DNA of 64,000 nucleotides, taken from positions 84,253 through 148,252 of the forward strand of contig JACKPW010000015.1 of NCBI GenBank assembly GCA_024233215.1, written 5' to 3'. Numbering within the stretch: the stretch's first letter is position 1; each line of letters starts with the position of its first letter. The notes below the pieces were generated by a model. The model did not search any database, was not told where the DNA came from, and saw only the letters and a program-made list of their open reading frames with translations. The translations under genes were made by a program, and so were the position numbers. Positions 1-64,000 of this stretch are shown here, one piece after another. This stretch comes from Verrucomicrobiales bacterium. Its GTDB lineage: Bacteria; Verrucomicrobiota; Verrucomicrobiia; Limisphaerales; J093.

Positions 1-1
1 C

Positions 2-970
2 GGTCCGGCCGGCGGCGCCTTGGCGAGCACGCCGATCTCCATTGGCAACGGCAGTTGGGATGTGAAGGCGGTGGTCGGCGAAGCCACGGTGCACCCGGAT
101 GGTTCCGCCTGGTTCCGCGTCCCGGCCCGCACGCCGCTTTACCTCCAGGCCATCGATGAGCAGGGGCACGCCATCCAGACGATGCGAAGCTGGACCACCC
201 TGCAGCCGGGCGAAACGCAGTCGTGCGTGGGCTGTCACGAGGAGAAGAACAGCTCGCCCCCCGCCACCCTGCCGAAAGTCACGGCCGCCCAAGTCGCGGG
301 AGTGCAGAGCCTGGTGCCGTTTTCCGGCCCGGCGCGCGGATTCAGCTTTGCCGCCGAGGTGCAGCCCATCCTCGACCGGCACTGCGTCCGATGTCACCGC
401 GACCGCATTGCCCTGGCGGATCGTCTGGGGCTGGATCCGCGGAGTTTCGCCGAACGTGCGGGGGTGTCGATGCAGACTCTGAATCCGGTGATCCCGGTGG
501 CGGGCGGCGACGAGGCCAGGGTGTCCTTCAGCCTGCTCGGCGAAGGGATTGTGGACGCGAAGGCCGGTCGCCGGTGGAGCGATGCCTATCTGGCGCTGAC
601 CTCGGCGTCCCTGGATGATCTTCCCTGGGATCGGGCGGTCTGGATGGGGGACTACGAATCACCCCTGGTCAATTGGATTGGGGCGCAATCGGTGCCGACC
701 CTCCTGCCGTTGCCGCTGGCTGGATCCGCTCGGAGCGGTCTGATGAAGCTGCTTCGGGAACGCCACGAGGGAGTGCAGGTTTCCCGCGCGGAGTACGAGA
801 CCATCGCCTGTTGGATCGATCTGCTGGTGCCTTACTGCGGGGATTACACGGAGGCAAACACGTGGACCGAGGCACAGGTGCGGAAATACGAACACTACCT
901 CGCCAAACGGCGGCGGATGGAAGCGATGGAGGAGACGAACAGGGCGGGAGACCGCTCCCCGGAATCCTGA
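2..970 (+). CDS. C-terminal part of a secreted haem-c-motif protein (HzsA-related / PVC-type cytochrome-motif family); N-terminus lies outside the window
   Basis: The frame is open from base 2, with no stop before the TTG at 20 used by the ORF track. Stop is TGA at 968-970. Two CxxCH motifs are present (SCVGCHE, HCVRCHR). The family name is from memory of similar PVC proteins and is not verified. Confidence 0.6.
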   Translation, partial: GPAGGALASTPISIGNGSWDVKAVVGEATVHPDGSAWFRVPARTPLYLQAIDEQGHAIQTMRSWTTLQPGETQSCVGCHEEKNSSPPATLPKVTAAQVAGVQSLVPFSGPARGFSFAAEVQPILDRHCVRCHRDRIALADRLGLDPRSFAERAGVSMQTLNPVIPVAGGDEARVSFSLLGEGIVDAKAGRRWSDAYLALTSASLDDLPWDRAVWMGDYESPLVNWIGAQSVPTLLPLPLAGSARSGLMKLLRERHEGVQVSRAEYETIACWIDLLVPYCGDYTEANTWTEAQVRKYEHYLAKRRRMEAMEETNRAGDRSPES

Positions 971-1058
971 GCCATAACGATTCAAGTCTCTACAGAAGGA
1001 AACGAAGAGAACGAAGCGAGGCAGGCCCTCGGGAGATCATTGTTCTTCCGATTGACAC
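970..1058 (+). repeat. Miniature member (H) of the decamer-armed hairpin element family
   Basis: Begins with the box AGCCATAACGATT, whose first A is the last base of the upstream TGA stop. The arm is GGAAACGAAGAGAACGAAGCGAGG, the short core is CAGGCCCTCGGGAG, and the imperfect return arm is ATCATTGTTCTTCCGATTGAC. The same box occurs at 31986 and 34951. Confidence 0.45.
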
Positions 1059-1114
1059 GATGCGTGTGGCGGGGCAGTTTGCCCCTCAGACCACCCCAGT
1101 GAGGAGCACGTGAA

Positions 1115-1387
1115 ATGAACGAAGAGACCTGTCAGGACAACGTGGCCCCGGAGACCGAGGTTGAAGTCTGTTTCTCCTGCCTCGGCGAGAACGTGCCGGA
1201 TACGCACTTCTGCCGGCATTGCGGTACCCCGCTGACGTCCTATGCCTCGACCGCCCCCTTCGAGAGGGTGTTTGCCTTGGGGGACTTCTTTCGGAAGGCA
1301 ACGGCGTCCGGTCGGTGGGGCCGATGGGTCCGGGTGAGTGTTGCCGGGTTCGTGATCCTGCTGCTGCTGGGTCTGATGTTGCCGTAG
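1115..1387 (+). CDS. Small zinc-ribbon protein with a C-terminal transmembrane helix
   Basis: ATG-initiated 90-aa ORF. It has two CxxC pairs (CFSC ... CRHC) and a hydrophobic tail VAGFVILLLLGLML. No family was recognised. Confidence 0.55.
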   Translation: MNEETCQDNVAPETEVEVCFSCLGENVPDTHFCRHCGTPLTSYASTAPFERVFALGDFFRKATASGRWGRWVRVSVAGFVILLLLGLMLP

Positions 1388-1573
1388 CTGGAGGCAGAGT
1401 GCGGTCGTCGTTGCCGTCAGGTTTTCAGATCCCGGGTTTCAGGTTTCAGGGGGAGGCTGACGTGGTTCCCCGGATTTCGGAATTGAGACTCGTCTCGGCC
1501 CAGCAGGAGCTCGCCGTCCCGGAGAACCGTCGGGTCCGATCAGGCGGGGGTGTGGGCAGGAGAGGCCGGCAAC

Positions 1574-1957
1574 TCAGCCCCCGATCTGTGCCTGGTAGGC
1601 TTCGGCGTCCAGCAGAGCGCCGAGTTCGCCGGGATCGGCCAGCTTGAGCTTGAAAAACCAGCCGCCGCCGAAGGGTTCCGTGTTCACCAGGGCGGGGTTT
1701 TCGGGCACCGCCTCGTTCACCTCGACGACTTCGCCGCTGAGGGGCGAGTAGATGTCGCTGGCGGTCTTGACGGATTCCACAACGGCGCAGCTTTCGCCCG
1801 CCTTGAGCTGCCGCCCTTTGGCGGGCAGTTCCACGAACACCACGTCCGTCAGCTCGGCCTGTGCGTGGTCGGTGATCCCGATGGTGGCGGTGTCACCCTC
1901 CACGCGGACCCATTCGTGCGATTTGGCGTACTTCAACCCGGCGGGAATCTCGCTCAT
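1574..1957 (-). CDS. gcvH: Glycine cleavage system protein H
   Basis: Start placed at the ATG at 1957 ([21 protein letters not shown]...), inside the longer tracked ORF. The lipoyl-lysine motif ESVKTASD is present. Length is 127 aa and the gene lies 32 nt downstream of gcvT. Confidence 0.93.
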
Positions 1958-1989
1958 GGCCTCAAGGGATACAGCGTCCGCCGAAAGGG

Positions 1990-3141
1990 TCAATCCGGTT
2001 TTACCGGTTCGCGACGATAGATGGGCTTGCGGAGGATCTCCGCCGGAAACAACCGGTCGCGGATGGAGATCTGCAGCGGGGTGCCAATGGCGGCGTGGGC
2101 CGGATCCACCAATGCCAGGCCGATGCCGGTTTCGAGGGAGGGACTCTGGGTGCCGCTCGTCACCCGGCCGATCGACTGCCTGCCGGTGCCGTCCATCACC
2201 CGGTGGTCCGGGCGCGGGGGAGCCGATCTTGCCGACATGCGGAAGGCGATGGCGCGCCGTTCGAGTCCGCGCTGCTTCTGTTCCAGCAGGGCCTGACGCC
2301 CGATGAAGTCCGGTTTGTCCAGGGCCACGAAGGTGCCGAGACCGGCTTCCAACGGCGTGATGTCCTCCGCCAACTCGTGGCCGTAGAGCGGATAGCCCAT
2401 CTCGGTGCGCAGGGTGTCCCGGGCCCCGAGACCGACCGGTTTCAGTCCGTGCGGCGCGCCGGTTTCGAGCAGGGTCTCGAACAAGGCCTCCGCCTGGCCG
2501 GCCTCGACCACGATCTCAAAGCCGTCCTCGCCCGTGTAACCGGTACGCGCCACCCCCAGCGGATTCCCGCGGAATACGAAGCTGCCCCATTGGTTCTTCT
2601 TCAGTTCGCGCACGTCCGCAACCAGCGTGCCGGCCATCGAGCCGCCGTGGATCAGATCGCCGATGAACTCCACCACCCCCGGTCCCTGGACGGCAAGAGC
2701 CGCCAGGTTCGCCGAATCGTCCCGCAGGTGAAACCCATCGTTCGTCGGCGAACCGTCCACCTGGGTCTCCAGCCAGTCCCAGTCCGCCGCGATGCGGGAG
2801 GCGTTCACCACCAGCAGATACTCCTGCGGCTTCACGCGAAAGAGGTAGAGATCGTCGATCACTCCGCCCCGCTCATTGCACATGAGGGTGTACTGCCCCT
2901 GTCCCACCGCAAGCCGCGTGACGTCGTTGGTCAGGCAATGATCCAGAAAGGCCTCCGCCCCCGGGCCCGTCGCCGTGAAGTCGCCCATGTGCGAAATGTC
3001 GAAGACCCCGGCGGCCCGGCGCACGGCATGATGCTCCTCCACGATCCCGGAGTAAATCAGCGGCATTTCCCAGCCGCCGAACTCCACCAATCGTGCACCA
3101 AGCCGACAATGCGCCTCGAATAGGGGGGTGCGCTTGAGCAT
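1990..3141 (-). CDS. gcvT: Aminomethyltransferase (glycine cleavage system protein T)
   Basis: Start placed at the ATG at 3141 ([30 protein letters not shown]...). This is a typical GcvT N-terminus and length (383 aa). The upstream 43 codons of the tracked ORF look non-coding. Confidence 0.93.
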
Positions 3142-3336
3142 ACGGGGGGCAACGCTAGCAGCGATCCCGCCGTCGTCAACCATCGACCTGCACCTCGCTG
3201 ACATTCGCCGGGCACCCCCCGCGTCCCGCCAAGCAACACGCCCTCGAAACGGGCAATCCAGAAGATGCACTTGTGCATAGGAGTAGGCCTGATTTTAGTC
3301 CCTGGTTCCTTTGCTCTGAGATTAACCGACCTTTTT

Positions 3337-3354
3337 TTGTCAACCGCTTGACAA
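3337..3354. promoter_or_regulatory. Perfect palindrome TTGTCAA-CCGC-TTGACAA (TGTCA-N6-TGACA core) in the gcvTH / cco divergent intergenic region; candidate CRP/FNR-family operator
   Basis: Read directly from the sequence; 7+7 bp perfect, and 10+10 bp with one mismatch if extended. It is centred about 100 nt upstream of the ccoI start codon and about 205 nt upstream of gcvT. Each half also contains a TTGACA hexamer. Confidence 0.4.
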
Positions 3355-3444
3355 CAAGTGGTGGTAATGGCGAAATCCGGCCGTTGTCGCCCGGACGGGA
3401 TGAAGGCCCATGATGTTCCGACGACGACGAGCAGAGGTTAATCG

Positions 3445-5976
3445 GTGCAATCCGTGCGTTCAGTGAGTGCAGCCAATGACGTGGAAAGCGTCCCCGCTCC
3501 GGCTTCCCGGCCGGGCGAGGAGGGCGTCGGCGTGCGTTGCTTTCACTGCGGCACTCCCTGTCCCAAGGGCGCGCCTGCCCGGGAGGATCGGACCTTCTGC
3601 TGTCATGGCTGCCAGACGGTCCACGAGCTGCTGGTGGCGAATGGACTGGGTCATTTCTATGACCTCGGCACCCAGGCAGGGCTGCGGGTGGGGGAACGGG
3701 TCGGGGAGGGGCGGTTCACCTACCTCGACGATGCCGTGGTTCGTGAGCGGTTGGTGGACTTCAGCGACGGGCACACGACGCGGGTGACCTTCCAGATTCC
3801 GGCGATGCACTGTGTGGCCTGCGTCTGGCTGTTGGAGAACCTGTTCCGACTCGGCCCGGGGATCGGGCGGTCGCAGGTCAATTTCCCGCGTCGCGAAGTG
3901 ACGATCACTTTTGACGAGACCGTCCTCAAGCTGAGTGGCGTGGTGACGCTGCTGCATTCGCTGGGGTATCCGCCCACGTTGCGGCTGGATGCCGTGGAGC
4001 GGGAGGGCCAACGTCCGTCCTCGCGTCGGCTTTACCTGCAGGTTGGGGTGGCGGGATTCGCCTTCGGGAACGCCATGTTGTTCAGCTTCCCCGGCTACCT
4101 CGGGTTGGAGGGGGCCGGGAGCATCGGGATGCGGGGGTTCTTCGGCGTCTTGTCGCTGTTGCTGGCGGTGCCGGTGATGGTGTTCAGTGCGGCAGATTAC
4201 TGGCGCGCGGCCTGGACAGCGTTGCGGCGGCGGGTGTTGACGATCGATTTTCCCATTGCGATTGGTCTCGCGGCCCTCTTTGGCCAGAGCGCGTTTGAGA
4301 TCCTCACCGGGGCCGGCGAAGGCTACGTCGATTCCCTGACCGGGTTGGTGTTTTTTCTGTTGTGCGGCCGGGTGTTTCAGCGGAAGTCCTACGAACGGCT
4401 CGCCTTTGACCGTGACTATCGCGCGTTCTTCCCGCTGGCGGTGACCCGGAGACAGGGTGCGCGGGAGGAGATGGTGGCGGTTTCCCGCCTGGCGGTTGGG
4501 GACCGGTTGCTGCTGCGTCATGGCGAGATTGTGCCGGCGGATGCGCGATTGGTCGGGGGGGAGGGGTTGATGGACTACAGCTTCGTGACCGGGGAGGCGG
4601 ATCCGGTGGAGAAGGCTGTGGGGGCCACGCTGTACGCCGGGGGGCAGCAGGTCGGTGGCGCCATCGAGGTGGAGACCCTGAAGCCGGTTTCGCAGAGCTA
4701 CCTGGCATCGCTGTGGAGCAATGAGACCTTTGTCCGGCCGCGGGCGGCGCGCCTGGACGACCTGACCAATCGTTTCAGCCGCTGGTTCACGCTGGTGGTG
4801 GTGGGCGTGGCCCTGGGGGCGGCCACCTGGTGGGGGCTGCGGGATGCGAGTCTCGCGTTGCGCGCGTTCACGGCGGTGTTGATTGTGGCCTGTCCGTGCG
4901 CGCTGGCGCTGGCGGCCCCGTTCACATTCGGGACGGCGCAACGGTTGCTCGGGCGCGCGGGCATCTTCCTGAAGCGCCCCCAGACGATTGAGACGCTGGC
5001 CCGGGTGGACTCGGTGGTGTTTGACAAGACGGGGACCCTGACCCTGCCCGGCCGGGGTGCCGTGAAGTGGGAGGGACGAACCCTGACCGCGACGGAACGA
5101 TCCCTGGCCGCGGCGTTGGCCGGCCAGTCCACCCACCCGTTGGCGGTCCGCGTGCGGCGCACTTTGGGTCGCGTGGCCGGGGACGCTGCCGTGGCCGGTT
5201 TTTGCGACGAACCCGGCGGAGGCATGAAGGGGACCGTGGACGGGCGGCCGGTGGTGTTGGGTTCCGCCCGGTGGTTGCGCCGGCAGGGCCTGTCGCTGGA
5301 TGAGAGTGGGGCGTCGAACGGTTCCGCGGTGTGGCTTGGCATCGACGGCGAATGCCTGGGCGCGTTCCGGGTGACGCATACGATGCGGCCCGAGACACCG
5401 GAGATTGTCGCCCGTCTCGGTGCCTCGGCCGAACTGGCTTTGGTGAGCGGTGACAACGCACGCGAGCGCGATCAATTTGTCGCGGTGTTCGGGTTGGCAA
5501 CCCCCATGCGTTTCAGCCAGAGCCCGCTGGACAAGCTCGAGTTCGTCCGGGCCCGGCAGGAAGCGGGACGCACGGTGATGATGGTGGGTGACGGCCTGAA
5601 CGATGCCGGTGCACTGCGTTGCAGCGACGTGGGGGTGGCGGTGGTCGAGGACCTCGGCACGTTCAGTCCGGCGAGCGAGATGATCCTGGAAGCGGGTCGT
5701 CTCGGACGGCTGCCGGCAGTGCGCGATTTCGCCAGGGGTGCGGTCCGCATCGTGCACGTCTGCATTGGCGTCTCGTGCCTTTACAACCTGGTGGGGGTGA
5801 GCCTGGCCGCCCGGGGGCTGCTGGCGCCGTGGATCTGCGCGATTCTGATGCCCCTCAGCTCGGTGAGCGTGGTGGCGCTGGCCAGCGGTCTGACGGCCGG
5901 GTTGGCCCGCCGCCTCGGATTCCTGCGTGACGCCGCGGGTCGTGACGCGGGAGAGTTCCCGGAGGTGATGGCATGA
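3445..5976 (+). CDS. ccoI: Copper-translocating P1B-type ATPase of the CcoI/FixI type (cbb3 oxidase maturation)
   Basis: GTG start preceded by AGAGG 7 nt upstream. The N-terminal Cys-rich domain is CFHCGTPC...FCCHGCQTVHELL. Also present are the CPC transport motif (IVACPCALALAAP), DKTGTLT, GDGLNDAGAL, and an ATGA overlap with ccoS. Confidence 0.92.
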   Translation: MQSVRSVSAANDVESVPAPASRPGEEGVGVRCFHCGTPCPKGAPAREDRTFCCHGCQTVHELLVANGLGHFYDLGTQAGLRVGERVGEGRFTYLDDAVVRERLVDFSDGHTTRVTFQIPAMHCVACVWLLENLFRLGPGIGRSQVNFPRREVTITFDETVLKLSGVVTLLHSLGYPPTLRLDAVEREGQRPSSRRLYLQVGVAGFAFGNAMLFSFPGYLGLEGAGSIGMRGFFGVLSLLLAVPVMVFSAADYWRAAWTALRRRVLTIDFPIAIGLAALFGQSAFEILTGAGEGYVDSLTGLVFFLLCGRVFQRKSYERLAFDRDYRAFFPLAVTRRQGAREEMVAVSRLAVGDRLLLRHGEIVPADARLVGGEGLMDYSFVTGEADPVEKAVGATLYAGGQQVGGAIEVETLKPVSQSYLASLWSNETFVRPRAARLDDLTNRFSRWFTLVVVGVALGAATWWGLRDASLALRAFTAVLIVACPCALALAAPFTFGTAQRLLGRAGIFLKRPQTIETLARVDSVVFDKTGTLTLPGRGAVKWEGRTLTATERSLAAALAGQSTHPLAVRVRRTLGRVAGDAAVAGFCDEPGGGMKGTVDGRPVVLGSARWLRRQGLSLDESGASNGSAVWLGIDGECLGAFRVTHTMRPETPEIVARLGASAELALVSGDNARERDQFVAVFGLATPMRFSQSPLDKLEFVRARQEAGRTVMMVGDGLNDAGALRCSDVGVAVVEDLGTFSPASEMILEAGRLGRLPAVRDFARGAVRIVHVCIGVSCLYNLVGVSLAARGLLAPWICAILMPLSSVSVVALASGLTAGLARRLGFLRDAAGRDAGEFPEVMA

Positions 5977-6170
5977 GCGCGCTTTTTCTGCTGATCCCGA
6001 TCAGCCTGGTGGTGGCCCTGGTGTTCCTGGGCTGGTTCATCTGGGCGGTGCGGACGGGACAGTATGAGGACACCTGCACGCCGGCGATGCGAATGCTGGC
6101 AGACGACGAATCTCCGAAGCCGACGGGGCGGACGCTTCCGGGCAACGGATCCCAACCCAAGCAACCATGA
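5973..6170 (+). CDS. ccoS: cbb3 oxidase maturation protein CcoS/FixS
   Basis: 65 aa with a single TM helix followed by WAVRTGQYEDTCTPAMRMLADDE, the typical CcoS signature. It overlaps both neighbours by ATGA. Confidence 0.85.
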   Translation: MSALFLLIPISLVVALVFLGWFIWAVRTGQYEDTCTPAMRMLADDESPKPTGRTLPGNGSQPKQP

Positions 6171-8335
6171 ACGTAGAAACCTTCCGATACGACAACCGAA
6201 TCGTCCGGGCGTTCGCCATTGCCACGTCCATCTGGGCGCTGGTGGGCACCAGCGTGGGGCTGCTGGCCGCCTGCCAGTTGTTCTGGCCGGCGCTGAACCT
6301 CGACACGCCCTTCACCACCTTCGGTCGCATCCGTCCCCTGCACACCAACGCGGTGATCTTCGCGTTTGTGGGGAACGGCATGTTCGCCGGCATCTATTAC
6401 TCGCTGCAGCGGTTGTGCAAGGCCCGCATGTTCAGCGACGCCCTGAGCTGGATCAACTTCTGGGGGTGGAATGCGATCATCGTGTCGGCGGCGGTCACGC
6501 TGCCGCTGGGCCTGACCACCAGCAAGGAATACGCCGAGCTGGAATGGCCCATTGACATCGCCATCGCGGTGGTCTGGGTGGTTTTCAGCATCAACCTCTT
6601 CGGCACGATCTGGAAACGGCGTGAGAAGCACATGTACGTGGCCATCTGGTTCTACATTGCCACCGCGATCACGGTGGCGGTGCTGCACATCTTCAATTCG
6701 CTGGAAATCCCGGCCAGCATCTTCAAGAGCTACTCGATCTACGCCGGAGTGCAGGACGCATTGGTGCAGTGGTGGTACGGCCACAACGCGGTGGCGTTCT
6801 TCCTGACCACCCCGTACCTGGGCCTGATGTATTACTACCTGCCCAAGGCGGCGGATCGCCCGGTGTTTTCCTATCGGCTCTCGATCATCCACTTCTGGGC
6901 GCTCATCTTCATCTACATCTGGGCTGGCCCGCATCACCTGCTGTATACCGCGCTGCCGGATTGGGCGCAGTCGCTGGGCATGGTGTTTTCGGTGATGCTC
7001 GTGGCCCCCAGCTGGGGCGGCATGTTGAACGGCCTGCTCACCCTGCGCGGGGCCTGGGACAAGGTGCGGCGTGACCCGGTGCTGAAGTTCCTGGTGGTGG
7101 CGGTGACCGCCTACGGCATGGCGACCCTGGAGGGGCCGACGCTGGCCGTGAAGAGCGTGAACGCGTTGTCGCACTACACCGACTGGACCATTGCCCACGT
7201 TCACACGGGGGCGCTCGGCTGGAACGGCTTCCTCACGTTCGGCATGCTCTACTGGCTGTTCCCGCGGCTCTACAACACGAAGCTCTGGTCCACCAAGCTG
7301 GCGAACTACCACTTCTGGGTCGGCCTCACCGGGATCATGTTCTACGTGGTGCCGATGTACTGGAGCGGCATCACCCAGGGCCTGATGTGGAAGCAGTTCA
7401 ACGCGGACGGCTTCCTGCAATACCCGGCCTTCCTGGAGACGGTGATCCGGCTGATCCCGATGTACATGTTGCGCGCCATCGGCGGCACCCTGTTCGTGGC
7501 CGGCATCGTGCTGATGATGGTGAATCTCTATCGAACCGCAAAGAGCGGACAGTTCGAACCGGACACCGAGGTCAAGGCTCCGGCGTTGGAGCGCAAGAAG
7601 GCCAAGGGTGCCGAGGGCGACCACGGCCACCGCTGGCTGGAGGGCCTGCCGGTGACCTTCACGGTCCTGACGACCCTGGCCATCCTGATTGGCGGCCTGG
7701 TCGAGATCGTCCCGCTGTACCTCATCAAGGAAAACGTCCCGACCATTGCCAGCGTGAAACCCTACACACCGCTGGAATTGCTGGGTCGCGATCTCTATAT
7801 CCGCGAGGGTTGTGTCGGCTGTCACTCCCAGATGGTCCGGCCGTTCCGTTCGGAAACCGAGCGCTACGGCGAATACTCGAAGGTGGGCGAGTTCGTCTAC
7901 GACCACCCGTTCCTGTGGGGATCCAAACGCACCGGGCCGGATCTGCACCGGGTGGGCGGCAAGTATCCGGACGCCTGGCACTACAACCACATGGAAGATC
8001 CCACCTCAACGTCCGAGGGATCCATCATGCCGCCGTATCCCTGGCTGCTTGAGCGCAAGCTCGACGTCAGCCCGGTGCAGGACCGGATGCGGGCCCTGCG
8101 GAAGGTCGGCGTGCCCTACACCGACGAGGAGATCGCCGGGGCGCAGGAGTCCATCGACGCGCAACGGGCGAAGATCATCGACGGTCTCAAGGTGGGAATG
8201 GTCGATGATGCGGAGCCGGATCGGGAGATCATCGCGCTGATCGCCTTCCTGCAACGCCTGGGCACGGACATCAAGGCCGGTCAGACGGCGGCGGCTCCCG
8301 CCGCCCCGGTGGCCGCCCCAACCTCCCAGAACTAA
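6167..8335 (+). CDS. ccoNO: cbb3-type cytochrome c oxidase, fused subunits I and II (CcoN-CcoO)
   Basis: 722 aa. The N-terminal ~480 aa form a polytopic haem-copper subunit with His ligand motifs (WAGPHHLLY, IAHVHTGALGWNGF). The C-terminal ~230 aa are CcoO-like, with a TM helix and CVGCHSQMVRPF haem-c motif plus WGSKRTGPDLHRVGGKY. Confidence 0.95.
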   Translation: MNVETFRYDNRIVRAFAIATSIWALVGTSVGLLAACQLFWPALNLDTPFTTFGRIRPLHTNAVIFAFVGNGMFAGIYYSLQRLCKARMFSDALSWINFWGWNAIIVSAAVTLPLGLTTSKEYAELEWPIDIAIAVVWVVFSINLFGTIWKRREKHMYVAIWFYIATAITVAVLHIFNSLEIPASIFKSYSIYAGVQDALVQWWYGHNAVAFFLTTPYLGLMYYYLPKAADRPVFSYRLSIIHFWALIFIYIWAGPHHLLYTALPDWAQSLGMVFSVMLVAPSWGGMLNGLLTLRGAWDKVRRDPVLKFLVVAVTAYGMATLEGPTLAVKSVNALSHYTDWTIAHVHTGALGWNGFLTFGMLYWLFPRLYNTKLWSTKLANYHFWVGLTGIMFYVVPMYWSGITQGLMWKQFNADGFLQYPAFLETVIRLIPMYMLRAIGGTLFVAGIVLMMVNLYRTAKSGQFEPDTEVKAPALERKKAKGAEGDHGHRWLEGLPVTFTVLTTLAILIGGLVEIVPLYLIKENVPTIASVKPYTPLELLGRDLYIREGCVGCHSQMVRPFRSETERYGEYSKVGEFVYDHPFLWGSKRTGPDLHRVGGKYPDAWHYNHMEDPTSTSEGSIMPPYPWLLERKLDVSPVQDRMRALRKVGVPYTDEEIAGAQESIDAQRAKIIDGLKVGMVDDAEPDREIIALIAFLQRLGTDIKAGQTAAAPAAPVAAPTSQN

Positions 8336-8351
8336 CCACCCGGCAACGACC

Positions 8352-8552
8352 ATGATTCAGAATGTTTTACGGCACATGGGCGGAATCGAGGGCTATGGCA
8401 TCGTTTCCATCTGCCTGTTCTTTGCCTGTTTCTTCGGGGTGCTGATCTGGGCCTTACGGCTCCGGAAACCGCACCTCGAGGAAATGGCGGCCCTGCCGTT
8501 GATTTCCGACACCGACATTCCCCAAACGCTGAAGGAGCACTCCGATGAATAA
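8352..8552 (+). CDS. ccoQ: CcoQ/FixQ-like small membrane subunit
   Basis: 66 aa with one TM helix (GIVSICLFFACFFGVLIWAL). It sits between ccoNO and ccoP and overlaps the ccoP start by 8 nt. Confidence 0.7.
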   Translation: MIQNVLRHMGGIEGYGIVSICLFFACFFGVLIWALRLRKPHLEEMAALPLISDTDIPQTLKEHSDE

Positions 8553-9129
8553 CGAGAAAGACCCGCTGTTGCTCGATCACGAGGCCGACGGCATTCGCGA
8601 GCTGGACAACCAACTTCCCCGCTGGTGGGTGTGGTTGTTCAACCTCACCATCTTCTTTGCCGGCGCCTACCTGCTGTACTACCACGTCTTCGACCGCGGC
8701 GCGCTGATGGCCGCGGAATACCGGCAGGAAATGGAGGTGGGAGAAAAGGTCAAGCAGGCTGCCCTGGACCGGTTCGAGAAGGAGATGCTGACGATGGCGC
8801 CGTCCACTGACGCCGCTGTCCTGGAGGAAGGGAAGCAGGTCTTCACGGTCAATTGCGTTGCCTGCCATCGCGCCGATGCCGGTGGGTTGGTGGGACCGAA
8901 CCTGACGGACGACTATTGGATTCACGGGAGTGAGTTCAAGGACACGCTCCAGACCATTTCCAACGGCGTGCCCGAGAAGGGCATGGTCACCTGGAAAGGC
9001 CTGCTGAAACCCACGCAGATCTACGCGGTCGCCAGCTACATCTACACGCTGCGCGGCAGCAATCCGCCCAACCCCAAACCACCGGAGAACACGGCGCCCG
9101 CCACCCCGCAGGTCAACATCTACGAGTAG
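8545..9129 (+). CDS. ccoP: cbb3 oxidase subunit III (CcoP), monohaem form
   Basis: FixP N-terminal signature DGIRELDNQLPRWWVWLF is present. There is a single CxxCH (CVACH) and the protein is 194 aa, so it is not the ~290-aa dihaem form. Confidence 0.88.
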   Translation: MNNEKDPLLLDHEADGIRELDNQLPRWWVWLFNLTIFFAGAYLLYYHVFDRGALMAAEYRQEMEVGEKVKQAALDRFEKEMLTMAPSTDAAVLEEGKQVFTVNCVACHRADAGGLVGPNLTDDYWIHGSEFKDTLQTISNGVPEKGMVTWKGLLKPTQIYAVASYIYTLRGSNPPNPKPPENTAPATPQVNIYE

Positions 9130-9153
9130 GCGGTTGAAACCCCGGTCCAGCAA

Positions 9154-9191
9154 CCCACCGGCCGGGCCCACCGGTCGGTGGGTTTCTTTCT
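9154..9191 (+). terminator. Rho-independent terminator-like hairpin after ccoP
   Basis: CCCACCGGCC / GGTCGGTGGG form a 10-bp stem (one G.U) with a 9-nt loop. The stem is followed by TTTCTTTCT. Confidence 0.55.
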
Positions 9192-9227
9192 GTAACCCAA
9201 TCCGGTAACATGGCTCCCTAAACGCGT

Positions 9228-10700
9228 ATGGCGGTGAAATCACCCGAGCGGCCGAACCCCGAAGAGTCCTCCGTCGTCCAGGAAATCGACTGGACCGACT
9301 TTCGCGACCACATTGCCACCGCCGACCAGGAGGGCCGTCGCAAGTGGATTTTCGCACGGCAGCCCAAGGGCCGTTACTACCGCTGGCGCACCGCCTTCAG
9401 CCTGCTGCTGCTGGCCATCATGTTCGCCGGACCGTTCATCCGGATCGATGGCAACCCGCTGCTGCTCGTCAACATCGTCGAGCGTCGCTTCGCCTTCTTT
9501 GGCCGGATCTTCTGGCCGCAGGACGGCATCGTGTTCGCTGTGGGGATGCTCCTTTTCCTCATGGGGATCGTGGTGTTCACCGCGGCTTTTGGGCGGCTCT
9601 GGTGCGGATGGGCCTGCCCGCAGACGGTGCTCATGGAGATGGTGTTCCGCCGGATCGAATACTGGATCGAGGGCGACGCCCCGGCCCAGCGGGCCCTGGC
9701 GGGGTCGCCCTGGACCCCACTCAAGATCTTTAAGAAGACCCTGAAGCACGCCGTCTTCCTCGCCTTGTCGTTCCTGGTCGCGAACACGCTGCTGGCCTAC
9801 ATCATTGGCAGCGACGCCTTGATTCAGATCGTCACCGACAGTCCGCTGAACCATCTCAAGGGCCTGACCTTCATGGTGCTGTTCACCCTCCTGTTCTATG
9901 GCATCTTCGCCCGCTTTCGCGAACAGGCCTGCACCTTCATCTGTCCCTACGGGCGGTTCCAGTCCACGCTCATCGACGAAAACACCATCGTCGTCGGGTA
10001 CGACTTCAAACGGGGCGAGAAACGGGAGCGCCTGCACCGGGACGAATCGGTCGAAGCGCGGGCGGCGAAGGGGCAGGGGGACTGTGTGGACTGCCGGCAA
10101 TGCGTGGCGGTTTGTCCGACCGGCATCGATATTCGGGACGGCCTCCAGATGGAGTGTGTCCATTGCACCGCCTGCATGGACGCCTGCGACGCCGTGATGG
10201 ACAAGATCCAGCGGCCGCGCGGGCTGATTCGGTACGCCTCGCTGGAGGGAATCGAGAAGCGCCAACCGCTCCGCGTGACACCGCGCATCATCGGCTACTC
10301 GATTGTGCTGATGGTGCTCGGACTGGGCATGCTGACGCTGCTGCTGACGCGGTCGGACGTGGATGTGACCATGCTGCGGGCGCGCGGGACGCTTTATCAG
10401 GAGCTGCCCGACAACCGGGTGAGCAACCTGTATCTGCTGAAACTCACCAACAAGAGCAACCGCGAGATGGGCATCGATCTACGGCTGGAGGAACCTGCCG
10501 GCGAACTGACGGTGGCGGGCGGGCGACTCCATCTCGCTGCCGGCAAACAGGTGCAGTCCTCGGTGGTGGTGGAGCTGGATCGCAGTGCGCTTGAGGGGCG
10601 GAAGACGCCGCTGACGGTCGTCCTGTATGCCGGCGATGTGAAGGTCGGAACCGTCCGACCGGAGTTCCTTGGCCCGCGGCAATCTGGTTCCGGAAAATAG
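9228..10700 (+). CDS. ccoG: cbb3 oxidase accessory protein CcoG/FixG (polyferredoxin-like membrane protein)
   Basis: Motifs CGWACPQTV, CTFICPYGRFQS and CVDCRQCVAVCPTGIDIRDG...CVHCTACMDACD. Length is 490 aa. Confidence 0.92.
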   Translation: MAVKSPERPNPEESSVVQEIDWTDFRDHIATADQEGRRKWIFARQPKGRYYRWRTAFSLLLLAIMFAGPFIRIDGNPLLLVNIVERRFAFFGRIFWPQDGIVFAVGMLLFLMGIVVFTAAFGRLWCGWACPQTVLMEMVFRRIEYWIEGDAPAQRALAGSPWTPLKIFKKTLKHAVFLALSFLVANTLLAYIIGSDALIQIVTDSPLNHLKGLTFMVLFTLLFYGIFARFREQACTFICPYGRFQSTLIDENTIVVGYDFKRGEKRERLHRDESVEARAAKGQGDCVDCRQCVAVCPTGIDIRDGLQMECVHCTACMDACDAVMDKIQRPRGLIRYASLEGIEKRQPLRVTPRIIGYSIVLMVLGLGMLTLLLTRSDVDVTMLRARGTLYQELPDNRVSNLYLLKLTNKSNREMGIDLRLEEPAGELTVAGGRLHLAAGKQVQSSVVVELDRSALEGRKTPLTVVLYAGDVKVGTVRPEFLGPRQSGSGK

Positions 10701-10726
10701 CAGGGGATCCGACCCCGACCATCCCC

Positions 10727-11227
10727 ATGAACATGACCCACGCAACCTCCCAACCCCGTTGGAACCCTTGGCCGGTGGGGATTGTGGCGTTCTTCGCCTG
10801 CTTCATCACGCTGACCGCCGTGTTCATCGTTCTGAGTACCCGCCAGCGGACCGACCTGGTCGCCCCGGATTACTATGAGCGGGAACTCCGTTACCAGGAA
10901 CAGATCGATCGCGCAGAACGCACCCGGCTGGCCGGTTTGACCGCGAAGGTGGACTACGAGGCGGTCGGTGACCGGCTGGTGATCGCACTGCCGGAGGCCC
11001 ATGGTCTGGCGCACCCGAAAGGCCGGGTGCTGCTCTACCGGCCGGCCGCCGCCGAGATGGATCGTGAGATTGCGCTTGAGGTGGACGGACAGGGCCGGCA
11101 ATCGGTGGACGCCAGTCAGTTGCCGGAAGGTCCGTGGAACGTGCGGGTGGAATGGGCGCTTGGCACCGCGGAATTCTCATCGCAACAGCGGGTCATCATC
11201 AAACGCGGGCTGGAAACGGAACCTTGA
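10727..11227 (+). CDS. fixH: FixH-domain protein (CcoH-like)
   Basis: 166 aa with an N-terminal TM helix followed by APDYYERELRYQEQIDR, typical of FixH. It sits immediately after ccoG. Confidence 0.8.
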   Translation: MNMTHATSQPRWNPWPVGIVAFFACFITLTAVFIVLSTRQRTDLVAPDYYERELRYQEQIDRAERTRLAGLTAKVDYEAVGDRLVIALPEAHGLAHPKGRVLLYRPAAAEMDREIALEVDGQGRQSVDASQLPEGPWNVRVEWALGTAEFSSQQRVIIKRGLETEP

Positions 11228-11242
11228 GCGGTTCCGGTCGCC

Positions 11243-11935
11243 ATGGAACTTTGGACCGCCTTCATCCTGGGATTTGCCGGCAGCACGCATTGCGCCGGGA
11301 TGTGCGGGCCCCTGGCCCTGGCGCTGCCGTCTTCCGGCAAGGGGGGCGTGCAACACGTCATCGGACGTTTGCTCTACAACCTCGGCCGCATGACCACCTA
11401 TGCGGGCCTGGGCATTGTCTTCGGTTTGCTGGGGCGAAGCCTCGCGCTGGCCGGCGTGCAGCGATGGTTCTCGGTCGGCATCGGGATTGTCCTGCTGGTG
11501 GGGGTGGTTTTTTCGCGCCCCCTCCTTCTCAAGTTGCCGGCTACAGGCCTCACCGGGTGGCTCAAGCCTCGCCTGGGCCGCCTGCTTCAGCGCCGTACCG
11601 TCGGCGCAATGTACGGCTTCGGCCTGCTGAACGGCCTGCTGCCCTGTGGCCTCGTCTATGTGGCCTGTGCCGGGGCGGCGGCGTTGGGTGAGTGGCTGGC
11701 CGGGGTCGAATACATGCTGGTGTTCGGGCTCGGCACCGTGCCGATGATGCTGACGTTGGGGCTGGCGGGACGGGTGATCCCACCGGGTTTCCGGCTGCGC
11801 CTGCAACGCGTGGTGCCGTGGTCCCTGGCGCTGGTGGCCGTGCTCCTCATCCTCCGCGGAGCCTCGCTGGGGATCCCCTACCTGAGCCCCGACCTCTCCG
11901 GTGACCCGGCCGCCTGCTGCCTGCCTCCACCATGA
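11243..11935 (+). CDS. TauE/SafE-like (UreH-like) transmembrane protein commonly ending cbb3 clusters
   Basis: Polytopic 230-aa protein with an N-terminal GSTHCAGMCGPLALAL motif. The position after fixH matches, from memory, the Bacteroidota-type cluster order. Confidence 0.75.
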   Translation: MELWTAFILGFAGSTHCAGMCGPLALALPSSGKGGVQHVIGRLLYNLGRMTTYAGLGIVFGLLGRSLALAGVQRWFSVGIGIVLLVGVVFSRPLLLKLPATGLTGWLKPRLGRLLQRRTVGAMYGFGLLNGLLPCGLVYVACAGAAALGEWLAGVEYMLVFGLGTVPMMLTLGLAGRVIPPGFRLRLQRVVPWSLALVAVLLILRGASLGIPYLSPDLSGDPAACCLPPP

Positions 11936-11995
11936 GCCCCGCGGCCGTTGGATCCCTCCGCCGGGAGGATGGCAGGCCGGAATCCGCCGAGCAGT

Positions 11996-12019
11996 TTCGT
12001 GTTGCACCTGCAACACGAA
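11996..12019 (+). terminator. Perfect 11-bp hairpin after the cco cluster, built on the CAACACGAA decamer motif
   Basis: TTCGTGTTGCA-cc-TGCAACACGAA lies 61 nt after the tauE-like stop. There is no clear T-tract (GTTGATCGTTG follows). Confidence 0.35.
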
Positions 12020-12111
12020 GTTGATCGTTGAGCGGCGCGTGTTTGGCCGGTTCGATCGTGGTATCCTGAGCAGGCGTGTCAAGGTTCCCGCGTCCACCCG
12101 CTGAAAGCACT

Positions 12112-12135
12112 CGCCCCACCGACTGGGGTGGGGCG
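12112..12135. terminator. GC-rich hairpin between the convergent cco cluster and clpC
   Basis: CGCCCCACC-gactgg-GGTGGGGCG is a 9-bp perfect stem, 39 nt downstream of the clpC stop on the minus strand. T-tracts are weak on both strands. Confidence 0.4.
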
Positions 12136-12173
12136 ATTCATGACACGCAAGAGTGGCGTCTGAGACTGTGGGC

Positions 12174-14657
<2,484 letters not shown>

Positions 14658-14696
14658 ATGTTCGTCCCGAAGCGGAACGATTCAAAACTGCCGTGT

Positions 14697-15803
14697 TTAA
14701 GCCGGTTTGTCCAGCGCGCCGGGTGCGGAAGGCGGGGTGCTCCCGGGGCGGGGGATGTCGTGCAACCGCTCGCGAATCAGATCGGCCCGGAGAAAATCCC
14801 GTTGTTCGGGGCTGAGCTTGCCCTTGGAGATCAGCTGGAGATGGGCGGGTTGGACGATTAGAAAAAGCTCGTCGGTGAGGGCGCGGGGGGCGTCGCCGAA
14901 CAGGCCGAGGTCGATGCCCAACCGGAACAGGGAAAGCAGGTTGATCGCCTCCTTGCTGGGGATCCGGTGGGCGTTTGCCAGGATTCCGTAGGCGCGTCCG
15001 ACGTGGTCGAGGACGGACTTCGGTTTCTTCTCCAGCAGCAGGGCGCGGGCGTCGTTTTCGTGTTCGATGACCTGGGCCACCACCTTGCCGAGCCGTTCCA
15101 GGATTTCTTCCTCGGAGTCGCCCAGGGTCATCTGGTTTGACACCTGGAAGACGTTCCCCAGGGCCTCGGTGCCTTCGCCGTAGAGGCCGCGGACCGCCAG
15201 CCCCAACTTGTTGACGGCCTGGATGATCTGGTTGATCTGCTCGCCGAGGACCAGGGCGGGCAGGTGGAGCATGGCGCTAACGCGGATGCCGGTGCCGATG
15301 TTGGTGGGACAGGCGGTGAGATAACCGAGTTGCGGCGAGAACGCGTAGTCCAGATGGTGTTCGATGGCGCTGTCCACCGCGTCGATGGCCTCCCAGGCGC
15401 GGTCGAGTTGCAGACCGGGCAGGACGCACTGCATGCGCAGATGGTCCTCCTCGTTGATCATCACGCTGAGGGACTGGTCGCGGCTCAGTACCAGTCCGCT
15501 GCCGGCCCCCTTGGCGGCGTGTTCCCGGCTGATGAGGTGCCGTTCCACGAGAATCTGCTTGTCCAGCGAAGACAGGCTTTCCATGGCCAGCGACAGTCCT
15601 CCCTCCATTTGCGGCAGGGTTTGCACCGCAACGGTGCTCTTCTCGCACGACTTCACGCGGTCGGGCTTCTTCGCCCAGCCGGGAAAGGGGAAGCCCTGGA
15701 GGTTACGGGCCAGGCGCACCCGGCTCGACATCACAATCTTGTTCTGGGGCCCCGATTGTGCGGCGAGCTCGGCAATGGGGGAAAGGAACTCCTGCAAATC
15801 CAT
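14697..15803 (-). CDS. mcsB: Protein arginine kinase McsB (ATP:guanido phosphotransferase)
   Basis: 368 aa. The guanido-kinase active-site signature CPTNIGTGIRVS is present. N-terminus is VMSSRVRLARNLQGFPFP. Confidence 0.92.
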   Translation of the reverse strand: MDLQEFLSPIAELAAQSGPQNKIVMSSRVRLARNLQGFPFPGWAKKPDRVKSCEKSTVAVQTLPQMEGGLSLAMESLSSLDKQILVERHLISREHAAKGAGSGLVLSRDQSLSVMINEEDHLRMQCVLPGLQLDRAWEAIDAVDSAIEHHLDYAFSPQLGYLTACPTNIGTGIRVSAMLHLPALVLGEQINQIIQAVNKLGLAVRGLYGEGTEALGNVFQVSNQMTLGDSEEEILERLGKVVAQVIEHENDARALLLEKKPKSVLDHVGRAYGILANAHRIPSKEAINLLSLFRLGIDLGLFGDAPRALTDELFLIVQPAHLQLISKGKLSPEQRDFLRADLIRERLHDIPRPGSTPPSAPGALDKPA

Positions 15804-15812
15804 GGCAAAGCG

Positions 15813-16331
15813 TCAGTTGGCGGGAGATTCGGGCGGGGCCGGTTCCGCGCGCAGGAGCTTGATCTCGTCCCGCAGGCGCGCGGCCTCCTCGTAGTCTTCA
15901 CCGGCCACGGCGGATTCAAGTTGTTTCTGCAGACTTTGAATCCGCCGGGTGACGGGCCGGGGACGGCGCGGTTGATGCGGCGTCTTGCCGGTGTGGCGCA
16001 TCCCCTTGTGCATGCCCTTGAGCATGCCCTCGAGACCCTCCGCGAAGTGCTGGTAGCAGTCCGCGCAGCCGAGCCGGCCACTCTTCTTGAAGTCGGCCTG
16101 GGTGAAACCGCACTTGGGACAGGCGGTGTCCTCGCCCTCGGTGGTCCCCTGGGCGAGTCCCTGCGAGGCTCCCAGTCCCATGAGCAGGTCGGCCAGGGAG
16201 AAGCCCATGGGATCGTCGATGCCCTTTTCCTTGGCGCATTTCTCGCAAAGGTCGACCTTCTTGAGCTTGCCGCCGACCACCTGGGTGAGGTGGACCTTGG
16301 CTTCGTTCTCCTTGCAGATCATGCAGACCAT
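15813..16331 (-). CDS. mcsA: McsA-like activator (UvrB/UvrC-motif zinc-finger protein)
   Basis: Start placed at the ATG at 16331 (MVCMICKENEAKVHL...). It has four CxxC pairs and a C-terminal UVR motif (EDYEEAARLRDEIKLL). Length is 172 aa. The longer tracked ORF (to 16712) overlaps ilvE and was rejected. Confidence 0.85.
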   Translation of the reverse strand: MVCMICKENEAKVHLTQVVGGKLKKVDLCEKCAKEKGIDDPMGFSLADLLMGLGASQGLAQGTTEGEDTACPKCGFTQADFKKSGRLGCADCYQHFAEGLEGMLKGMHKGMRHTGKTPHQPRRPRPVTRRIQSLQKQLESAVAGEDYEEAARLRDEIKLLRAEPAPPESPAN

Positions 16332-16366
16332 GGCGGCGAAGGCGGTTGGCGGGATGCGGCGCCGTC

Positions 16367-17257
16367 TCAGGCGTCCTGCACATCCCCGGGCCGGATGGGT
16401 TCGCCGGAGCCGTGGGTCAGCTCGCGGTATTTGGCCACCAGATCGCGGGTGAGCGCGCCGGGCGTGCCGGAGCCGATCTTGCGCCCGTCGATCTTGACCA
16501 CCGGCACAATCTCGGCGCCGGTGCCGGTGAGAAAACACTCCTCCGCCACGTAGAGGTCGAAGCGCGTCAGGGTGCTTTCGGACACGGTCACTCCCGCTTC
16601 CCGGGCGAGGTCCATGACCACGCCGCGAGTAATGCCATACAGGGCGCCGGCGTGCAGTGGCGGGGTATGCAGCACGCCCCGGCGGACGATGAAGATGTTG
16701 TCGCCCGTGCATTCGGCCACGTAGCCTTGGGCGTTGAGCATGATTGCCTCCTCGACGCCGGCGACGTTGGCTTCGATCTTCGCCAGCACGTTGTTGAGGT
16801 AGTTCAGCGACTTGATGGCCGGGTTGACCGCGTTGTGGTGGTTCCGGGTGGTGGCGACCGTGACGATTTCCATCCCGTGCTCGTAGAGTTCCGGGGGATA
16901 CAGCTGGATGCGGCCGGCGATGACGACGACCGAGGGGTTCTTGCAGCGGTTGGGATTCAGTCCGAGCGTTCCGATGCCCCGGGTCACCAGCAGCCGGACA
17001 TAGCCGTCGGTGATTTCATTCTCGCGACAGGTTTCGACGACGGCCCGGGTGAGTTCCTCCAGCGACATCGGGATTTCCAGCGCAATCGCCTTGGCGCAGT
17101 CGAACAGCCGCTCGAGATGCTCGCGCAGCTTGAAGACCCGCCCGTTGTAGGCCCGGATGCCCTCGAACACGCCGTCGCCGTAGAGCAGGCCGTGGTCGAA
17201 CACCGAGATCTTGGCGTCCTGCTCGCTGTAGAATTTGCCGTCAATGAAGACCTTCAT
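16367..17257 (-). CDS. ilvE: Branched-chain amino acid aminotransferase (class IV)
   Basis: Start placed at the ATG at 17257 (MKVFIDGKFYSEQDAKISVFDHGLLYGDGVFEGIRAYNG...). Length is 296 aa. It ends 35 nt upstream of mcsA. Confidence 0.92.
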   Translation of the reverse strand: MKVFIDGKFYSEQDAKISVFDHGLLYGDGVFEGIRAYNGRVFKLREHLERLFDCAKAIALEIPMSLEELTRAVVETCRENEITDGYVRLLVTRGIGTLGLNPNRCKNPSVVVIAGRIQLYPPELYEHGMEIVTVATTRNHHNAVNPAIKSLNYLNNVLAKIEANVAGVEEAIMLNAQGYVAECTGDNIFIVRRGVLHTPPLHAGALYGITRGVVMDLAREAGVTVSESTLTRFDLYVAEECFLTGTGAEIVPVVKIDGRKIGSGTPGALTRDLVAKYRELTHGSGEPIRPGDVQDA

Positions 17258-17346
17258 TTCTGTGGCGGGCAGCCTAAGTAAGCCCCTTCGGCCGCGCAAC
17301 ATCTATCCCGGTGTGATCGGTGAGGCGGCTTCCGTGCGGCGTGGCG

Positions 17347-18141
17347 TCATTGCGGGGCGGCCGGCGGTGGCGGGACCGACCCCGTTCCTGACACAGGCGT
17401 GAACCGGAAGTCCCGGATCACCAGTTCGACCTCCTGTCCGTCCTTGGGGGGACGACCCTGGAACAGCCAGAGGTTGAGGTGCACCGGCATCGGTTCCTGC
17501 GAGATGAAGCGTTGGGGTTCCGAGGGACGGTAGTTCCACACCGCCACCGGAGCGTTCCGACTCCCATCCCCAGGCAGGCCGGCCAGGGACTGGAACGTGA
17601 TCCCTTCGCAGGTCCAAACGAAACGGTGTGTCGAGTCGTCTCCAGGGAGTTCCAGCGGGAACCCGTGGGAAACCTGCTTCAACCCGGGTTCCGCCGGCCA
17701 CACGGTGAAGTTCCCGATCGGATTGGTTGCCCGACCCCACCGGGCGAACTCGATGTCGATTTCGTGCGTGGCGTCCGGGCCGACGTCGCGGGTGGGGTAG
17801 TTGAACAGGCCCAGCACCACATTGTCGTCGAGCCGGTCAAGCCGGCCCACGGTTTGGAACTCGTACCGACCGAAGCCGAGCCGGCCCTTCATTGTCACTT
17901 CGGCGCAAGACCATTGGCCGTCGCGACACGCGATCTTGAGGTGGAGGTTGGTTTGTCCGTCGAGCCAGACATTTCGGGTGTCCCAGGCGTTGGGACCCGG
18001 TCCGCCCCGGCCCGAGCGCACCGTCCAAGTGTGGCCGGCGAACTCGAGTTCCGTCGAGCGCGCGGGCAAGGCGGGGAGAAGGGTTGCGGCGAGGAGAACC
18101 GGGAGAACCGGGAGGAGGGATGGGCTGGGACGCGGTTTCAT
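17347..18141 (-). CDS. Secreted GH16-like / concanavalin-A-like glucanase-fold protein
   Basis: Start placed at the ATG at 18141, which gives a signal peptide (MKPRPSPSLLPVLPVLLAATLLPALPA). A GH16-type catalytic motif EIDIEF is present. Length is 264 aa. Confidence 0.7.
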   Translation of the reverse strand: MKPRPSPSLLPVLPVLLAATLLPALPARSTELEFAGHTWTVRSGRGGPGPNAWDTRNVWLDGQTNLHLKIACRDGQWSCAEVTMKGRLGFGRYEFQTVGRLDRLDDNVVLGLFNYPTRDVGPDATHEIDIEFARWGRATNPIGNFTVWPAEPGLKQVSHGFPLELPGDDSTHRFVWTCEGITFQSLAGLPGDGSRNAPVAVWNYRPSEPQRFISQEPMPVHLNLWLFQGRPPKDGQEVELVIRDFRFTPVSGTGSVPPPPAAPQ

Positions 18142-18149
18142 GAGGGGGC

Positions 18150-20516
18150 CTATTCGGCCGAGGTTGCTGGGTTTGCGTGTCCCGGCCAGTTCAAATGGCG
18201 GCGGAGGAACTCGAAGGTCCCTTCGCCGTGGATCGTGTGGGGGCCGGTGAACCACTCGATGCCGCATTGTTCCTGAAGGCCGAGCCGGGCCTCGTAGAGG
18301 TGGCGGACCTTGGCGAATTCATAGGCCACGGTTTCGTCCGGCGCCACGCCGTCGAAGTGGCCCCGTTCGACCATGAACGGGCGCGGCGCGATCAAAGCGG
18401 CCATTTCCGCGTAGTTGAAGGTGCCGCCCAGGTTGAACTCGAAGATCTCGTATTCCGGTGTTCGCACGTAGCTGTAGGGGCTTCGGGTCGACGCGCATTT
18501 CCAGACCCAGTCGTTGAAATCGCCGGAGCAGATCGCGAGGCAGTAGTCGTCCACCAACGGGGGGACGCGCATTGCGGTCTTGCCGCCGTAGCTCAAGCCG
18601 TAGAAGCCGATCCTTGCCGGATCCACGAAGGGCAACGTCTGCAGCCAGTCGGTGATCTGCTGGTGCTGGGGGACCATGATCGAATACAGCGTCCTGCCCA
18701 GCGGGTTCGCCTTGCGCTGCAGCGTGCGGAAGCGGTCGGCGAACAGATACAGGTTCTGCGGCGCAAAGGTCACAAATCCCTCCTCGCACAACCGGGCGGC
18801 GAAGTCGCGGTAGAACTGCGAATCGCCGGTGATCGTGTCCTGCGGCCGGCCTTCCAGACCGTGCTGGCACACCACAACCGGCCGTTGTTCCCCCGGCTCC
18901 AGTCCCTTCGGAACCAGCAGAATCCCGTAGGCCATCACCTCGGGGAACACGTCCAGCACGACCTCGTACCCGGTCCAGAGGGGGCGATCGTAGATCACCC
19001 GCGAACGCGGATTGGGCGGCAGGACCGGGTCCTCGAAACGGCCGATCACTTCGCGATGGAAGTAGTCCCGGTAGTGCGCCGCGGTCCTGCGGAATGCCTC
19101 CAGCGACCTCGTATCGAGGTCCGTCATGAACGCCGCCCGGGTGTAGGGGCTTTCGGTGAGAACCTGTTGGGTGTGGCGATCCAGTTCGTGCAGTTGCCGG
19201 GCGGAGCGAGCGGCGGAATCGAAATCCGGGCATAGGTTCCTGGGGAGCGCCCCGTCGGCAGGCAGGCGCTCCGGGATTCGCAAAGCCGCCAGCAGCGCCG
19301 CCAGGGCCGGTTCGCTGCCGAACGCGCCGTCCCCCGTCTCTCCGCTGGCGATGAGTTGCATCGGAGCGGGGGTGCCCAGACCGGCCACCATCGAGCGGGC
19401 CCGTTCGTATTCCGTCCGCACGTCTTCAAGTCGAGGCGACACCAGCAGCCCGGGCGCCCCATTGCCGCGTCGCTGCGAGCTCCAACCGCCGCCCCCCGGC
19501 AGGTTGAGTTTTGGACCGCCCGCCGCCTCGATGATCAACGTGCGGGGTGCCACCATGGCGGCGAGTTCGGCGTCCCCGAATTCGTTGAGCAATCCAAAGA
19601 CATTGCGATCGACCGGTTGCTGCCAGAGTTTCCGGCGGTCGTCGAAATGGCCGCTGACGCACGTGGCGACGATGCGGGGGTCCAATGCGGCGGCGTCGAG
19701 CGCCAGGAGACCGCCTTCGCCCCAGCCCATCACGCCAATGGGGACGGCCGACTCCGCGCTGTTACCCGACAGCCAGTCGACCGCCGCGAGGACCTTCTGC
19801 AACTCGTAGCCAATGACGTGCCGGCCCAGTTCATAGGCCGGTCGCTGGATGAACTCCCGGTGGGACAGCGAGGTTTGCGGATCGATTTCCCGGTTGATCA
19901 AGGTGGGGACAATCACCTGGCAGCCGCTTTCCACCAGGCGCCGGGCAAACTGGCTTTCGGGGGGAACGCCCTCCGCCAGGCCGACGAGTTGTTCCGGGGT
20001 CTGGTCGGCGTCCGGGATGGCGACCAGGTTCGCGCGGGGAGACCGGCCAACCGGCGTGAGCAGCAGTCCCTCACCCGTGACGTCCCCAAAGGCCGGCCAG
20101 CGCACGGCGAGGATCTCGTAATCCTGCCCTGCGCCGCGGAGCGCACCCCGGGACGGCGCCGCAACGAGTTCGAGCTCGACCTGCTCCGGTCGGGGATCGC
20201 GCATTCCCAGGATCTGCCCCAGCCGCTTGCGACGGGGTACCAGCGATTGCTCCCATGCTTCGACCGACGATGCGCCCGGTTTCCAGGCAGCCTCGCGCAC
20301 CCCGGCGGATTCGTCCGTTTTGCGCAACAGGAAACGGTCCACCCCCGCAACGAGATTCGAGGCGATGTCGCCCGTCATCTCCAGCGGCAGGGTTCCGGGG
20401 AGGGGCGGGATGGGTGGAAAAGCGCCGCTGGGATCGTCAGCGGAGGCCGCGCCGGCCTGCGCCGGCCACACCGACGCGAAGGCAGCGGTCAGAACGCTCA
20501 GGACAGCGGGTTTCAT
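18150..20516 (-). CDS. Large secreted alpha/beta-hydrolase-fold protein (serine esterase/peptidase-like)
   Basis: Start placed at the ATG at 20516 (MKPAVLSVLTAAFASVWPAQAGAA, a signal peptide). The nucleophile elbow is GLSYGG in the C-terminal domain. Length is 788 aa. It ends 8 nt before the GH16-like gene. Confidence 0.75.
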   Translation of the reverse strand: MKPAVLSVLTAAFASVWPAQAGAASADDPSGAFPPIPPLPGTLPLEMTGDIASNLVAGVDRFLLRKTDESAGVREAAWKPGASSVEAWEQSLVPRRKRLGQILGMRDPRPEQVELELVAAPSRGALRGAGQDYEILAVRWPAFGDVTGEGLLLTPVGRSPRANLVAIPDADQTPEQLVGLAEGVPPESQFARRLVESGCQVIVPTLINREIDPQTSLSHREFIQRPAYELGRHVIGYELQKVLAAVDWLSGNSAESAVPIGVMGWGEGGLLALDAAALDPRIVATCVSGHFDDRRKLWQQPVDRNVFGLLNEFGDAELAAMVAPRTLIIEAAGGPKLNLPGGGGWSSQRRGNGAPGLLVSPRLEDVRTEYERARSMVAGLGTPAPMQLIASGETGDGAFGSEPALAALLAALRIPERLPADGALPRNLCPDFDSAARSARQLHELDRHTQQVLTESPYTRAAFMTDLDTRSLEAFRRTAAHYRDYFHREVIGRFEDPVLPPNPRSRVIYDRPLWTGYEVVLDVFPEVMAYGILLVPKGLEPGEQRPVVVCQHGLEGRPQDTITGDSQFYRDFAARLCEEGFVTFAPQNLYLFADRFRTLQRKANPLGRTLYSIMVPQHQQITDWLQTLPFVDPARIGFYGLSYGGKTAMRVPPLVDDYCLAICSGDFNDWVWKCASTRSPYSYVRTPEYEIFEFNLGGTFNYAEMAALIAPRPFMVERGHFDGVAPDETVAYEFAKVRHLYEARLGLQEQCGIEWFTGPHTIHGEGTFEFLRRHLNWPGHANPATSAE

Positions 20517-20564
20517 GGGGCGAGTATGGCCGGGGCGGTGGTTCGGGAACAGCAGGATGATCCC

Positions 20565-20765
20565 GAAAACCACAGATGAACGACGATGAACCGTTCAGTC
20601 TGGAAACCGCAGATGAACGCGGATGAACGCAGATAAGTCCTTCGGCCTGAGCCCGCGATGCCCGCCGGATGTCTTCACCCAATGGGTGAACCGGGACGAC
20701 TGCGGAAGTCCTTGGGAATCTGTGTCCATCTGTGTCTATCTGCGGTTCAACTGCTCTTTCCAGGT
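20565..20765 (+). repeat. Hairpin element A (GCAGATGAAC-type arms) with an extra half left arm
   Basis: The left arm is 20607-20634 (CCGCAGATGAACGCGGATGAACGCAGAT) and the right arm is 20718-20745 (ATCTGTGTCCATCTGTGTCTATCTGCGG). By hand, the 28 pairs are 22 Watson-Crick, 4 G.U and 2 A.C. A duplicated half arm lies at 20565-20598. The 3' box GGTTCAACTGC is at 20744-20754. The element ends at the cotH stop codon (20766-20768). Confidence 0.8.
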
Positions 20766-23700
20766 TCAGTGAATGGACGGGGTGACCACCCGGTAGTACC
20801 GGGCTCCTTCCGTCGGTGGCGCTTCATCCACGATCTCCGCGGTGCCGTCGAAGCGTCCGGGCAGGAAGTCAGACAGTTTCGACCACCCATTCACACCGAG
20901 GTCGTCCGAGAACAACACCGTGTACTCCCGGCCGGCGATGGCGGGGAAGGTCAGCCGCAATCCGCCGGACGCTTCGGTGAAGCCGGCGATGGTGATGGCC
21001 AGGGTGCTGGCCGGATCCCGGGGATCGGTGCCCGCCTCGTATTCCTCGCGATTGCTCAAGCCGTCGTCGTCGTAGTCCAATCCGGCATCCGCCGGGTCGA
21101 ACGCGTCCATGCCGTGGGCCTGTTCCCAGTCGTTCGGGATGCCGTCGTTGTCGGAGTCGGCCTCGCCGCCGGGTTGAAAGACGCCGGGCGAAGGGTCTTC
21201 CGCGAGCCAGGCCAGCGGGTCGTTGCCGACGCGGTCCAGGGTCTGTCGCGCCAGGCTCTTGCCAAGGCCGTCCGCCTCCGCGGGCCAGGGCGTGGCATCG
21301 GCGAAGATGACCTCGTCGAGGGGAACCCAGGAGAGGACTTCTCCGGGGGTGTCGGAGGCCTGGGGTTGTTCCAATGTCAGTCGTCCGGTGCGGTTCGACA
21401 GCCGCCCGCCGTAGGGGCCGAGCAGGAGCGGAGAGGCGCTTTCGAGACCGTAGGCGGCGAGGAAGGCGTCACGGGCGGGGAGGTCGGCGGGATCGAAGTT
21501 CACCAGCAGGGCCACGGCTTGGGCGCCGAGGGTGAAGTCGGCCGGGAATGCGAACGAAACATCGCCACTGACACGCCAGGTGCCGTTGGTGTTCCAGAAG
21601 TCGGTGGCCTCGGTGGCGCCGGTGATTTCGAGGTATTCGAGCGCGGGATCTTCCTCCGGCGGCGTGCCGGTTTCCAGCGGGTGATACATGACCTCGGTGA
21701 AGCGCGGGGCATCGGGAAGGGCGGCATTGGCCGCATCGCGGGTACGGGGGGTCAGCGGCGCCCACCAGTGGCCGTAGGGAGGAACGCGGCCGAAGGACCA
21801 GCCGTTGGCTTCGGCGGGGAATTCGACGGCGTCCACCACGCGGTCCGTGCCGTCTCCGGGGAGGACGGAGAGGAACACCCGTTCACCATCCTTGCTCAAG
21901 CCGAAGCCCTGGTTCGTGGGGTTGTGGAAGCCGGTTACCTCATCGAACGAGATCAAGCCGAACGGCGGAAAGGACGTGCCCGCCGGGATCATCCATTTCC
22001 GAAGATCGGAGGGGCTGTCGCTGAGGAACCAGTTGGGGCCGAGGGTGATCGGATTGATGCTCGGATTGAGGAGTTCGATCCAATCGTTGGAATCGAGTTC
22101 ACTCAGGTAGTCCGTGTGGGCGGCGATCTCGTTGAGCAACAGGAGTGGTTGGGGTTCGGCGTAGAGCCATCCGGGCGATCCGCCGATGAAGTCGCTGGCC
22201 CGCCAGTTGCCGCCGTAGTCGAGCGCCCCTTCCGGAGCGGCCTCGTCCGTGCCCACGCGAGGCACGAGCGAATGTCCCGCGCCGTCGGCGGCAACCGGCC
22301 AGCCCCGGCCGTCGTTGTAGGCGAAAGAGAAGATGACGTCCCCGTCGGGGGCGGTCCGCAGGGTGACAGTTTCCCCGCCATCACTGAAGTTGCCGTCATA
22401 GGGCCCGAACAGCAGAAGCTCCTCCGGTAGGTTGTAGTGGGCCCGGAAGGCGGCGATCTCCGTGGCGCCCGCAGCCTTCACGACCAGAGCGCATTGGCCG
22501 CGCGGGAGCGTGGAACCGGTGGGGAAGGTGAAGTCGATCCCGTCGGTGAAGGCGACGCCGCCGAGGTCCAGCGCCGTGTCCAGGTTGCGGTTGCGGAGTT
22601 CGATGAAGTCGAACGCGCTGCTGTCCGGGGCGTGGTACATCAGCTCCGTGACCGTGAGGTTGTCCAGCAGGGCGGCGGTGTTGTCCGGCGCTCCCGCGAT
22701 GAACTCCAAAGGTGCGGACCAATGGCTGGCACGGCCGGTCTGATCGACATACTGCACGCGGGCGCGGTAGACATGGCCGACCTCGAGCGTGCCGGCGGGA
22801 ACGGTGATGGTGGAGTCCGAAGTGGTGATCGGGCCGCTTTCCCACACCGCCTGGATCTCGTATTTCCACGGCTTGGAGGAGGCCCAACCGGGCTGGTCGG
22901 GCGGGGTGATTTCCCCCACGCGCCACTGGATGACGCCGAAAGGGTTGGTGCCGGCGTAGGGAGTGACCTGGAGTTCGAGGCGATTGACCGGGAAACCCGC
23001 CGCGCCCGCGTAGCTCAGGGTGGGGGTCGACGGAATCGCCGGATCGTTGGCAATCGTGTCCAGCGGCGCGGCCTGGGCGGAGGGGTTTGAGGCGCGGAAA
23101 CTCACATAGTCCTTCATCAACTGGACGCAGCCGGCGAAGTCCTTGGTGGCCCACGGTTCACGCGGCCACTGGTAGAAGCGACCCTGGCCGGCCTTGTTCA
23201 GGCTGCTCGAGTAGCGGGAGTCCGTCATCTTGGGGTTGTAGTCCCACTGCGCGCGGTCGGCGTCGAGCAGGGTGGGACCGGTGGCGGGACCCTGGAGCCG
23301 GTCGGCGTATTCGTCGATGAGCCGCCAGGCTTCGTCCTCGTTCCACAGCAGGTCACGGACTTCGCGCACCCGGTTGCGGTAGGCGATGGCGATGTTGGGA
23401 TAGGTCGAGGGCCGGTCGAGCAGGCGGCTCTTGATGTTGTCCACCCCGCCGCAGCCCGAGCTGTACATGTTCTCGGCCCACGTGAGATCCAGGTCCCAGG
23501 GAGTGACCGTGACCCGACCGTCAAGCGGGTTGAAGTAGTAGAAGTAGTTCTTGTTGAAACAGATGTCGTAGTGGTGGATGCCTTGGACAATCGCTTGGTA
23601 ACTCAGGTAGGCCGGCACGTTGAGGTTCGCAGACCACCAGGTCTCGGTGGGGCCGTTGTAGTCGTTCAGGAAGGTGTTGAGGTCGGACTTGTTGGTCGGA

Positions 23701-25901
23701 CCGGCGGGACCCAGGTTGTTCAATTCACCGCTGCCCCCTTCCATCTTGTAGAAGTTGCCGTCCGGCAGACCGTGCTCGTCAAGGAACCGGCCGTTCGGTT
23801 GTTCTGTCGAGAGATAGACGCCCCAGAAATCCCCCTCGTACTGGTCGCCCGGGACGGTTTCGTCAGCCGTGTCAACCACCCGAAACTGCACGAACGTCGT
23901 ACGCACCGCAGGCACCCCCACCAGATCGAAGAACCGGAATCCGAGGGACTCGAACATGCCCTGCTCGCCGCGGTGATCATAGTCTCCCTGCTGGATCGAG
24001 GCGCCGAGGTTCAGCTTGGTCCATTGGGTGTCGAACTTGCGGCCCCAGTTGTCGCGGGCCTGGAAATCGTGGCCCCGGTTGAAGTCGAACTTCCACATGT
24101 TCTTTGTCATGGCGTAGCGCCAGACACCGCCCCGGGCGCGGTAGTGGATGTGATCATACACCTCGCCGTCGTAGACCAGCGTCCCAGCCCAGCGGTACAG
24201 GTCCCCTCCGTAGCGACTGAACCAGGTGGCGTCCTCAATCGCGCTTTGCCTGGCCAGCAGATGATAGACCGGCAGCCGGTTCATCTCGTCGATCGGCACG
24301 GTGAATGCCTCGCCCAGGCCGCCCGCGACGCCAGGTCGCACGGCGCCCTGCCAGGCGGGCACCCCGTCGTACACGAACCAGGCAAAATTCGGGACCGGGT
24401 CATCGGACAGAGGCGCGCGCACCTCGAGGCCGGTGGCGTCGGCAGCGGTGATTCGGTAGCGGACCAGGCGCCGATGGTCCTGCACCGCGGCGGGCACCGT
24501 GGCGGAAAACACATCATCGCCGGCCTCGGCGTCGCCGTCCTGCCCGGCATCGTTCATGGCCAGGGTGACCCACTGGGTCTCGTAGGTGGGGTCGGCCAGT
24601 TCGATGTAGTCGCCCGGTTCGACGACTTGGTAGTGCAGTTGCACCGCTCCCATGCCGTCGGGGTCCGTAATCTTGGCGGAGACCACGACCGGTTCACCGG
24701 AATGCGGTTTGCGGGGGGCATGATCCACCTGCCGGATGGCGGGCGGGGTCTGGGTGGCGAAGGCGGCGTTCAACCGGCCGGGCGTGGGGCCGTTGCCGGA
24801 CGGGCCACTGCCACTCACCAGCTCGAAGTCCATGAAGAAGTCGCTGCTGCCGCCCAGGGACGCATTGTGGGCCTGGATGGCGATGACGTTCTCGCCGGCG
24901 CGCAGCCAGGTGGGGTTGCCCAGGTCGAACTCGAAGAACTCGTGGGATTCCCGCGCGCTGCCGGCCGTACCGTCAAAGGGCACTTCCCCGGCCTGGATGT
25001 TGACGTCGAGCAGATGCTGGCCGTTGATCCAGACCTTGAATCCGTCGTCGTACTGCGCCAGGAGGGTCAGGCTGAAGACGCCGGCCGGATCGTTCACGGT
25101 GAAGGTCTTGCGCAGGAACGCGCCGGTGTAGTTTCCCCGCATGTCGTCCAACGGGGTCAGGATGAAGTCCTCGCCGTAACCGAGAGGCAGCACGCCGGTG
25201 GTCCACCCGCCGTCGTCAAAGGTCGGTTCGCGCCAGGCGGTGGTGGGGTCACTGGCCTCGGCCGTGGCCTTCAGATAGCGCCAGGCGGCTCCGCGGGGGA
25301 TCAATGTGTCCTCCGACGGGGAAGCGGCCCCCACCGTTGACGGGCGCCAGTTGCCGCCGAGGTCGTTGTCGAGGGACGGGTTGATCAGTTCGATCGAGTA
25401 GCCGGGCGGCTCTCCCACCGTGGGCCAGGGAAAGCCGAGTTGATAATCCACCTCGTCCACGGCGGTGCCCGAGGCGTCCTGGAGCACCACCCGTTCGCCG
25501 TTGCTGTCGAGCCGTCCGGTCCACGGGCCGAGGGCGTCCGCTCCATACTTTTGCTTCAAGGCCGCCGGATCCTGCGCGACGACCAGGAACCCCCGGCCGG
25601 GGAGTGTGGTGCCCCCCGGAAAAGTGAACTCAACGCCGCTGGTGAACGCCCAACCCGCGAGGTCCAACGCGGTTTCACCGGTGTTGTACAGTTCCACAAA
25701 CTCGACCCGTTCCGTTTTCACGTCGGGATCGTGGTGGATTTCGTTGATGACGACGTCGGCATGAAGCCCCACCGCGGCGCCGCCCAAACACAGGCCCGTT
25801 GCGAACCGGCGAAAACGGTGGGCGGGTTCCGGTTTCACCCGTTGGACCGGCCGTTGTTGCAGAATTGTAACCATGATTGCGTGTTGGCTCCGCGGCGCCA
25901 T
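20766..25901 (-). CDS. Giant secreted protein with four lamin-tail (LTD) domains, a CotH kinase-like domain and C-terminal thrombospondin-type-3-like Asp repeats
   Basis: 1711 aa. LTD-like segments include VVINEIHHDP...VEFVELYNTG, LTVTELMYHAP...FIELRNR, LLLNEIAAHTD...WIELLNPS and RFTEVMYHP...YLEITG. The CotH-like core is HYRARGGVWRYAMTKNMWKFDFNRGH...GDFWGVYLSTEQPNGRFL. The C-terminus carries DSDNDGIPNDWE...DYDDDGLSNREE. An alternative start at 25874 is possible. Confidence 0.85.
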   Translation of the reverse strand: MAPRSQHAIMVTILQQRPVQRVKPEPAHRFRRFATGLCLGGAAVGLHADVVINEIHHDPDVKTERVEFVELYNTGETALDLAGWAFTSGVEFTFPGGTTLPGRGFLVVAQDPAALKQKYGADALGPWTGRLDSNGERVVLQDASGTAVDEVDYQLGFPWPTVGEPPGYSIELINPSLDNDLGGNWRPSTVGAASPSEDTLIPRGAAWRYLKATAEASDPTTAWREPTFDDGGWTTGVLPLGYGEDFILTPLDDMRGNYTGAFLRKTFTVNDPAGVFSLTLLAQYDDGFKVWINGQHLLDVNIQAGEVPFDGTAGSARESHEFFEFDLGNPTWLRAGENVIAIQAHNASLGGSSDFFMDFELVSGSGPSGNGPTPGRLNAAFATQTPPAIRQVDHAPRKPHSGEPVVVSAKITDPDGMGAVQLHYQVVEPGDYIELADPTYETQWVTLAMNDAGQDGDAEAGDDVFSATVPAAVQDHRRLVRYRITAADATGLEVRAPLSDDPVPNFAWFVYDGVPAWQGAVRPGVAGGLGEAFTVPIDEMNRLPVYHLLARQSAIEDATWFSRYGGDLYRWAGTLVYDGEVYDHIHYRARGGVWRYAMTKNMWKFDFNRGHDFQARDNWGRKFDTQWTKLNLGASIQQGDYDHRGEQGMFESLGFRFFDLVGVPAVRTTFVQFRVVDTADETVPGDQYEGDFWGVYLSTEQPNGRFLDEHGLPDGNFYKMEGGSGELNNLGPAGPTNKSDLNTFLNDYNGPTETWWSANLNVPAYLSYQAIVQGIHHYDICFNKNYFYYFNPLDGRVTVTPWDLDLTWAENMYSSGCGGVDNIKSRLLDRPSTYPNIAIAYRNRVREVRDLLWNEDEAWRLIDEYADRLQGPATGPTLLDADRAQWDYNPKMTDSRYSSSLNKAGQGRFYQWPREPWATKDFAGCVQLMKDYVSFRASNPSAQAAPLDTIANDPAIPSTPTLSYAGAAGFPVNRLELQVTPYAGTNPFGVIQWRVGEITPPDQPGWASSKPWKYEIQAVWESGPITTSDSTITVPAGTLEVGHVYRARVQYVDQTGRASHWSAPLEFIAGAPDNTAALLDNLTVTELMYHAPDSSAFDFIELRNRNLDTALDLGGVAFTDGIDFTFPTGSTLPRGQCALVVKAAGATEIAAFRAHYNLPEELLLFGPYDGNFSDGGETVTLRTAPDGDVIFSFAYNDGRGWPVAADGAGHSLVPRVGTDEAAPEGALDYGGNWRASDFIGGSPGWLYAEPQPLLLLNEIAAHTDYLSELDSNDWIELLNPSINPITLGPNWFLSDSPSDLRKWMIPAGTSFPPFGLISFDEVTGFHNPTNQGFGLSKDGERVFLSVLPGDGTDRVVDAVEFPAEANGWSFGRVPPYGHWWAPLTPRTRDAANAALPDAPRFTEVMYHPLETGTPPEEDPALEYLEITGATEATDFWNTNGTWRVSGDVSFAFPADFTLGAQAVALLVNFDPADLPARDAFLAAYGLESASPLLLGPYGGRLSNRTGRLTLEQPQASDTPGEVLSWVPLDEVIFADATPWPAEADGLGKSLARQTLDRVGNDPLAWLAEDPSPGVFQPGGEADSDNDGIPNDWEQAHGMDAFDPADAGLDYDDDGLSNREEYEAGTDPRDPASTLAITIAGFTEASGGLRLTFPAIAGREYTVLFSDDLGVNGWSKLSDFLPGRFDGTAEIVDEAPPTEGARYYRVVTPSIH

Positions 25902-25957
25902 GAGGGCACCAGCAGCAGCGGATGCCAGTGTCCCAGCAAGTCTTGGGCCGAAATCCT

Positions 25958-26060
25958 CGCCTGAAAACCAAAAACCACCTGTGCGGTCGCGAGCACGGCT
26001 GCGGACCTTGGATTTTCGATCTCCCCTTCGTCATCGTAATCCTCATCGTAATCTTTTGGA
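25958..26060 (-). repeat. Short member (G) of the hairpin family with a 12-nt arm period
   Basis: On the minus strand it reads AAAAGATTACGATGAGGATTACGATGACGAAGGGGAG ... CACAGGTGGTTTTTGGTTTTCAGGCG. It shows the same pattern of tandem units followed by GGGGAG as the other copies. The return arm is weak. Confidence 0.4.
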
Positions 26061-26160
26061 CCGCGCCTTTGATCAGCCGGAAGCGCCGTCGCCGCCGGGT
26101 TTTGCCGGCGCACTCCACATGGCGCGGCAATTCCCGGTGGGGCCGGGTTCCCCGGTGGTC

Positions 26161-27014
26161 TCAGCGCTGGTCGCCCAGGGTCAACCGTTCTCCGGCCTGC
26201 AGCACGCGGCAGGGTTGGCCCAAGGCGTCGCAGCGGGTGACGAATTCCTCGGGTGAGGCGGTGTTGAACTCGAACATGTCGAAGTGGCACGGCACCGCCA
26301 GTTCCGCCCCGATGTCCTGGGCCAACCGGGCGGCCTCCCGTCCCCACAGGTTGCCGGCCACGCGGCGTTCGGGCGCGCGACCGTTGATCGGCAACAGGGC
26401 GAGATGAACGCGGTAGGGACGGAGACGGGCCTCGAGCTCAGGGTAAAGCACCGTGTCCCCACTGTGGTAGAGACGCCAGGGGCCGGCTTCCACGACGAAG
26501 CCCACGAAACACTGCAGACCGGCATGGTTGCGCTCGATCCTCTCATGCGCGGCCGGTACGGCGGAGATGCGAAAGCCCCGGACCCGGGCGGTGACCGGTT
26601 CGGCCTCGGGATCGAGATCCACGATGCTGTCATCCTCGAACCCGGAACGTTCCGCCGCCACCGGCAGGTTGGCGCGGGCACACACGAGTCGAAGCCGGGG
26701 ATTCATGCGGGCGAGCGCTCGCAGGGTCTCGGCATCGAGATGGTCCGTGTGGTTGTGGCTCGAGGTCACCACGTCGATGAAGTCCAGGCGCTCGGGGGCG
26801 ATCACCCTTTCGGTCATCCGCACGTGGGGTTTGTCCGTCGCGGCGTACTTGCGGGTGAGGGAATCCGACAGGTAGGGGTCGAGCAGCAGATGGCGGTCCT
26901 GCCACTGGACCAGAAAGCCGCTCTGTCCCAGCCACCAGACATGCAATGCGGCCGGATGGTTGCGGGCTTCCTCCACGTCCGCCAGAAAGGCGTCGTCCTG
27001 CAACCGGGGTTTGA

Positions 27015-27018
<4 letters not shown>
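26161..27018 (-). CDS. MBL-fold metallo-hydrolase (UlaG-like)
   Basis: Start placed at the ATG at 27018 (MIKPRLQDDAF...), giving an ATGA overlap with the upstream gene's stop. It has an HxHxDH-type motif (SSHNHTDHLD). Length is 285 aa. Confidence 0.85.
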
Positions 27019-28070
<1,052 letters not shown>

Positions 28071-28090
28071 GGGACGGGGCGAACGGGGGG

Positions 28091-28903
28091 CTAACCGGCG
28101 TGGGGTTCGGGTTGCGGCTCGGGGTGCTCGTAGAGTCGGGCGAGGCGCCGGGCATGCTCGTCGTAGGCCGCTTCAAACAGCGTTTCCGCCCGGGCGGCCC
28201 CGACCACGGCGCCGGCGGTCAGGACCTTCGGCGGATGACCGGCGGCCGTCAGGCGGGCGGCGATTTCGGCTTTGAGACAGTTGATCAGCATGCAGCCGCC
28301 GACGGTTGACCCGGGAGCCACCGGCGTGGCCAGACCCGGCACCCGGATCATGGCATCGCCCACCGGCGCGCCGGTGTCGAGGACGAGGTCGGCAAAGTCC
28401 TGGAGCTTCCGTCCGTCCGTCCGCCGGGCCGGGCTGGCTTCGGAGTGGGTCCGGCTGATGATGGCGACGACCCGGACTCCCGCCTGCTGGAACGCCTCCG
28501 CCATTTCCACCGGCACGAGGTTGCAGCCGCTGGAGGAGATCACCAGGGCGCTGTCCTCGGGGGACAGCACGTAGTTGCGGAGGATGCGACGGGCCAGGCC
28601 GGAGACGTTTTCCAGGAACATCGCCTGGCGCTGGCCGTTTGCGCCCACGACCAGGTTGTGGAAGCTCAGGGACAGTTCGACGATGGGGTTGAAGCCCGGG
28701 AACGAGCCGTAGCGGGGCCACATCTCCTCGACCAGAATCCGGCTGTGACCGGAGCCAAACAGGTGCACCATGCGACCGGCCAGGATGGTCTGCGCGAAGC
28801 GGTCGGCCGCCTGGGCAATCGCGGGTTGTTGCCGTTCCACGGCGACAACCAGTTCGCGGCAGGCGCTCAGATACTGTAGGGTGGGCCCCATCGGCGGCAG
28901 CAT
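28091..28903 (-). CDS. SIS-domain protein (UPF0309-like sugar-phosphate isomerase/binding fold)
   Basis: 270 aa, with VHLFGSGHSRILVEE ... ALVISSSGCN typical of SIS/UPF0309. It is the first gene of a three-gene minus-strand operon. Confidence 0.8.
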   Translation of the reverse strand: MLPPMGPTLQYLSACRELVVAVERQQPAIAQAADRFAQTILAGRMVHLFGSGHSRILVEEMWPRYGSFPGFNPIVELSLSFHNLVVGANGQRQAMFLENVSGLARRILRNYVLSPEDSALVISSSGCNLVPVEMAEAFQQAGVRVVAIISRTHSEASPARRTDGRKLQDFADLVLDTGAPVGDAMIRVPGLATPVAPGSTVGGCMLINCLKAEIAARLTAAGHPPKVLTAGAVVGAARAETLFEAAYDEHARRLARLYEHPEPQPEPHAG

Positions 28904-29074
28904 ACCGGTGCCCCCCGCAGAAGGGAAGCGCGCCGGTTCCTCCGGGGGGAATATGGCCGGCGGGTGACAGCCAGGCGAAATCCCGGCGACGGCGGCGGGT
29001 CGGACTTGCAGTGGGCGACGAAGCTGGGAGAGTCCGGGTCAACGGCGACAACCGATACACGCAGGCTTGCGAGC

Positions 29075-30175
29075 ATGGCCAGAGTATTCATCAGCATGTC
29101 GGGTGAGGGGCGGGGACACGCCACGCGGGTACGCGCGGTGACCGAGGGATTGCGGGCGGAGCACGAGGTCTGCCTGTTCGCGCCGGGGGATGCGTATGAG
29201 TTGCTCGCGCCCATTTACGCCGGGAGCGACGTGCGGGTGGAACCGATCGCCGGCCTGCGCTTCCACTATCGCGGGAGGCGGGTGGATTACCCCCGCACCG
29301 GGCGTGAGGCCCTGCGTTACCTGCTGACGCTGCCGCGGCTGATCCGGCACCTGGAACAGCGGATCCGCGCCGAGCGCCCGGACCTGGTCATCACGGATTT
29401 TGAGCCTGCGCTGCCGCGGGCCGCCAAACGTGCCGGGACCCGCCTGGTCAGTCTGGATCATCAGCATTTCTTGCTGACCTACGACCTTTCCAGCCTGCCG
29501 CGGCGGCTTCGCTGGCATGCCGCCTACATGGCCGCGGTGGTGCGGCTCTACTGTTCGGGGCAGTCCGAGACCATTGTCTCGTCCTTCTATTTCCCGCCCC
29601 TCCGGCCCGAGGCCCATCATGTGACGCAGGTCGGGGTGCTGTTGCGACCGGAAGTCGTCGCCGCGTCACCGGTGACAGGCGATCACGTGGTGAGTTACTG
29701 GCGTCGCTTCGCCCCGGAAAATGTCCTTCAGGCGTTGCGGGAGTGCGGTCGGGAGGTGCGGCTCTACGGCCTGGGGGAACGGCCGCAGGACGGCAACCTC
29801 GTGTTCCGCCCCATCGGGGCGGATGGCTTTCTGTCCGACCTCGCCGGTTCCGCAGCGCTGGTGTGCACCGCCGGCAACCAGCTCGTGGGCGAGGCGCTTC
29901 ACCTGGGGAAACCGGTGCTCGCCGCCCCGGAGCCGGGCAATTACGAGCAGTACATCAACGCCCACTTCCTCGGGTTGAGCGGTGCCGGGGAATGGACCGA
30001 AATGGCCGCATTGACGGGGGAGAAGTTGCGCGGATTTCTGGGCCGGCTCGACGAACACCGGCAGCGGATTCCGCGGGACCGCATGGACGGGCTGCCGGAA
30101 GCACTCCGCATGTTGCGGCGTCAACTGGCCCGGCACCGCGCTTCGCTCCCAAGCCCCGGCCTCCAACCTGCCTGA
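29075..30175 (+). CDS. GT-B glycosyltransferase (MJ1255/VC2487-like family)
   Basis: Start placed at the ATG at 29075 (MARVFISMSGEGRGHATRVRAV...), the characteristic N-terminal G-rich motif of this family. Length is 366 aa. Confidence 0.75.
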   Translation: MARVFISMSGEGRGHATRVRAVTEGLRAEHEVCLFAPGDAYELLAPIYAGSDVRVEPIAGLRFHYRGRRVDYPRTGREALRYLLTLPRLIRHLEQRIRAERPDLVITDFEPALPRAAKRAGTRLVSLDHQHFLLTYDLSSLPRRLRWHAAYMAAVVRLYCSGQSETIVSSFYFPPLRPEAHHVTQVGVLLRPEVVAASPVTGDHVVSYWRRFAPENVLQALRECGREVRLYGLGERPQDGNLVFRPIGADGFLSDLAGSAALVCTAGNQLVGEALHLGKPVLAAPEPGNYEQYINAHFLGLSGAGEWTEMAALTGEKLRGFLGRLDEHRQRIPRDRMDGLPEALRMLRRQLARHRASLPSPGLQPA

Positions 30176-30183
30176 TCGCCGAC

Positions 30184-31377
30184 ATGAGTGGATTACGCCT
30201 GCTCTCCCTGCCACTGACCGTCCTGCGCAACCGGCAGGGAGGCGTCCCCCGGCCCCGGTTCCTGACCTACATCGTCACGTTCACCTGCAACGCCCGCTGC
30301 GTGATGTGTGACAGCTGGAAGAAGCCTTCCCCCGACGACCTCTCGCTGGAGGAGATCGAGCGCATCTTCCGGCAGCTGCCCCCGCTGGACTTCGTCCGGC
30401 TCTCGGGAGGCGAGCCCTTTGTGCGGTCCGACCTGCCGGAAATCGCCGGTCTGGCGGAACGTCATCTCCGTCCCTTGTGCCTCCACATCACCTCGAACGG
30501 ATTCCTGACGGATCGCATCGTCCGTTTCTGCGAGAACCGTCCGAAGCAGACCCCGTTGCGGTTGTTGATCTCCATCGATGGCATGGCGCCCCAGCACAAC
30601 GCCATCCGCGGTCGGGACACGGCCTGGGATTCCGCCGTGGCGACCCTGCGGGCGCTGTCGGGCCGACGGCGGGAGCTGAACCTCATTCTTAGCGTCAACC
30701 AGACCATCACGGACGCGGCGAGCATGGCAGACTACGCGCGGTTGCGCGACTTCCTCCAACCGCTCGGCATCCGCAACAACGTGGTGATGGCCTACCGCGA
30801 AAGCGCCACCTACAGCGTGGATGCATCGGTCGACACCACGCCCCGGCACCCCGGTGCCTTCCAGCCGTACGGGGTGTTCAGCCCCGGGGAGATCGAGGCC
30901 TTCCTCGGGCAGGTGGAGGCCGACCTTGGGACCGCGGCCTGGGCGGACCGAGCGGCCAAGCGCTACTACCTGCGCGGCATCCGCAACCGTCTCCTGGAAG
31001 GGCGGAGCCACCCGAATCCCCCTTGTGTCGCGCTCCATTCCCACTTGCGTCTGATGCCCAATGGCGACGTGCCCGTGTGCCAGTTCAACTCCCGGAGTGT
31101 GGGCAACCTGCGACGGCAGTCCTTTGCCGAGGTCTGGAAGGGAATCCACGCGGCGTCGCAACGTCGCTGGGTCCGGGCCTGTCCCGGGTGCTGGGCGGAA
31201 TGTGAAATTCTCCCCAGCGCCCTCTACACCGGCGACATCCTGCGCGAGGCCCTCGTCCTCGGGAGCGGCGACTCCCTACCCGTGAGTGTCCCGGGAACGG
31301 TTCGTGCCCCTGCAGGAACCCCGGTGGCTCCAGCGGCTCCGGCAAGGGGGCAGGGCGCATTGACCGGGCGAAGATAA
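30184..31377 (+). CDS. Radical SAM enzyme with a SPASM-like C-terminal Cys cluster
   Basis: Start placed at the ATG at 30184 (MSGLRLLSLPL...), 8 nt after the glycosyltransferase stop. The CxxxCxxC motif is CNARCVMC, followed by SGGEPF. C-terminal cysteines are PVCQF...ACPGCWAEC. The tracked 544-aa ORF is an artefactual 5' extension. Confidence 0.85.
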   Translation: MSGLRLLSLPLTVLRNRQGGVPRPRFLTYIVTFTCNARCVMCDSWKKPSPDDLSLEEIERIFRQLPPLDFVRLSGGEPFVRSDLPEIAGLAERHLRPLCLHITSNGFLTDRIVRFCENRPKQTPLRLLISIDGMAPQHNAIRGRDTAWDSAVATLRALSGRRRELNLILSVNQTITDAASMADYARLRDFLQPLGIRNNVVMAYRESATYSVDASVDTTPRHPGAFQPYGVFSPGEIEAFLGQVEADLGTAAWADRAAKRYYLRGIRNRLLEGRSHPNPPCVALHSHLRLMPNGDVPVCQFNSRSVGNLRRQSFAEVWKGIHAASQRRWVRACPGCWAECEILPSALYTGDILREALVLGSGDSLPVSVPGTVRAPAGTPVAPAAPARGQGALTGRR

Positions 31378-31380
31378 GGC

Positions 31381-31761
31381 TTGCTTGATGCGGTGCTGGC
31401 CTGTATTTGCGAAGTTGTGCAAACTGGTAAGGGCAGACTGTTTGAGTTGCATGCCGAGCTCTGCAGCACGATGGCCAATCCCAAACGACTGGCAATTCTG
31501 GAGTCGCTGCATCACGGGGAACGCAGCGTGACCGGGATCGCCGAGGAGGTCGGGACGTCCATTACGACCGTCAGCCAGCACCTGCGCCTGCTGCGGGACA
31601 AGCACGTGGTCGAGACCCGCAAAGACGGGCAGACCGTCTACTACCGGTTGCGCGACCCGCGCATGGTGGACGCCTGCAACATCATCCGCGCCGTCCTGCT
31701 CGACGGCATGGCCGCCCAGGGAGCGGTCGCCGGCCGGGAACGGGAGTCCGGTTCCCGGTAG
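31381..31761 (+). CDS. ArsR/SmtB-family transcriptional regulator
   Basis: Winged-HTH core ANPKRLAILESLHHGERSVTGIAEEVGTSITTVSQHLRLLRDKHVVETRKDGQTVYYRL. The start is uncertain: TTG at 31381, in-frame GTGs at 31393 and 31417, or ATG at 31471. Confidence 0.85.
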   Translation: MLDAVLACICEVVQTGKGRLFELHAELCSTMANPKRLAILESLHHGERSVTGIAEEVGTSITTVSQHLRLLRDKHVVETRKDGQTVYYRLRDPRMVDACNIIRAVLLDGMAAQGAVAGRERESGSR

Positions 31762-31985
31762 AGCAGACCCGACGAGTCCGGTCCGGGGTGATCGCACTCG
31801 ATCCCCGTTCGCGGCGGCTTCCACAGCGCATGGCATCGCTTCAAGAAGACCGGGATCGCGAAACCGAACCTGCTGCAGTTGATGGATCGGATGGATACCA
31901 GAGCGGGGGGATGCCTTGCCGTCTGGCGATCAGCCCACCGTCACCGGACAGTGACGTCGCCAGCCCCGTCGATGACCGGCTTACA

Positions 31986-32166
31986 AGCCATAACGACTCG
32001 GCAGGAACCACGAATCAACACGAATCAACACGAATGGGAGGGCACTGCGACGGCAGGCAGGGTTCGCCCTCCGTCACTACCGGGTGGCTCCCAGTCATCG
32101 GTCCTGCCGGCCCTGAAAACTGCAGTCTTATTCGTGTGGATTGGTGTCCATTCGCGGTTGGACTGC
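31986..32166 (+). repeat. Hairpin element B (ACGAATCAAC-type arms), the best-preserved copy
   Basis: The box AGCCATAACGACT is at 31986. The left arm is 32006-32035 (AACCACGAATCAACACGAATCAACACGAAT) and the right arm is 32130-32159 (ATTCGTGTGGATTGGTGTCCATTCGCGGTT), 25/30 complementary by hand. The central ACCGGGTGGC is at 32079-32088 and the 3' box GGTTGGACTGC at 32156-32166. Confidence 0.85.
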
Positions 32167-32305
32167 CTGTAGACGGCCTATTCTGGCTCTCGCGTCGTCC
32201 GCGGATTTGACGGGACGTCGTCATTGCCCCCTTACGGTTGAGGGTCCCGGCGTGGAGGGAGGGTAACCCGCAAATTGCTTTGCGCCGGGGGAGCTTTCTT
32301 TCACC

Positions 32306-34939
32306 ATGCCCCACCGCATGGCGTCACCGGGCAAGAGCAAGAGCGGGGGCAACCTCACTCCGATGATGGCGCAGTATCGCCGGATCAAGGGCGAGCTGCC
32401 GCCTGGCACGCTGTTGCTGTTCCGGTTGGGGGATTTCTACGAGATGTTCCTGGACGACGCCAAGATCGGCGCCGCCCTTCTCAACGTCGCCCTGACCAAG
32501 CGCGGCGACCTGCCGATGTGCGGCATCCCCTACCACGCCGCCAACGGTTACATTGGCCGGTTGCTCAAGGCCGGCCGGCGCGTGGCGGTGTGTGACCAGG
32601 TGGAGGACGCCAAACCCGGCAAGCTCGTCAAGCGCGAGGTCACGCAGATCCTCAGTCCGGGCGCTCATTTTGATGAACGGATGCTCGCCGCGGAGCGGAA
32701 CAACTACCTCGCTGCCATCGCGGCCGGTGGATCGACCTATGGCATCGCGGTCGCCGATCTGACCACCGGGGAGTTGAAGGCAACGGAAGTCAAGGGCGAG
32801 CCGGCGTTGTTGTCGGAGTTGGAACGACTGCGACCGGCCGAACTGATTCTGCCATCGGAGGCGGCGGAGCTGCGGCATCTGGTGCAGCCGGCCTTCAGCC
32901 TCATGAACGATTATGAGGACTGGGTGTTTGCGGCCGACAACGCGCGGTTCACGCTGCGGGACCACTTCAAGGTCGGCACGCTGGACGGCTACGGACTGAA
33001 GGGGCGTTCCGCGGCCATCGGCGCGGCGGGGGCGGTGCTGCACTACCTGATGCACGAACTGCGACGGGAGGTGAACCACATCACTGGTGTGGCCTTCTAT
33101 GAGACCAGCGAGTTCCTGATCCTGGATCCCACCACCCTCCGGAATCTGGAGGTGCTGCAGCCGCTCCATCGCGACGCACCGCGAAATGCCTGTCTCTATG
33201 GTGCCCTGAACCGGACCGTCACGCCGATGGGGGCCCGCCGCCTGCGGGACTGGTTGTCACAACCGCTTTCGGCGGCGGAACCGATCCGGCGCCGGCAGGG
33301 CGCGGTGGAAACCTGGTTGGCGAACACGGCGGCCCTGGACACGTTCCGGGCGGCCCTGACGGAGGTGCGCGACCTGGAACGAACCCTGGGCCGGCTGAGT
33401 GCCGGGACGGGAAACGCCCGGGATCTCCTGGCCTTGCGGGTGGCCTTGGAACAGGTGCCGGCGTTGCAGGCCCTCCTGGCGGATCTCACCCCGGCGGCGG
33501 AGGCGGTTCGCGAAGCCTGGTTTGGTGACGATGGTGAACCCTCCATTGAGGAACCGGCGGAGGTGGCCGCGACCCCGCCGGTCGGCTCCGGCCCCTTGCT
33601 CGTGGAGTTGTGCGGACGGCTGATGCCGTTGCCGGAAGTGGTGGACCTGTTGGCCCGCGCCATTACGGACGAACCGCCCGCCATCCTGCGCGACGGGGGA
33701 GTGATTCGTGACGGCTACGATCCGGGGCTGGATGAACTCCGGTCGGCCTCACGCGAAGGGAAGGACTGGATCGCCCGGCTGCAGCAGCAGGAGATTGAGC
33801 GGACCGGAATCCCGTCGCTCAAGGTCCGGTTCAATTCCGTGTTCGGCTACTACATCGAGGTGACCCGGGCGAATTTGGACAAGGTGCCGGAGGATTACGT
33901 CCGCAAACAGACCATCGCCAACGGCGAACGCTACATCACGCCGGCGTTGAAGGAGATGGAGGCGAAGATTCTGGGGGCCCAGGAGCGGGGGGTGAAGCTG
34001 GAATACGAGCTCTTCCAACGGGTGCGCGAGGAGGTGTTGTCGCAGCTCGCCTCGATCCAGCAGACCGCGAGGACCCTGGGCGAACTCGACGTCTTGACCG
34101 GTTTTGCCGAAACGGCGCGATTGCACGATTACTGCCGGCCCGAGGTGGGGGAGGACGGGCGGATTGAGATTCGGGACGGACGGCATCCGGTGATCGAACA
34201 GGTGCTGGTGGAGGAGCGCTTCGTGCCGAACGACACCCACCTGAACGGCGCCGATCAGCAGGTGATGTTGATCACCGGACCGAACATGGCCGGCAAGAGC
34301 ACCTACATCCGACAGGCCGCCCTGCTGGCTCTCCTGGCCCACACCGGGAGCTTCGTGCCCGCCGCCTCGGCCCGGATCGATTTGCTCGATCGCATCTTTA
34401 CGCGCATCGGAGCCAGTGACGATCTCTCCCGCGGGCAATCGACCTTCATGGTCGAGATGAGCGAGACGGCGAACATCCTGAACAACGCCACGCGGCACAG
34501 CCTGGTGATTTTGGATGAGGTGGGGCGGGGCACGAGCACTTTCGACGGTCTGAGCCTGGCGTGGAGCATCGTGGAGCATTTGCACAACCAGGTCGGGGCT
34601 CTCACCCTCTTCGCGACGCACTACCATGAACTCACGGAACTGGCCGGCAAACTCGGGCGCGTGAAGAACTTCAACGTGGCGGTACGCGAGTGGAACGACC
34701 AGATCGTCTTCCTGCACAAGATTGTGGAGGGCGGTGCCGACAAGAGCTACGGCATCCAGGTGGCCCGGTTGGCCGGGGTGCCCAAGGCGGTGGTGGACCG
34801 GGCCAAGGTGATCCTCGGGAACCTGGAGGAATCGGAACTGACACCGGAAGGGAACGTGCGTCGGCGCCGCAAGCATCGGGCCGAGCGCGAAACCCTGCAG
34901 GAGCTGGAGCCGCCGCCGCAATTGGACTTGTTCGGGTAA
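32306..34939 (+). CDS. mutS: DNA mismatch repair protein MutS
   Basis: 877 aa. The N-terminus is TPMMAQYRRIKGELPPGTLLLFRLGDFYEMF and the Walker A is GPNMAGKST. STFMVEMSE and DEVGRGTSTFDG are also present. Confidence 0.96.
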   Translation: MPHRMASPGKSKSGGNLTPMMAQYRRIKGELPPGTLLLFRLGDFYEMFLDDAKIGAALLNVALTKRGDLPMCGIPYHAANGYIGRLLKAGRRVAVCDQVEDAKPGKLVKREVTQILSPGAHFDERMLAAERNNYLAAIAAGGSTYGIAVADLTTGELKATEVKGEPALLSELERLRPAELILPSEAAELRHLVQPAFSLMNDYEDWVFAADNARFTLRDHFKVGTLDGYGLKGRSAAIGAAGAVLHYLMHELRREVNHITGVAFYETSEFLILDPTTLRNLEVLQPLHRDAPRNACLYGALNRTVTPMGARRLRDWLSQPLSAAEPIRRRQGAVETWLANTAALDTFRAALTEVRDLERTLGRLSAGTGNARDLLALRVALEQVPALQALLADLTPAAEAVREAWFGDDGEPSIEEPAEVAATPPVGSGPLLVELCGRLMPLPEVVDLLARAITDEPPAILRDGGVIRDGYDPGLDELRSASREGKDWIARLQQQEIERTGIPSLKVRFNSVFGYYIEVTRANLDKVPEDYVRKQTIANGERYITPALKEMEAKILGAQERGVKLEYELFQRVREEVLSQLASIQQTARTLGELDVLTGFAETARLHDYCRPEVGEDGRIEIRDGRHPVIEQVLVEERFVPNDTHLNGADQQVMLITGPNMAGKSTYIRQAALLALLAHTGSFVPAASARIDLLDRIFTRIGASDDLSRGQSTFMVEMSETANILNNATRHSLVILDEVGRGTSTFDGLSLAWSIVEHLHNQVGALTLFATHYHELTELAGKLGRVKNFNVAVREWNDQIVFLHKIVEGGADKSYGIQVARLAGVPKAVVDRAKVILGNLEESELTPEGNVRRRRKHRAERETLQELEPPPQLDLFG

Positions 34940-34950
34940 CGGAATACCTC

Positions 34951-35132
34951 AGCCGTAACGATTTAGTGGAGAACCACGAATCCACCCGAATCGACACGAA
35001 TGGGAGGGCATTCCGAGGGCCGCCAGGTCGCGGCTTCCGCCAGCGCCGGGTGGCCTCCACGCAGCGTTCCCACCGTTCTTGAGAACCGCGTTCTCACTCT
35101 CCTGCACTGCTGTCGGTTCGTGGTTGAACTGC
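34951..35132 (+). repeat. Hairpin element C (ACGAAT-type arms, degenerate right arm)
   Basis: The box AGCCGTAACGATT starts 11 nt after the mutS stop. The left arm is AACCACGAATCCACCCGAATCGACACGAATGGGAGGG. The central GCCGGGTGGC is at 35045-35054 and the 3' box GGTTGAACTGC at 35122-35132. Confidence 0.75.
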
Positions 35133-35155
35133 ATGGGAACGACTGAGCCTGGTAA

Positions 35156-35270
35156 GAGCAGTTGAACCGCAGATACACGCAGATAGACACGGATTTCCAA
35201 GGACTTGCCGAAACGCTCCTTCTCCCCGTTGGTGAGCGCATCCGACCACCGCTGAGGTCTCAGGTTGACC
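35156..35270 (-). repeat. Truncated hairpin element D (GCAGAT-type arm), inverted relative to C
   Basis: GCAGTTGAACCGCAGATACACGCAGATAGACACGGATTTCCAAGGACTT closely matches the reverse complement of the right arm and core start of element A. The second arm is missing. Confidence 0.65.
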
Positions 35271-35487
35271 GTGCTCCTGGCGGTGACATGTCCGGGTTTG
35301 GGCACGGCGGAGGCTGTCGTCGCGAGTTGTTGTTCAAGCTTGACCGGCAGGCGGTTATGAAGTATGAAAGCCGGCATTGCATTTGTCCGGCTCCCGCAGG
35401 GCAAGGGACTTTGGAGGGGATGTCCGGACGAGTGCCAGGCGGTTTTGACCAAGAGCGAAGTTTCACTGACAACCTTATCTCCGGCAT

Positions 35488-36198
35488 ATGCAGCAACTGA
35501 AACCACGGAATCGCAGTCGGATCACGCCCAGGGCCTTTGCCGCGTTGGCCGCGGTGTTGGGCATTGGAATGGCGCAGGCGGGATACCTCATCGAGATCGA
35601 TACCGATGCCGCTGATGACGGCATCCTGACCTACAATTCTCATTTCAGCTTCGGTGGGGACACCACCGCGGCGTCGCAGAGCAGTCCCAGTCCTGCGTTC
35701 GGTATGACCGGTGGCGACAGTATTTTCGGCGGGGATGCGGTGTCCGGGCCGGATACCTATATCTACACCTACGATCCGGGCACGGACGCTGACAACCTGG
35801 TGATCCCGCTCGGGACCGACCTGGGGCTCGACCTGGTTGCCAGCGGCATCACGGGAGGTGCTCCCGGTCTCTATGCGGTGTTCACCACCTGGCCGAGCAC
35901 GGCAAACGTGACCGGCGGGTTGACGACGTTTACCGTGGATACCGAGGGGGACACGTTCTCCGTCAGCCTGGACCAGAACGGCAAGGGCAGCGAGTGGTAC
36001 AAGCTCGGCGAGATCTACTGGAATGGCGGCTCCACTCCCATCACCGTGACCCAGGAGTCGGGTGCCAATACCTTTGTCTCCATGCGGGCGGCAGGTGTGC
36101 TCTTCGAGCCTGTCGCCGTGCCTGAACCGTCCAGTTTCGCCTTGGGCGTGTTGGGGGCACTGGCGCTGGGAGTGGGATCCCGCAGGCGCCGCCGGTAG
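35488..36198 (+). CDS. PEP-CTERM sorting-domain secreted protein
   Basis: 236 aa with a signal peptide. The C-terminus VPEPSSFALGVLGALALGVGSRRRRR is the PEP-CTERM motif, a TM helix and an Arg tail. Confidence 0.88.
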   Translation: MQQLKPRNRSRITPRAFAALAAVLGIGMAQAGYLIEIDTDAADDGILTYNSHFSFGGDTTAASQSSPSPAFGMTGGDSIFGGDAVSGPDTYIYTYDPGTDADNLVIPLGTDLGLDLVASGITGGAPGLYAVFTTWPSTANVTGGLTTFTVDTEGDTFSVSLDQNGKGSEWYKLGEIYWNGGSTPITVTQESGANTFVSMRAAGVLFEPVAVPEPSSFALGVLGALALGVGSRRRRR

Positions 36199-36314
36199 TT
36201 GCTGCGCTGCTCCGGCAGCAATCACATCACTCACGCACCCGGGCCTCTTGGGTCCGGGTGCCGTCTTTTCGGGGCGTTCCGTTCTTCGGGCGGGTGCTTT
36301 CGCGTTCGCCGCAC

Positions 36315-36481
36315 AGCCTTCATTCCGGAAACCGCAGATCAACGCGGATCAACGCAGACAAGTCCTTCGGCCTGATCGCCCGATCTCCCATGGGTGTCTT
36401 CCCCACCGGGTGGCACGGGATGATTCAGTTGGTCTTCGGGGATGTGCGTCCATCCACGTTCCAACGGCTCTTTCGAGGTTC
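36315..36481 (+). repeat. Hairpin element E (GCAGATCAAC-type arms, degenerate right arm)
   Basis: The left arm is AAACCGCAGATCAACGCGGATCAACGCAGACAAGTCC. The core starts TTCGGCCTGA as in A. The central ACCGGGTGGC is at 36405-36414, and the right end GGCTCTTTCGAGGTTC resembles A's CTGCTCTTTCCAGGTTC. Confidence 0.75.
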
Positions 36482-36571
36482 ATGCGATACCCGGACACCG
36501 GAGGTTGAGTTGTGACTCGTGGAACTCGTCCCTCCGACCGGTCCTACGACGGGTCGATCGGTTGATCTCGG

Positions 36572-38251
36572 TTATTCCGACTGGATCTTGATCTCCGCCC
36601 AATACGCGGCTTCGTAGCTCCAACCGGTCGGCTGATTGACCAGTTCCAACGTCACGCTCCTTCCCGCGAACTCGCTCAGGTCGATCTCCTGCTCCAGCCA
36701 GTGGCCGTCGGTGCAGGTGGTGGCGTTGACCGATTGGCGCCGGAGTTCCCGGTCGTTGGCCCGCACCCGCAGCTCGAAGTCACCCTGCGGATCATGCCCG
36801 ACCACGAGGTGCAATCGTGTTTTCCGTCCTGCCGGAACTTCGACCGTCCGGTTGAGGACACAGCCGGTTTGCTGATCGAGCGGGTGAACGCACAACACGT
36901 TCCGCCGGCCATCCCACTCCTCGCGCAGGCCGGGATTCATGTCCGGGCCGCAGTCGGCGACTTTCCAGCCGGGGAACAGCTTCGCCGCGGCGCGGTTGAC
37001 CGCCTCGGGAGTCGTGCCGAACTTGATCCGGTTCATCTCTTCGGGGCTGAAGCGGCTGCCCGCGATGGGGCCCGGGGCCCAGCTGAGTTCCAGTTTCGAG
37101 GGCTTCGGTTCCACGACCGGAATCACAAACACCTCCTCGCCGTTCGCAGCCCGTTCGATGCGCCCCCCGTGTCGGACGACGAACTGCCGGGCCAACTTCT
37201 CGCAAACGTCCAGCAGTCGGGGGAAGTTGTAGGCGGTGTGGCTGAACTCGCGGTCCTCGTCCAGGCCGGTGTTGAACCGGGCGGGTAGGGCGGCATACCC
37301 AATGGTGGTGAAAAGGACGCCGGCCGAACTCGATGGATTGCAGTCCGAATCCATGCCGGAGCGACAGGAGACCAGGATGGTCCGGTCAAGGTCGCGATTG
37401 CCGTACAGCAGGCCCAGCAGCACATAGGCGCCATTGATCTTGCAGTCGATTCCCCCGTTCGATGCCTGCTGATACTCGGGATTCTCGCGGTATTTCTTCT
37501 GGCACAGCCGCCAGGTCTGCTCCCAATCCACAGGGTCCGCCTGGTGCCACGCCAGGAGGTCCCGCACCATTTCGGCATACTGACTCTCTGCGGGAATCGC
37601 CTTCAGACCCGCGCGCACGATCTCTACTGGATCGCTCTCGAAGAACGCCTCGGCATACATTGCCCCCATGAACTGCCCGGCGTACATGCCGTCGCCGTAG
37701 TTCATCAATCGACCGAACTTTTCCCCGAGATCGATGGCCGCCTGCGGCAAGCCGGGGGCGATCAGGCCGGAGTAATCCGCCTCGATCTGGTAATCGATGT
37801 CGTTCGGGCAGCGGGTGAATTGCGGATGACTCGAGTCCGGGGGCGCGATGCCGCGACGCAGGTTTCGCCGGCCATTGTCGTTTGCGCACCAGAGCGGGTA
37901 ACCGCTGTTGGCAAAGTCGATGCCCGCCTGACGGATGTTGACATCGATGCCGTGTTCCTCCAGCGACCGCAGGAACGTCATCTCCACGTAGAGATCGTCC
38001 TGGCCGAAAGCGTGGTTGATCATCTCCGGTTTCCATTGCGGCATGCGGTCGGCCGGGATGATCTGGTCCTTCCACTTGAACTCGGTCGGCGCGCCCCAGG
38101 CGACGCCGGCGATCTGGCCGATCCAGCCGCCCTTCATCTTGTCGCGGTATTCCTTCACCGGCAGCCGTCGCCACGCGTCGGCGGCGTGTGAGTGGGACGA
38201 ACCGCCAACCACGCAGGCCAGCAACAGAGCGGAGCAGAGACGGGTTTTCAT
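36572..38251 (-). CDS. Secreted ADP-ribosylglycohydrolase-fold protein with a C-terminal beta-rich extension
   Basis: Start placed at the ATG at 38251 (MKTRLCSALLLACVVGGSSHSHA, a signal peptide). ARH-family motifs are DKMKGGWIGQIAGVAWGAPTEF and GMDSDCNPSSSAG. Length is 559 aa. Confidence 0.8.
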   Translation of the reverse strand: MKTRLCSALLLACVVGGSSHSHAADAWRRLPVKEYRDKMKGGWIGQIAGVAWGAPTEFKWKDQIIPADRMPQWKPEMINHAFGQDDLYVEMTFLRSLEEHGIDVNIRQAGIDFANSGYPLWCANDNGRRNLRRGIAPPDSSHPQFTRCPNDIDYQIEADYSGLIAPGLPQAAIDLGEKFGRLMNYGDGMYAGQFMGAMYAEAFFESDPVEIVRAGLKAIPAESQYAEMVRDLLAWHQADPVDWEQTWRLCQKKYRENPEYQQASNGGIDCKINGAYVLLGLLYGNRDLDRTILVSCRSGMDSDCNPSSSAGVLFTTIGYAALPARFNTGLDEDREFSHTAYNFPRLLDVCEKLARQFVVRHGGRIERAANGEEVFVIPVVEPKPSKLELSWAPGPIAGSRFSPEEMNRIKFGTTPEAVNRAAAKLFPGWKVADCGPDMNPGLREEWDGRRNVLCVHPLDQQTGCVLNRTVEVPAGRKTRLHLVVGHDPQGDFELRVRANDRELRRQSVNATTCTDGHWLEQEIDLSEFAGRSVTLELVNQPTGWSYEAAYWAEIKIQSE

Positions 38252-38261
38252 GAGCCGCAGG

Positions 38262-40553
38262 CTATCGACGACGCGTGGCCGCGCAAGCCCCATTGTGCGC
38301 CGGGAATTCCGTGGCGAGGGCACGATTCGCTCCGTAACGGTCCGCAACGCGAAACACGACGCGGGTGGCATCGACCCCGTCCGCAAGCAACCCCGGGTCG
38401 TCCACCTCCACGATCAGTTGGTCCCCGGCGGGATCGGAGGAGAAGGAACGCGACATCACCTTGCGACCGCCCACATAGCCCTCGATGCGCAACTCCGGAT
38501 GGCCGGTGCCGGTCGGCTCGATGTCCAGATCCACGAAGAACGGGGCATGCTTCAGGTGCGGGTAGTGGGTCGTGTCCGGTTCCAGGCTGGCGTGGGGCTG
38601 GTTGTCGATGAAGACCTGCAGTCGGTCGCAGTTCGAGAAGATGGCGGCGTGTTTGCCTGGGCCGCGCGGGGTCTGGTCACCGAAGTCCCAATAGAAGTTC
38701 GGCTCGATGACCAGCCGGACTGCGGGATCGCCCTGGGCGAGGTAGAATGATGCCCCCAGTTTGGGCACGCGGAAGACGTCGGCCACGCCGGGGTGCTTGA
38801 GGGTTTGGATGGCGTTGACGGGACTGCCGTATTCGAAGCCGCACCACGCGATCACACCGCAGATTCGGGGATACGCCGCCGCCTTGCTGTGGGCCTGGGC
38901 ATGGCGCAACGCCTGCAGTTCCTGCGCCTTGATGTCACCGGCGCGCCGGTAGTAGCTGTCGAAGCGCTTGCCGGTCTCGTAGTTGAACTGTCCGACCGCC
39001 TCGGCCAACAGATAGGGAACCCCCGGCGTGGGGGGCAGGATGCCCACCGTCCCGTCGGGCGCCGCATGGTAGTCGTCGAAGGCGAAGACATCCTCGTGCC
39101 AGTTCGTCTCCCAATCTTCCCGGCTGCCGGGCGTCATCGATCCGGAAGTCGGCCGCGTGTCATCGAGCGATCTGGCCACGGCCCGGGTTCGGTCATACAA
39201 CTCGACGTCGTTGACGGATTCGTTGGCCCGCGTACCCCAGATGACAATCGACGGCCGGTTCCGGTCACGCAGGATCATGTCGCGGGTGTCCCGGACGAGC
39301 AGGTCCTTCCAGGCGTCGTTGCCCAGGTAGCCCCAGCCCGGCACCTCCTCCCACACCAGCAAGCCGAGCTCATCGCACGCGTCAAGAAAGGCCGGCGACT
39401 GCGGGTAGTGCGAGCAGCGGACGAAGTTGCAGTGCAAGTCGTGTTTCAGAATCTCCGCGTCGCGACGCATCACGCGCGGGGGCATGGCATAGCCCACGTA
39501 GGGATAAAGCTCGTGCCGGTTCAGCCCAAAGATCTGGAGCCGGCGCCCGTTCAGATGGAACCCGTCGAGTTCGAAGCGCGCCTCGCGGAAGCCGATGCGG
39601 GTCTCGTGACCATGCACGGGCTTGCCGTCGATCAACAGCGTCGTCACCACCCGGTAGAGGTGTGGGGTGTCGACGTCCCAGAGCTTGACCGCCTCCAAGT
39701 CGGAAAGCGTCAGGGTTAACGGAGTGGGTCCGGTTTTCGTCAACTCGATGGGGGTCTGCACGCGGGAGACGGGCCGTCTCCCTGCCAGGAGTTCGACCCT
39801 GAGTTCCGCCGATGCGGCAGGCTGCAGGGCCGCGTCCAGGGTGCAGTGCACCTCGAGTTTGCGGTCGTCGCTGAGAACGTCCACCGGCCTGGCGAAGACA
39901 TCGCTGATGAACAAGGGCGGCACGGCGCGCAACCGGACCGATCGATGGATGCCGCCCGGTTCCAGGTAGTCGATGCGTTGCGGCCCCTTTTCCGAACCCT
40001 GCGGAGGCACGTTGCTCCAGCGGGAATCAACGGCCACCGCCAGGAGGTTTTCACCCTCGCGAATCCAGTCGGTGATCTCGTGTTGGAAGGGGAGGTAACC
40101 CCCAAGGTGTTTTGGCAACTTGTGTCCGTTGATGACCGGTTCCGCTCCGACCATTGCGCCGTCGAACTCAATAAAGACCCGACAGCCTGCGAATGCGGCC
40201 GGCAGGTCAAAACGCCGCCGGTAGCACCACACGTCCTGCCAGCTCTTCCAGTCCCAGTCGTGCCAGGAGAGGGCTGTCACGCAATGGGGCAACGTGACCC
40301 GGGCGAAGCGGGAATCGTCGAAATCCGGAGCCAGGGCTCCCGGTTCGAGCCGGCCTCCGAACCGCCAGTCCTGGTCGAGCGCCAGGACGTGGCACGCCGG
40401 ACCGCGGTTGCCGTTCCCCAGGCGACCCGGGGTGCTGCGGCAACCGACGAGGGGCAGGGCGGCCAGGGTTGAGGCCCCGACGACACAGTCCCGCACAAAG
40501 CTGCGGCGGGAGATTTCCCTGGGGGCGGATAGATGAACCTCGGACGATGTCAT
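38262..40553 (-). CDS. Glycoside hydrolase family 2 (beta-galactosidase/glucuronidase/mannosidase-like), Tat-signal
   Basis: 763 aa. The Tat-like N-terminus is SRRSFVRDCVVGASTLAALPL. GH2 TIM-barrel motifs are GLNRHELYPY, VRCSHYPQSPAFLDACDELGLLVWEEVPGWGY. Confidence 0.88.
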   Translation of the reverse strand: MTSSEVHLSAPREISRRSFVRDCVVGASTLAALPLVGCRSTPGRLGNGNRGPACHVLALDQDWRFGGRLEPGALAPDFDDSRFARVTLPHCVTALSWHDWDWKSWQDVWCYRRRFDLPAAFAGCRVFIEFDGAMVGAEPVINGHKLPKHLGGYLPFQHEITDWIREGENLLAVAVDSRWSNVPPQGSEKGPQRIDYLEPGGIHRSVRLRAVPPLFISDVFARPVDVLSDDRKLEVHCTLDAALQPAASAELRVELLAGRRPVSRVQTPIELTKTGPTPLTLTLSDLEAVKLWDVDTPHLYRVVTTLLIDGKPVHGHETRIGFREARFELDGFHLNGRRLQIFGLNRHELYPYVGYAMPPRVMRRDAEILKHDLHCNFVRCSHYPQSPAFLDACDELGLLVWEEVPGWGYLGNDAWKDLLVRDTRDMILRDRNRPSIVIWGTRANESVNDVELYDRTRAVARSLDDTRPTSGSMTPGSREDWETNWHEDVFAFDDYHAAPDGTVGILPPTPGVPYLLAEAVGQFNYETGKRFDSYYRRAGDIKAQELQALRHAQAHSKAAAYPRICGVIAWCGFEYGSPVNAIQTLKHPGVADVFRVPKLGASFYLAQGDPAVRLVIEPNFYWDFGDQTPRGPGKHAAIFSNCDRLQVFIDNQPHASLEPDTTHYPHLKHAPFFVDLDIEPTGTGHPELRIEGYVGGRKVMSRSFSSDPAGDQLIVEVDDPGLLADGVDATRVVFRVADRYGANRALATEFPAHNGACAATRRR

Positions 40554-40675
40554 GTGCCGGCGAGATTACGCTCCCGGGTGTCGATGAACCAGCCGCGACG
40601 GTGCACTACGGCGACGGGATTGGACGGCTCAGGTGGCTTGACAGGGGGGCGCGGTCGGACGAGAACGGGTTCGCA

Positions 40676-41707
40676 ATGGCTGATCCTCAATACTCGCGGA
40701 GGCTGTCGGGGTTCCCCCCGGCCACGCTGGTTTCCCGTCGAGCCTTCATCCGACTCTGTGGCGCGGCCGGCCTGGGAATCGCGCTTCCCCACGGGGCCGC
40801 CGCAGCCCTCGGCAAACTCGAGCGCCCCGTGCGCGTCGGGATGATCGCCGATCTCCATCACGACCTGATGCCCGACGGCGAGCACCGACTGAACGCCTTC
40901 CTGGAATCGATGTCGCTCCGGAAGCCGGACGCGCTGATTCAGCTCGGCGACTTCGCCTATCCGAATGAAGCGAACCGCCGCGTCTCCGAGGCCTTCTCCA
41001 AGGCCCACCCCACCGCGCTCCACGTTATCGGCAACCACGATCTGGACAGCGGTCATTCCAAGGAGAACTGCATCGAGCGTTGGGGCATGAAGGGTCGTTA
41101 CTACGCCCGGGACGTCGGCGGGCTGCGCGTGCTCGTGTTGGATGGCAACGACCGTGGTTCCCCGACGCACAAGGGCGGGTATCCGTCCTTCGTCGGCCCC
41201 GAACAGTTGGAGTGGTTGCGACAGGAACTGGCGGCGGGGGAGGGGCCGTTTGTCATCGTCTCGCATCAACCCTTGGCCGGGGCCTGGAGCGTGGACAACG
41301 CCGTCGACATCCAGGCGCTCCTGGCGCCCTTTGCGGAGAAGATCCTGCTTTGCGTGAACGGACACAGTCACATCGACCAGTTGCTCCGGGCGGGGCGGAT
41401 CCTGCATCTGCACGTGAATTCCGCATCCTATTTCTGGGTGGGCGCGGCGTTCAAGCACGAGAGCTACTCGCCGGAGATTCACACCCGATTCCCGTGGATT
41501 TCGCATACCTGTCCGTATCGGGATTCGCTGTTCACGATGCTGACCTTCGAGCCGGGGAACGGGGTCATCCGCGTGGCGGGTTGCGAGAGCAAATGGGTGG
41601 GTGACTCGCCGGCTGAACTGGGGGTGGATTCGCATCCTGAACTGGTGGACGGCGAGCAGATCGCGCCGCGAATCCGGGGGCGGAGGATCGCTCGCTGGAT
41701 GTCGTAG
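40676..41707 (+). CDS. Tat-signal calcineurin-like metallophosphoesterase
   Basis: Start placed at the ATG at 40676 (MADPQYSRRLSGFPPATLVSRRAFIRLCGAAGLG). Motifs are GMIADLHHD, LGDFAY, GNHD and VSHQP. Length is 343 aa. Confidence 0.82.
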   Translation: MADPQYSRRLSGFPPATLVSRRAFIRLCGAAGLGIALPHGAAAALGKLERPVRVGMIADLHHDLMPDGEHRLNAFLESMSLRKPDALIQLGDFAYPNEANRRVSEAFSKAHPTALHVIGNHDLDSGHSKENCIERWGMKGRYYARDVGGLRVLVLDGNDRGSPTHKGGYPSFVGPEQLEWLRQELAAGEGPFVIVSHQPLAGAWSVDNAVDIQALLAPFAEKILLCVNGHSHIDQLLRAGRILHLHVNSASYFWVGAAFKHESYSPEIHTRFPWISHTCPYRDSLFTMLTFEPGNGVIRVAGCESKWVGDSPAELGVDSHPELVDGEQIAPRIRGRRIARWMS

Positions 41708-41904
41708 GGGCCGGGAGAGCGCGGGGGAGGGCGGCGAACACCCATTCGCCGCTGCGACGTCCGCGCAGCGCCGGATTGGCATCCGCCGAAGCGACTGAGG
41801 CAGCGCGTGTTTCCGCCTGCAGCCGGTATACTGTCATGGGTTGGAACCGACGGCACTGTCGGGTTGATTACCCGAGGCGGGGCCTGCCACACTCCGACCC
41901 AGCC

Positions 41905-44334
41905 ATGAAACACCGTGGATTTGCCCAATCTCAGAACTGCCTTCTCGTCGCTGCGCTGACGGCATTGACCCTCTGCCACGTCGCCGTGGTGGGAGCGGCT
42001 TCCGTTCAACTGACCGTCCGCGTCGATGAACCCGGCGCGCGCATCAACCCGGCGATGTGGGGCGTCTTCTTCGAGGACATCAACTTCGGTGCGGATGGCG
42101 GACTCTATGCCGAGTTGGTGAAGAACCGTGGGTTCGAGTTCCCGGACGCGTTGATGGGCTGGAGCATGCTCTCGCCCAGCAAGGCGCGCGGGAAGATCTC
42201 TGTTCGCGACGACGATCCGTTCAACGCGAAGAACCCGCACTACCTGCGGATGGAGTCGGCGGGCACCGATCTGTTCGGCGTGGCGAACGAGGGATTCCGT
42301 GGGATCGGCGTCAAGCGGGGCGAGGCCTACAAGATCTCCCTGCAGATCCGGAATGTCTCGGGTTCACCGGGGTTGCGCATCGAACTCTATTCGAGCAACG
42401 GCGCCTTGCTGGACTCGGTCCGGCTGAACGGATTCAGTCGCGGGTGGGAGGAGCGGACCGCGGTGTTGATGCCCCGGGAAACCGATCCCGGAGCAAGGCT
42501 CTATCTGCTCGTCGACGGCCGGGGTGCGGTGGACGTGGATTTCGTTTCACTGTTCCCCGGGGACACCTGGAAGCATCGTCCCGGCGGGTTGCGGGCGGAC
42601 ATGGTCCAGGCATTGGCGGATTTGAAACCCGGTTTCCTGCGGTTCCCCGGCGGTTGCATTGTCGAGGGCAGCGAACTGGACAAACGCTACCAGTGGAAGC
42701 ACACGATCGGACCGGTGGCGGAACGTCCGTTGCTCATCAATCGCTGGAACTACGAGTTCCTTCACCGCCCGGCGCCCGATTACTTCCAGTCGTTCGGCCT
42801 CGGCTTTTTCGAGTATTTCCAACTCAGCGAGGACATCGGTGCGGAGCCGCTGCCCATTCTGAACTGCGGCATGGCCTGCCAGTTCAACAGCGGTCAACTG
42901 GTCCCGCTCGATGAACTCGATCCCTTCATCCAGGACGCCCTCGACCTGATCGAGTTCGCCAACGGTCCGGCCACCAGCGAATGGGGTGCCCGGCGGGCCG
43001 CCCTGGGGCATCCCGAGCCGTTCCACCTGAAGCTGCTCGGCGTCGGCAACGAACAGTGGGGGCCGCAGTATATCGAGCGCTATGCCGCGTTCGCCAGGGT
43101 GATCAAGGAGAAGCACCCCGGAATTCAACTCGTCTCCGGCGCCGGGCCGTCCCCCGCGGATGAGCGGTACGATTTCCTCTGGCCGAGACTCCGGGAGTTG
43201 CATGCCGACATCGTGGACGAGCATTGCTATGCCAATCCCATCTGGTTCCTGAGCAACGCGCATCGCTACGACGATTTCGATCCTCAAGGGCCCAAGGTGT
43301 TCTTCGGCGAATACGCGGCGCAGAGCGACAAGATCGTGAGCGTGGAGAACCGGAACAATTGGGAATGCGCCCTGTCCGAGGCCGCCTTTCTGACCGGGGT
43401 CGAGCGCAATGCCGACGTCGTGACCATGGCCAGCTACGCCCCGCTCTTCGCGCACGTGGACGCCTGGCAATGGACCCCGGACCTGATCTGGGTCGACAAC
43501 CTCCGCACCCTGCGCACCGCAAATTATCATGTCCAGCAGCAGTTCATGCACCACCGCGGCGACGTGGTCCTGCCGGTCGTGCTCTCCGGTGACCCGGCGC
43601 CCTCGGTCGCGACGGGCGGTGTCCGGCTCACCACCTACAACGGTTCGGCGGAGTTTCGGAACGTCGTGGTAACCGCGGGAGGCGCGACCTTGATCAACCG
43701 GGAGACTGCGCGCGAAGGGGACCGGTTTGGGGATGCCTCCTGGAGTGACTACACGATCCGTCTGCAGGCCCGAAAGACGGGCGGCCGCGAGGGTTTCATT
43801 ATCGCCGTGCGCGAACGGCATCCGAACACCTGGGTGCAATGGAACCTCGGCGGTTGGAACAACACCAAACACGGAATCCAGTCGACTCTCGGCGTGCAGG
43901 AAAGCCTCATTGCCCAGGTCCCCGGCCACATCGATGCCGGTCGCTGGTACGAGGTGAAGATCGTCCTGACCGGGCCGCGGATGGACTGCTTCCTGGATGG
44001 CGAACTCGTTCAATCGGTGGACGTGCCGCTGCCGCGAACCGAAGGGGTCTTTGCCAGTGCCGTGCGGGATGAAACCGCGGGCGAGGTCATCCTCAAGGTG
44101 GCCAATGTCCATCCGAAAGCGACCCCCCTGGACATCGCGTTGGAAGGAGTCCGGAAGCCTGCCGGGCCGGCGTCGGTGACCACGCTGCGAGGGGGCTTGA
44201 AGGACGTGAACACGTTCGACGAACCGGAGAAGATCGCGCCGGTGGTCGGCCTGGAGGAGTGCGGCGGCGCCCGCTTCCAGCGCGAGTTTCCGGCGAACTC
44301 CTTCACCGTGATCCGCCTCAAGACGGAGCGATGA
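41905..44334 (+). CDS. GH51 alpha-L-arabinofuranosidase with an extra C-terminal lectin-like domain
   Basis: Start placed at the ATG at 41905, which gives a signal peptide. Motifs are GVFFEDINFGADGGLYAELVKNRGFEF, FPGGCIVEG and LGVGNEQWG (acid/base Glu context). Length is 809 aa. Confidence 0.88.
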   Translation: MKHRGFAQSQNCLLVAALTALTLCHVAVVGAASVQLTVRVDEPGARINPAMWGVFFEDINFGADGGLYAELVKNRGFEFPDALMGWSMLSPSKARGKISVRDDDPFNAKNPHYLRMESAGTDLFGVANEGFRGIGVKRGEAYKISLQIRNVSGSPGLRIELYSSNGALLDSVRLNGFSRGWEERTAVLMPRETDPGARLYLLVDGRGAVDVDFVSLFPGDTWKHRPGGLRADMVQALADLKPGFLRFPGGCIVEGSELDKRYQWKHTIGPVAERPLLINRWNYEFLHRPAPDYFQSFGLGFFEYFQLSEDIGAEPLPILNCGMACQFNSGQLVPLDELDPFIQDALDLIEFANGPATSEWGARRAALGHPEPFHLKLLGVGNEQWGPQYIERYAAFARVIKEKHPGIQLVSGAGPSPADERYDFLWPRLRELHADIVDEHCYANPIWFLSNAHRYDDFDPQGPKVFFGEYAAQSDKIVSVENRNNWECALSEAAFLTGVERNADVVTMASYAPLFAHVDAWQWTPDLIWVDNLRTLRTANYHVQQQFMHHRGDVVLPVVLSGDPAPSVATGGVRLTTYNGSAEFRNVVVTAGGATLINRETAREGDRFGDASWSDYTIRLQARKTGGREGFIIAVRERHPNTWVQWNLGGWNNTKHGIQSTLGVQESLIAQVPGHIDAGRWYEVKIVLTGPRMDCFLDGELVQSVDVPLPRTEGVFASAVRDETAGEVILKVANVHPKATPLDIALEGVRKPAGPASVTTLRGGLKDVNTFDEPEKIAPVVGLEECGGARFQREFPANSFTVIRLKTER

Positions 44335-46904
44335 TGGCATCGCCTGAGCCGTGGCGATCCCGTGGAACCACAAAACACGGGTATGTAGTTCCTGGTTCGC
44401 TCCACTTCATGGATCCGGCTGAGCCACCCGGCTCGAAGTGTCGCCAACCGGTGGAAGCCGCTTTCCGTCGTAGCGCGCGGAGTTTGTGGATTCTGGTCCT
44501 GTGGTTCGCGGCGGTGGGTGGAATGCCGGGGGCCGCTCAGGAGCCCCTGACCGGTCATGTCTGGGCGCATGACCCGTCCCAGTTGATCAAGGACGGTGAC
44601 CGCTACTTCTGGTTCTGCACCGGCCCGGGAATCTCGTACGCTTGGTCCGACGACCGCCTGGACTGGACCTTTGCCGGGGCGGTGTTTCCCGGAGGGGCAC
44701 CCGGTTGGACCACGAATGCCGTGCCCGAGTTCGCCGGCCACTTCTGGGCCCCCGACGTCGCCTGGTTCAACGGCCGGTATCACGTCTACTATTCCTGCTC
44801 GTCCTGGGGGAGCATCGATTCCGCCATCGGGTTGGTGACCTCCCCATCGCTCATCACACCGGGTTGGACGGATCGCGGAAAGGTCGTGCAGTCGGACAAC
44901 AGCTGGGAGGCCGGACCGGAGACGGACATCACCACGGTCAACTGCATTGATCCGGGCGTCCTGGTGGCCGGCAACGGCTCGGTCTGGCTCACCTACGGCA
45001 GTTACTTCGACGGGATCATGGTGACGCAGTTGAATCCCCTGACCGGCCTGCGGCTGAACCCGGATTCGCCGGGAACCCGGATTGCCAGCAGCAGCACCCG
45101 GTTCCTCGGCAACACCACGGAGGCGTCGTTCCTTCACCAACACGGCGCCTACTACTACTTGTTCCTGAACTACGGGGGCTGTTGCGTCGGCATTGACAGC
45201 ACCTACAACATCCGCGTGGGCCGGAGCACCAGCGTTACGGGACCCTACGTCGATCGGGAGGGCGTCAACCTGATCGGGGGCGGGGGGACGCTGCTGCTCG
45301 AAAGCACGGGACGCTACCTTGGCCCGGGCCACGCCGGGGTCTTTGGGGAAAACGGCACCGACTGGTTCACCTACCACTATTACGACGGCAACGACTCCGG
45401 CGTCGCCAAGATCGGGATGGCCCGCCTGGGTTGGGATGAGGACGACTGGCCGGTGCTGACCAACGACTGGAGCGCGTTCTACCCATTCGAGGTGGATGCC
45501 CGGGATCATCGCGGGGTCTACGGCGGGAACCTCCAGGGCGGCGCTTCCATCGCGGTCGATCCGGATCGGGGCCGGGTGTTGAACCTGGCGGGAAACGGCG
45601 GGCGGGCCCGGCTCGCGACTTCCGTGGCCAATGCCAGCACCTTCATGGCGTGGGTGAAATGGAACGGGGGCGGCGATTGGCAACGCATCTTTGACTTCGG
45701 CGACGGCACTTCGAGGTATCTCTGTCTGACGCCCCGTAGTGGCAGTGGCCGGATGCGGTTCACGATCCGCACGCCGGATGTGGTGGAGGACGGCATCCTC
45801 GAGGCGCCCTCGGCGTTGCCCGTCAACTCCTGGTGCCACGTTGCTGTCACGCTCGATGGCCATCGCGGCTTGCTGTTTCTCAACGGTGAAGCCCTGGCCG
45901 GAAGCAACCGTCTCACGCAACGCCCCTGGCAGGTGCTGGCCCGTACGAACTACCTTGGCGCGAGTCAGTTCGCCGCCGATCCCGCGTTCAACGGCCAGAT
46001 CGATTCCCTCCGCGTCTTCGGGCGGGCGTTGAGTGTGGCGGAGGTCCGCGACCTGGCCCAGGCGCATCCCGCCCTGGCGCATCGCTACCGCTTCAATGGC
46101 GACGCAAGGGACTCGGTCGGCATGGCCCACGGAACGCTGGTCGGGAACGCCACCGTCACGGACCATGCGCTGGAACTCACCGGTGAGCCCGGAGGTTACC
46201 TCGCGTTGCCCGGGGGATTGGTGAGTTCGAGTGCCGCCGCCACCTTCGAATTCTGGGCGACCTTTGGTCCCAACGCCGATTGGGTGCGGGTCTTCGATTT
46301 CGGAACCACAAACGGCACGCGCGGCTCGGAGTTCGTGTTCTACAGTCCGCACACCGGACCCGGCGGGCAACGGCTCGAGATCTCCACCGCCGCGGGCACC
46401 TTCACCCATGATTCCGTTCCCACTCTCGACGGGCGGACCGCGCACCTGGCAATCGTGCTCGACCCGCCCAACCGTTACGCGGCCGTCTACACGAATGGGG
46501 TCCTGGATTTCGAGACGACGACCGGCATTCCGGCGCTGTCGGGCGTCAGTTCGGACCTGGCCTTCTTGGGTCGGTCCCTGTTCGCCGCCGACGGCTGGTT
46601 GAACGCGACTCTGGAGGAGTTTCGCATCTACGACGGCCGGTTGAGTGCCGGGGAAATCCAGGCCAATCACCTGGCCGGCCCTGAGGCGCTGGCCCTCCCG
46701 CTGGCGCTGTCCACGGCGCGTTTGGGCGGGCAGCTCGAACTGAGCTGGCCATCGTACGGTGCGGGCTTCGGGCTGCAGTCGGTGGAGCAGGTATCCGGCG
46801 GCGGCTGGATTCCGGTGGCGGGGAAGGCCGCCATCAGTGAGGGGCGTTATCGGTTGGCGGTTCCGGTGCTTGGGGATGCCCGCTGGTTCCGGCTCCTGCG
46901 GTGA
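44331..46904 (+). CDS. GH43 (arabinanase-like) with tandem LamG/concanavalin-like domains
   Basis: The ATG at 44331 overlaps the GH51 stop (ATGA); a later start such as MDPAEPP is possible. GH43 motifs are VWAHDPSQLIKDGDRYFWFCTG and FWAPDVAWFNGRYHVYYS. Two LamG-like repeats follow (WQRIFDFGDGTSRYL, WVRVFDFGTTNGTRGSEF). Confidence 0.85.
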   Translation: MMASPEPWRSRGTTKHGYVVPGSLHFMDPAEPPGSKCRQPVEAAFRRSARSLWILVLWFAAVGGMPGAAQEPLTGHVWAHDPSQLIKDGDRYFWFCTGPGISYAWSDDRLDWTFAGAVFPGGAPGWTTNAVPEFAGHFWAPDVAWFNGRYHVYYSCSSWGSIDSAIGLVTSPSLITPGWTDRGKVVQSDNSWEAGPETDITTVNCIDPGVLVAGNGSVWLTYGSYFDGIMVTQLNPLTGLRLNPDSPGTRIASSSTRFLGNTTEASFLHQHGAYYYLFLNYGGCCVGIDSTYNIRVGRSTSVTGPYVDREGVNLIGGGGTLLLESTGRYLGPGHAGVFGENGTDWFTYHYYDGNDSGVAKIGMARLGWDEDDWPVLTNDWSAFYPFEVDARDHRGVYGGNLQGGASIAVDPDRGRVLNLAGNGGRARLATSVANASTFMAWVKWNGGGDWQRIFDFGDGTSRYLCLTPRSGSGRMRFTIRTPDVVEDGILEAPSALPVNSWCHVAVTLDGHRGLLFLNGEALAGSNRLTQRPWQVLARTNYLGASQFAADPAFNGQIDSLRVFGRALSVAEVRDLAQAHPALAHRYRFNGDARDSVGMAHGTLVGNATVTDHALELTGEPGGYLALPGGLVSSSAAATFEFWATFGPNADWVRVFDFGTTNGTRGSEFVFYSPHTGPGGQRLEISTAAGTFTHDSVPTLDGRTAHLAIVLDPPNRYAAVYTNGVLDFETTTGIPALSGVSSDLAFLGRSLFAADGWLNATLEEFRIYDGRLSAGEIQANHLAGPEALALPLALSTARLGGQLELSWPSYGAGFGLQSVEQVSGGGWIPVAGKAAISEGRYRLAVPVLGDARWFRLLR

Positions 46905-47494
46905 AGGGGCCGGGCAGGGGGCAGGCAGGAGACAACAGATCATGCCTCCCCGCTGCCGGCCGGGGCGGGATTGGGTGAGCGGTTTGCACGGCGGGCCCGC
47001 TCACCCGCAATTACCCGCCTGGGTTCCCATCACCTTAATCCGTTCCGAGCAGGAGACCGACCTGCTGTCCTTGGGCATCTGGCAAGACTTTGGAGAGTAC
47101 CATGGGCAACCCCATCCGCATCCTAGCCATCCGGACCGGGGCTGTCTCTCCGTCAAAGTACGTAGATCGCGGGCACAGGACGGGCCTGGAGCATGTCGGT
47201 GTCGTTCTGGGGCATGGACAACGTACCCAGTGCTCAGGCTGCCCGGACCGGGGCTGGGTCTGGTTTCTCCACCTGAGCACCTGCATGGCGCGGGCGGGCA
47301 GGCCGGGACGTCCAAATGGCGGAATGCCGGCCCCTGGCTTTCTCGTTTTCTGGCTTGCTGAGCCAGTGGAACTTGCTTGAGTGCCGCGAGACTGGGTGCG
47401 ACTCTGATGCACAGGTCGGCGGCGCATCAAGCCCCCACGCCGGGTGGCTGTCTTCATTTGCCCGGTCGACCACTCGTTCGCACCCACGGCAGTT

Positions 47495-49654
47495 GTGAAA
47501 CCGTCCGCATTACTCGCTGCGAGCATGGTGGCGCCCATGTGCCTTGTGGGCCAGGGCACGATCGCTCTGGCCAACCGTGAAGTGGGACTCTTCGATTACC
47601 CGATTTCCGATTGCCGCGGTCCCCTGTCAGGGGCTGGCTGGACTGCGCAGCTTTCTTGGGGTCCCTTGGGAACGCCAGAAGCAGATCTCCAACCGCTCCT
47701 GCCGACCGCCGGGTTCAGCACGAAGTACGCGGGCTATCTCATCCCGGTGACGGTGGCGGTGGAGGGGGCCGGGTGGGAAGTGACGGTGCAACTGCGGGTC
47801 TGGGATAACGAAGGCGGGACCATCACCCAATACCAGGACGCTTTGGTCCGTGCAGCGACGCCGCCCTTTGGGATCAGCCCCGGGGGTTGGGGGAGTCCAC
47901 CGACTCTGCCTGCGGCGTTGACCCCCCTGGGCGATCTGCCACTGCTGGTTGTGAACTCCCCCGGATGCGAACCGGTCACGAACACCTGCTGTTATGCGGT
48001 GGGTTTCTCCTTGGCGAACCTCGTGGTTCAGGAGGATCGGAAGTCCGTGCGTCTCACTGTGGCCCGGAACCGACTGGCGGATGCCACTGAAGCGCCCGGA
48101 CCGGAGGATACCGCTTGCTATGTGCTTGAGGATGTGACCGCGCATTCCGGCGAGGACTACCTGGCCGGAAGCGGGATGGTGGACTTCAATTCACCGTCAT
48201 CCGGATGGGTTGACGTGCAACTGATGGACAACCCGACATGGAACGGGACTCGAGAATTCAGGGTTCGATTGTTCGATCCTGCCGAGGGCGTGGCGCTGGG
48301 CCGGAACGCAACCACTACTGTGACGATCACCGACGACGACACAGTCCTGGGGCCGCAACGTGGTGTGAATGGTGGGATCCGGACAATCGTGCCGGCAGCG
48401 GAATCCGGATGGTTCATCGGGGGAGATTTTACCATGGTGGATGATTACCTCCGGGGAGGCGTCGCCCTGCTCGAATCTGATGGCGTCATCGACCTTGACT
48501 TCGACCCCGGCATGGGAGCTGACGGGTCGGTCTATTGCGTGCTTTGTCAACCCGACGGGAAGGTTCTCATTGGCGGGGGCTTCTCGTCGTTCGGCGATAC
48601 CGGGCGATCGTTGCTCGTCCGGTTGGACCCGACAGGTGCCAGCGATCCCGGCTTTACTCCCGACATCGGTTCCGACGCGATACCGCGGGGCGATCCGCCA
48701 CGGGCGGTGCGACATGTGGTCAGCCAGCCTGATGGGAAGCTGCTAGTCGCCGGGGCGGAGTTGAGTTCCGGTGCGGTTGCCAGGGCCGGCGTGATCCGGT
48801 TGAACGATGATGGAAGCCTGGATCCCAGCTTCGTTCCGGCCCCCGGGTTGACCAACGCCACGATCCTGGCCCTGCAGCCGGATGGGAGGGTGCTTGTCGG
48901 AGCCGACCGGGATTACGGCGAGGGCTTCCTGGTCCGTCTGGCTTCCGACGGTTCACTTGATCCGGAGTTCAACGCCGACCTCAAAGCCATTCAGAGTCGA
49001 GCGGTTCGTGGCGCCAGGACATTGGAGGTCCTGCCCGATGGCCGAATCCTGGTTGGAGGGATGGGGGTGTATTCGGGCATATCCCTGGGTCTCCTGGTCC
49101 TGAACTCAAACGGCGGTCCGGCCGCAACCCAAGTCTCCCTCTCGATAGTGGGCGATCCGATCAACACGGGTGGGGTCAGTGGAATGGCCCGGCAGGAGAA
49201 TGGGAAACTCTTGATTACCGGGGGATTTAGTGGAAAGTGGATGTCTTATGGGGGGGTGGTGCGAGTCCATGCCGATCTGCGTCAGGACTATGCCTTCGGT
49301 CCGAAGCAGACCATCCTGGACGACTGGATGAACCTACACCTGGTCGCGGTCCAGAAGGACGGGATCATCGGCGGCGTGACGGCGCCCTATCGATCGAATC
49401 GCTTGGTGTTGTTTCGCGAGAACGGAAATCCTGTTCAGGATCTCCATTTCACAGGCGTTGCTACTTTGCCGGATGGCGAGGTTCATCTCGCGCTTCGGGG
49501 CACCTCCACCTGGACCGGATACCTGCAGATGTCAACGGACCTCATGCACTGGGAATCAATCAGCTCCGATCTGGCAACCCAAGGATGGGTATCCAAGGAT
49601 ACCACCGCGACGAATTCACCCCGGAGGTTTTACCGGGCGGCGCGTTCGCGCTGA
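47495..49654 (+). CDS. Secreted Calx-beta plus delta-60-repeat (beta-propeller) protein
   Basis: The GTG at 47495 gives a signal-like N-terminus (KPSALLAASMVAPMCLVGQG); the tracked ORF starts at 47444. The Calx-beta segment is HSGEDYLAGSGMVDFNS...TVTITDDD. DGSLDPSF/DPGF-type delta-60 motifs recur. Confidence 0.8.
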   Translation: MKPSALLAASMVAPMCLVGQGTIALANREVGLFDYPISDCRGPLSGAGWTAQLSWGPLGTPEADLQPLLPTAGFSTKYAGYLIPVTVAVEGAGWEVTVQLRVWDNEGGTITQYQDALVRAATPPFGISPGGWGSPPTLPAALTPLGDLPLLVVNSPGCEPVTNTCCYAVGFSLANLVVQEDRKSVRLTVARNRLADATEAPGPEDTACYVLEDVTAHSGEDYLAGSGMVDFNSPSSGWVDVQLMDNPTWNGTREFRVRLFDPAEGVALGRNATTTVTITDDDTVLGPQRGVNGGIRTIVPAAESGWFIGGDFTMVDDYLRGGVALLESDGVIDLDFDPGMGADGSVYCVLCQPDGKVLIGGGFSSFGDTGRSLLVRLDPTGASDPGFTPDIGSDAIPRGDPPRAVRHVVSQPDGKLLVAGAELSSGAVARAGVIRLNDDGSLDPSFVPAPGLTNATILALQPDGRVLVGADRDYGEGFLVRLASDGSLDPEFNADLKAIQSRAVRGARTLEVLPDGRILVGGMGVYSGISLGLLVLNSNGGPAATQVSLSIVGDPINTGGVSGMARQENGKLLITGGFSGKWMSYGGVVRVHADLRQDYAFGPKQTILDDWMNLHLVAVQKDGIIGGVTAPYRSNRLVLFRENGNPVQDLHFTGVATLPDGEVHLALRGTSTWTGYLQMSTDLMHWESISSDLATQGWVSKDTTATNSPRRFYRAARSR

Positions 49655-49681
49655 AGCACGGTGGCCGCGGTCTTCTGGAAA

Positions 49682-49750
49682 TCATTGCCGGTCTGAAGGC
49701 GGCGGGAGACTACCTTTCAGCCCCTGACGACTCTGCCGCCTCGGCAATGA
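49682..49750. terminator. Long imperfect hairpin between convergent genes
   Basis: TCATTGCCG...GAAGGCGGC / GCCGCCTC.GGCAATGA are nested inverted repeats between the stops at 49654 (+) and 49775 (-). There is no clear T-tract. Confidence 0.3.
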
Positions 49751-49774
49751 CGCCGACGGAGAAGACGCACAGGG

Positions 49775-51007
49775 CTATCCCCTCTGATCCACGCATCGTG
49801 CCGCGACTCCGACTTGAATCGCCCGGGTTGGGGCCGTCGGACAAACGGCTTCGCAGGCGCCGCAGCCGTTGCAGCGATCCGCGATTACCGCGGGCTCATT
49901 GGAGAACCCACCGTCTGCGCTCCGCATGGCGATGGCCTGATACGGGCATCGCTGAAGGCAGGCGGTGCACTCGCGTCCCTGCACCAGCAGACAGCGATCG
50001 TAATCCACGACTGCCCGACCGATGACCCAACGCCGCTTGCCATCGGCGGACAACCGGGTGATGGCGCCGCTCGGGCAAACCTCCCCGCAGCGGTGGCAGT
50101 CCTCCCGACAGTAATCGGCATCGAACCGCAGCCGGGGGCTGAGGAACCCCGCGAATCCGCTGGCGCCAAGGTCGGGTTGGATGATATCCGACGGACAGAC
50201 TTGGGCACAATTGCCGCAGCGGACGCAGACGCCCGCAAAACGCCCTTCGTCGAGGGAACCGGGAGGGCGCAGGAGCGGGGGGCGTTTCGCCTGGACAGCC
50301 CTGGCAGCCACGGCTCCGCCCGCCAGCAGCAGTCCCTCGAGAAACCGGCGTCGACCGCGGTTCCCAATCGGCCATGGGGTTGGCGCGGGGTGTGCCCGGA
50401 CCTGACGTCTGCGCAAAGCCCGGCGGGGCCAGGCCAGCAAATCCTGCGTGGCGCCCAGCGGGCAGAGGCGTCGGCACCAGAGAGCCGGCAAGAGCAGGTC
50501 GAAGAGGAGCACCAACGGCAGGCCCAAACCGGTGAGCAGCGTTGCCAGCGAGAGCGGTTGTCGCCAGGCGTTCAGGAAACCGTTGAAGAGAGCCAACGGG
50601 TCGAGCCAGAGGAACAAGGGCCAGCCGAGCAGGGCGCCGCCCAGGGTCAGCAGCAGCAGCCACCGCCCCACGGCCGGCCATCCGGAGCCCTGTTTCCGAG
50701 CCTTCGGACGCAGTCTCTGACCGCAGTCCTGAAGCAGTCCCACGGGACAACCATACCGGCAGAACGACCGGGGGAATCGCAGCGCCAACAGGAACACCGG
50801 CAAGGACAGGAGCAGCAGGACGCCGGTTGTTCGGGTGCTGATCGCCCCCGCCATGGCGATGAACGGACTTGTGGCGGGAAGGATGACGGAGGTGGTGGAG
50901 TCCGAACGCCACGGCCATGCCAGGGCCACCGCTCCGGCCAGAACCAGCCAGCGACAGGTCCACCGGATCGCGTGCGCGCGGCGAGGCCGTTTGCTGGAAC
51001 CAATCAC
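49775..51007 (-). CDS. Membrane-bound polyferredoxin, NapH/MauN-like N-terminus plus four [4Fe-4S] motifs
   Basis: The GTG at 51007 lies 15 nt after the flavoprotein stop; the tracked 592-aa ORF overlaps that gene and was trimmed. The TM region carries CRYGCPVGLLQD and CRRLCPLGATQD. Four CxxCxxCxxxCP clusters are present (CVRCGNCAQVCP, CHRCGEVCP, CTACLQRCP, CNGCGACEAVCP). Confidence 0.8.
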   Translation of the reverse strand: MIGSSKRPRRAHAIRWTCRWLVLAGAVALAWPWRSDSTTSVILPATSPFIAMAGAISTRTTGVLLLLSLPVFLLALRFPRSFCRYGCPVGLLQDCGQRLRPKARKQGSGWPAVGRWLLLLTLGGALLGWPLFLWLDPLALFNGFLNAWRQPLSLATLLTGLGLPLVLLFDLLLPALWCRRLCPLGATQDLLAWPRRALRRRQVRAHPAPTPWPIGNRGRRRFLEGLLLAGGAVAARAVQAKRPPLLRPPGSLDEGRFAGVCVRCGNCAQVCPSDIIQPDLGASGFAGFLSPRLRFDADYCREDCHRCGEVCPSGAITRLSADGKRRWVIGRAVVDYDRCLLVQGRECTACLQRCPYQAIAMRSADGGFSNEPAVIADRCNGCGACEAVCPTAPTRAIQVGVAARCVDQRG

Positions 51008-51021
51008 GTCAGGTTCTGAAT

Positions 51022-52398
51022 TCAGCCAAGGTAGGCGCCCTGGTGGCGCAGCAGGTCCCGCAGCTTCTCCGGATCCACCTCCCGCGGACGGCACTTGTCC
51101 CGGACCGCGACGCCTGCCGCCGCCCCCGCCGCGTGTCCGGTCAGGAGGCAGGTGGCAATCAGACGCATGTCCTCCACCATCGGCGTGTCCACGTCGAGAC
51201 AACGCCCGGCGGCGATCACGTTGTCCACCGCCTTCGGCACCATGCAGCCATAGGGGATCGCAAAACCGGGCTTGTCCCTGCCGGCCCCGTAGGTGCCGCC
51301 AATCGCAATCGTGTCCGGTTCCCGAACGCCCGAACGAGCCTCCTTGTCGGTCATCTTCCGAACGCCCGCGAGCAGGCGCGTGATGCGCACCCCGATCTGG
51401 GGGGCGATTTGTAGCACGAAGACTTTGTCGGCGCCGGGGACTTCCCGCAGCTTCTCCAGTCGTTTCCAGATACTGCGCCGATGTTCCACCTCGAGCCGGC
51501 TCAACTCCGCAATGTCCAGCCCGTCGGTGCTCGGTCCGCGGAGGTTGACCCACTTCACGCTGGGCAACGGTTCGACGCTGCCAAGGTTCTTGAAACCGGC
51601 TTCCTTGAGCGCTTCCAGGTCGGCGCGATCCACGTTACCCAACCGATGCACGAGGCCGACCGCATGCAGGCGTTGCTCGTGCTCCGCTCCGGCGGCCGCA
51701 AACACGTCGCCATCGCCGGAGGCATCCACGACGACCTTCGCCAGGACCGCCTGGCGTCCCGCTTTGCTTTCCAGAACGACGCCGCGTACGGCGTTGCCGT
51801 CCATCACCACGTCCGCCACCCACGAGTGGAACAACATCCTCACCCCGGCCTCCTGGATCATCTCATCCATCACGAGTTTCGTGAGTTCCGGATCGGTGGT
51901 GGGATCGGGCCTGCCGGCGGTGTAGTTGGTGGCGCCATTCGCATGCTCGGCGATCCGGCCGAGCAGTTCATCACCGATGCCCCGCACGACCTTGGTCAAT
52001 TCGCCGTTCTCGGTGGCGTGCGTCGGATAGACGAGCAGGACCAGTCCGCCGGTCCAGAGTCCGCCGAGATAGCCGTAGCGCTCCACCAAGGTGGTGTTCG
52101 CCCCGGTGCGGGCGGCGGCGATTGCCGCCGTGAAGCCCGCCGGTCCACCGCCGACCACCAACACATCCGTCTCGTGGATCACGCCCAGCGGACGCGCCGG
52201 TTGCAGGACTTTTCCGTCGACCAGTTGGGCGGGATAACGGTCGCGGGCCGTGACGGGAATGACAATGTTCTCCGGCCGCACCGCGCGAGGGGTGTTGGCA
52301 GGCGCCTCATCCGCCACGATGCGGGTGGCGAACGGCGTGCCAAAGCCGGCGGCCGTCAGAAGCTTGAGGAGTCGGCGACGGGAGAATTGAGGTTTCAT
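51022..52398 (-). CDS. Tat-signal FAD-dependent oxidoreductase
   Basis: 458 aa. The Tat motif is SRRRLLKLLTAAGFG and the Rossmann motif is DVLVVGGGPAGFTAAIAAARTG. It has an ATGA overlap with the GH26-like gene. Confidence 0.88.
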   Translation of the reverse strand: MKPQFSRRRLLKLLTAAGFGTPFATRIVADEAPANTPRAVRPENIVIPVTARDRYPAQLVDGKVLQPARPLGVIHETDVLVVGGGPAGFTAAIAAARTGANTTLVERYGYLGGLWTGGLVLLVYPTHATENGELTKVVRGIGDELLGRIAEHANGATNYTAGRPDPTTDPELTKLVMDEMIQEAGVRMLFHSWVADVVMDGNAVRGVVLESKAGRQAVLAKVVVDASGDGDVFAAAGAEHEQRLHAVGLVHRLGNVDRADLEALKEAGFKNLGSVEPLPSVKWVNLRGPSTDGLDIAELSRLEVEHRRSIWKRLEKLREVPGADKVFVLQIAPQIGVRITRLLAGVRKMTDKEARSGVREPDTIAIGGTYGAGRDKPGFAIPYGCMVPKAVDNVIAAGRCLDVDTPMVEDMRLIATCLLTGHAAGAAAGVAVRDKCRPREVDPEKLRDLLRHQGAYLG

Positions 52399-53414
52399 TT
52401 CTCAAGGGTGACAACCTTGGGATCGTTCATCAACTCCCGACCGTTGAGATTGCCGACCACGTTGTAGAATCCTTCGTCACTCCAGAAGACGAAGCCGGCG
52501 AGTTCGGGGAAGTGGTCCTCGAGTTTTCGCAGCACGTCCAGGCAGTCGCGCGGCGGGTCGGACCGACCGCGAATCCCCAGTTCCGCCCACCAGATGACCT
52601 TGTCCTGCTCCCGCTTCTTTGCGACCGCCCATTCGTATTCGGCGAAAGGCAGGCCGGTGCCGTAGGCCGATTTCCCGATGACGTCCACGTAGGCGTCGCC
52701 CGGGTAACAGCGCTGCAGGGCGCCGTTGTTCTGGGTGGTGTGGTAGGCCCAGATGAGGTTGTCGAGCCCCTGGGTGTTCTCGAAGTAGTCGTGGACCAGG
52801 CGGTAGAGCCGGATGATGGCGTCGCTGCCGTTCTTGGCATGCCACTTGTTCCGGTCGTCGCTCTCGACGAACGGCGTGTAGACCACGGGAATCCCCCGGT
52901 CCTTCAGCCAACGCAGATTCGCGGCCATCCGGTCGAGTTGCTCGTGGAAATTGGTCTTGGTGGCGTTGTCGCCGGGCGCCCAGATCTGTGGGATGTCGAC
53001 GGGACCATTCCATCGGTCGCCGGACGGGTTGGCCCAGAAGTTGTAGACGCCGGCGATCATCCCGCGCTCCCAGACCTTCCTGACGCCCTCGTTCCACGCC
53101 GAGTCGGGAAACGGATCATCGACGAAGTCGTAGGTGATGCAGCCATAACGGGGGAGTCGCCCCGTGTGCTCCCGGACCTTCTTGAGCCAGTTGCCGGCCG
53201 CGTCCATGTCGGGATTCTCGTTGTGAACCCAGGTCCCCACCTGACCGAACAGATACGAGCCGTGGCCTCGGGCCTTTAGGAAGGCCAGGACCTCGTCCCG
53301 CGCTTTCGCGGCAGGCTGACGGGAATCCTGGGCTCGGGAGATGGCCAAAGGCGCGCCGATACCGGCGGCGCCGAGGAGCTTCAGGAGTTGTCGACGGGTG
53401 AGTGGGTTATTCAT
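52395..53414 (-). CDS. Tat-signal GH26-like glycoside hydrolase (mannanase-type fold)
   Basis: Start placed at the ATG at 53414 (MNNPLTRRQLLKLLGAAGIG). GH26-like blocks are YLFGQV, PVVYTPFVESDD, NLIWAYHT and YPGDAYVDVIGKSAY. Length is 339 aa. Confidence 0.75.
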   Translation of the reverse strand: MNNPLTRRQLLKLLGAAGIGAPLAISRAQDSRQPAAKARDEVLAFLKARGHGSYLFGQVGTWVHNENPDMDAAGNWLKKVREHTGRLPRYGCITYDFVDDPFPDSAWNEGVRKVWERGMIAGVYNFWANPSGDRWNGPVDIPQIWAPGDNATKTNFHEQLDRMAANLRWLKDRGIPVVYTPFVESDDRNKWHAKNGSDAIIRLYRLVHDYFENTQGLDNLIWAYHTTQNNGALQRCYPGDAYVDVIGKSAYGTGLPFAEYEWAVAKKREQDKVIWWAELGIRGRSDPPRDCLDVLRKLEDHFPELAGFVFWSDEGFYNVVGNLNGRELMNDPKVVTLEK

Positions 53415-53521
53415 GAATCTTCTTCGCAATGGGTGGTGGGGCTCTCTTCAGGAAGCGCTTGAATTTGTCAAACACGGTAGATGTCTAACGCCAGGCTCAG
53501 CGGCGGTACTTCGTCCGCTGA

Positions 53522-53745
53522 AGCCGTTGGTTGGAACTCCGTTTCTGTTTCTCCCGCAGAGGCGCTGAGGCGCAGAGGGAACCCCATTCTCTACCCGGCG
53601 GTTTCTGGTCCGGTTTCCGGTTCGGTTGATCCTCTCTGAGTCGTCTTGGGGTCGGTCTTCGCTCCGACCGTCCTGTCGTTCCGGTTCCGGTCTTCCTCCG
53701 CGCCTCTGCGCCTCTGCGCGAGAAACGCCTTCATCCCATTCAGGT
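53522..53745 (+). repeat. Hairpin element F (GCAGAGGCGC-type arms)
   Basis: The start AGCCGTTGGTTGG is at 53522. The left arm is 53551-53580 (CTCCCGCAGAGGCGCTGAGGCGCAGAGGGA) and the right arm is 53693-53722 (TTCCTCCGCGCCTCTGCGCCTCTGCGCGAG), 26/30 complementary by hand. The core contains CTACCCGGCGGTTTC. Confidence 0.8.
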
Positions 53746-53750
53746 GCCAA

Positions 53751-54039
53751 CAAGTGATTATGCGAGTCTGGATATCACGCCAACCTGGGGTGCTATCCGA
53801 TAAAGCACATTCCCGTGGGCTGGCTTCATTGTTTGCTCGTTGGCTTGGACGCTACTGCAAGTCCGTGGGGCAAAGCAAGATGTTGCGGCGGGCTTGGGTT
53901 GTCCGGGGCGCGTTCCGAGTTTCCTGCCACCGGCTTCCGCATCGCGAGGCGATGCCAGCCATTAGCCGGGGGTTGGGTCCGAGTAGGCTCGGGCCCCACC
54001 CCCGGTGGGCACCGGAACAGGCTTCGCACCCTGGAGGGG
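53751..54039 (+). repeat. Tandem element, copy 1 (about 289 nt; candidate structured RNA or non-autonomous repeat)
   Basis: Both copies start with CAAGTGATTA, exactly 420 bp apart. From TGCTATCCGA onward the copies are about 90-95% identical by eye. Three single-base indels between the copies break every reading frame. Confidence 0.8.
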
Positions 54040-54170
54040 CCATGATGCCGAAATCGAACCGAGCCATGATCCGCATTGCGGTAACCCGCCAACACGGTAG
54101 GTCCACAAGGGGAGGAACGCCGCGCGGACTATTTGAGGGATGTCGCGCGCTCAACGGCCATGCTGTCCAC

Positions 54171-54456
54171 CAAGTGATTACATGAGTCAGAATATCGCTC
54201 CCACGTGGAGTGCTATCCGACAAGGCTCACTCCCGTGGGCTGGCTTCACTGTGTGCTCGTTGATTTGGACGCTACTGCAAGTCCGTGCGGCAAAGCAAGA
54301 TGTTGCGGCGGGCTTGGGTTGTCCGGGCGCGTTCCGAGTTTCCTGCCACTGGCTTCCGTATCGCGAGGCGATGCCAGCTATTAGCCGGGGTTGGGTCCGA
54401 GTAGGCTCGGGCCTTACCCCGGTGGGCACCGGAACAGGCTTCGCACCCCGGAGGGG
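54171..54456 (+). repeat. Tandem element, copy 2 (about 286 nt)
   Basis: See copy 1. This copy ends in the hairpin GCACCCC-gga-GGGGTGC. An inverted copy of its internal motif GCCAGCYATTAGCCGGGG lies at 54558-54575, 12 nt from the relE/parE stop. Confidence 0.8.
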
Positions 54457-54586
54457 TGCCAGAGCGGTCGCGAGCAGGTGCCGCGTCTGCGACCCCGCCG
54501 GGGTCGGATCGGTTTGGGCGTGGTACCGGGGGTCGGCCGGACTTTGGTCCGGGCGAGCCCCGGCTAATGGCTGGCAGCCCTCCGGG

Positions 54587-54886
54587 CTACTGTCCTGTTC
54601 GATTCTTCCAGTAATCCGGGTCGCGGTGGAGATGCATGACGGCCATGACGGCGATGACGTTCGGCTCGATGCGGAACAAGACGCCGAAGGGAAACGTCTT
54701 GGTAAGACATCGGCGTACGTCCCCATCGACAAAAGAGTAGAGCTCGGGATTGAGTTGGATCCGGTTGAGGGCGTCCTGGACCGCTACGAGGAAACGTTTC
54801 CCCAGGTCTTCCTGTTGCGACTCATACCACACCGCAGCATTGAGCATCTCTGCGTCTGCATCGGGATGGAAACGGACCGGTTTCAC
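54587..54886 (-). CDS. Type II toxin, RelE/ParE family
   Basis: 99 aa with a GTG start overlapping the antitoxin stop (GTGA). The sequence MKPVRFHPDADAEMLNAAVWYESQ...FPFGVLFRIEPNVIAVMAVMHLHRDPDYW has typical ParE/RelE-like architecture. Confidence 0.8.
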   Translation of the reverse strand: MKPVRFHPDADAEMLNAAVWYESQQEDLGKRFLVAVQDALNRIQLNPELYSFVDGDVRRCLTKTFPFGVLFRIEPNVIAVMAVMHLHRDPDYWKNRTGQ

Positions 54887-55113
54887 GCAAGAGCCGCACG
54901 AGCTTTCGCAAACACATCGGCGGCATCACGCAACTCCAGCGCGCCCTCGTCGATCTCCCGACAGCGTCTCCGGACCTCCTCGCGCCACTTCGGGGAGATA
55001 TCCTCTCCGGGGCCGGCCTCGAGGCTTTCGATGAGGCGTTCCGCCACAAACGCACGCCCCTGTGGGGGAAGGGCCAGGGCCTCCGTGACAATCTTCTCTG
55101 CCGTCATGCTCAT
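54883..55113 (-). CDS. Antitoxin ('addiction module component' family)
   Basis: Start placed at the ATG at 55113 (MSMTAEKIVTEALALPPQGRAFVAERLIESLE...ISPKWREEVRRRCREIDEG). This is the conserved pattern of the small helical antitoxins paired with ParE/RelE. Length is 76 aa. Confidence 0.75.
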   Translation of the reverse strand: MSMTAEKIVTEALALPPQGRAFVAERLIESLEAGPGEDISPKWREEVRRRCREIDEGALELRDAADVFAKARAALA

Positions 55114-55175
55114 GTTGGAAGAGTGCCCCGCGAGTATTCCGTGGTCAATGTGCCGGTTTGAGAGACCCTGCAAAC

Positions 55176-56267
55176 TCAGCGTGAACTGCGGAGTTCCGGC
55201 AGGATGATCTGTTCGATGGCGTGATGGGAGATCATGTGGCTCGGGGCCGTTTCATCGATCTCGAGGCGGAACGCCCCGTCGCCGATGCCAGCGAGTGCCG
55301 CCTGGACCTGGCGTTCGTAACGGCGCATGGCTTCCTCATACGGCAGGCCGGTGGCCGGCTCGTCGTGTTGGGCTTCGCCAAAACAGCAATCATCCCGGCG
55401 CCCCAGGATCTGCACCTGCCTGCGTCCCTCCCCAAGCGCCCCGAGGACGTAGAGGTCCGGATACCCGGCCAGGCGGTAGAACGACGGTTCGAATTGCTCC
55501 CGATCCCCAACGGACCCACCCGCGCGCAGATACAGGGGGATCGAACCCGCCACCGGGAAGCTGCACCGGATGGTCGGGTCCAAGGCGGCATAGACGGTTG
55601 TGGTCCATCCGCCACCGGAGAGTCCGATCATGTGGAAGGCCCGGTATTGGAGGGAACCGTCCGGGGTTTTGGCCTGCTTCAAGTGGTTCAGTCCAATCGC
55701 CGTGGATTCGAGGAACAGCCGGATGGGACTGCGGGAATCGTGGTTCTGCTCGAACATCGCGTTGTGGCCGCCGGTGCAATCCCCCGGACGCATGTGAGGC
55801 ATGAAGACACCGAGCACGCCGTAGCCTTCACGGAGGAGGGCGTGGATTGTTCGCTGCAAACCGTACCCCACGTCCGCCGGGCCGGGATCGTCATCCAGGG
55901 TGCAGCCGTGGCCGTGATGCAGGACCACGAGTTCCCGATTGGGGTGTTCGGGGACAAAGTGCCAGGCCCGGCCCTCCAGGTCGGGGGCGAGGTTCATTTG
56001 CAGTTCGTCCACGCGGTCGAGGTGGTCCAGAGACTGCACCGGGGAGGGGATGTTCGTCCGGACGACGTCCGGTTGGCGTTGTGCCGGGAAGCCGTCCTTT
56101 CCCCAGAGATGGTCGATCAAGGCCGCGCGTTTTGCGGCCGCGTCGGCCTCCGAAAGGACCGTGATGTTGCGGTCGTCCAGCAGTGTGGCGGCCACGACGG
56201 AGGTGAACGGTGAAGCGGCCGCCAGCAGCGACGCGAGGGACAGCACGGACGCGAGGTTGTGGCGCAT
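55176..56267 (-). CDS. Secreted alpha/beta-hydrolase (esterase-like)
   Basis: Start placed at the ATG at 56267 (MRHNLASVLSLASLLAAASP, a signal peptide). The nucleophile elbow is GLSGGG and an HHGHG block is present. Length is 363 aa. Confidence 0.75.
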   Translation of the reverse strand: MRHNLASVLSLASLLAAASPFTSVVAATLLDDRNITVLSEADAAAKRAALIDHLWGKDGFPAQRQPDVVRTNIPSPVQSLDHLDRVDELQMNLAPDLEGRAWHFVPEHPNRELVVLHHGHGCTLDDDPGPADVGYGLQRTIHALLREGYGVLGVFMPHMRPGDCTGGHNAMFEQNHDSRSPIRLFLESTAIGLNHLKQAKTPDGSLQYRAFHMIGLSGGGWTTTVYAALDPTIRCSFPVAGSIPLYLRAGGSVGDREQFEPSFYRLAGYPDLYVLGALGEGRRQVQILGRRDDCCFGEAQHDEPATGLPYEEAMRRYERQVQAALAGIGDGAFRLEIDETAPSHMISHHAIEQIILPELRSSR

Positions 56268-56362
56268 GGCGCGGCGAGTTCGGGGGTGGTGGGGGATGGA
56301 TTCAGCGTTTTCCATGAAATGCGCCGATTAACCTTGGCGGCTACGGCACCGTTGGATACGGG

Positions 56363-58015
56363 CTACCTGGGTGCCGCCTCCTGATGGGTGACGATGGGGA
56401 CATAGCCAAGTTCCAATCCCGGGGGCGGGGTGACCAGCAGGGCGGGGTCCAGGCTGACCAATTCTCCGCGGCTGGGCGGGGTCATGTAATCGCGGTCGAC
56501 GGGCCATTGCGCGTGCAGTCGCTCGATGAAGTTCTGGAGTTTCTCCCGCTTGGCCTGGCTCCAGTCGTATTGCTGGAATGAGGGTTGATCGATGAAGCGG
56601 TACCAGGAGTAGGTGACGCGCGAGCCATCCGCGAGGTCCACCGTGAACGGCCCGCGGGTCGGGCCGGGCTTGGTCCAGGCCGGGGTTTGCGGTGAGGTGT
56701 AGGGGACGCCCAGGGTTGCCTTCTCGAATTCCTGATCGAGCAACCCGGTTTCCTTCGGCACCTCGGCGGCGCTCACGACCACACACTCTTCTCCGACCCG
56801 TTTGAAGTAACGGGGAAAGACGCCCTTGGGGCTGGGCCCGTTCTCACGCCACACCAGGCCCCAGACGCCGCCATCGAGCACTTCGTTGTCGAAGACCCGT
56901 TCCACTCCGGTGATCACCTTGCCGGCCTGATCGTAACGCGTGTCGCGCCGGGTCAGGCTGGAGCGCCAGGCTCCTTTCTCGTCGAACCGTCCGGAGCACG
57001 CCGGGCCGCCGTCCCGCCAGGTTTTGAAGGCGTCGTAGAGGGCCGCCTTGGAATAGTAGACGACGTCCTGGACCAGGAGGCTGCGGCCCTGTGGATCCAC
57101 CGGGAACTGCAGCCTGGGGATTTTGGAATAGACCGTGCCGTTCGCGTCCACGCCGTCGAAGCGGGGCACGGTGTTGATCTCCATGGCGCCGCCGCCCATG
57201 TTGCCGGGCCGGGCGTCGAGTCCGCGTCCGTAGATGAAGGGGTAATTGAAGAGCTTGCCGATCTTGCTCCAGGTTTCCGGGATGTAATAGGCGATGGGGC
57301 CCTTGAAATTGGCGGCGCTCAGGAAGCAGGTCCAGGCCTGGTCCCCGGTTGGCGGATCGCCGGTGGTGGGATCGGTGAACGGGAGGGCCATGTAGGTGTA
57401 GCCAAGGAACTCGCCATTCGGATTCCCCTCGAACGGGAGGGCGTCGGGCGGAATGAGCAACCGGTTGCTGAGTTGGGCGATGCCGAGGCGATTGTCCGGC
57501 AGGGCCTCGTTATCGTAGAAGAACGACCAACCCGGCGAGCCGACCTCGTAATCGTAGCACTGCGGTGTGGCGTTCATGCTGAACTTCGGCGGACCGTAGC
57601 GGAAGTGGTTTCCGGCCCAGTACCCCAGTCCGCCCTCGACGGTTTGGAAGACGCTGCTCCAGGTGGGGCCGCGCGGGGCCCAGGTCCGGGCGAGCGTGCC
57701 TTCCGGCGCCAGGGGTTGGTCCTTGTTGTCGGAGTTGTCCGGCGTGATCCAGGCGCTGGGGAGACCGATCTGGAAGTTGGCAATCGGTTGATCGATCAGC
57801 GGCCAGACGGCGGCATAGAATCCCATGCCGGCGCTGAACTCGGAGCGGTCGCCGGGACGCGTGGCGCGGTAGCCGATGTAACCGTGGAGACCCTGCGAAT
57901 GCGCGGTGACGGTTCCGGGGCGCGGGCCGGATGCGGGGCTTGTGGCGGGTTGTCCGGACGCCGTCGGAAGCCAGGCCAGGGCGGACAGTGTGAGGACTTG
58001 CAGGAATTGCTTCAT
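56363..58015 (-). CDS. Secreted protein of unknown function (550 aa)
   Basis: Start placed at the ATG at 58015 (MKQFLQVLTLSALAWLPTASG, a signal peptide). Composition is coding-like, rich in W/Y/F/N/D, unlike the antisense GC-rich frames. I recognised no family. Confidence 0.7.
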   Translation of the reverse strand: MKQFLQVLTLSALAWLPTASGQPATSPASGPRPGTVTAHSQGLHGYIGYRATRPGDRSEFSAGMGFYAAVWPLIDQPIANFQIGLPSAWITPDNSDNKDQPLAPEGTLARTWAPRGPTWSSVFQTVEGGLGYWAGNHFRYGPPKFSMNATPQCYDYEVGSPGWSFFYDNEALPDNRLGIAQLSNRLLIPPDALPFEGNPNGEFLGYTYMALPFTDPTTGDPPTGDQAWTCFLSAANFKGPIAYYIPETWSKIGKLFNYPFIYGRGLDARPGNMGGGAMEINTVPRFDGVDANGTVYSKIPRLQFPVDPQGRSLLVQDVVYYSKAALYDAFKTWRDGGPACSGRFDEKGAWRSSLTRRDTRYDQAGKVITGVERVFDNEVLDGGVWGLVWRENGPSPKGVFPRYFKRVGEECVVVSAAEVPKETGLLDQEFEKATLGVPYTSPQTPAWTKPGPTRGPFTVDLADGSRVTYSWYRFIDQPSFQQYDWSQAKREKLQNFIERLHAQWPVDRDYMTPPSRGELVSLDPALLVTPPPGLELGYVPIVTHQEAAPR

Positions 58016-58047
58016 GGAGTCTGGGGGTTCGGGGAGGTCCCGGGGCT

Positions 58048-59367
58048 TCAAATGATTTCCTCGTTCGCCGCGTCCCAACGGACCACGCGGTTTTCCTGTT
58101 GGGAAACCAGGGACATCAGGAAGGTGGCCGTCTCGATGAACGCCTCGTCGGTCGAGCATTTCGGCGTGCCGCGGCTGCGGATGCACTGGACCCAATCGAG
58201 CATGTGATTGGGTTGGGCGGGGGTGCGTCCCCGCTCATAGCCCGCAGGCAGGTCGGCGTTGCGGTTGTGATAGGTCTTCTCGATCTCAAACGTGCTCACG
58301 TCATGCGCGATGGCGTCGAAGCGCAGGGTCGCATCCCGCCCGCAGAGGGTGACCGGCAGACTGTCGGTGCAGTTCATGCTTCCCTCGAAGGTCACCGTGC
58401 GTCCCAGCTTCTCGAACTGGTAGGTGGCGCAGTAGGTGTCGGGCACTTCGCGGTCGTCCTTGAGCAGGGCAATCAGCCCCCGGCAGGAGCAGGTGTCGGG
58501 AATGCCATGGCCCAGGAGGTACTGCACGAAGTCCATCTCGTGCGACAGCAGGTCGCCGGCGTAACCGGTGCCGTAGGCGTAGTAGCAGCGCCAGTGCCAG
58601 AAGTGCCGCTCGTTCCAGGGGATCTTGGGGGCCGGCCCCAGCCAGAGGTCCCAGTCCACCTCCTTGCGGACCTGCGCGGGATCGGGGCGTTCCCACTGAT
58701 CGTAGTAGCCGTACCAACGCCAGTTGGGGCGGTCCGGCCGGGTCGACTTGTAGCGGCCCGTGCGTACCAGGGTGATGGGCCCCAGAACGTCCCGGGCGAT
58801 GAGTTCCCTGGCCTGCAGGGCGCACGTGGCCTGGCGCGCCTGGTGACCCAGTTGAAAGACGACCTCGGTTCGCTTCAGCGCGTCCCGCATCCGTTTCGCC
58901 TCCGGCAGCGTCCGGGCGAACCCCTTCTCGCAATAGATGTCCTTCCCGGCCCGGGCCGCGTCCACCACAATCGGGCAATGCCAGTGATCCGGTGTGGCAA
59001 TGATCACCGCGTCCACGTTGGGATCGGCCAGCAACTCGCGATAATCGACATAGGCTTTCACCGCCGGATTCCGGCTGCGCTCAACCCCTTTCTGCCGGTG
59101 CGGTCCATAAACGTCGCAGACCGCGGTCACCGTGACGTCCGGCAGCGGCACGACCGCGTTGATGAGGTCGCCTCCCCGCGTCCCCAGGCCGATGCAGCCG
59201 ACCCGGACGGTGCCGGCCTTTGACGCGGCCCGGAGCAGGTTGGGGGCCAGGGTGGAAGCGGCGGCCACGGCGGTGGCGGTGCGCGTGGACGTGCGGAGGA
59301 ATTGACGGCGGGTGAGGGGATTGGGCGGGGTCATGGTCATGTTGAAGAAGTCCGGCTTCATCGGCAT
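58048..59367 (-). CDS. Tat-signal Gfo/Idh/MocA-family oxidoreductase
   Basis: The Tat motif is LTRRQFLRTSTRTATAVAAAS. The Rossmann segment is VRVGCIGLGTRGGDLI, and IIATPDHWH and EKGFART are present. Length is 439 aa; a start at an internal Met is possible. Confidence 0.88.
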   Translation of the reverse strand: MPMKPDFFNMTMTPPNPLTRRQFLRTSTRTATAVAAASTLAPNLLRAASKAGTVRVGCIGLGTRGGDLINAVVPLPDVTVTAVCDVYGPHRQKGVERSRNPAVKAYVDYRELLADPNVDAVIIATPDHWHCPIVVDAARAGKDIYCEKGFARTLPEAKRMRDALKRTEVVFQLGHQARQATCALQARELIARDVLGPITLVRTGRYKSTRPDRPNWRWYGYYDQWERPDPAQVRKEVDWDLWLGPAPKIPWNERHFWHWRCYYAYGTGYAGDLLSHEMDFVQYLLGHGIPDTCSCRGLIALLKDDREVPDTYCATYQFEKLGRTVTFEGSMNCTDSLPVTLCGRDATLRFDAIAHDVSTFEIEKTYHNRNADLPAGYERGRTPAQPNHMLDWVQCIRSRGTPKCSTDEAFIETATFLMSLVSQQENRVVRWDAANEEII

Positions 59368-59536
59368 TGGCCCCCGGTCGCATGGACGCCGAACCCCGGA
59401 GGATTCCCGTTTCCCGCGACCGGGGGATTTCGAAGGGAGATCATGCCCTCCAGGGCGAGCAAGGGAAGCTGAAAGCCGCCCCGGTTGTGGAGTGCGCCGG
59501 CAAAGCGAAGCGGCGACGGCGCTCTCGGCCGGCTGC

Positions 59537-60175
59537 CTACGGATGATGGTGGAACGCGTCCGGGTGCCTGCCGGACCGGTGGCGATGCTGGGCCGCCAAC
59601 TCGTGGTTCATCGCATCAAGCCCCACATCGATGAGCGGTTGGAGCCGGAGTCGGGCGGACACCACCACGAGTTGGTCGGACTCCAGCACCGCCAGACGCG
59701 TTTGCACGGTGCTGCCCCGACGTGCGTCGGGGTCGATGTAGACCATCACCAGCGTGTCCGCCTCGCGGACGCACGTCAGGCGCTCCCAACCGCGCGCCGT
59801 CATTGTGCGGTCGGCCTCCGCGATCATGTCCGCATACCGCTCCGGTGAGATGCGCCCTTCCACCCGGTCCACACTGACCCGCGCCGTGCGCACGGAGGTT
59901 GCCGCCCGACGTGCCTCGTCAGGCACATCATCCAGGAAATGCAGGCCCATTCGCGCGGTCGCCAGCAGCACCGGCCCCACGCCACCCTGGAACACACGGC
60001 CGAAGGAGGTTCCCGAACTGCGTTTCAGGGCGTCGCGCAGGCTCTGCCCGTCGGAGTCCATGCGAAAACAATCCGCGACGGCCAAAGCCAGCAAAGCCAT
60101 CAGCACCACCAGGACGGCGAGGATCTTGCCGCTGCCCGGTGGGGTGCCGGAGTCGTGGTGTGTGCGCGTCTTCAT
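59537..60175 (-). CDS. Membrane-anchored hypothetical protein (possibly a DUF4252-like paralogue)
   Basis: 212 aa with an N-terminal TM helix (ILAVLVVLMALLALAV). Its layout loosely parallels the adjacent DUF4252-like protein. The C-terminus is His-rich. Confidence 0.55.
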   Translation of the reverse strand: MKTRTHHDSGTPPGSGKILAVLVVLMALLALAVADCFRMDSDGQSLRDALKRSSGTSFGRVFQGGVGPVLLATARMGLHFLDDVPDEARRAATSVRTARVSVDRVEGRISPERYADMIAEADRTMTARGWERLTCVREADTLVMVYIDPDARRGSTVQTRLAVLESDQLVVVSARLRLQPLIDVGLDAMNHELAAQHRHRSGRHPDAFHHHP

Positions 60176-60212
60176 GCGGTGGCAGGGGGCTGACGGGCCA
60201 CGGTGGGGGCGG

Positions 60213-60773
60213 CTAGTGTTCCTTCAGTTTCAGGCCGATGCCCTTGAGCGGCTCGATGTTGAATCGTTCGCCGAGCATGCCGACCTGTTCGGGGCGGATG
60301 TTGCCGTCGATGCCCACGAGCACGGCCTGGTCGCCATTCTCAATGACTTCCACGACGAGGCCTTCCACCGCCTCGTCGCCCTTGAGCTTCAACAGGACGT
60401 GGACGGTGGTGTCGCCGTCCTTCACGGTGGCAACGGATTCCCAACGGGCGGCGGTGAGGGTGGTGCGCACCTTCTCGAGTTGGGCCAGGACGCCCCGGCG
60501 GTTGGTGTCATCGAGGCTGACCACGTGGACCCGGATGCCGCGCAGTTCGTCGAGCACGGTTGCGATCTCGGGTTCGCGGGCGGCCACCGCGCGATTCACC
60601 AGGCTGATCAGGCTGCGGCTGATGTTGACCTCGACATACTCCTCCCCGGAGGCGCTGGCGGGGAGTTTGAACATGGCGGGGTCCAGCGGCGAGACCGTGG
60701 CTTCGGCGGCGTTGAGTTGAAGGGCGGCGGTGATGAGACCGAGGCCGATGAATTGAATGGGAGTGCGTTTCAT
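60213..60773 (-). CDS. DUF4252-like secreted protein
   Basis: Start placed at the ATG at 60773 (MKRTPIQFIGLGLITAALQLNAAEA). The pattern YVEVNISRSLISLVNRA...LRGIRVHVVSLDD...VLLKLKGDE recalls DUF4252, from memory. Length is 186 aa. Confidence 0.65.
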   Translation of the reverse strand: MKRTPIQFIGLGLITAALQLNAAEATVSPLDPAMFKLPASASGEEYVEVNISRSLISLVNRAVAAREPEIATVLDELRGIRVHVVSLDDTNRRGVLAQLEKVRTTLTAARWESVATVKDGDTTVHVLLKLKGDEAVEGLVVEVIENGDQAVLVGIDGNIRPEQVGMLGERFNIEPLKGIGLKLKEH

Positions 60774-60983
60774 GATCGTCGTGGGGTTCTGGTCTTCAAT
60801 GTCATTACCGGCGTCTGCCAGCAGGGGGGAGAACCCGGGATCACGGGGGGAAGTTTCACGAGTTTTCACTTGCGCCGCCGCGCGGGTGGGGAAGGATGAC
60901 CGGGAAACACCAGAACCGGGCCGAGGCCGCTGAAAGCCGGGTTGCACCCGCCGGCCGGAGCCGATTCCAATGCGACGAACACC

Positions 60984-61844
60984 ATGAAACGAATCACCAA
61001 GACTCTCCTGCTCAGCCTGACGGCCGGGGCTTTGATGGGCGTTTGCCCGTTTCAACTCGCAGCCCAATCAGAGGAAACCGCCAATCTGCGTCGCCACGCG
61101 GAGGAGTTGAAGCAACACCTGGGCGAGTTGCGGGAGCATGGCAATCGCGAAGAGGCGAACGCTGTTCAGTCCGAACTGGAAAAGGTCGGAGCGCGGTTGC
61201 GCGAGCTGCAGGGCCAGCAACGTGAAGGCCGTCGCGAGGCCCCCGAGGCGCAACCAGCCCGCGAGGTGCGGGAGTTGCGGGCGCGGGCGCGCGAGATGAA
61301 AGCCGCCGGCCGGGAAGAGGCGGCGCGGGACCTGGCGGAACAGGCGGAACGCTTGCCGCGGGAAATGGCCGGTCGCCCACCCGGCGCCGACCTGTCTCCG
61401 ATGCAACAGAAGTTGCGCGAGCTCGTCGCGGAAGCGCAGCGACGGAAGGCGGCCGGTGATCACGAGGCGGCGCGCGACATCCAGCGTCGTGCCGAGGAAC
61501 TGAAGCAGGAACTCAAGGCCCGCCTGGGGCGCGAGGGGCGGGAACCGGTCCGGATGGCAGAGAAACCGCGGGGCGGCGACATGCCGCCGCCAGAGGAAAT
61601 CGAGCGCCGGTTGCAGCATGTCCGCATCGCCATGGAGAATCTCCATGCCGCCGGGTTGCCGGATGTGGCCCAGCACCTGGAGGAGGTGGCGGCTGATTTG
61701 GAAAGGGCGCTGCAGGGGCCACGGGGCCACGGGGATCCGGTGCCACACCTGCAGGCGCAGATTGACGAATTGCGCGGGGCCGTGGGACGCCTGGCGGAAC
61801 AGATGGAGCGCCTGAAGCGCGCGGTGGCGGGGGATCGCCAGTAA
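60984..61844 (+). CDS. Secreted charged coiled-coil protein
   Basis: Start placed at the ATG at 60984, giving the signal peptide MKRITKTLLLSLTAGALMGVCPFQLAAQ. The protein is E/R/A-rich with repeated (E/H)EAARD(L/I)...AE(R/E)L units. Length is 286 aa. Confidence 0.6.
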   Translation: MKRITKTLLLSLTAGALMGVCPFQLAAQSEETANLRRHAEELKQHLGELREHGNREEANAVQSELEKVGARLRELQGQQREGRREAPEAQPAREVRELRARAREMKAAGREEAARDLAEQAERLPREMAGRPPGADLSPMQQKLRELVAEAQRRKAAGDHEAARDIQRRAEELKQELKARLGREGREPVRMAEKPRGGDMPPPEEIERRLQHVRIAMENLHAAGLPDVAQHLEEVAADLERALQGPRGHGDPVPHLQAQIDELRGAVGRLAEQMERLKRAVAGDRQ

Positions 61845-61867
61845 CGGACGGGGTCAATCGGCGCCAA

Positions 61868-62242
61868 TCAACCGTCGGACTTTCCAGGAGGCGGTGCGGC
61901 GCGCGGCCCGGGGCCTTGGCCGCGCGACCGGGACCGCGACCGCAACCGCGCTTCACGCCGTGCCTGCTTGACGGGCTCGGCGTCTGCCGCCGCACGTTCC
62001 ACCATTTCCCGGGCGAGTCGGGCCTGTTCGAGTCGCCGGCCACGGCGGATGATCCACCAATCCCACAGGGCGATCGCCACGGCGATTCCCAGGAAGGTGA
62101 AACAGGCCAGCCAGTAGAGAATGAATCCCCATCCCCGCAGCCGGGGCTCCAGCAGGGTGATCCCCCACGTGGTCATGCCTCCTGCGAGGATTAGGAACAA
62201 CAGCCCGAACCACCGGCGGCGCGCATCAGCGGGTCCGTTCAT
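61868..62242 (-). CDS. Small two-TM membrane protein with an Arg-rich tail
   Basis: Start placed at the ATG at 62242 (MNGPADARRRWFGLLFLILAGG...). It has two hydrophobic helices. No family was recognised. Confidence 0.5.
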   Translation of the reverse strand: MNGPADARRRWFGLLFLILAGGMTTWGITLLEPRLRGWGFILYWLACFTFLGIAVAIALWDWWIIRRGRRLEQARLAREMVERAAADAEPVKQARREARLRSRSRSRGQGPGPRAAPPPGKSDG

Positions 62243-62476
62243 GCTCGGGAGTCTCGCCCCTTCCCACGGTCCCAACAAGCCTGGGCGCAGCCCAATCGTG
62301 CTCCTCCTGCGAGGCGGAGCGGGAACGGCCCGGCCCCGACCGGTGACATCGACGTGCTTCCGTTATGATCATGACGACGTGCCAAGGCCTCTCCGCCGGG
62401 CGTGGAGGATTGAGGACCACCCTGGTCTGGTGTTTCCGCTTGACAGGCATTGAACATTCATTCACCAAGGCAACCT

Positions 62477-62866
62477 ATGAAGACGCCGCTGGTTCTGTTG
62501 CTGGGGCTGCTTTCGTTGGCCGCCCTGACAGGGTGCGAGCAAATGCACTACCGGCAGTATGGAGGCCCGGCCTCCAGTTGGCCGACCGGCTCGGCCTACA
62601 CGGACCGGGTGTTCGACGTGCCGGTGTATCGGGGGTGGCCTGAAAAGAGCTATGTCGTGCTTGGTTCCATCGAGTTCACGAATGCCAACGTCGACTGGAA
62701 CCAGGGTGACATGAAACAGGCTGCGCGGATGGCGAAGGAAGCGGGCGGCGATGCGATCATCATCATCCCCAAGGGAGCGGACCAATCGCCCTCCACCAGC
62801 ACCGCGCGCCAGGCGCTTGGCATGGTGGACGCCCGTCAGGTTGGAGTGGTTGTCAAGTGGGAGTGA
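62477..62866 (+). CDS. Lipoprotein of unknown function
   Basis: Start placed at the ATG at 62477 (MKTPLVLLLGLLSLAALTGC, with lipobox LTGC). Length is 129 aa. Confidence 0.65.
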   Translation: MKTPLVLLLGLLSLAALTGCEQMHYRQYGGPASSWPTGSAYTDRVFDVPVYRGWPEKSYVVLGSIEFTNANVDWNQGDMKQAARMAKEAGGDAIIIIPKGADQSPSTSTARQALGMVDARQVGVVVKWE

Positions 62867-63005
62867 AGCGAGGGGCGGGGGTGATGACTGCAGGCGGGTG
62901 AAGGCGGGACCGCTGGGACCGGCCGGGACCGTCAAGTTCGACTTTGCGTTTGGGGGCGGCTTGGCGCATCGTCGGGTCGTCACCGGTCCAATCCCGCTGA
63001 TCGCA

Positions 63006-63443
63006 ATGCAGTCCAACCTCAACCCCGACAGCATCATGCAAATCGTCACCCAACTCGCGGTCTTCCTGGAAAACAAACCCGGCACGCTGGCGCGCGTGTG
63101 CGACGCCCTGGGCGAGGCGGAAATCAACATCCTCGCCATGACCACGAGCGACACCGTCGATCACACCGTCGTGCGAATGGTGGTCAGCGATCCCCGTCGG
63201 GCGTTGTTTCTCTTTGAGGAGCGGAATGTGCTCGTGGTCGAAACGGAGGTGCTGATGCTGGACGCGGACAATCGTCCCGGCGGCCTCGCCGACGTGGCCA
63301 GTACGCTGGCGACCGGCAAGGTCAACATCGACTACCTCTACTGCGCCACCAGCCCGCGGACGAAACACGGCATCATCGTCATGCGGGTTTCCGATGCACG
63401 CCGGGCGCTCGAACTGCTCCAGCAACAGGTTCCCACCGATTGA
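63006..63443 (+). CDS. Tandem ACT-domain (amino-acid-binding) protein
   Basis: IVTQLAVFLENKPGTLARVCDALGEAEINILAMT and LMLDADNRPGGLADVASTLATGKVNIDYLY make two ACT repeats. The start is ATG at 63006 or 63036. Confidence 0.8.
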   Translation: MQSNLNPDSIMQIVTQLAVFLENKPGTLARVCDALGEAEINILAMTTSDTVDHTVVRMVVSDPRRALFLFEERNVLVVETEVLMLDADNRPGGLADVASTLATGKVNIDYLYCATSPRTKHGIIVMRVSDARRALELLQQQVPTD

Positions 63444-63533
63444 GCGGCGTCCCGAAACCCCGAGCGCCGGCCAGCCCCGGGTGACGAGACGGGATTCCCT
63501 CTTGAACGAAAATGCGCCGACTGACGTCGGCGG

Positions 63534-64000
63534 CTACGGCGTTACCTCGAACGTCTCCCCCGCCAGGTCAACCGCGACACGGGTGCCGTCGGCATAGGTG
63601 AACTCCTGCCGGCGGTACGAGGCGTCGAGGAATCGGTGCTCGGTCAATGCGAGCAATCCGACCCGACGGTGCAGGGCGCACATGAGCTGGACGCGGTGCA
63701 GTTCCTCGTCGTTCGGGTTCAGCGATAGATACGGGAGTCCGGCATTGCCGAGACCGTGCAGGAATCCGAGGTCGTTTTCCGGAATGCCCCAGGCGCCTTT
63801 GCCCAGCGACCACGGAGTGAGGAGGGCGTCGTGATAAACGAGATTGAACAACGGCACCGGAATGCCCATCGCCGGTCCGTGGCCCGGATCCGGCCGCAAC
63901 GCGTAGGGACCGTGATGGACGAGGTCCAGGTGCGGGATGGACCAGTCGCTCGGTTCCTCCGAACTGACCACGCCCCCCCAGGCCCGGACTGAATCCAGGC
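63534..64000 (-). CDS. C-terminal part of a protein continuing beyond the window (possibly glycoside-hydrolase-associated)
   Basis: The frame stays open from 63971 to base 64000 (upstream codons read ...LDSVRAWGG), so the GTG used by the ORF track is probably internal. Composition is coding-like. No family was recognised. Confidence 0.55.
   Translation of the reverse strand, partial: LDSVRAWGGVVSSEEPSDWSIPHLDLVHHGPYALRPDPGHGPAMGIPVPLFNLVYHDALLTPWSLGKGAWGIPENDLGFLHGLGNAGLPYLSLNPNDEELHRVQLMCALHRRVGLLALTEHRFLDASYRRQEFTYADGTRVAVDLAGETFEVTP

Follow-up and report, generated by a model that had tools for sequence, protein, structure and literature searches.

Hairpin Elements of the 64-kb Window

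The window, meaning the whole stretch of 64,000 nucleotides (64 kb) that was analysed, contains repeated elements of 143-200 nt, 5-6 copies in 64 kb, together with solo arms and remnants. The features are given below by coordinates and strand.

970..1058, + strand: H, 5′ box AGCCATAACGATT (970-982), then a decayed arm-like stretch AACGAAGAGAACGAAGCGAGG
20568..20597, + strand: A′, partial left arm of class 1 (AACCACAGATGAACGACGATGAAC...), standing alone immediately 5′ of A
20594..20768, + strand: A, complete ORF-less class-1 hairpin element of the GCAGAT/GCGGAT type, assigned by skeleton, fold and homology
26030..26053, + strand: G, solo tandem repeat GTCATCGTAATCCTCATCGTAATC without a partner arm
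31986..32186, + strand: B, complete ORF-less class-1 hairpin element of the ACGAAT type
34951..35135, + strand: C, class-1 element of the ACGAAT type, left arm intact, right arm decayed
35142..35270, + strand: D, truncated class-1 element of the GCAGAT type, one arm and core
36315..36485, + strand: E, class-1 element of the GCAGAT/GCGGAT type
53547..53726, + strand: F, hairpin with 8-nt units GCGCAGAG, representing a second arm class

The arms of A–E match the skeleton AACCNCNNATNNACNCNNATNNACNCNNA, i.e. AACC(NCNNATNNAC)2NCNNA, with seven exact matches found and 0.01 expected in 64 kb on both strands. Relaxed skeleton scans of the window added just the decayed right arm of E and the solo arm A′, which deviates from the skeleton at 3 of 16 positions and was picked up by the relaxed scan and by the repeat scan (direct-repeat family D4). 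Element A occupies the gap between two minus-strand genes, and both of its arms (20605-20634 and 20718-20747) are exact to the skeleton. Element B, placed between an ArsR-like gene and mutS, has arms at 32006-32035 and 32130-32159, a 5′ box at 31986-31998 and a 3′ box at 32156-32166. The left arm of C (34972-35001) is intact and the right arm (approximately 35097-35125) is decayed, the boxes lying at 34951-34963 and 35122-35132. Elements C and D are arranged tail-to-tail; D retains a single arm (35165-35194), exact to the skeleton and accompanied by the outer box GCAGTTGAACC, the other arm being missing, and its core is homologous to the right end of A (89% identity over 65 nt to the reverse complement of A, 20706-20770). 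In E, the left arm (36330-36359) is intact, and the right arm (36433-36461) is decayed, with five mismatches. Whole-element homology was found between A and E (83% over 86 nt) and between B and C (71% over 182 nt), and no alignment was obtained between H and any other element of the 64-kb window; H probably derives from a B/C-type copy, of whose left half it is a remnant. Elements C, D, E, H and A′ appear to be decaying copies, which would then make up the majority of the copies in the window.

A preceding reading of the same DNA, made from the sequence only, had described eight copies of one hairpin family with arms of three tandem 10-nt units. Its hand counts of arm pairing were correct (25/30 in B, 80% over 30 nt in A and 91% over 32 nt in F), and two arms of three such units were confirmed for A and B. 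The location in intergenic gaps was borne out as well, since every copy is intergenic and C starts 11 nt past the mutS stop codon. Both terminal boxes stood up to counting: the 5′ box AGCCRTAACGAYT, present in B, C and H, has three exact matches with none expected, and four of the five exact matches of the 3′ box GGTTSRACTGC in the window are at element ends. The core motif ACCGGGTGGC, put forward as a family feature, is marginal (three matches against 0.48 expected, one of the three unrelated), and the arms differ less between copies than was claimed, 16 of the 29 arm positions being invariant across the window copies. As to the family itself, A–E do share the skeleton, but F and G have other arm types and H is a decayed remnant; the repeats of the window represent at least three arm classes plus remnants, not one family of eight.

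The sequence-only reading had also held each copy to be self-complementary. RNA folds compared with dinucleotide shuffles gave z-scores of -4.55 for A (-5.80 for the AACC..GGTT segment alone), -2.26 for B, -2.17 for C, +0.82 for E, +1.51 for D, -0.38 for H, -5.44 for F and +0.11 / +0.61 for G; this part of the description holds for A, B and F, which fold significantly better than shuffles, but not for C, D, E, G and H, which are at the background level. A role as an intrinsic terminator, suggested at the same time, is rejected: neither a T-run nor a terminator-like site was found at any element of the window, and the stem is followed by A-rich sequence.

The arms also account for recurrent spurious ORFs in the window (e.g., ICVHLC..., IRVDWC...), and the peptides quoted in the sequence-only reading are indeed arm translations.

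Homology among the window copies extends 14-25 nt past the arms, into the 5′ and 3′ boxes, which is not predicted by simple arm-bounded transposition. By its MutS, the window falls within Verrucomicrobiota, order Pedosphaerales. The closest MutS relatives of the window are found in loci L001 (92% identical, the best) and L002 (78%); neither locus contains any arm, around mutS or elsewhere, and the mutS spacers are not alignable with those of the window. The absence of B, C and D at mutS in the closest relatives suggests that these copies are lineage-specific.

The two remaining repeats belong to other arm types. The arms of F (53547-53578 and 53695-53726) enclose a loop of 116 nt, in which nothing is alignable with the other window elements; arms with GCGCAGAG units were also found in loci L096, L090, L120, L026 and L105. 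Repeat G, which likewise does not align with other elements of the window, resembles a solo copy of the (TAATCN)n arms that bracket cassettes carrying PF05635 genes (compared loci: L007, L203, L204 and L214). These genes encode four-helix-bundle proteins of the “23S rRNA IVS protein” family, where IVS stands for intervening sequence; the arms on either side of them consist of 6-nt units, (TAATCN)n/(GATTAN)n. The cassettes are located at gmk/coaBC or between other gene pairs, with the next host ATG immediately after the arm; a search with the PF05635 protein returned mostly one conserved gmk/coaBC site, and the loci collected with the class-1 skeleton and the GxxExxY protein described below had one such gene. 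F and G would represent sister arm classes sharing the general design of class 1.

Distribution of the Class-1 Arms

A skeleton scan of 185,579 species genomes yielded at least 120 loci, the phylum labels of which depend on MAG binning. The class-1 arm opens with AACC and continues with three phased 10-bp units (R-C-N-R-A-T-N-N-A-C), and practically every match listed from these loci had true arms of the form AACC + (R C N R A T N N A C)x2 + RCNRAT. The taxa among the matches listed include Verrucomicrobiota, Planctomycetota, Acidobacteriota, Gamma- and Betaproteobacteria, Cyanobacteria, Chloroflexota, Binatia, Kiritimatiellia and archaea (Methanoperedens, Methanosarcinales). Also among the matches listed, 106 of 183 arms are paired with an inverted one, the resulting elements being mostly 65-225 nt long. 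No conserved sequence was found inside the loops of these loci, which are unrelated between genomes. The neighbours, represented by 402 ORFs, are ordinary housekeeping genes, and the only recurrent family among them is GxxExxY.

The GxxExxY Gene and the Full-Length Cassette

The few longer elements (430-615 nt; L033, L076 and L097) hold one ORF, assigned to TIGR04256 “GxxExxY” / PF13366 PDDEXK_3. The GxxExxY proteins comprise 115-136 residues and belong to the PD-(D/E)xK nuclease superfamily; full-length cassettes are about 430-470 bp long and contain this single gene. In the literature (PMC3424549), PDDEXK_3 appears among the families without an assigned function, and its clades mix bacteria and archaea. 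No solved structure of GxxExxY was found, and an AlphaFold model, built from sequences that were all ≥90% identical, reached a pLDDT of 42.7. We know of no activity reported for GxxExxY.

The association was also approached from the protein side, using an alignment of four GxxExxY proteins that brought up 80 metagenome loci on the basis of protein similarity only. For the 71 GxxExxY genes with sufficient flank, where the upstream arm was sought within 200 nt, an upstream arm was found in 64 cases, an inverted downstream arm in 67 and both in 62, and almost none of the arms were wrongly oriented. In 41 of 52 elements, the left arm itself contains an in-frame ATG, made up of the invariant AT and the G of unit 2, 3 or 1, and gene callers start the 136-residue GxxExxY product at this arm ATG; the stop codon is placed 3-13 nt ahead of the right arm. 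The cassettes are mostly sense-oriented and occupy very short operon spacers, including sufB/sufC and leuA/valS, and a co-directional gene ends ≤60 nt upstream in 33 of 44 cassette contexts.

As a side observation, the arms account for the odd N-termini of GxxExxY proteins.

The element has sharp bounds. In one subfamily found in at least eight unrelated contexts, the alignment runs from AACC to GGTT, with none beyond, and cassettes about 88-90% identical to each other are located at leuA/valS in one contig and at sufB/sufC in another. The family-wide flanks are TTT/AACC..GGTT/AAA (slashes mark the ends of the element), and pairing reaches just 1-2 nt outside the arms. More than 120 protein clusters formed at 90% identity share 90-96% identity with a single query; the corresponding MAGs are assigned to different phyla (labels Verrucomicrobiota and Limnocylindrales), a sign of recent spread. 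The GxxExxY family as a whole includes 7193 representatives at 50% identity, many of which are fragments, and it is rare on plasmids (7 of 72,556 records). Each of the hexamer types ACGAAT, ACGGAT/ACAGAT and GCGAAT goes with clusters of its own, so that type and protein clade run in parallel, and a distant GxxExxY gene of Treponema is flanked by an inverted repeat of a single unit, CACGGATTCG/CGAATCCGTG.

Signs of movement were sought in several ways. The target-site duplications proposed for checking by the sequence-only reading did not appear, with no excess of direct repeats at 122 element flanks. One orthologous site is occupied by intact 432-nt copies, by an internally deleted 318-nt copy, which illustrates decay at a fixed position, or by a different 137-nt hairpin, and in the comparison of L192 with L147 a hairpin stands in place of a simple right arm. 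Filled/empty comparison of orthologous loci gave size variants with no clean empty site, and none for any window copy. Related genomes share many of their cassette sites, which indicates that movement is rare. Remnants of the ORF are kept in just 2-3 of 77 miniatures and in none of the window copies; this near-absence argues that the miniatures are not recent deletion derivatives. No GxxExxY gene is present within the 64-kb window; this, like the lack of target-site duplications and of clean empty sites, counts against the mobile origin proposed below.

Concerted Identity of the Arm Units

The sequence-only reading had interpreted the agreement of left and right arms as compensatory evolution and, hence, as selection on RNA or ssDNA. 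Covariation was compared unit by unit over 130 distinct elements. At the variable unit positions 1/3/4, would-be pairing partners agree in 0.98/0.79/0.98 of cases, the expectation being 0.4-0.6; tandem units of one arm (L.u1-L.u2) agree in 0.92/0.65/0.96, and units that never pair (L.u1-R.u2) in 0.92/0.68/0.94. At position 7, no partner covariation was detected (0.58 against 0.58 expected in unit 1 and 0.39 against 0.41 in unit 2), and at position 8 there is a slight excess in unit 1 (0.54 against 0.42) and none in unit 2 (0.39 against 0.42). In the 51 ORF-oriented elements, G·U is not enriched on the sense strand (76, against 59 on the antisense strand), and transversions are equally frequent (82). 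All six units of one element share the hexamer type. The agreement of the arms is thus a concerted identity of six sites, not pairing compensation. Non-pairing units agree equally well, as would be expected of six protein-recognition sites or of copying among units and not of selection on an RNA helix, and these data, with the lack of a G·U strand bias, go against the compensatory interpretation. The data agree best with a different suggestion of the same reading, in which the ~10-nt period would offer a protein a repeated face.

Proposed Origin and Alternative Explanations

Elements A–E, and probably H, are considered with fair probability to be ORF-less miniature members of a cross-phylum hairpin-cassette family, comparable to MITEs, and the general notion of dispersed intergenic hairpin repeats of the REP/MITE kind, expressed in the sequence-only reading, is supported. 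The window copies are probably derivatives of an IS-like or IVS-like cassette mobilised in trans. The GxxExxY cassette would be a selfish mobile unit with the design of a minimal insertion sequence, in which the six phased sites may serve as DNA sites where its own protein, or another sequence-specific factor, synapses both ends. The gene-less copies of the window would be propagated or maintained in trans, like MITEs, and the GCAGAT type (A, D and E) and the ACGAAT type (B and C) might correspond to two partner lineages. When transcribed within an operon, the arms would fold to a ~30-bp stem, and RNase III may excise the insert at this stem, as in 23S rRNA intervening sequences, which would render the insertion harmless.

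A more far-reaching proposal can be offered tentatively. The GxxExxY cassette may be an autonomous mobile element of ~450 bp, with the PD-(D/E)xK protein as a transposase/resolvase acting on six phased 10-bp sites and moving the element without target duplication into operon spacers; the gene-less hairpins would be its MITEs, and 23S rRNA IVSs would be members of the same superfamily that landed in rRNA. To our knowledge, no autonomous IS described so far is as small as a full element of ~450 bp would be. Should the protein prove to move it, the element would define a new, exceptionally small class of prokaryotic transposons crossing phylum and domain boundaries; alternatively, GxxExxY could be cargo instead of the mobilising enzyme. 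The anatomy of the cassette, with its defined ends, arm-borne start codon, operon insertion and gene-less derivatives, gives both GxxExxY/PDDEXK_3 and the four-helix-bundle “23S rRNA IVS protein”, two very large families to which no function is assigned, a concrete, testable role, and the arms mark places of possible processing of operon transcripts. Searchable open-access literature, queried with arm strings and family names, contained no description of the element, the sequence matches being PCR primers, and no paper there tied PDDEXK_3 or the arms to a bounded element.

The main alternative places selection at the RNA level, with the arms being kept as a ~30-bp double-stranded stem for RNase III and the mobility machinery being unrelated or lost. 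RNase III would free the insert from host transcripts, which could leave a near-leaderless mRNA starting from the arm AUG. The sense orientation of the cassettes inside operons (e.g., at sufB/sufC, leuA/valS and gmk/coaBC), with the co-directional upstream gene in 33 of 44 contexts, and the start codon within the arm agree with this explanation, as does the predominance of purine-for-purine, wobble-type changes among the arm mismatches. A stem with ACAGAT repeats in the Coxiella IVS is cleaved by RNase III (PMC4990558). This explanation nevertheless appears rather unlikely, because G·U on the sense strand is not in excess over A·C (76 vs. 59), partner covariation is lacking at positions 7-8, unit 1 alone showing a slight excess at position 8, and never-pairing units agree equally well. 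The arms are also present in archaea, most of which are not known to have RNase III, and the sharp DNA-level ends in new contexts are left unexplained by RNA processing.

The sequence-only reading itself had favoured a structured ncRNA or ssDNA hairpin kept by compensatory changes, functioning as an sRNA, insulator or terminator. The significant folds of A, B and F and the fact that each arm pair has its own hexamer type are in line with it, but the covariation, being concerted over six units and not pairwise, largely refutes it, and the loops are unrelated between genomes. The Rfam check proposed by that reading gave no gathering-score match in the window, and scans by E-value gave chance-level matches only; with the folds of C, D, E, G and H at background and no T-run, such an origin is improbable.

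Even less probable is a relationship to attC-like sites of integron-type cassette arrays, of which the window copies would be orphan sites. Locus L069 (Nitrosomonas) does contain an array where toxin-antitoxin pairs and a GxxExxY gene alternate with hairpins, an IntI-like integrase gene adjoins an arm in L007, and the right ends GTTGGAC and GTTGAAC in the window match GTTRRRY (only in B and C). However, the arms are direct tandem units and have no inverted R/L boxes, the family-wide flanks do not fit, in 62 of 71 cases the hairpin encloses the gene, most copies stand alone amid housekeeping genes where no integrase recurs, and the arm in L007 is 3′ of the integrase gene, on the wrong side.

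Mobilisation of a REP/REPIN-like system by RAYT (HUH) or IS200/IS605 TnpA acting on ssDNA hairpins is hardly credible: the palindromic repeats are intergenic, present in many copies and without target-site duplication, and the associated gene is bracketed by inverted repeat copies, as RAYT genes are flanked by inverted copies of the REP repeat, but the GTAG-type REP head is absent, the arms are 30 nt of phased units and not a 20-40-nt palindrome, the bracketed gene is a PD-(D/E)xK gene, and the RAYT/IS200-like mobiliser that the sequence-only reading proposed to look for did not emerge, with no recurrent HUH gene among the 402 neighbouring ORFs.

Comparison with Known Systems

The window elements share several features with MITEs. 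They are short, gene-less and present in several dispersed intergenic copies; they have terminal inverted repeats, with A and B each having two exact arms that are 80-83% complementary over 30 nt; and their ends are common to a longer ORF-bearing element, 62 of the 71 GxxExxY genes being bracketed by arms with AACC..GGTT bounds. In MITEs with a parent IS, e.g., Correia/NEMIS of Neisseria, the ORF nearly fills the parent, as it does in the GxxExxY cassette, and co-transcribed Correia hairpins are substrates of RNase III. The elements described here differ from such systems in the lack of a target-site duplication and of a DDE transposase; the candidate enzyme is a PD-(D/E)xK protein of ~130 aa, and the ends consist of three phased 10-bp sites.

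A likeness to REP/REPIN-RAYT systems lies in the abundant intergenic palindromes, the small nuclease-type gene with inverted repeat flanks and the absence of target duplication. The fold, however, is PD-(D/E)xK and not HUH, the repeat anatomy is other, and GxxExxY is multi-copy and cross-phylum, whereas RAYT genes are single-copy and vertically inherited. With attC sites, the elements share imperfect hairpin sites with variable loops and, in one array (L069), the combination of hairpins with small selfish genes, but they do not have the R''-L''/L'-R' architecture, and no cassette array beside an integrase is present in the window.

The 23S rRNA IVSs, which carry an S23p/four-helix-bundle ORF and are found in Leptospira, Coxiella, Brucella and Xanthomonas, resemble the cassettes in being selfish inserts with ~28-30-bp stem-forming inverted repeats and a small ORF in the loop. 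In Coxiella, the IVS is bounded by terminal inverted repeats forming a 28-bp stem, carries an S23p ORF and is excised by RNase III; its 5′ end contains three tandem GACAGAT repeats (PMC4990558). This repeat includes the ACAGAT hexamer, as class-1 units do, and the PF05635 cassettes with tandem-unit arms in operon spacers provide a further point of likeness. At the same time, the units of class 1 are 10 nt long and those of the IVS 7 nt, the elements described here are located between protein genes, with no rRNA in the window, and the usual cargo of class 1 is GxxExxY and not S23p; the window copies have the stem without an ORF, while full-length relatives carry GxxExxY or PF05635. The impression, given by the sequence-only reading, of a common design despite differing units can be retained at the superfamily level, including F, the PF05635 cassettes and the likeness to the Coxiella IVS, but not as a single family; the sister arm classes and the Coxiella parallel indicate that it has a real basis. 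Over 25 years after rRNA IVSs were discovered, their origin and movement were still considered unclear (PMC4990558), and the anatomy of the hairpin cassettes is linked to both questions.

Locations and junctions of the elements

Small-ORF hairpin cassettes, in which a small ORF lies between inverted tandem-unit arms, are found in sense orientation within essential operons, namely between sufB and sufC (loci L227-L230 and L130), leuA and valS (L224-L226), and gmk and coaBC (L007 and L204-L223); the cassettes begin a few nucleotides past the upstream stop codon and finish a few nucleotides short of the downstream start codon. At one orthologous site, the alignment of L142, L151, L173 and L187 versus L164 indicates a AATGCCATGA(A)ATGG junction on both sides of the element, corresponding to the overlapping stop and start of the genes flanking it. 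The size of this duplication is about 12-20 nt, and other sites lack such a duplication.

In 41 of 52 elements (left arms, L123-L202), the start codon of the ORF encoding the PDDEXK_3 protein GxxExxY is composed of an arm unit's invariant AT plus a G; because the units are spaced by 10 nt, an ATG is available in each of the three reading frames across the three arm units.

In the window, a strong intrinsic-terminator-like hairpin (36235-36261, 12 pairs, followed by a T-rich tail, CGTCTTTTCG) is located just upstream of hairpin copy E; the gene preceding E is thus equipped with a terminator of its own, behind which E is situated.

Arrays, stacked arms and adjacent repeats

Features of the arrays and repeats:
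L069 1-3500, class-1 hairpin array, Nitrosomonas MAG JALRCN010000002
L007 1970-2095, several arm types stacked in one spacer, immediately 3' to the gene for an IntI-like integrase
Window 53747-54456, tandem duplication of 418 nt, copies 88-98% identical, immediately after hairpin copy F
L231 361-376 / 806-821, single-unit inverted repeat CACGGATTCG / CGAATCCGTG flanking a GxxExxY gene, Treponema saccharophilum pTS1

The Nitrosomonas array begins with four tandem class-1 hairpins separated by 16-nt spacers, and beyond these, hairpins alternate with two pairs, RelB/RelE-like and DUF4160/DUF2442-like, whose names come from inspection of their translations, and with a GxxExxY gene. Throughout the array, the left arms carry C-T-AAT and the right arms C-G-AAT, which gives one fixed mismatch in every unit.

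In the stacked L007 spacer, the unit AAGGCTG occurs four times in tandem, and there is also a CGCAAAG-type stretch together with a class-1 right arm. In L119 (6310-6420), a class-1 arm sits within the loop of a hairpin belonging to class 2 (CACAGAGG-type), an arrangement suggestive of nested insertion between arm classes.

Each copy of the duplication following F contains the GC-rich palindromic motif CATTAGCCGGGGGTTGGGTCCGAGTAGGCTCGGGCC...CCCCGGTGGGCACCGG, and in the closest relative the gap upstream of mutS (L001 9680-9880) is taken up by a repeat of related sequence, GATTAGCCGGGGGTC...CCCCCGGCTAATTTC; Rfam gives no match.

The GxxExxY gene of T. saccharophilum pTS1 is distant (32% identity), and the hexamer of the repeat flanking it is identical to that of the class-1 units.

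Follow-up and report, generated by a model that had tools for sequence, protein, structure and literature searches.

Three copies of a probable REP/REPIN- or TIRtron-like hairpin module beside a parE-type toxin gene of a Verrucomicrobiales bacterium

The window analyzed here, a 64,000-nt stretch of a Verrucomicrobiales contig, carries a parE-type toxin gene and its neighboring Unstab_antitox antitoxin gene, with a tandem repeat of 420-bp period next to the toxin gene end (Table 1). The preliminary description of this repeat as two copies of about 290 nt with some 90% identity was borne out by blastn (E=5e-110) and MAFFT: segments 53747-54039 (copy A) and 54167-54456 (copy B) form a 293-nt alignment with 90% identity, and the decamer CAAGTGATTA occurs at 53751 and 54171, a spacing of exactly 420 bp. 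Identity rises from 88% in the first 161 nt to 93-98% beyond them. The MAFFT alignment also reproduced the three single-base indels noted earlier (columns 166, 229, and 260 of alignment A1), two of which are a compensating pair on opposite arms of the helix termed P2 below, G53968 and C53999 each being missing in copy B. All local hairpins cited from the bare letters are present (CATCGC-gag-GCGATG, GGGTCCGAG-tagg-CTCGGGCCC, and GCACCCC-gga-GGGGTGC). The motif GCCAGCYATTAGCCGGGG, whose inverted recurrence near the toxin stop had been pointed out, has three sites in the window (53954 and 54373 on the plus strand, 54558 on the minus strand), compared to an expectation of 0.15, and none of 100 shuffles reached three. 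Neither blastn nor a covariance model found further copies of the 293-nt unit in the 64-kb window, which also contains no tRNA or tmRNA gene.

The covariance model (R1) was built from 99 copies of a hairpin module at other loci, with the window sequences left out. Run on the window, it identifies exactly three modules, M1 to M3, and the next best match has E=0.08. The tails that follow the two copies (54040-54170 and 54457-54586) had been called mutually unrelated, which they are, but the second is itself the inverted third module (60.3 bits, E=1e-11), with the 19-mer of the module family inverted at 54558-54576. M1 has lost the 3′ arm of its third hairpin at the end of the duplication. The spacing of M2 and M3 matches the commonest one (21-26 nt) among 60 convergent doublets of other genomes, and as single-stranded DNA the two modules fold together into a single long hairpin (-80.4 kcal/mol, z=-5.7). 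The P1 stem of M3 holds the last codon of parE (CAG) and its stop codon (TAG, 54589-54587). Outside M1 lies a degenerate form of a block, GCGCATCTCAGTTTCTTGCA, that Verrucomicrobiota doublets carry 20-25 nt outward of P1. From this outer extension through 54039, M1 and M2 differ only by C-T transitions and the compensating indel pair.

Table 1. Features of the repeat region and adjoining genes (window coordinates).
Feature	Position	Strand	Basis and remarks
X_A, local non-mobile DNA of copy A	53747-53905	.	
Outer extension of M1 (GGGCGCGTTCCGAGTTTCCTGCCA...)	53906-53936	+	Flank comparison; blastn coverage starts at ~53900-53910
M1 (solo)	53937-54043	+	CM R1, 56.2 bits, E=1e-10; 3′ arm of P3 unpaired
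M1, P1	53939-53955		
M1, linker CAGCCATTAGCC	53956-53967		
M1, P2	53966-54005		
M1, inner stem	53975-53996		
M1, P3	54026-54039		
Tail A, unique spacer	54044-54166	.	Homologue not found
X_B, local upstream DNA of copy B	54167-54324	.	88% identical to X_A
Outer extension of M2	54325-54355	+	Copy alignment, flank comparison
M2, complete (P1, linker, P2, P3)	54356-54462	+	CM R1, 61.0 bits, E=8.6e-12; left doublet half
M2/M3 doublet center	54463-54486	.	24-nt gap
M3, complete, inverted	54487-54592	-	CM R1, 60.3 bits, E=1.2e-11; right doublet half
parE-type toxin gene	54587-54886	-	Pfam PF05016, 30.7 bits; outside the repeat
Unstab_antitox antitoxin gene	54883-55173	-	Pfam PF09720, 44.6 bits; outside the repeat

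Each module spans about 100-105 nt and consists of three hairpins (P1, P2, P3) and the conserved linker CAGCCATTAGCC. P1 has the consensus GCAWCCC-GNA-GGGWTGC; P2 pairs CCGGGGG with CCCCCGG around a small inner hairpin, of the GCGNAGC type in 47 of 97 copies; and P3, which resembles P1 and is followed by CAG, comes after a spacer of roughly 20 nt. G-N-A triloops closed by C-G are found in all three hairpins, including 84 of 99 P1 and 68 of 99 P3 hairpins. Hairpins of the d(GCGNAGC) type are noted for their stability in DNA. The helices covary strongly: helix cells are paired in 95.2% of cases compared to 34-57% with slid partners, and double-sided changes number 240, compared to 8-45 with slid partners and 87.5 in shuffled alignments, none of 500 of which reached the observed value. 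RNAalifold independently recovered the identical helices. P2 covaries among GGGGG/CCCCC, GGGGA/TCCCC, and GGTGG/CCACC, the last also being seen in copies that were picked without the 19-mer.

Two loop-closing pairs show T.G 42 times across the family against about one C.A, so that the G.T wobbles mark one strand. In the local hairpins, the C-to-T differences between the copies do preserve pairing only when the plus strand folds, as suggested earlier. The other two helices proposed on that basis are unsupported: the segments of one (53927/54002) exist but overlap the 3′ arm of P2, which is the helix that covaries, and those of the other exist but pair local X DNA with the linker, a pairing with no support in the family. 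The wobble asymmetry and the covariation fit folding as RNA just as well as folding as single-stranded DNA.

The exact 19-mer is present in at least 115 contigs, mainly from Verrucomicrobiota, Planctomycetota, and Methylococcaceae, and, among the matches listed, in single or few contigs labeled Acidobacteriota, Omnitrophota, Kuenenia, Gallionella, or Kapaibacterium. The model from the 99 non-window copies yielded 185 + 37 matches in the fetched loci, and single metagenome-assembled genomes (MAGs) contribute at least 7-10 module loci in this sample, which was ascertained by the repeat. The suspicion that the repeat is dispersed was correct, although what is dispersed is the 3′ module of ~105 nt rather than the 290-nt unit. 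No match lay on a plasmid or viral contig. Some conserved flanks contain CAT, but no conserved opposite-strand ORF adjoins the module, and the flank motif GGCGCA...TTGCA was rejected by inspection as a sigma-54 motif, the spacing being wrong.

Across the loci, the sole recurrent neighbor family is an IS200-like Y1/HUH transposase of ~148 aa (TnpA) with the motif Y---Q--HH. It matches Pfam Y1_Tnp (PF01797, 78-86 bits) and the NCBIfam IS200/IS605 model NF033573 (61-63 bits, cutoff 55), and falls short of the NCBI model REP_Tyr_transpos (NF047646, 21-25 bits, cutoff 80). DHxH, a W, and Y-x3-Q-E-x-HH are invariant, with Y114, Q118, H121, and H122 present in 12 of 12 sequences, and the C-terminal tail SFREEL..LL.K.GV.YD..YL is conserved. 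Its best PDB matches are the Y1 transposase entries 2fyx and 2xm3, which we take to be ISDra2 TnpA. For an unbiased test of the association, six TnpA genes (12 loci) were chosen by protein similarity alone. A plus-oriented module ends 10-50 nt before the ATG in all six, and a minus-oriented module starts 6-25 nt past the stop codon in four.

At four loci (L017, L047, L055, and L073) tnpA is bracketed by inverted modules, and the two flanks are inverted copies of one module as defined by the covariance model, with slightly different linkers (CCAGCC vs. CGAGCG/CAAGCC). Adjacent modules form convergent pairs in 64 of 87 cases, of which 60 are separated by 6-105 nt and four by 463-507 nt, the latter enclosing tnpA. 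In the 115 loci fetched by the 19-mer, a sample ascertained by the repeat, 222 model matches stand against 12 tnpA genes. Compared to the tnpA-enclosing pairs, the doublets are the autonomous element minus its transposase gene, as in a MITE, and among the three options first offered (a structured RNA pair, a MITE, or a recombination site) a non-autonomous mobile element comes closest. The module flanks show no evident target-site duplication, which is not expected of Y1 transposons, and no pair of empty and filled sites was found. The 64-kb window contains no transposase gene (best tblastn E=0.3); we regard its modules as non-autonomous copies and assume that a cognate transposase is present in the source organism.

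The 5′ part of the repeat unit, X (~160-190 nt, about two-thirds of the unit), has a different history. Blastn with 53740-53899 gave no match in the 115 module loci, and a metagenome scan with the most conserved 20-mer of X returned six chance matches only. X_A instead resembles the region upstream of a DUF4357-GH26 operon in the closest relative (L116:240-370), with a local alignment score of 39 compared to 10.2±1.3 for shuffles (z=22); X_B scores 33 (z=16). Of 159 positions, 21 differ between the two X copies, and the substitutions are of mixed types. X is ordinary upstream DNA of the neighboring GH26 operon, homologous only to that of the closest relative, and not dispersed. Tail A is similar neither to the tail of copy B nor to L116 (z=1.0) or other loci, and nothing significant in it or in the gap points to a TnpA or DUF4357 remnant. 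Relatives whose GH26 is 85% or 75% identical have no modules, no toxin-antitoxin pair, and no gap at this site. The 420-bp repeat unit is a composite of local DNA and a mobile module, not a single element.

That so much of the unit is local DNA drifting freely, its only homologue being in the closest relative, is what a mere tandem duplication of meaningless intergenic DNA would produce. The 3′ third, however, fits a cross-phylum family with E ~1e-10 to 1e-11 under a model built from other genomes, and a third, inverted module copy adjoins; with the 19-mer in at least 115 contigs and model matches in the window and the loci, plain duplication is refuted for the module part and very improbable as an account of the whole. 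A further possibility is that a decayed tnpA makes up the part of each copy outside the module, in which case the copies would be dead autonomous elements. One TnpA gives a faint tblastn match at 54057-54182 (E=6.9), and a resemblance to NRAxI...GGTxRGL...HxVH can be seen by eye. Against this, a TnpA profile HMM scores ~0 bits in all six frames of 53430-54600, there is no DNA similarity to tnpA-bearing loci, and X aligns with the operon upstream region of L116 instead. We consider this explanation refuted by the HMM result and the L116 homology, and at best very unlikely.

We also considered whether the modules are primarily functional RNA, either a 3′-UTR element or a pair of small RNAs, made from the strand with UGCCAGCCAUUAGCCGGGG, which could stabilize or terminate the parDE transcript. 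Covariation is strong, and one strand tolerates G.U but not A.C; M3 begins within the parE stop codon in sense orientation; and, as RNA, both copies give better folds than shuffled sequences (z=-2.6 and -3.8). Classical REPs have been hypothesized to influence transcription termination and mRNA stability (PMC3733652).

A sister motif of the module is, moreover, catalogued as a probable RNA: Acido-Lenti-1 (Rfam RF01687; Weinberg et al. 2010, PMC2864571) has, on the opposite strand to the module fold, the same layout of hairpin, linker (GGCUAAU..UG.C), and hairpin, with a CUUCGG/CUCCGG loop. Its only genuine match among the loci fetched, L003, forms one arm of a convergent doublet organized into the same three hairpins, although the linker there, GGCAGGTCGTAGC, differs from CAGCCATTAGCC. 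The window modules score 19.9, 18.6, and 14.8 bits against it (gathering threshold 37), with the matching strand opposite to the folded one. Acido-Lenti-1 thereby resembles an antisense reading of a sister repeat family.

Several observations argue against the RNA explanation. Rfam scans at gathering thresholds, proposed as a check in the preliminary description and run on the window and 18 loci, assigned no family to the modules, and an E-value scan gave only the sub-threshold Acido-Lenti-1 matches and chance miRNA or sRNA matches. The gap contains no sigma-70 promoter or intrinsic-terminator pattern. Most modules lie in convergent doublets whose orientation relative to genes is not fixed, and the C-G-closed G-N-A triloops are of the d(GCGNAGC) type. 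A gene for a transposase acting on single-stranded DNA is flanked by the module in six of six unbiased cases, which by itself can explain the structural constraint. Since recognition of the hairpins by this transposase would account for the covariation, the dedicated RNA pair of the preliminary description is not needed. The modules may have a side effect at the RNA level, though none is required, and we judge a primary RNA function unlikely.

The idea that the modules are integron attC-like or other site-specific recombination sites delimiting a toxin-antitoxin cassette draws on the toxin-antitoxin, restriction-modification, and nuclease genes that frequently adjoin modules and on a GTTRRRY-like heptamer in GGGGGTTGAGC. 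The GTT is not invariant, however (GTC, GCT, and GTA variants exist), the doublets are convergent rather than in R''...R' geometry, and no integrase recurs among the neighbors; neither IntI-type integrases nor same-orientation arrays were seen beside modules. In the window, CM R1 places modules on the parE side of the toxin-antitoxin pair only, and the repeat does not bound that pair. We regard this explanation as highly improbable.

The mobile-module reading finds its nearest parallels among REP/REPIN-RAYT systems, or REPtrons (Nunvar 2010; Bertels & Rainey 2011, PMC3116915; Quentin 2018, PMC6006769). In both, extragenic hairpin repeats form mostly inverted doublets, a Y1/HUH transposase gene is bracketed by inverted repeats, and mobilization in trans on single-stranded DNA is presumed. 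REPs, however, are palindromes of 20-40 nt with a GT[AG]G foot, whereas the module has ~100 nt, three hairpins, and a 12-nt linker; RAYTs carry Y---NP, whereas the module-linked TnpA carries Y---Q--HH and is IS200-like; and REPtrons belong to Proteobacteria, whereas the module is carried mainly by PVC bacteria and Methylococcaceae, and by a few Acidobacteriota and others. The module consensus 5′ of P1 is nnGCAWCCC, without GTAG, and the GTAG in M3 (CAGTAGCCC) is peculiar to that copy. Because the module lacks the GT[AG]G foot and its TnpA fails REP_Tyr_transpos, this is not a classical REP/RAYT pair.

TIRtrons (Di Nocera et al. 2013, PMC3733652) are alike in having a Y1 transposase (TIRYT) flanked by long inverted non-GTAG repeats that also occur as dimers or clusters elsewhere in the genome, some of them self-complementary. 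The TIRs share at most a GGGGWSAS motif, of which the module has no exact fit, and the paper reports neither a three-hairpin module nor an ATTAGCC linker. Within the classification of Quentin et al. 2018 (PMC6006769), the module-linked TnpA shares with TnpA-Y1 subclass 1.2 the Y---Q--HH motif, the small size, and the closeness to IS200 transposases; proteins of that subclass carry a specific conserved C-terminal domain, to which the conserved tail of the module-linked TnpA may correspond. That subclass was described as generally without terminal secondary structures or a REP link and mostly from Cyanobacteria and Bacteroidetes, whereas every TnpA examined here is flanked by modules and the hosts differ.

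Elements of the IS200/IS605 family (IS200, IS608, ISDra2) share with the tnpA-bearing loci a Y1/HUH transposase, a unit of ~0.7 kb, hairpins at both ends, and an expected single-stranded DNA mechanism. Their ends, however, carry subterminal hairpins that lie on one strand and differ from each other. The flanks of tnpA in the module family, by comparison, are inverted copies of the same module, and doublets without tnpA dominate.

We consider it likely that the region comprises three copies of a non-autonomous REP/REPIN- or TIRtron-like module, one of which was locally duplicated together with X. The autonomous form would be [module +]-tnpA-[module -], and the commonest derived form the convergent doublet [module +][module -] that lacks tnpA; M2 and M3 form one of these doublets, which was probably inserted at the parE 3′ end. 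A transposase whose gene would lie elsewhere in the genome may recognize the hairpins on one DNA strand when it is transiently single-stranded, cutting and rejoining it close to the hairpin feet; IS608/ISDra2 TnpA and E. coli TnpA-REP have been shown to act in this way. On this mechanism, the stems would stay paired and the linker constant because the transposase recognizes and cuts the hairpins. The 420-bp repeat would be a secondary local event in which a 293-nt segment (X and the adjacent module) was duplicated, with one join-point inside P3 of M1, after which X would have diverged without constraint, the module accepting only changes that preserve its hairpins. What had looked like a structured tandem RNA in the window thus becomes a REPIN-like doublet inserted at a toxin gene end, followed by a small local duplication.

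The module family is widespread, adjoins a gene for a small IS200-like transposase on its flanks in several bacterial phyla, and is apparently undescribed. Whether the three-hairpin ATTAGCC module and its Y---Q--HH (subclass 1.2-like) Y1 transposase amount to a previously undescribed REPIN/RAYT-type system seems to us about evenly balanced. If they do, REPIN/RAYT-type biology, mainly studied in Gammaproteobacteria, would also operate in PVC bacteria and methanotrophs, there involving another transposase clade and a far more elaborate DNA module. The orphan TnpA-Y1 subclass 1.2, published as having no terminal structures or IS properties, would gain a likely substrate and role, and at least one Rfam RNA family, Acido-Lenti-1, would have to be re-examined as a DNA repeat. 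For studies of substrate recognition by Y1 transposases, the ATTAGCC linker, invariant amid covarying hairpins, offers a target. The same reading would explain the recurrent spurious ORFs and contig breaks in MAGs that carry the module. The preliminary description had anticipated such ORFs from similar motifs, and ORFs reading through modules do recur, with one ORF cluster spanning 15 loci.

The 1.15-kb gap separating the GH26 glycosidase gene from the parE/antitoxin (TA) pair, in a window of 65% G+C, carries the tandem repeat claimed in the preliminary description: copies A and B are 90% identical over 293 nt (E=5e-110), open with the same CAAGTGATTA exactly 420 bp apart, and differ by three 1-nt indels. 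The internal motif GCCAGCYATTAGCCGGGG occurs three times in the window compared to 0.15 expected, and its inverted recurrence at 54558-54575 was borne out. The hairpins named in that description are all present in the sequence, and what it took for the second tail, after copy B, is an inverted module, M3.

Scanning a genome collection (596 Gb) with the 19-mer TGCCAGCYATTAGCCGGGG matched at least 115 contigs. Among the matches listed, Verrucomicrobiota, Planctomycetota and Methylococcaceae labels form the majority, and Acidobacteriota, Omnitrophota, Kuenenia, Gallionella and Kapaibacterium have a single contig or a few. Three matches (L019, L045 and L085; Allorhizobium, Craterilacuibacter and one other) showed no flank similarity and no covariance model (CM) hit; they are chance matches, in about the number that 596 Gb should yield for a 19-mer. 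Similarity to the 115 loci is restricted to window positions ~53900-54040 and ~54360-54590, and 53740-53899 of the proposed 290-nt unit had no match in these loci. Because only those two regions resemble other loci, the dispersed object is a ~100-nt module of three hairpins (P1-P3) with a conserved linker between P1 and P2; the suggestion of a dispersed repeat holds for the module but not for the whole unit. Long spurious ORFs cross the modules, in the window (53646-55207) and at many loci. One such ORF cluster covers 15 loci, and the recurrent peptides ...AISRGL... and ...PRLMAG... are the translated linker region.

Features of the locus in the window, and parts of the module consensus
Feature	Position	Strand	Score, source or consensus
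GH26 glycosidase gene	52395-53429	minus	
Copy A	53747-54039		
Copy B	54167-54456		
M1	53937-54043	+	CM 56.2 bits
M2	54356-54462	+	CM 61.0 bits
M3	54487-54592	-	CM 60.3 bits
parE/antitoxin pair	54587-55173	minus	Pfam
P1			GCAWCCC-GNA-GGGWTGC
Linker			CAGCCATTAGCC
P2			CCGGGGG...CCCCCGG, encloses variable inner stem
Spacer			~20 nt, after P2
P3			GCACCCC or CGACCCC-GNA-..., then CAG

Pairing in the three helices reaches 95.2% across 107 sequences, compared to 34-57% with slid partners, and the helices show 240 double-sided changes, compared to 8-45 with slid partners and 87.5 upon shuffling (0/500 shuffles reach 240). RNAalifold independently recovers the same three helices. The P2 5′ arm is constant by ascertainment, as the loci were gathered through the 19-mer; in copies ascertained through a protein, P2 covaries as well (GGTGG/CCACC, CCCGGGG/CCCCGGG), and the sole invariant stretch is ATTAGCC. 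At the two loop-closing pairs, T.G occurs 42 times compared to about one C.A, which identifies the strand bearing the 19-mer as the folded one. Of the hairpins, 84/99 P1 and 68/99 P3 have G-N-A loops; GCGNAGC, a type known for unusually stable DNA mini-hairpins, is present in 47/97 inner P2 stems. The first helix proposed earlier is P1 and is supported, and the proposed local hairpins GGGTCCGAG/CTCGGGCCC and GCACCCC/GGGGTGC correspond to the inner P2 stem and P3. The other two helices are unsupported: the second borrows bases of the P2 3′ arm and is not seen in other copies, and the third pairs the linker with X (the 5′ non-module part of each copy), and X lies outside the element.

A CM trained on 99 copies that all lie outside the window gave exactly three hits in the 64 kb (M1-M3), with the next best at E=0.08. 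M1 is without the P3 3′ arm because the duplication stops at 54039. M2 and M3 converge across a 24-nt gap and, as single-stranded DNA, are predicted to form a single long hairpin (-80.4 kcal/mol, z=-5.7). P1 of M3 holds the final two codons of parE, CAG and the stop TAG (54587-54592, minus strand), and the insertion may have replaced the native parE 3′ end. The Pfam ParE match stops at residue 89 of 99.

When all ORFs of the 115 loci were clustered, the sole recurrent neighbor was a ~148-aa protein, present at 10 loci plus two partial copies. This protein, TnpA, scores 78-86 bits against Pfam Y1_Tnp, passes the NCBIfam IS200/IS605 equivalog (61-63 bits, cutoff 55) and falls below the REP_Tyr_transpos cutoff of 80 (21-25 bits). 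Among solved structures, it is best matched by 2fyx and 2xm3, Y1 transposase entries that we take to be ISDra2 TnpA. The invariant residues are DHxH, W and Y114-x3-Q118-E-x-H121-H122, the last being the Y---Q--HH pattern that defines TnpA-Y1 subclass 1.2 (Quentin et al. 2018, PMC6006769). According to these authors, the subclass is low-copy and as a rule lacks terminal secondary structures, and no REP association is reported.

At four loci (L017, L047, L055, L073), tnpA is flanked by a + module and a - module. The protein search returned 2863 homologs at E<=1e-20, many on sub-kilobase contigs, with labels including "REP element-mobilizing transposase RayT" (JGI) and "IS200/IS605 family transposase" (NCBI). 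As an unbiased test of the link, we picked six homologs on long contigs by protein similarity only: a + module lies upstream in 6/6, its end 10-50 nt short of the start codon, and a - module downstream in 4/6, starting 6-25 nt after the stop. No tnpA gene was found in the 64-kb window. Many homologs are on contigs <1.5 kb, consistent with repeats breaking assemblies.

Several observations concern the surroundings of these genes. At L036:6448-7043, a divergent Y---Q--HH transposase of the same group (35% identical) has inverted hairpin repeats of its own on either side. These repeats (CGCTAGCACCGGGCTTCAGCCCGGTGGCC; 97% complementary) differ from the module and recur in one more copy upstream, suggesting cognate repeats for each transposase lineage. 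In L125:1-6447, L129 and L130, the tnpA unit lies within a type I restriction-modification operon, in the order hsdS, tnpA unit, Fic/DUF4062 gene, hsdR. By simple tally, the genes next to modules frequently belong to the toxin-antitoxin, nuclease or restriction classes (L001, L081, L084, L062, L005; weaker in L036 and L054); HTH_3, BrnT, DUF4258, GIY-YIG and Mrr_N are Pfam-confirmed, and HicB-like and MazE-like matches are sub-threshold.

Among 191 modules at 100 loci, 64/87 adjacent pairs are convergent, with gaps of 6-105 nt in 60 (mode 21-26 nt) and 463-507 nt in the four that enclose tnpA. Because tnpA is bracketed by modules and the gaps fall into these two ranges, we interpret [M+]-tnpA-[M-] as the autonomous unit and the doublet as the same unit minus the gene. 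This follows the logic of REPtrons and REPINs (PMC3116915, PMC6006769) and that of Di Nocera's TIRtrons (PMC3733652). We conclude that the feature is genuine and that a system of a known kind accounts for it; in the searchable literature, we found no description of the family as defined by module architecture and transposase subclass.

Lineage-specific conserved blocks flank doublets on both sides, 20-25 nt outside P1: GCGCATCTCAGTTTCTTGCA in Verrucomicrobiota (L115, L106, L041, L052, L039, L002) and GTTCCCAAGC..CTCATCGTTATACACAA in Methylococcaceae (L065, L062, L090, L108, L077). The modules bracketing tnpA that we examined are without them. These blocks may mark where the element truly ends, act as cleavage or guide regions, or represent preferred targets. 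Within one unit, the left module often differs in subtype from the right one (L017, L073, L121, L123, L065, L062, L100, L115), with linker CCAGCCATTAGCC on one side, CGAGCGATTAGCC or CAAGCCATTAGCC on the other, and different P1 stems, recalling the Y/Z REP pairs of E. coli BIMEs. In the window, M2 and M3 both have the CCAGC linker type.

A protein with 100% identity to the GH26 of the window (P0001) shows the source to be a Verrucomicrobiales MAG. In L116, the closest relative, and L117, whose GH26 is 85% and 75% identical to that of the window, a different gene abuts GH26, and the gap, TA pair and modules are all absent. The X core (53779-53910) aligns with L116:240-370, just upstream of a DUF4357-GH26 operon and in matching orientation relative to GH26 (X_A score 39 compared to 10.2±1.3 for shuffles, z=22; copy B, 54199-54329, z=16). 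This ~130-nt non-coding block holds a 20-mer, GCAAAGCAARATGTTKCGGC, almost identical in the window and L116. The most conserved 20-mer of X showed no dispersal in metagenomes. Aligned upstream of the L116 operon and not dispersed, X is thus ancestral local DNA. It is probably a promoter or leader of the GH26 operon; a simple scan found no sigma-70 motif. Between X_A and the GH26 start, 53547-53726 holds a 32-nt inverted repeat (91% complementary, arms 116 nt apart) built of 8-nt tandem units (CGCAGAGG x3 / CCTCTGCG x3) and unrelated to the modules.

X_A and X_B show 21 differences over 159 positions, of mixed substitution types. Over the 134 nt that begin with the outer extension and end within the module at 54039, just 8 differences separate the copies. 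C<->T transitions account for six of them, of which those in P1, inner P2 and P3 retain G.T pairing on the + strand, and paired 1-nt deletions, one per P2 arm, for the other two. In the simplest history, a doublet would have inserted beside X at the parE end, and a 293-nt piece of X plus module would then have been duplicated with its join-point within P3, after which X would have drifted freely with the module kept under constraint. REP sequences are documented tandem-duplication join-points in Salmonella, which fits the proposed duplication.

Covariation and wobble asymmetry cannot separate RNA from DNA. We favor DNA hairpins as the selected form because the modules bracket the gene of a single-strand-DNA transposase, form doublets with both orientations, carry G-N-A triloops and reach no Rfam family; RNA-level side effects on the parDE transcript are possible. 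Against Rfam RF01687 (Acido-Lenti-1), all three modules of the window match weakly, in antisense (14.8-19.9 bits, threshold 37). Among the fetched loci, RF01687 has a sole genuine hit, L003:7791-7834 (41.9 bits), which forms one arm of a convergent 46-nt inverted pair (7617-7662 / 7791-7836, 98% complementary). Within L003:7520-7941, this pair has the layout of the module, with a hairpin, a linker, a second hairpin and an inner third-hairpin pair, around a 35-nt centre and within outer 30-nt inverted repeats; its linker, GGCAGGTCGTAGC, differs from that of the module. This single locus suggests that Acido-Lenti-1 may be an antisense reading of a sister DNA-repeat family.
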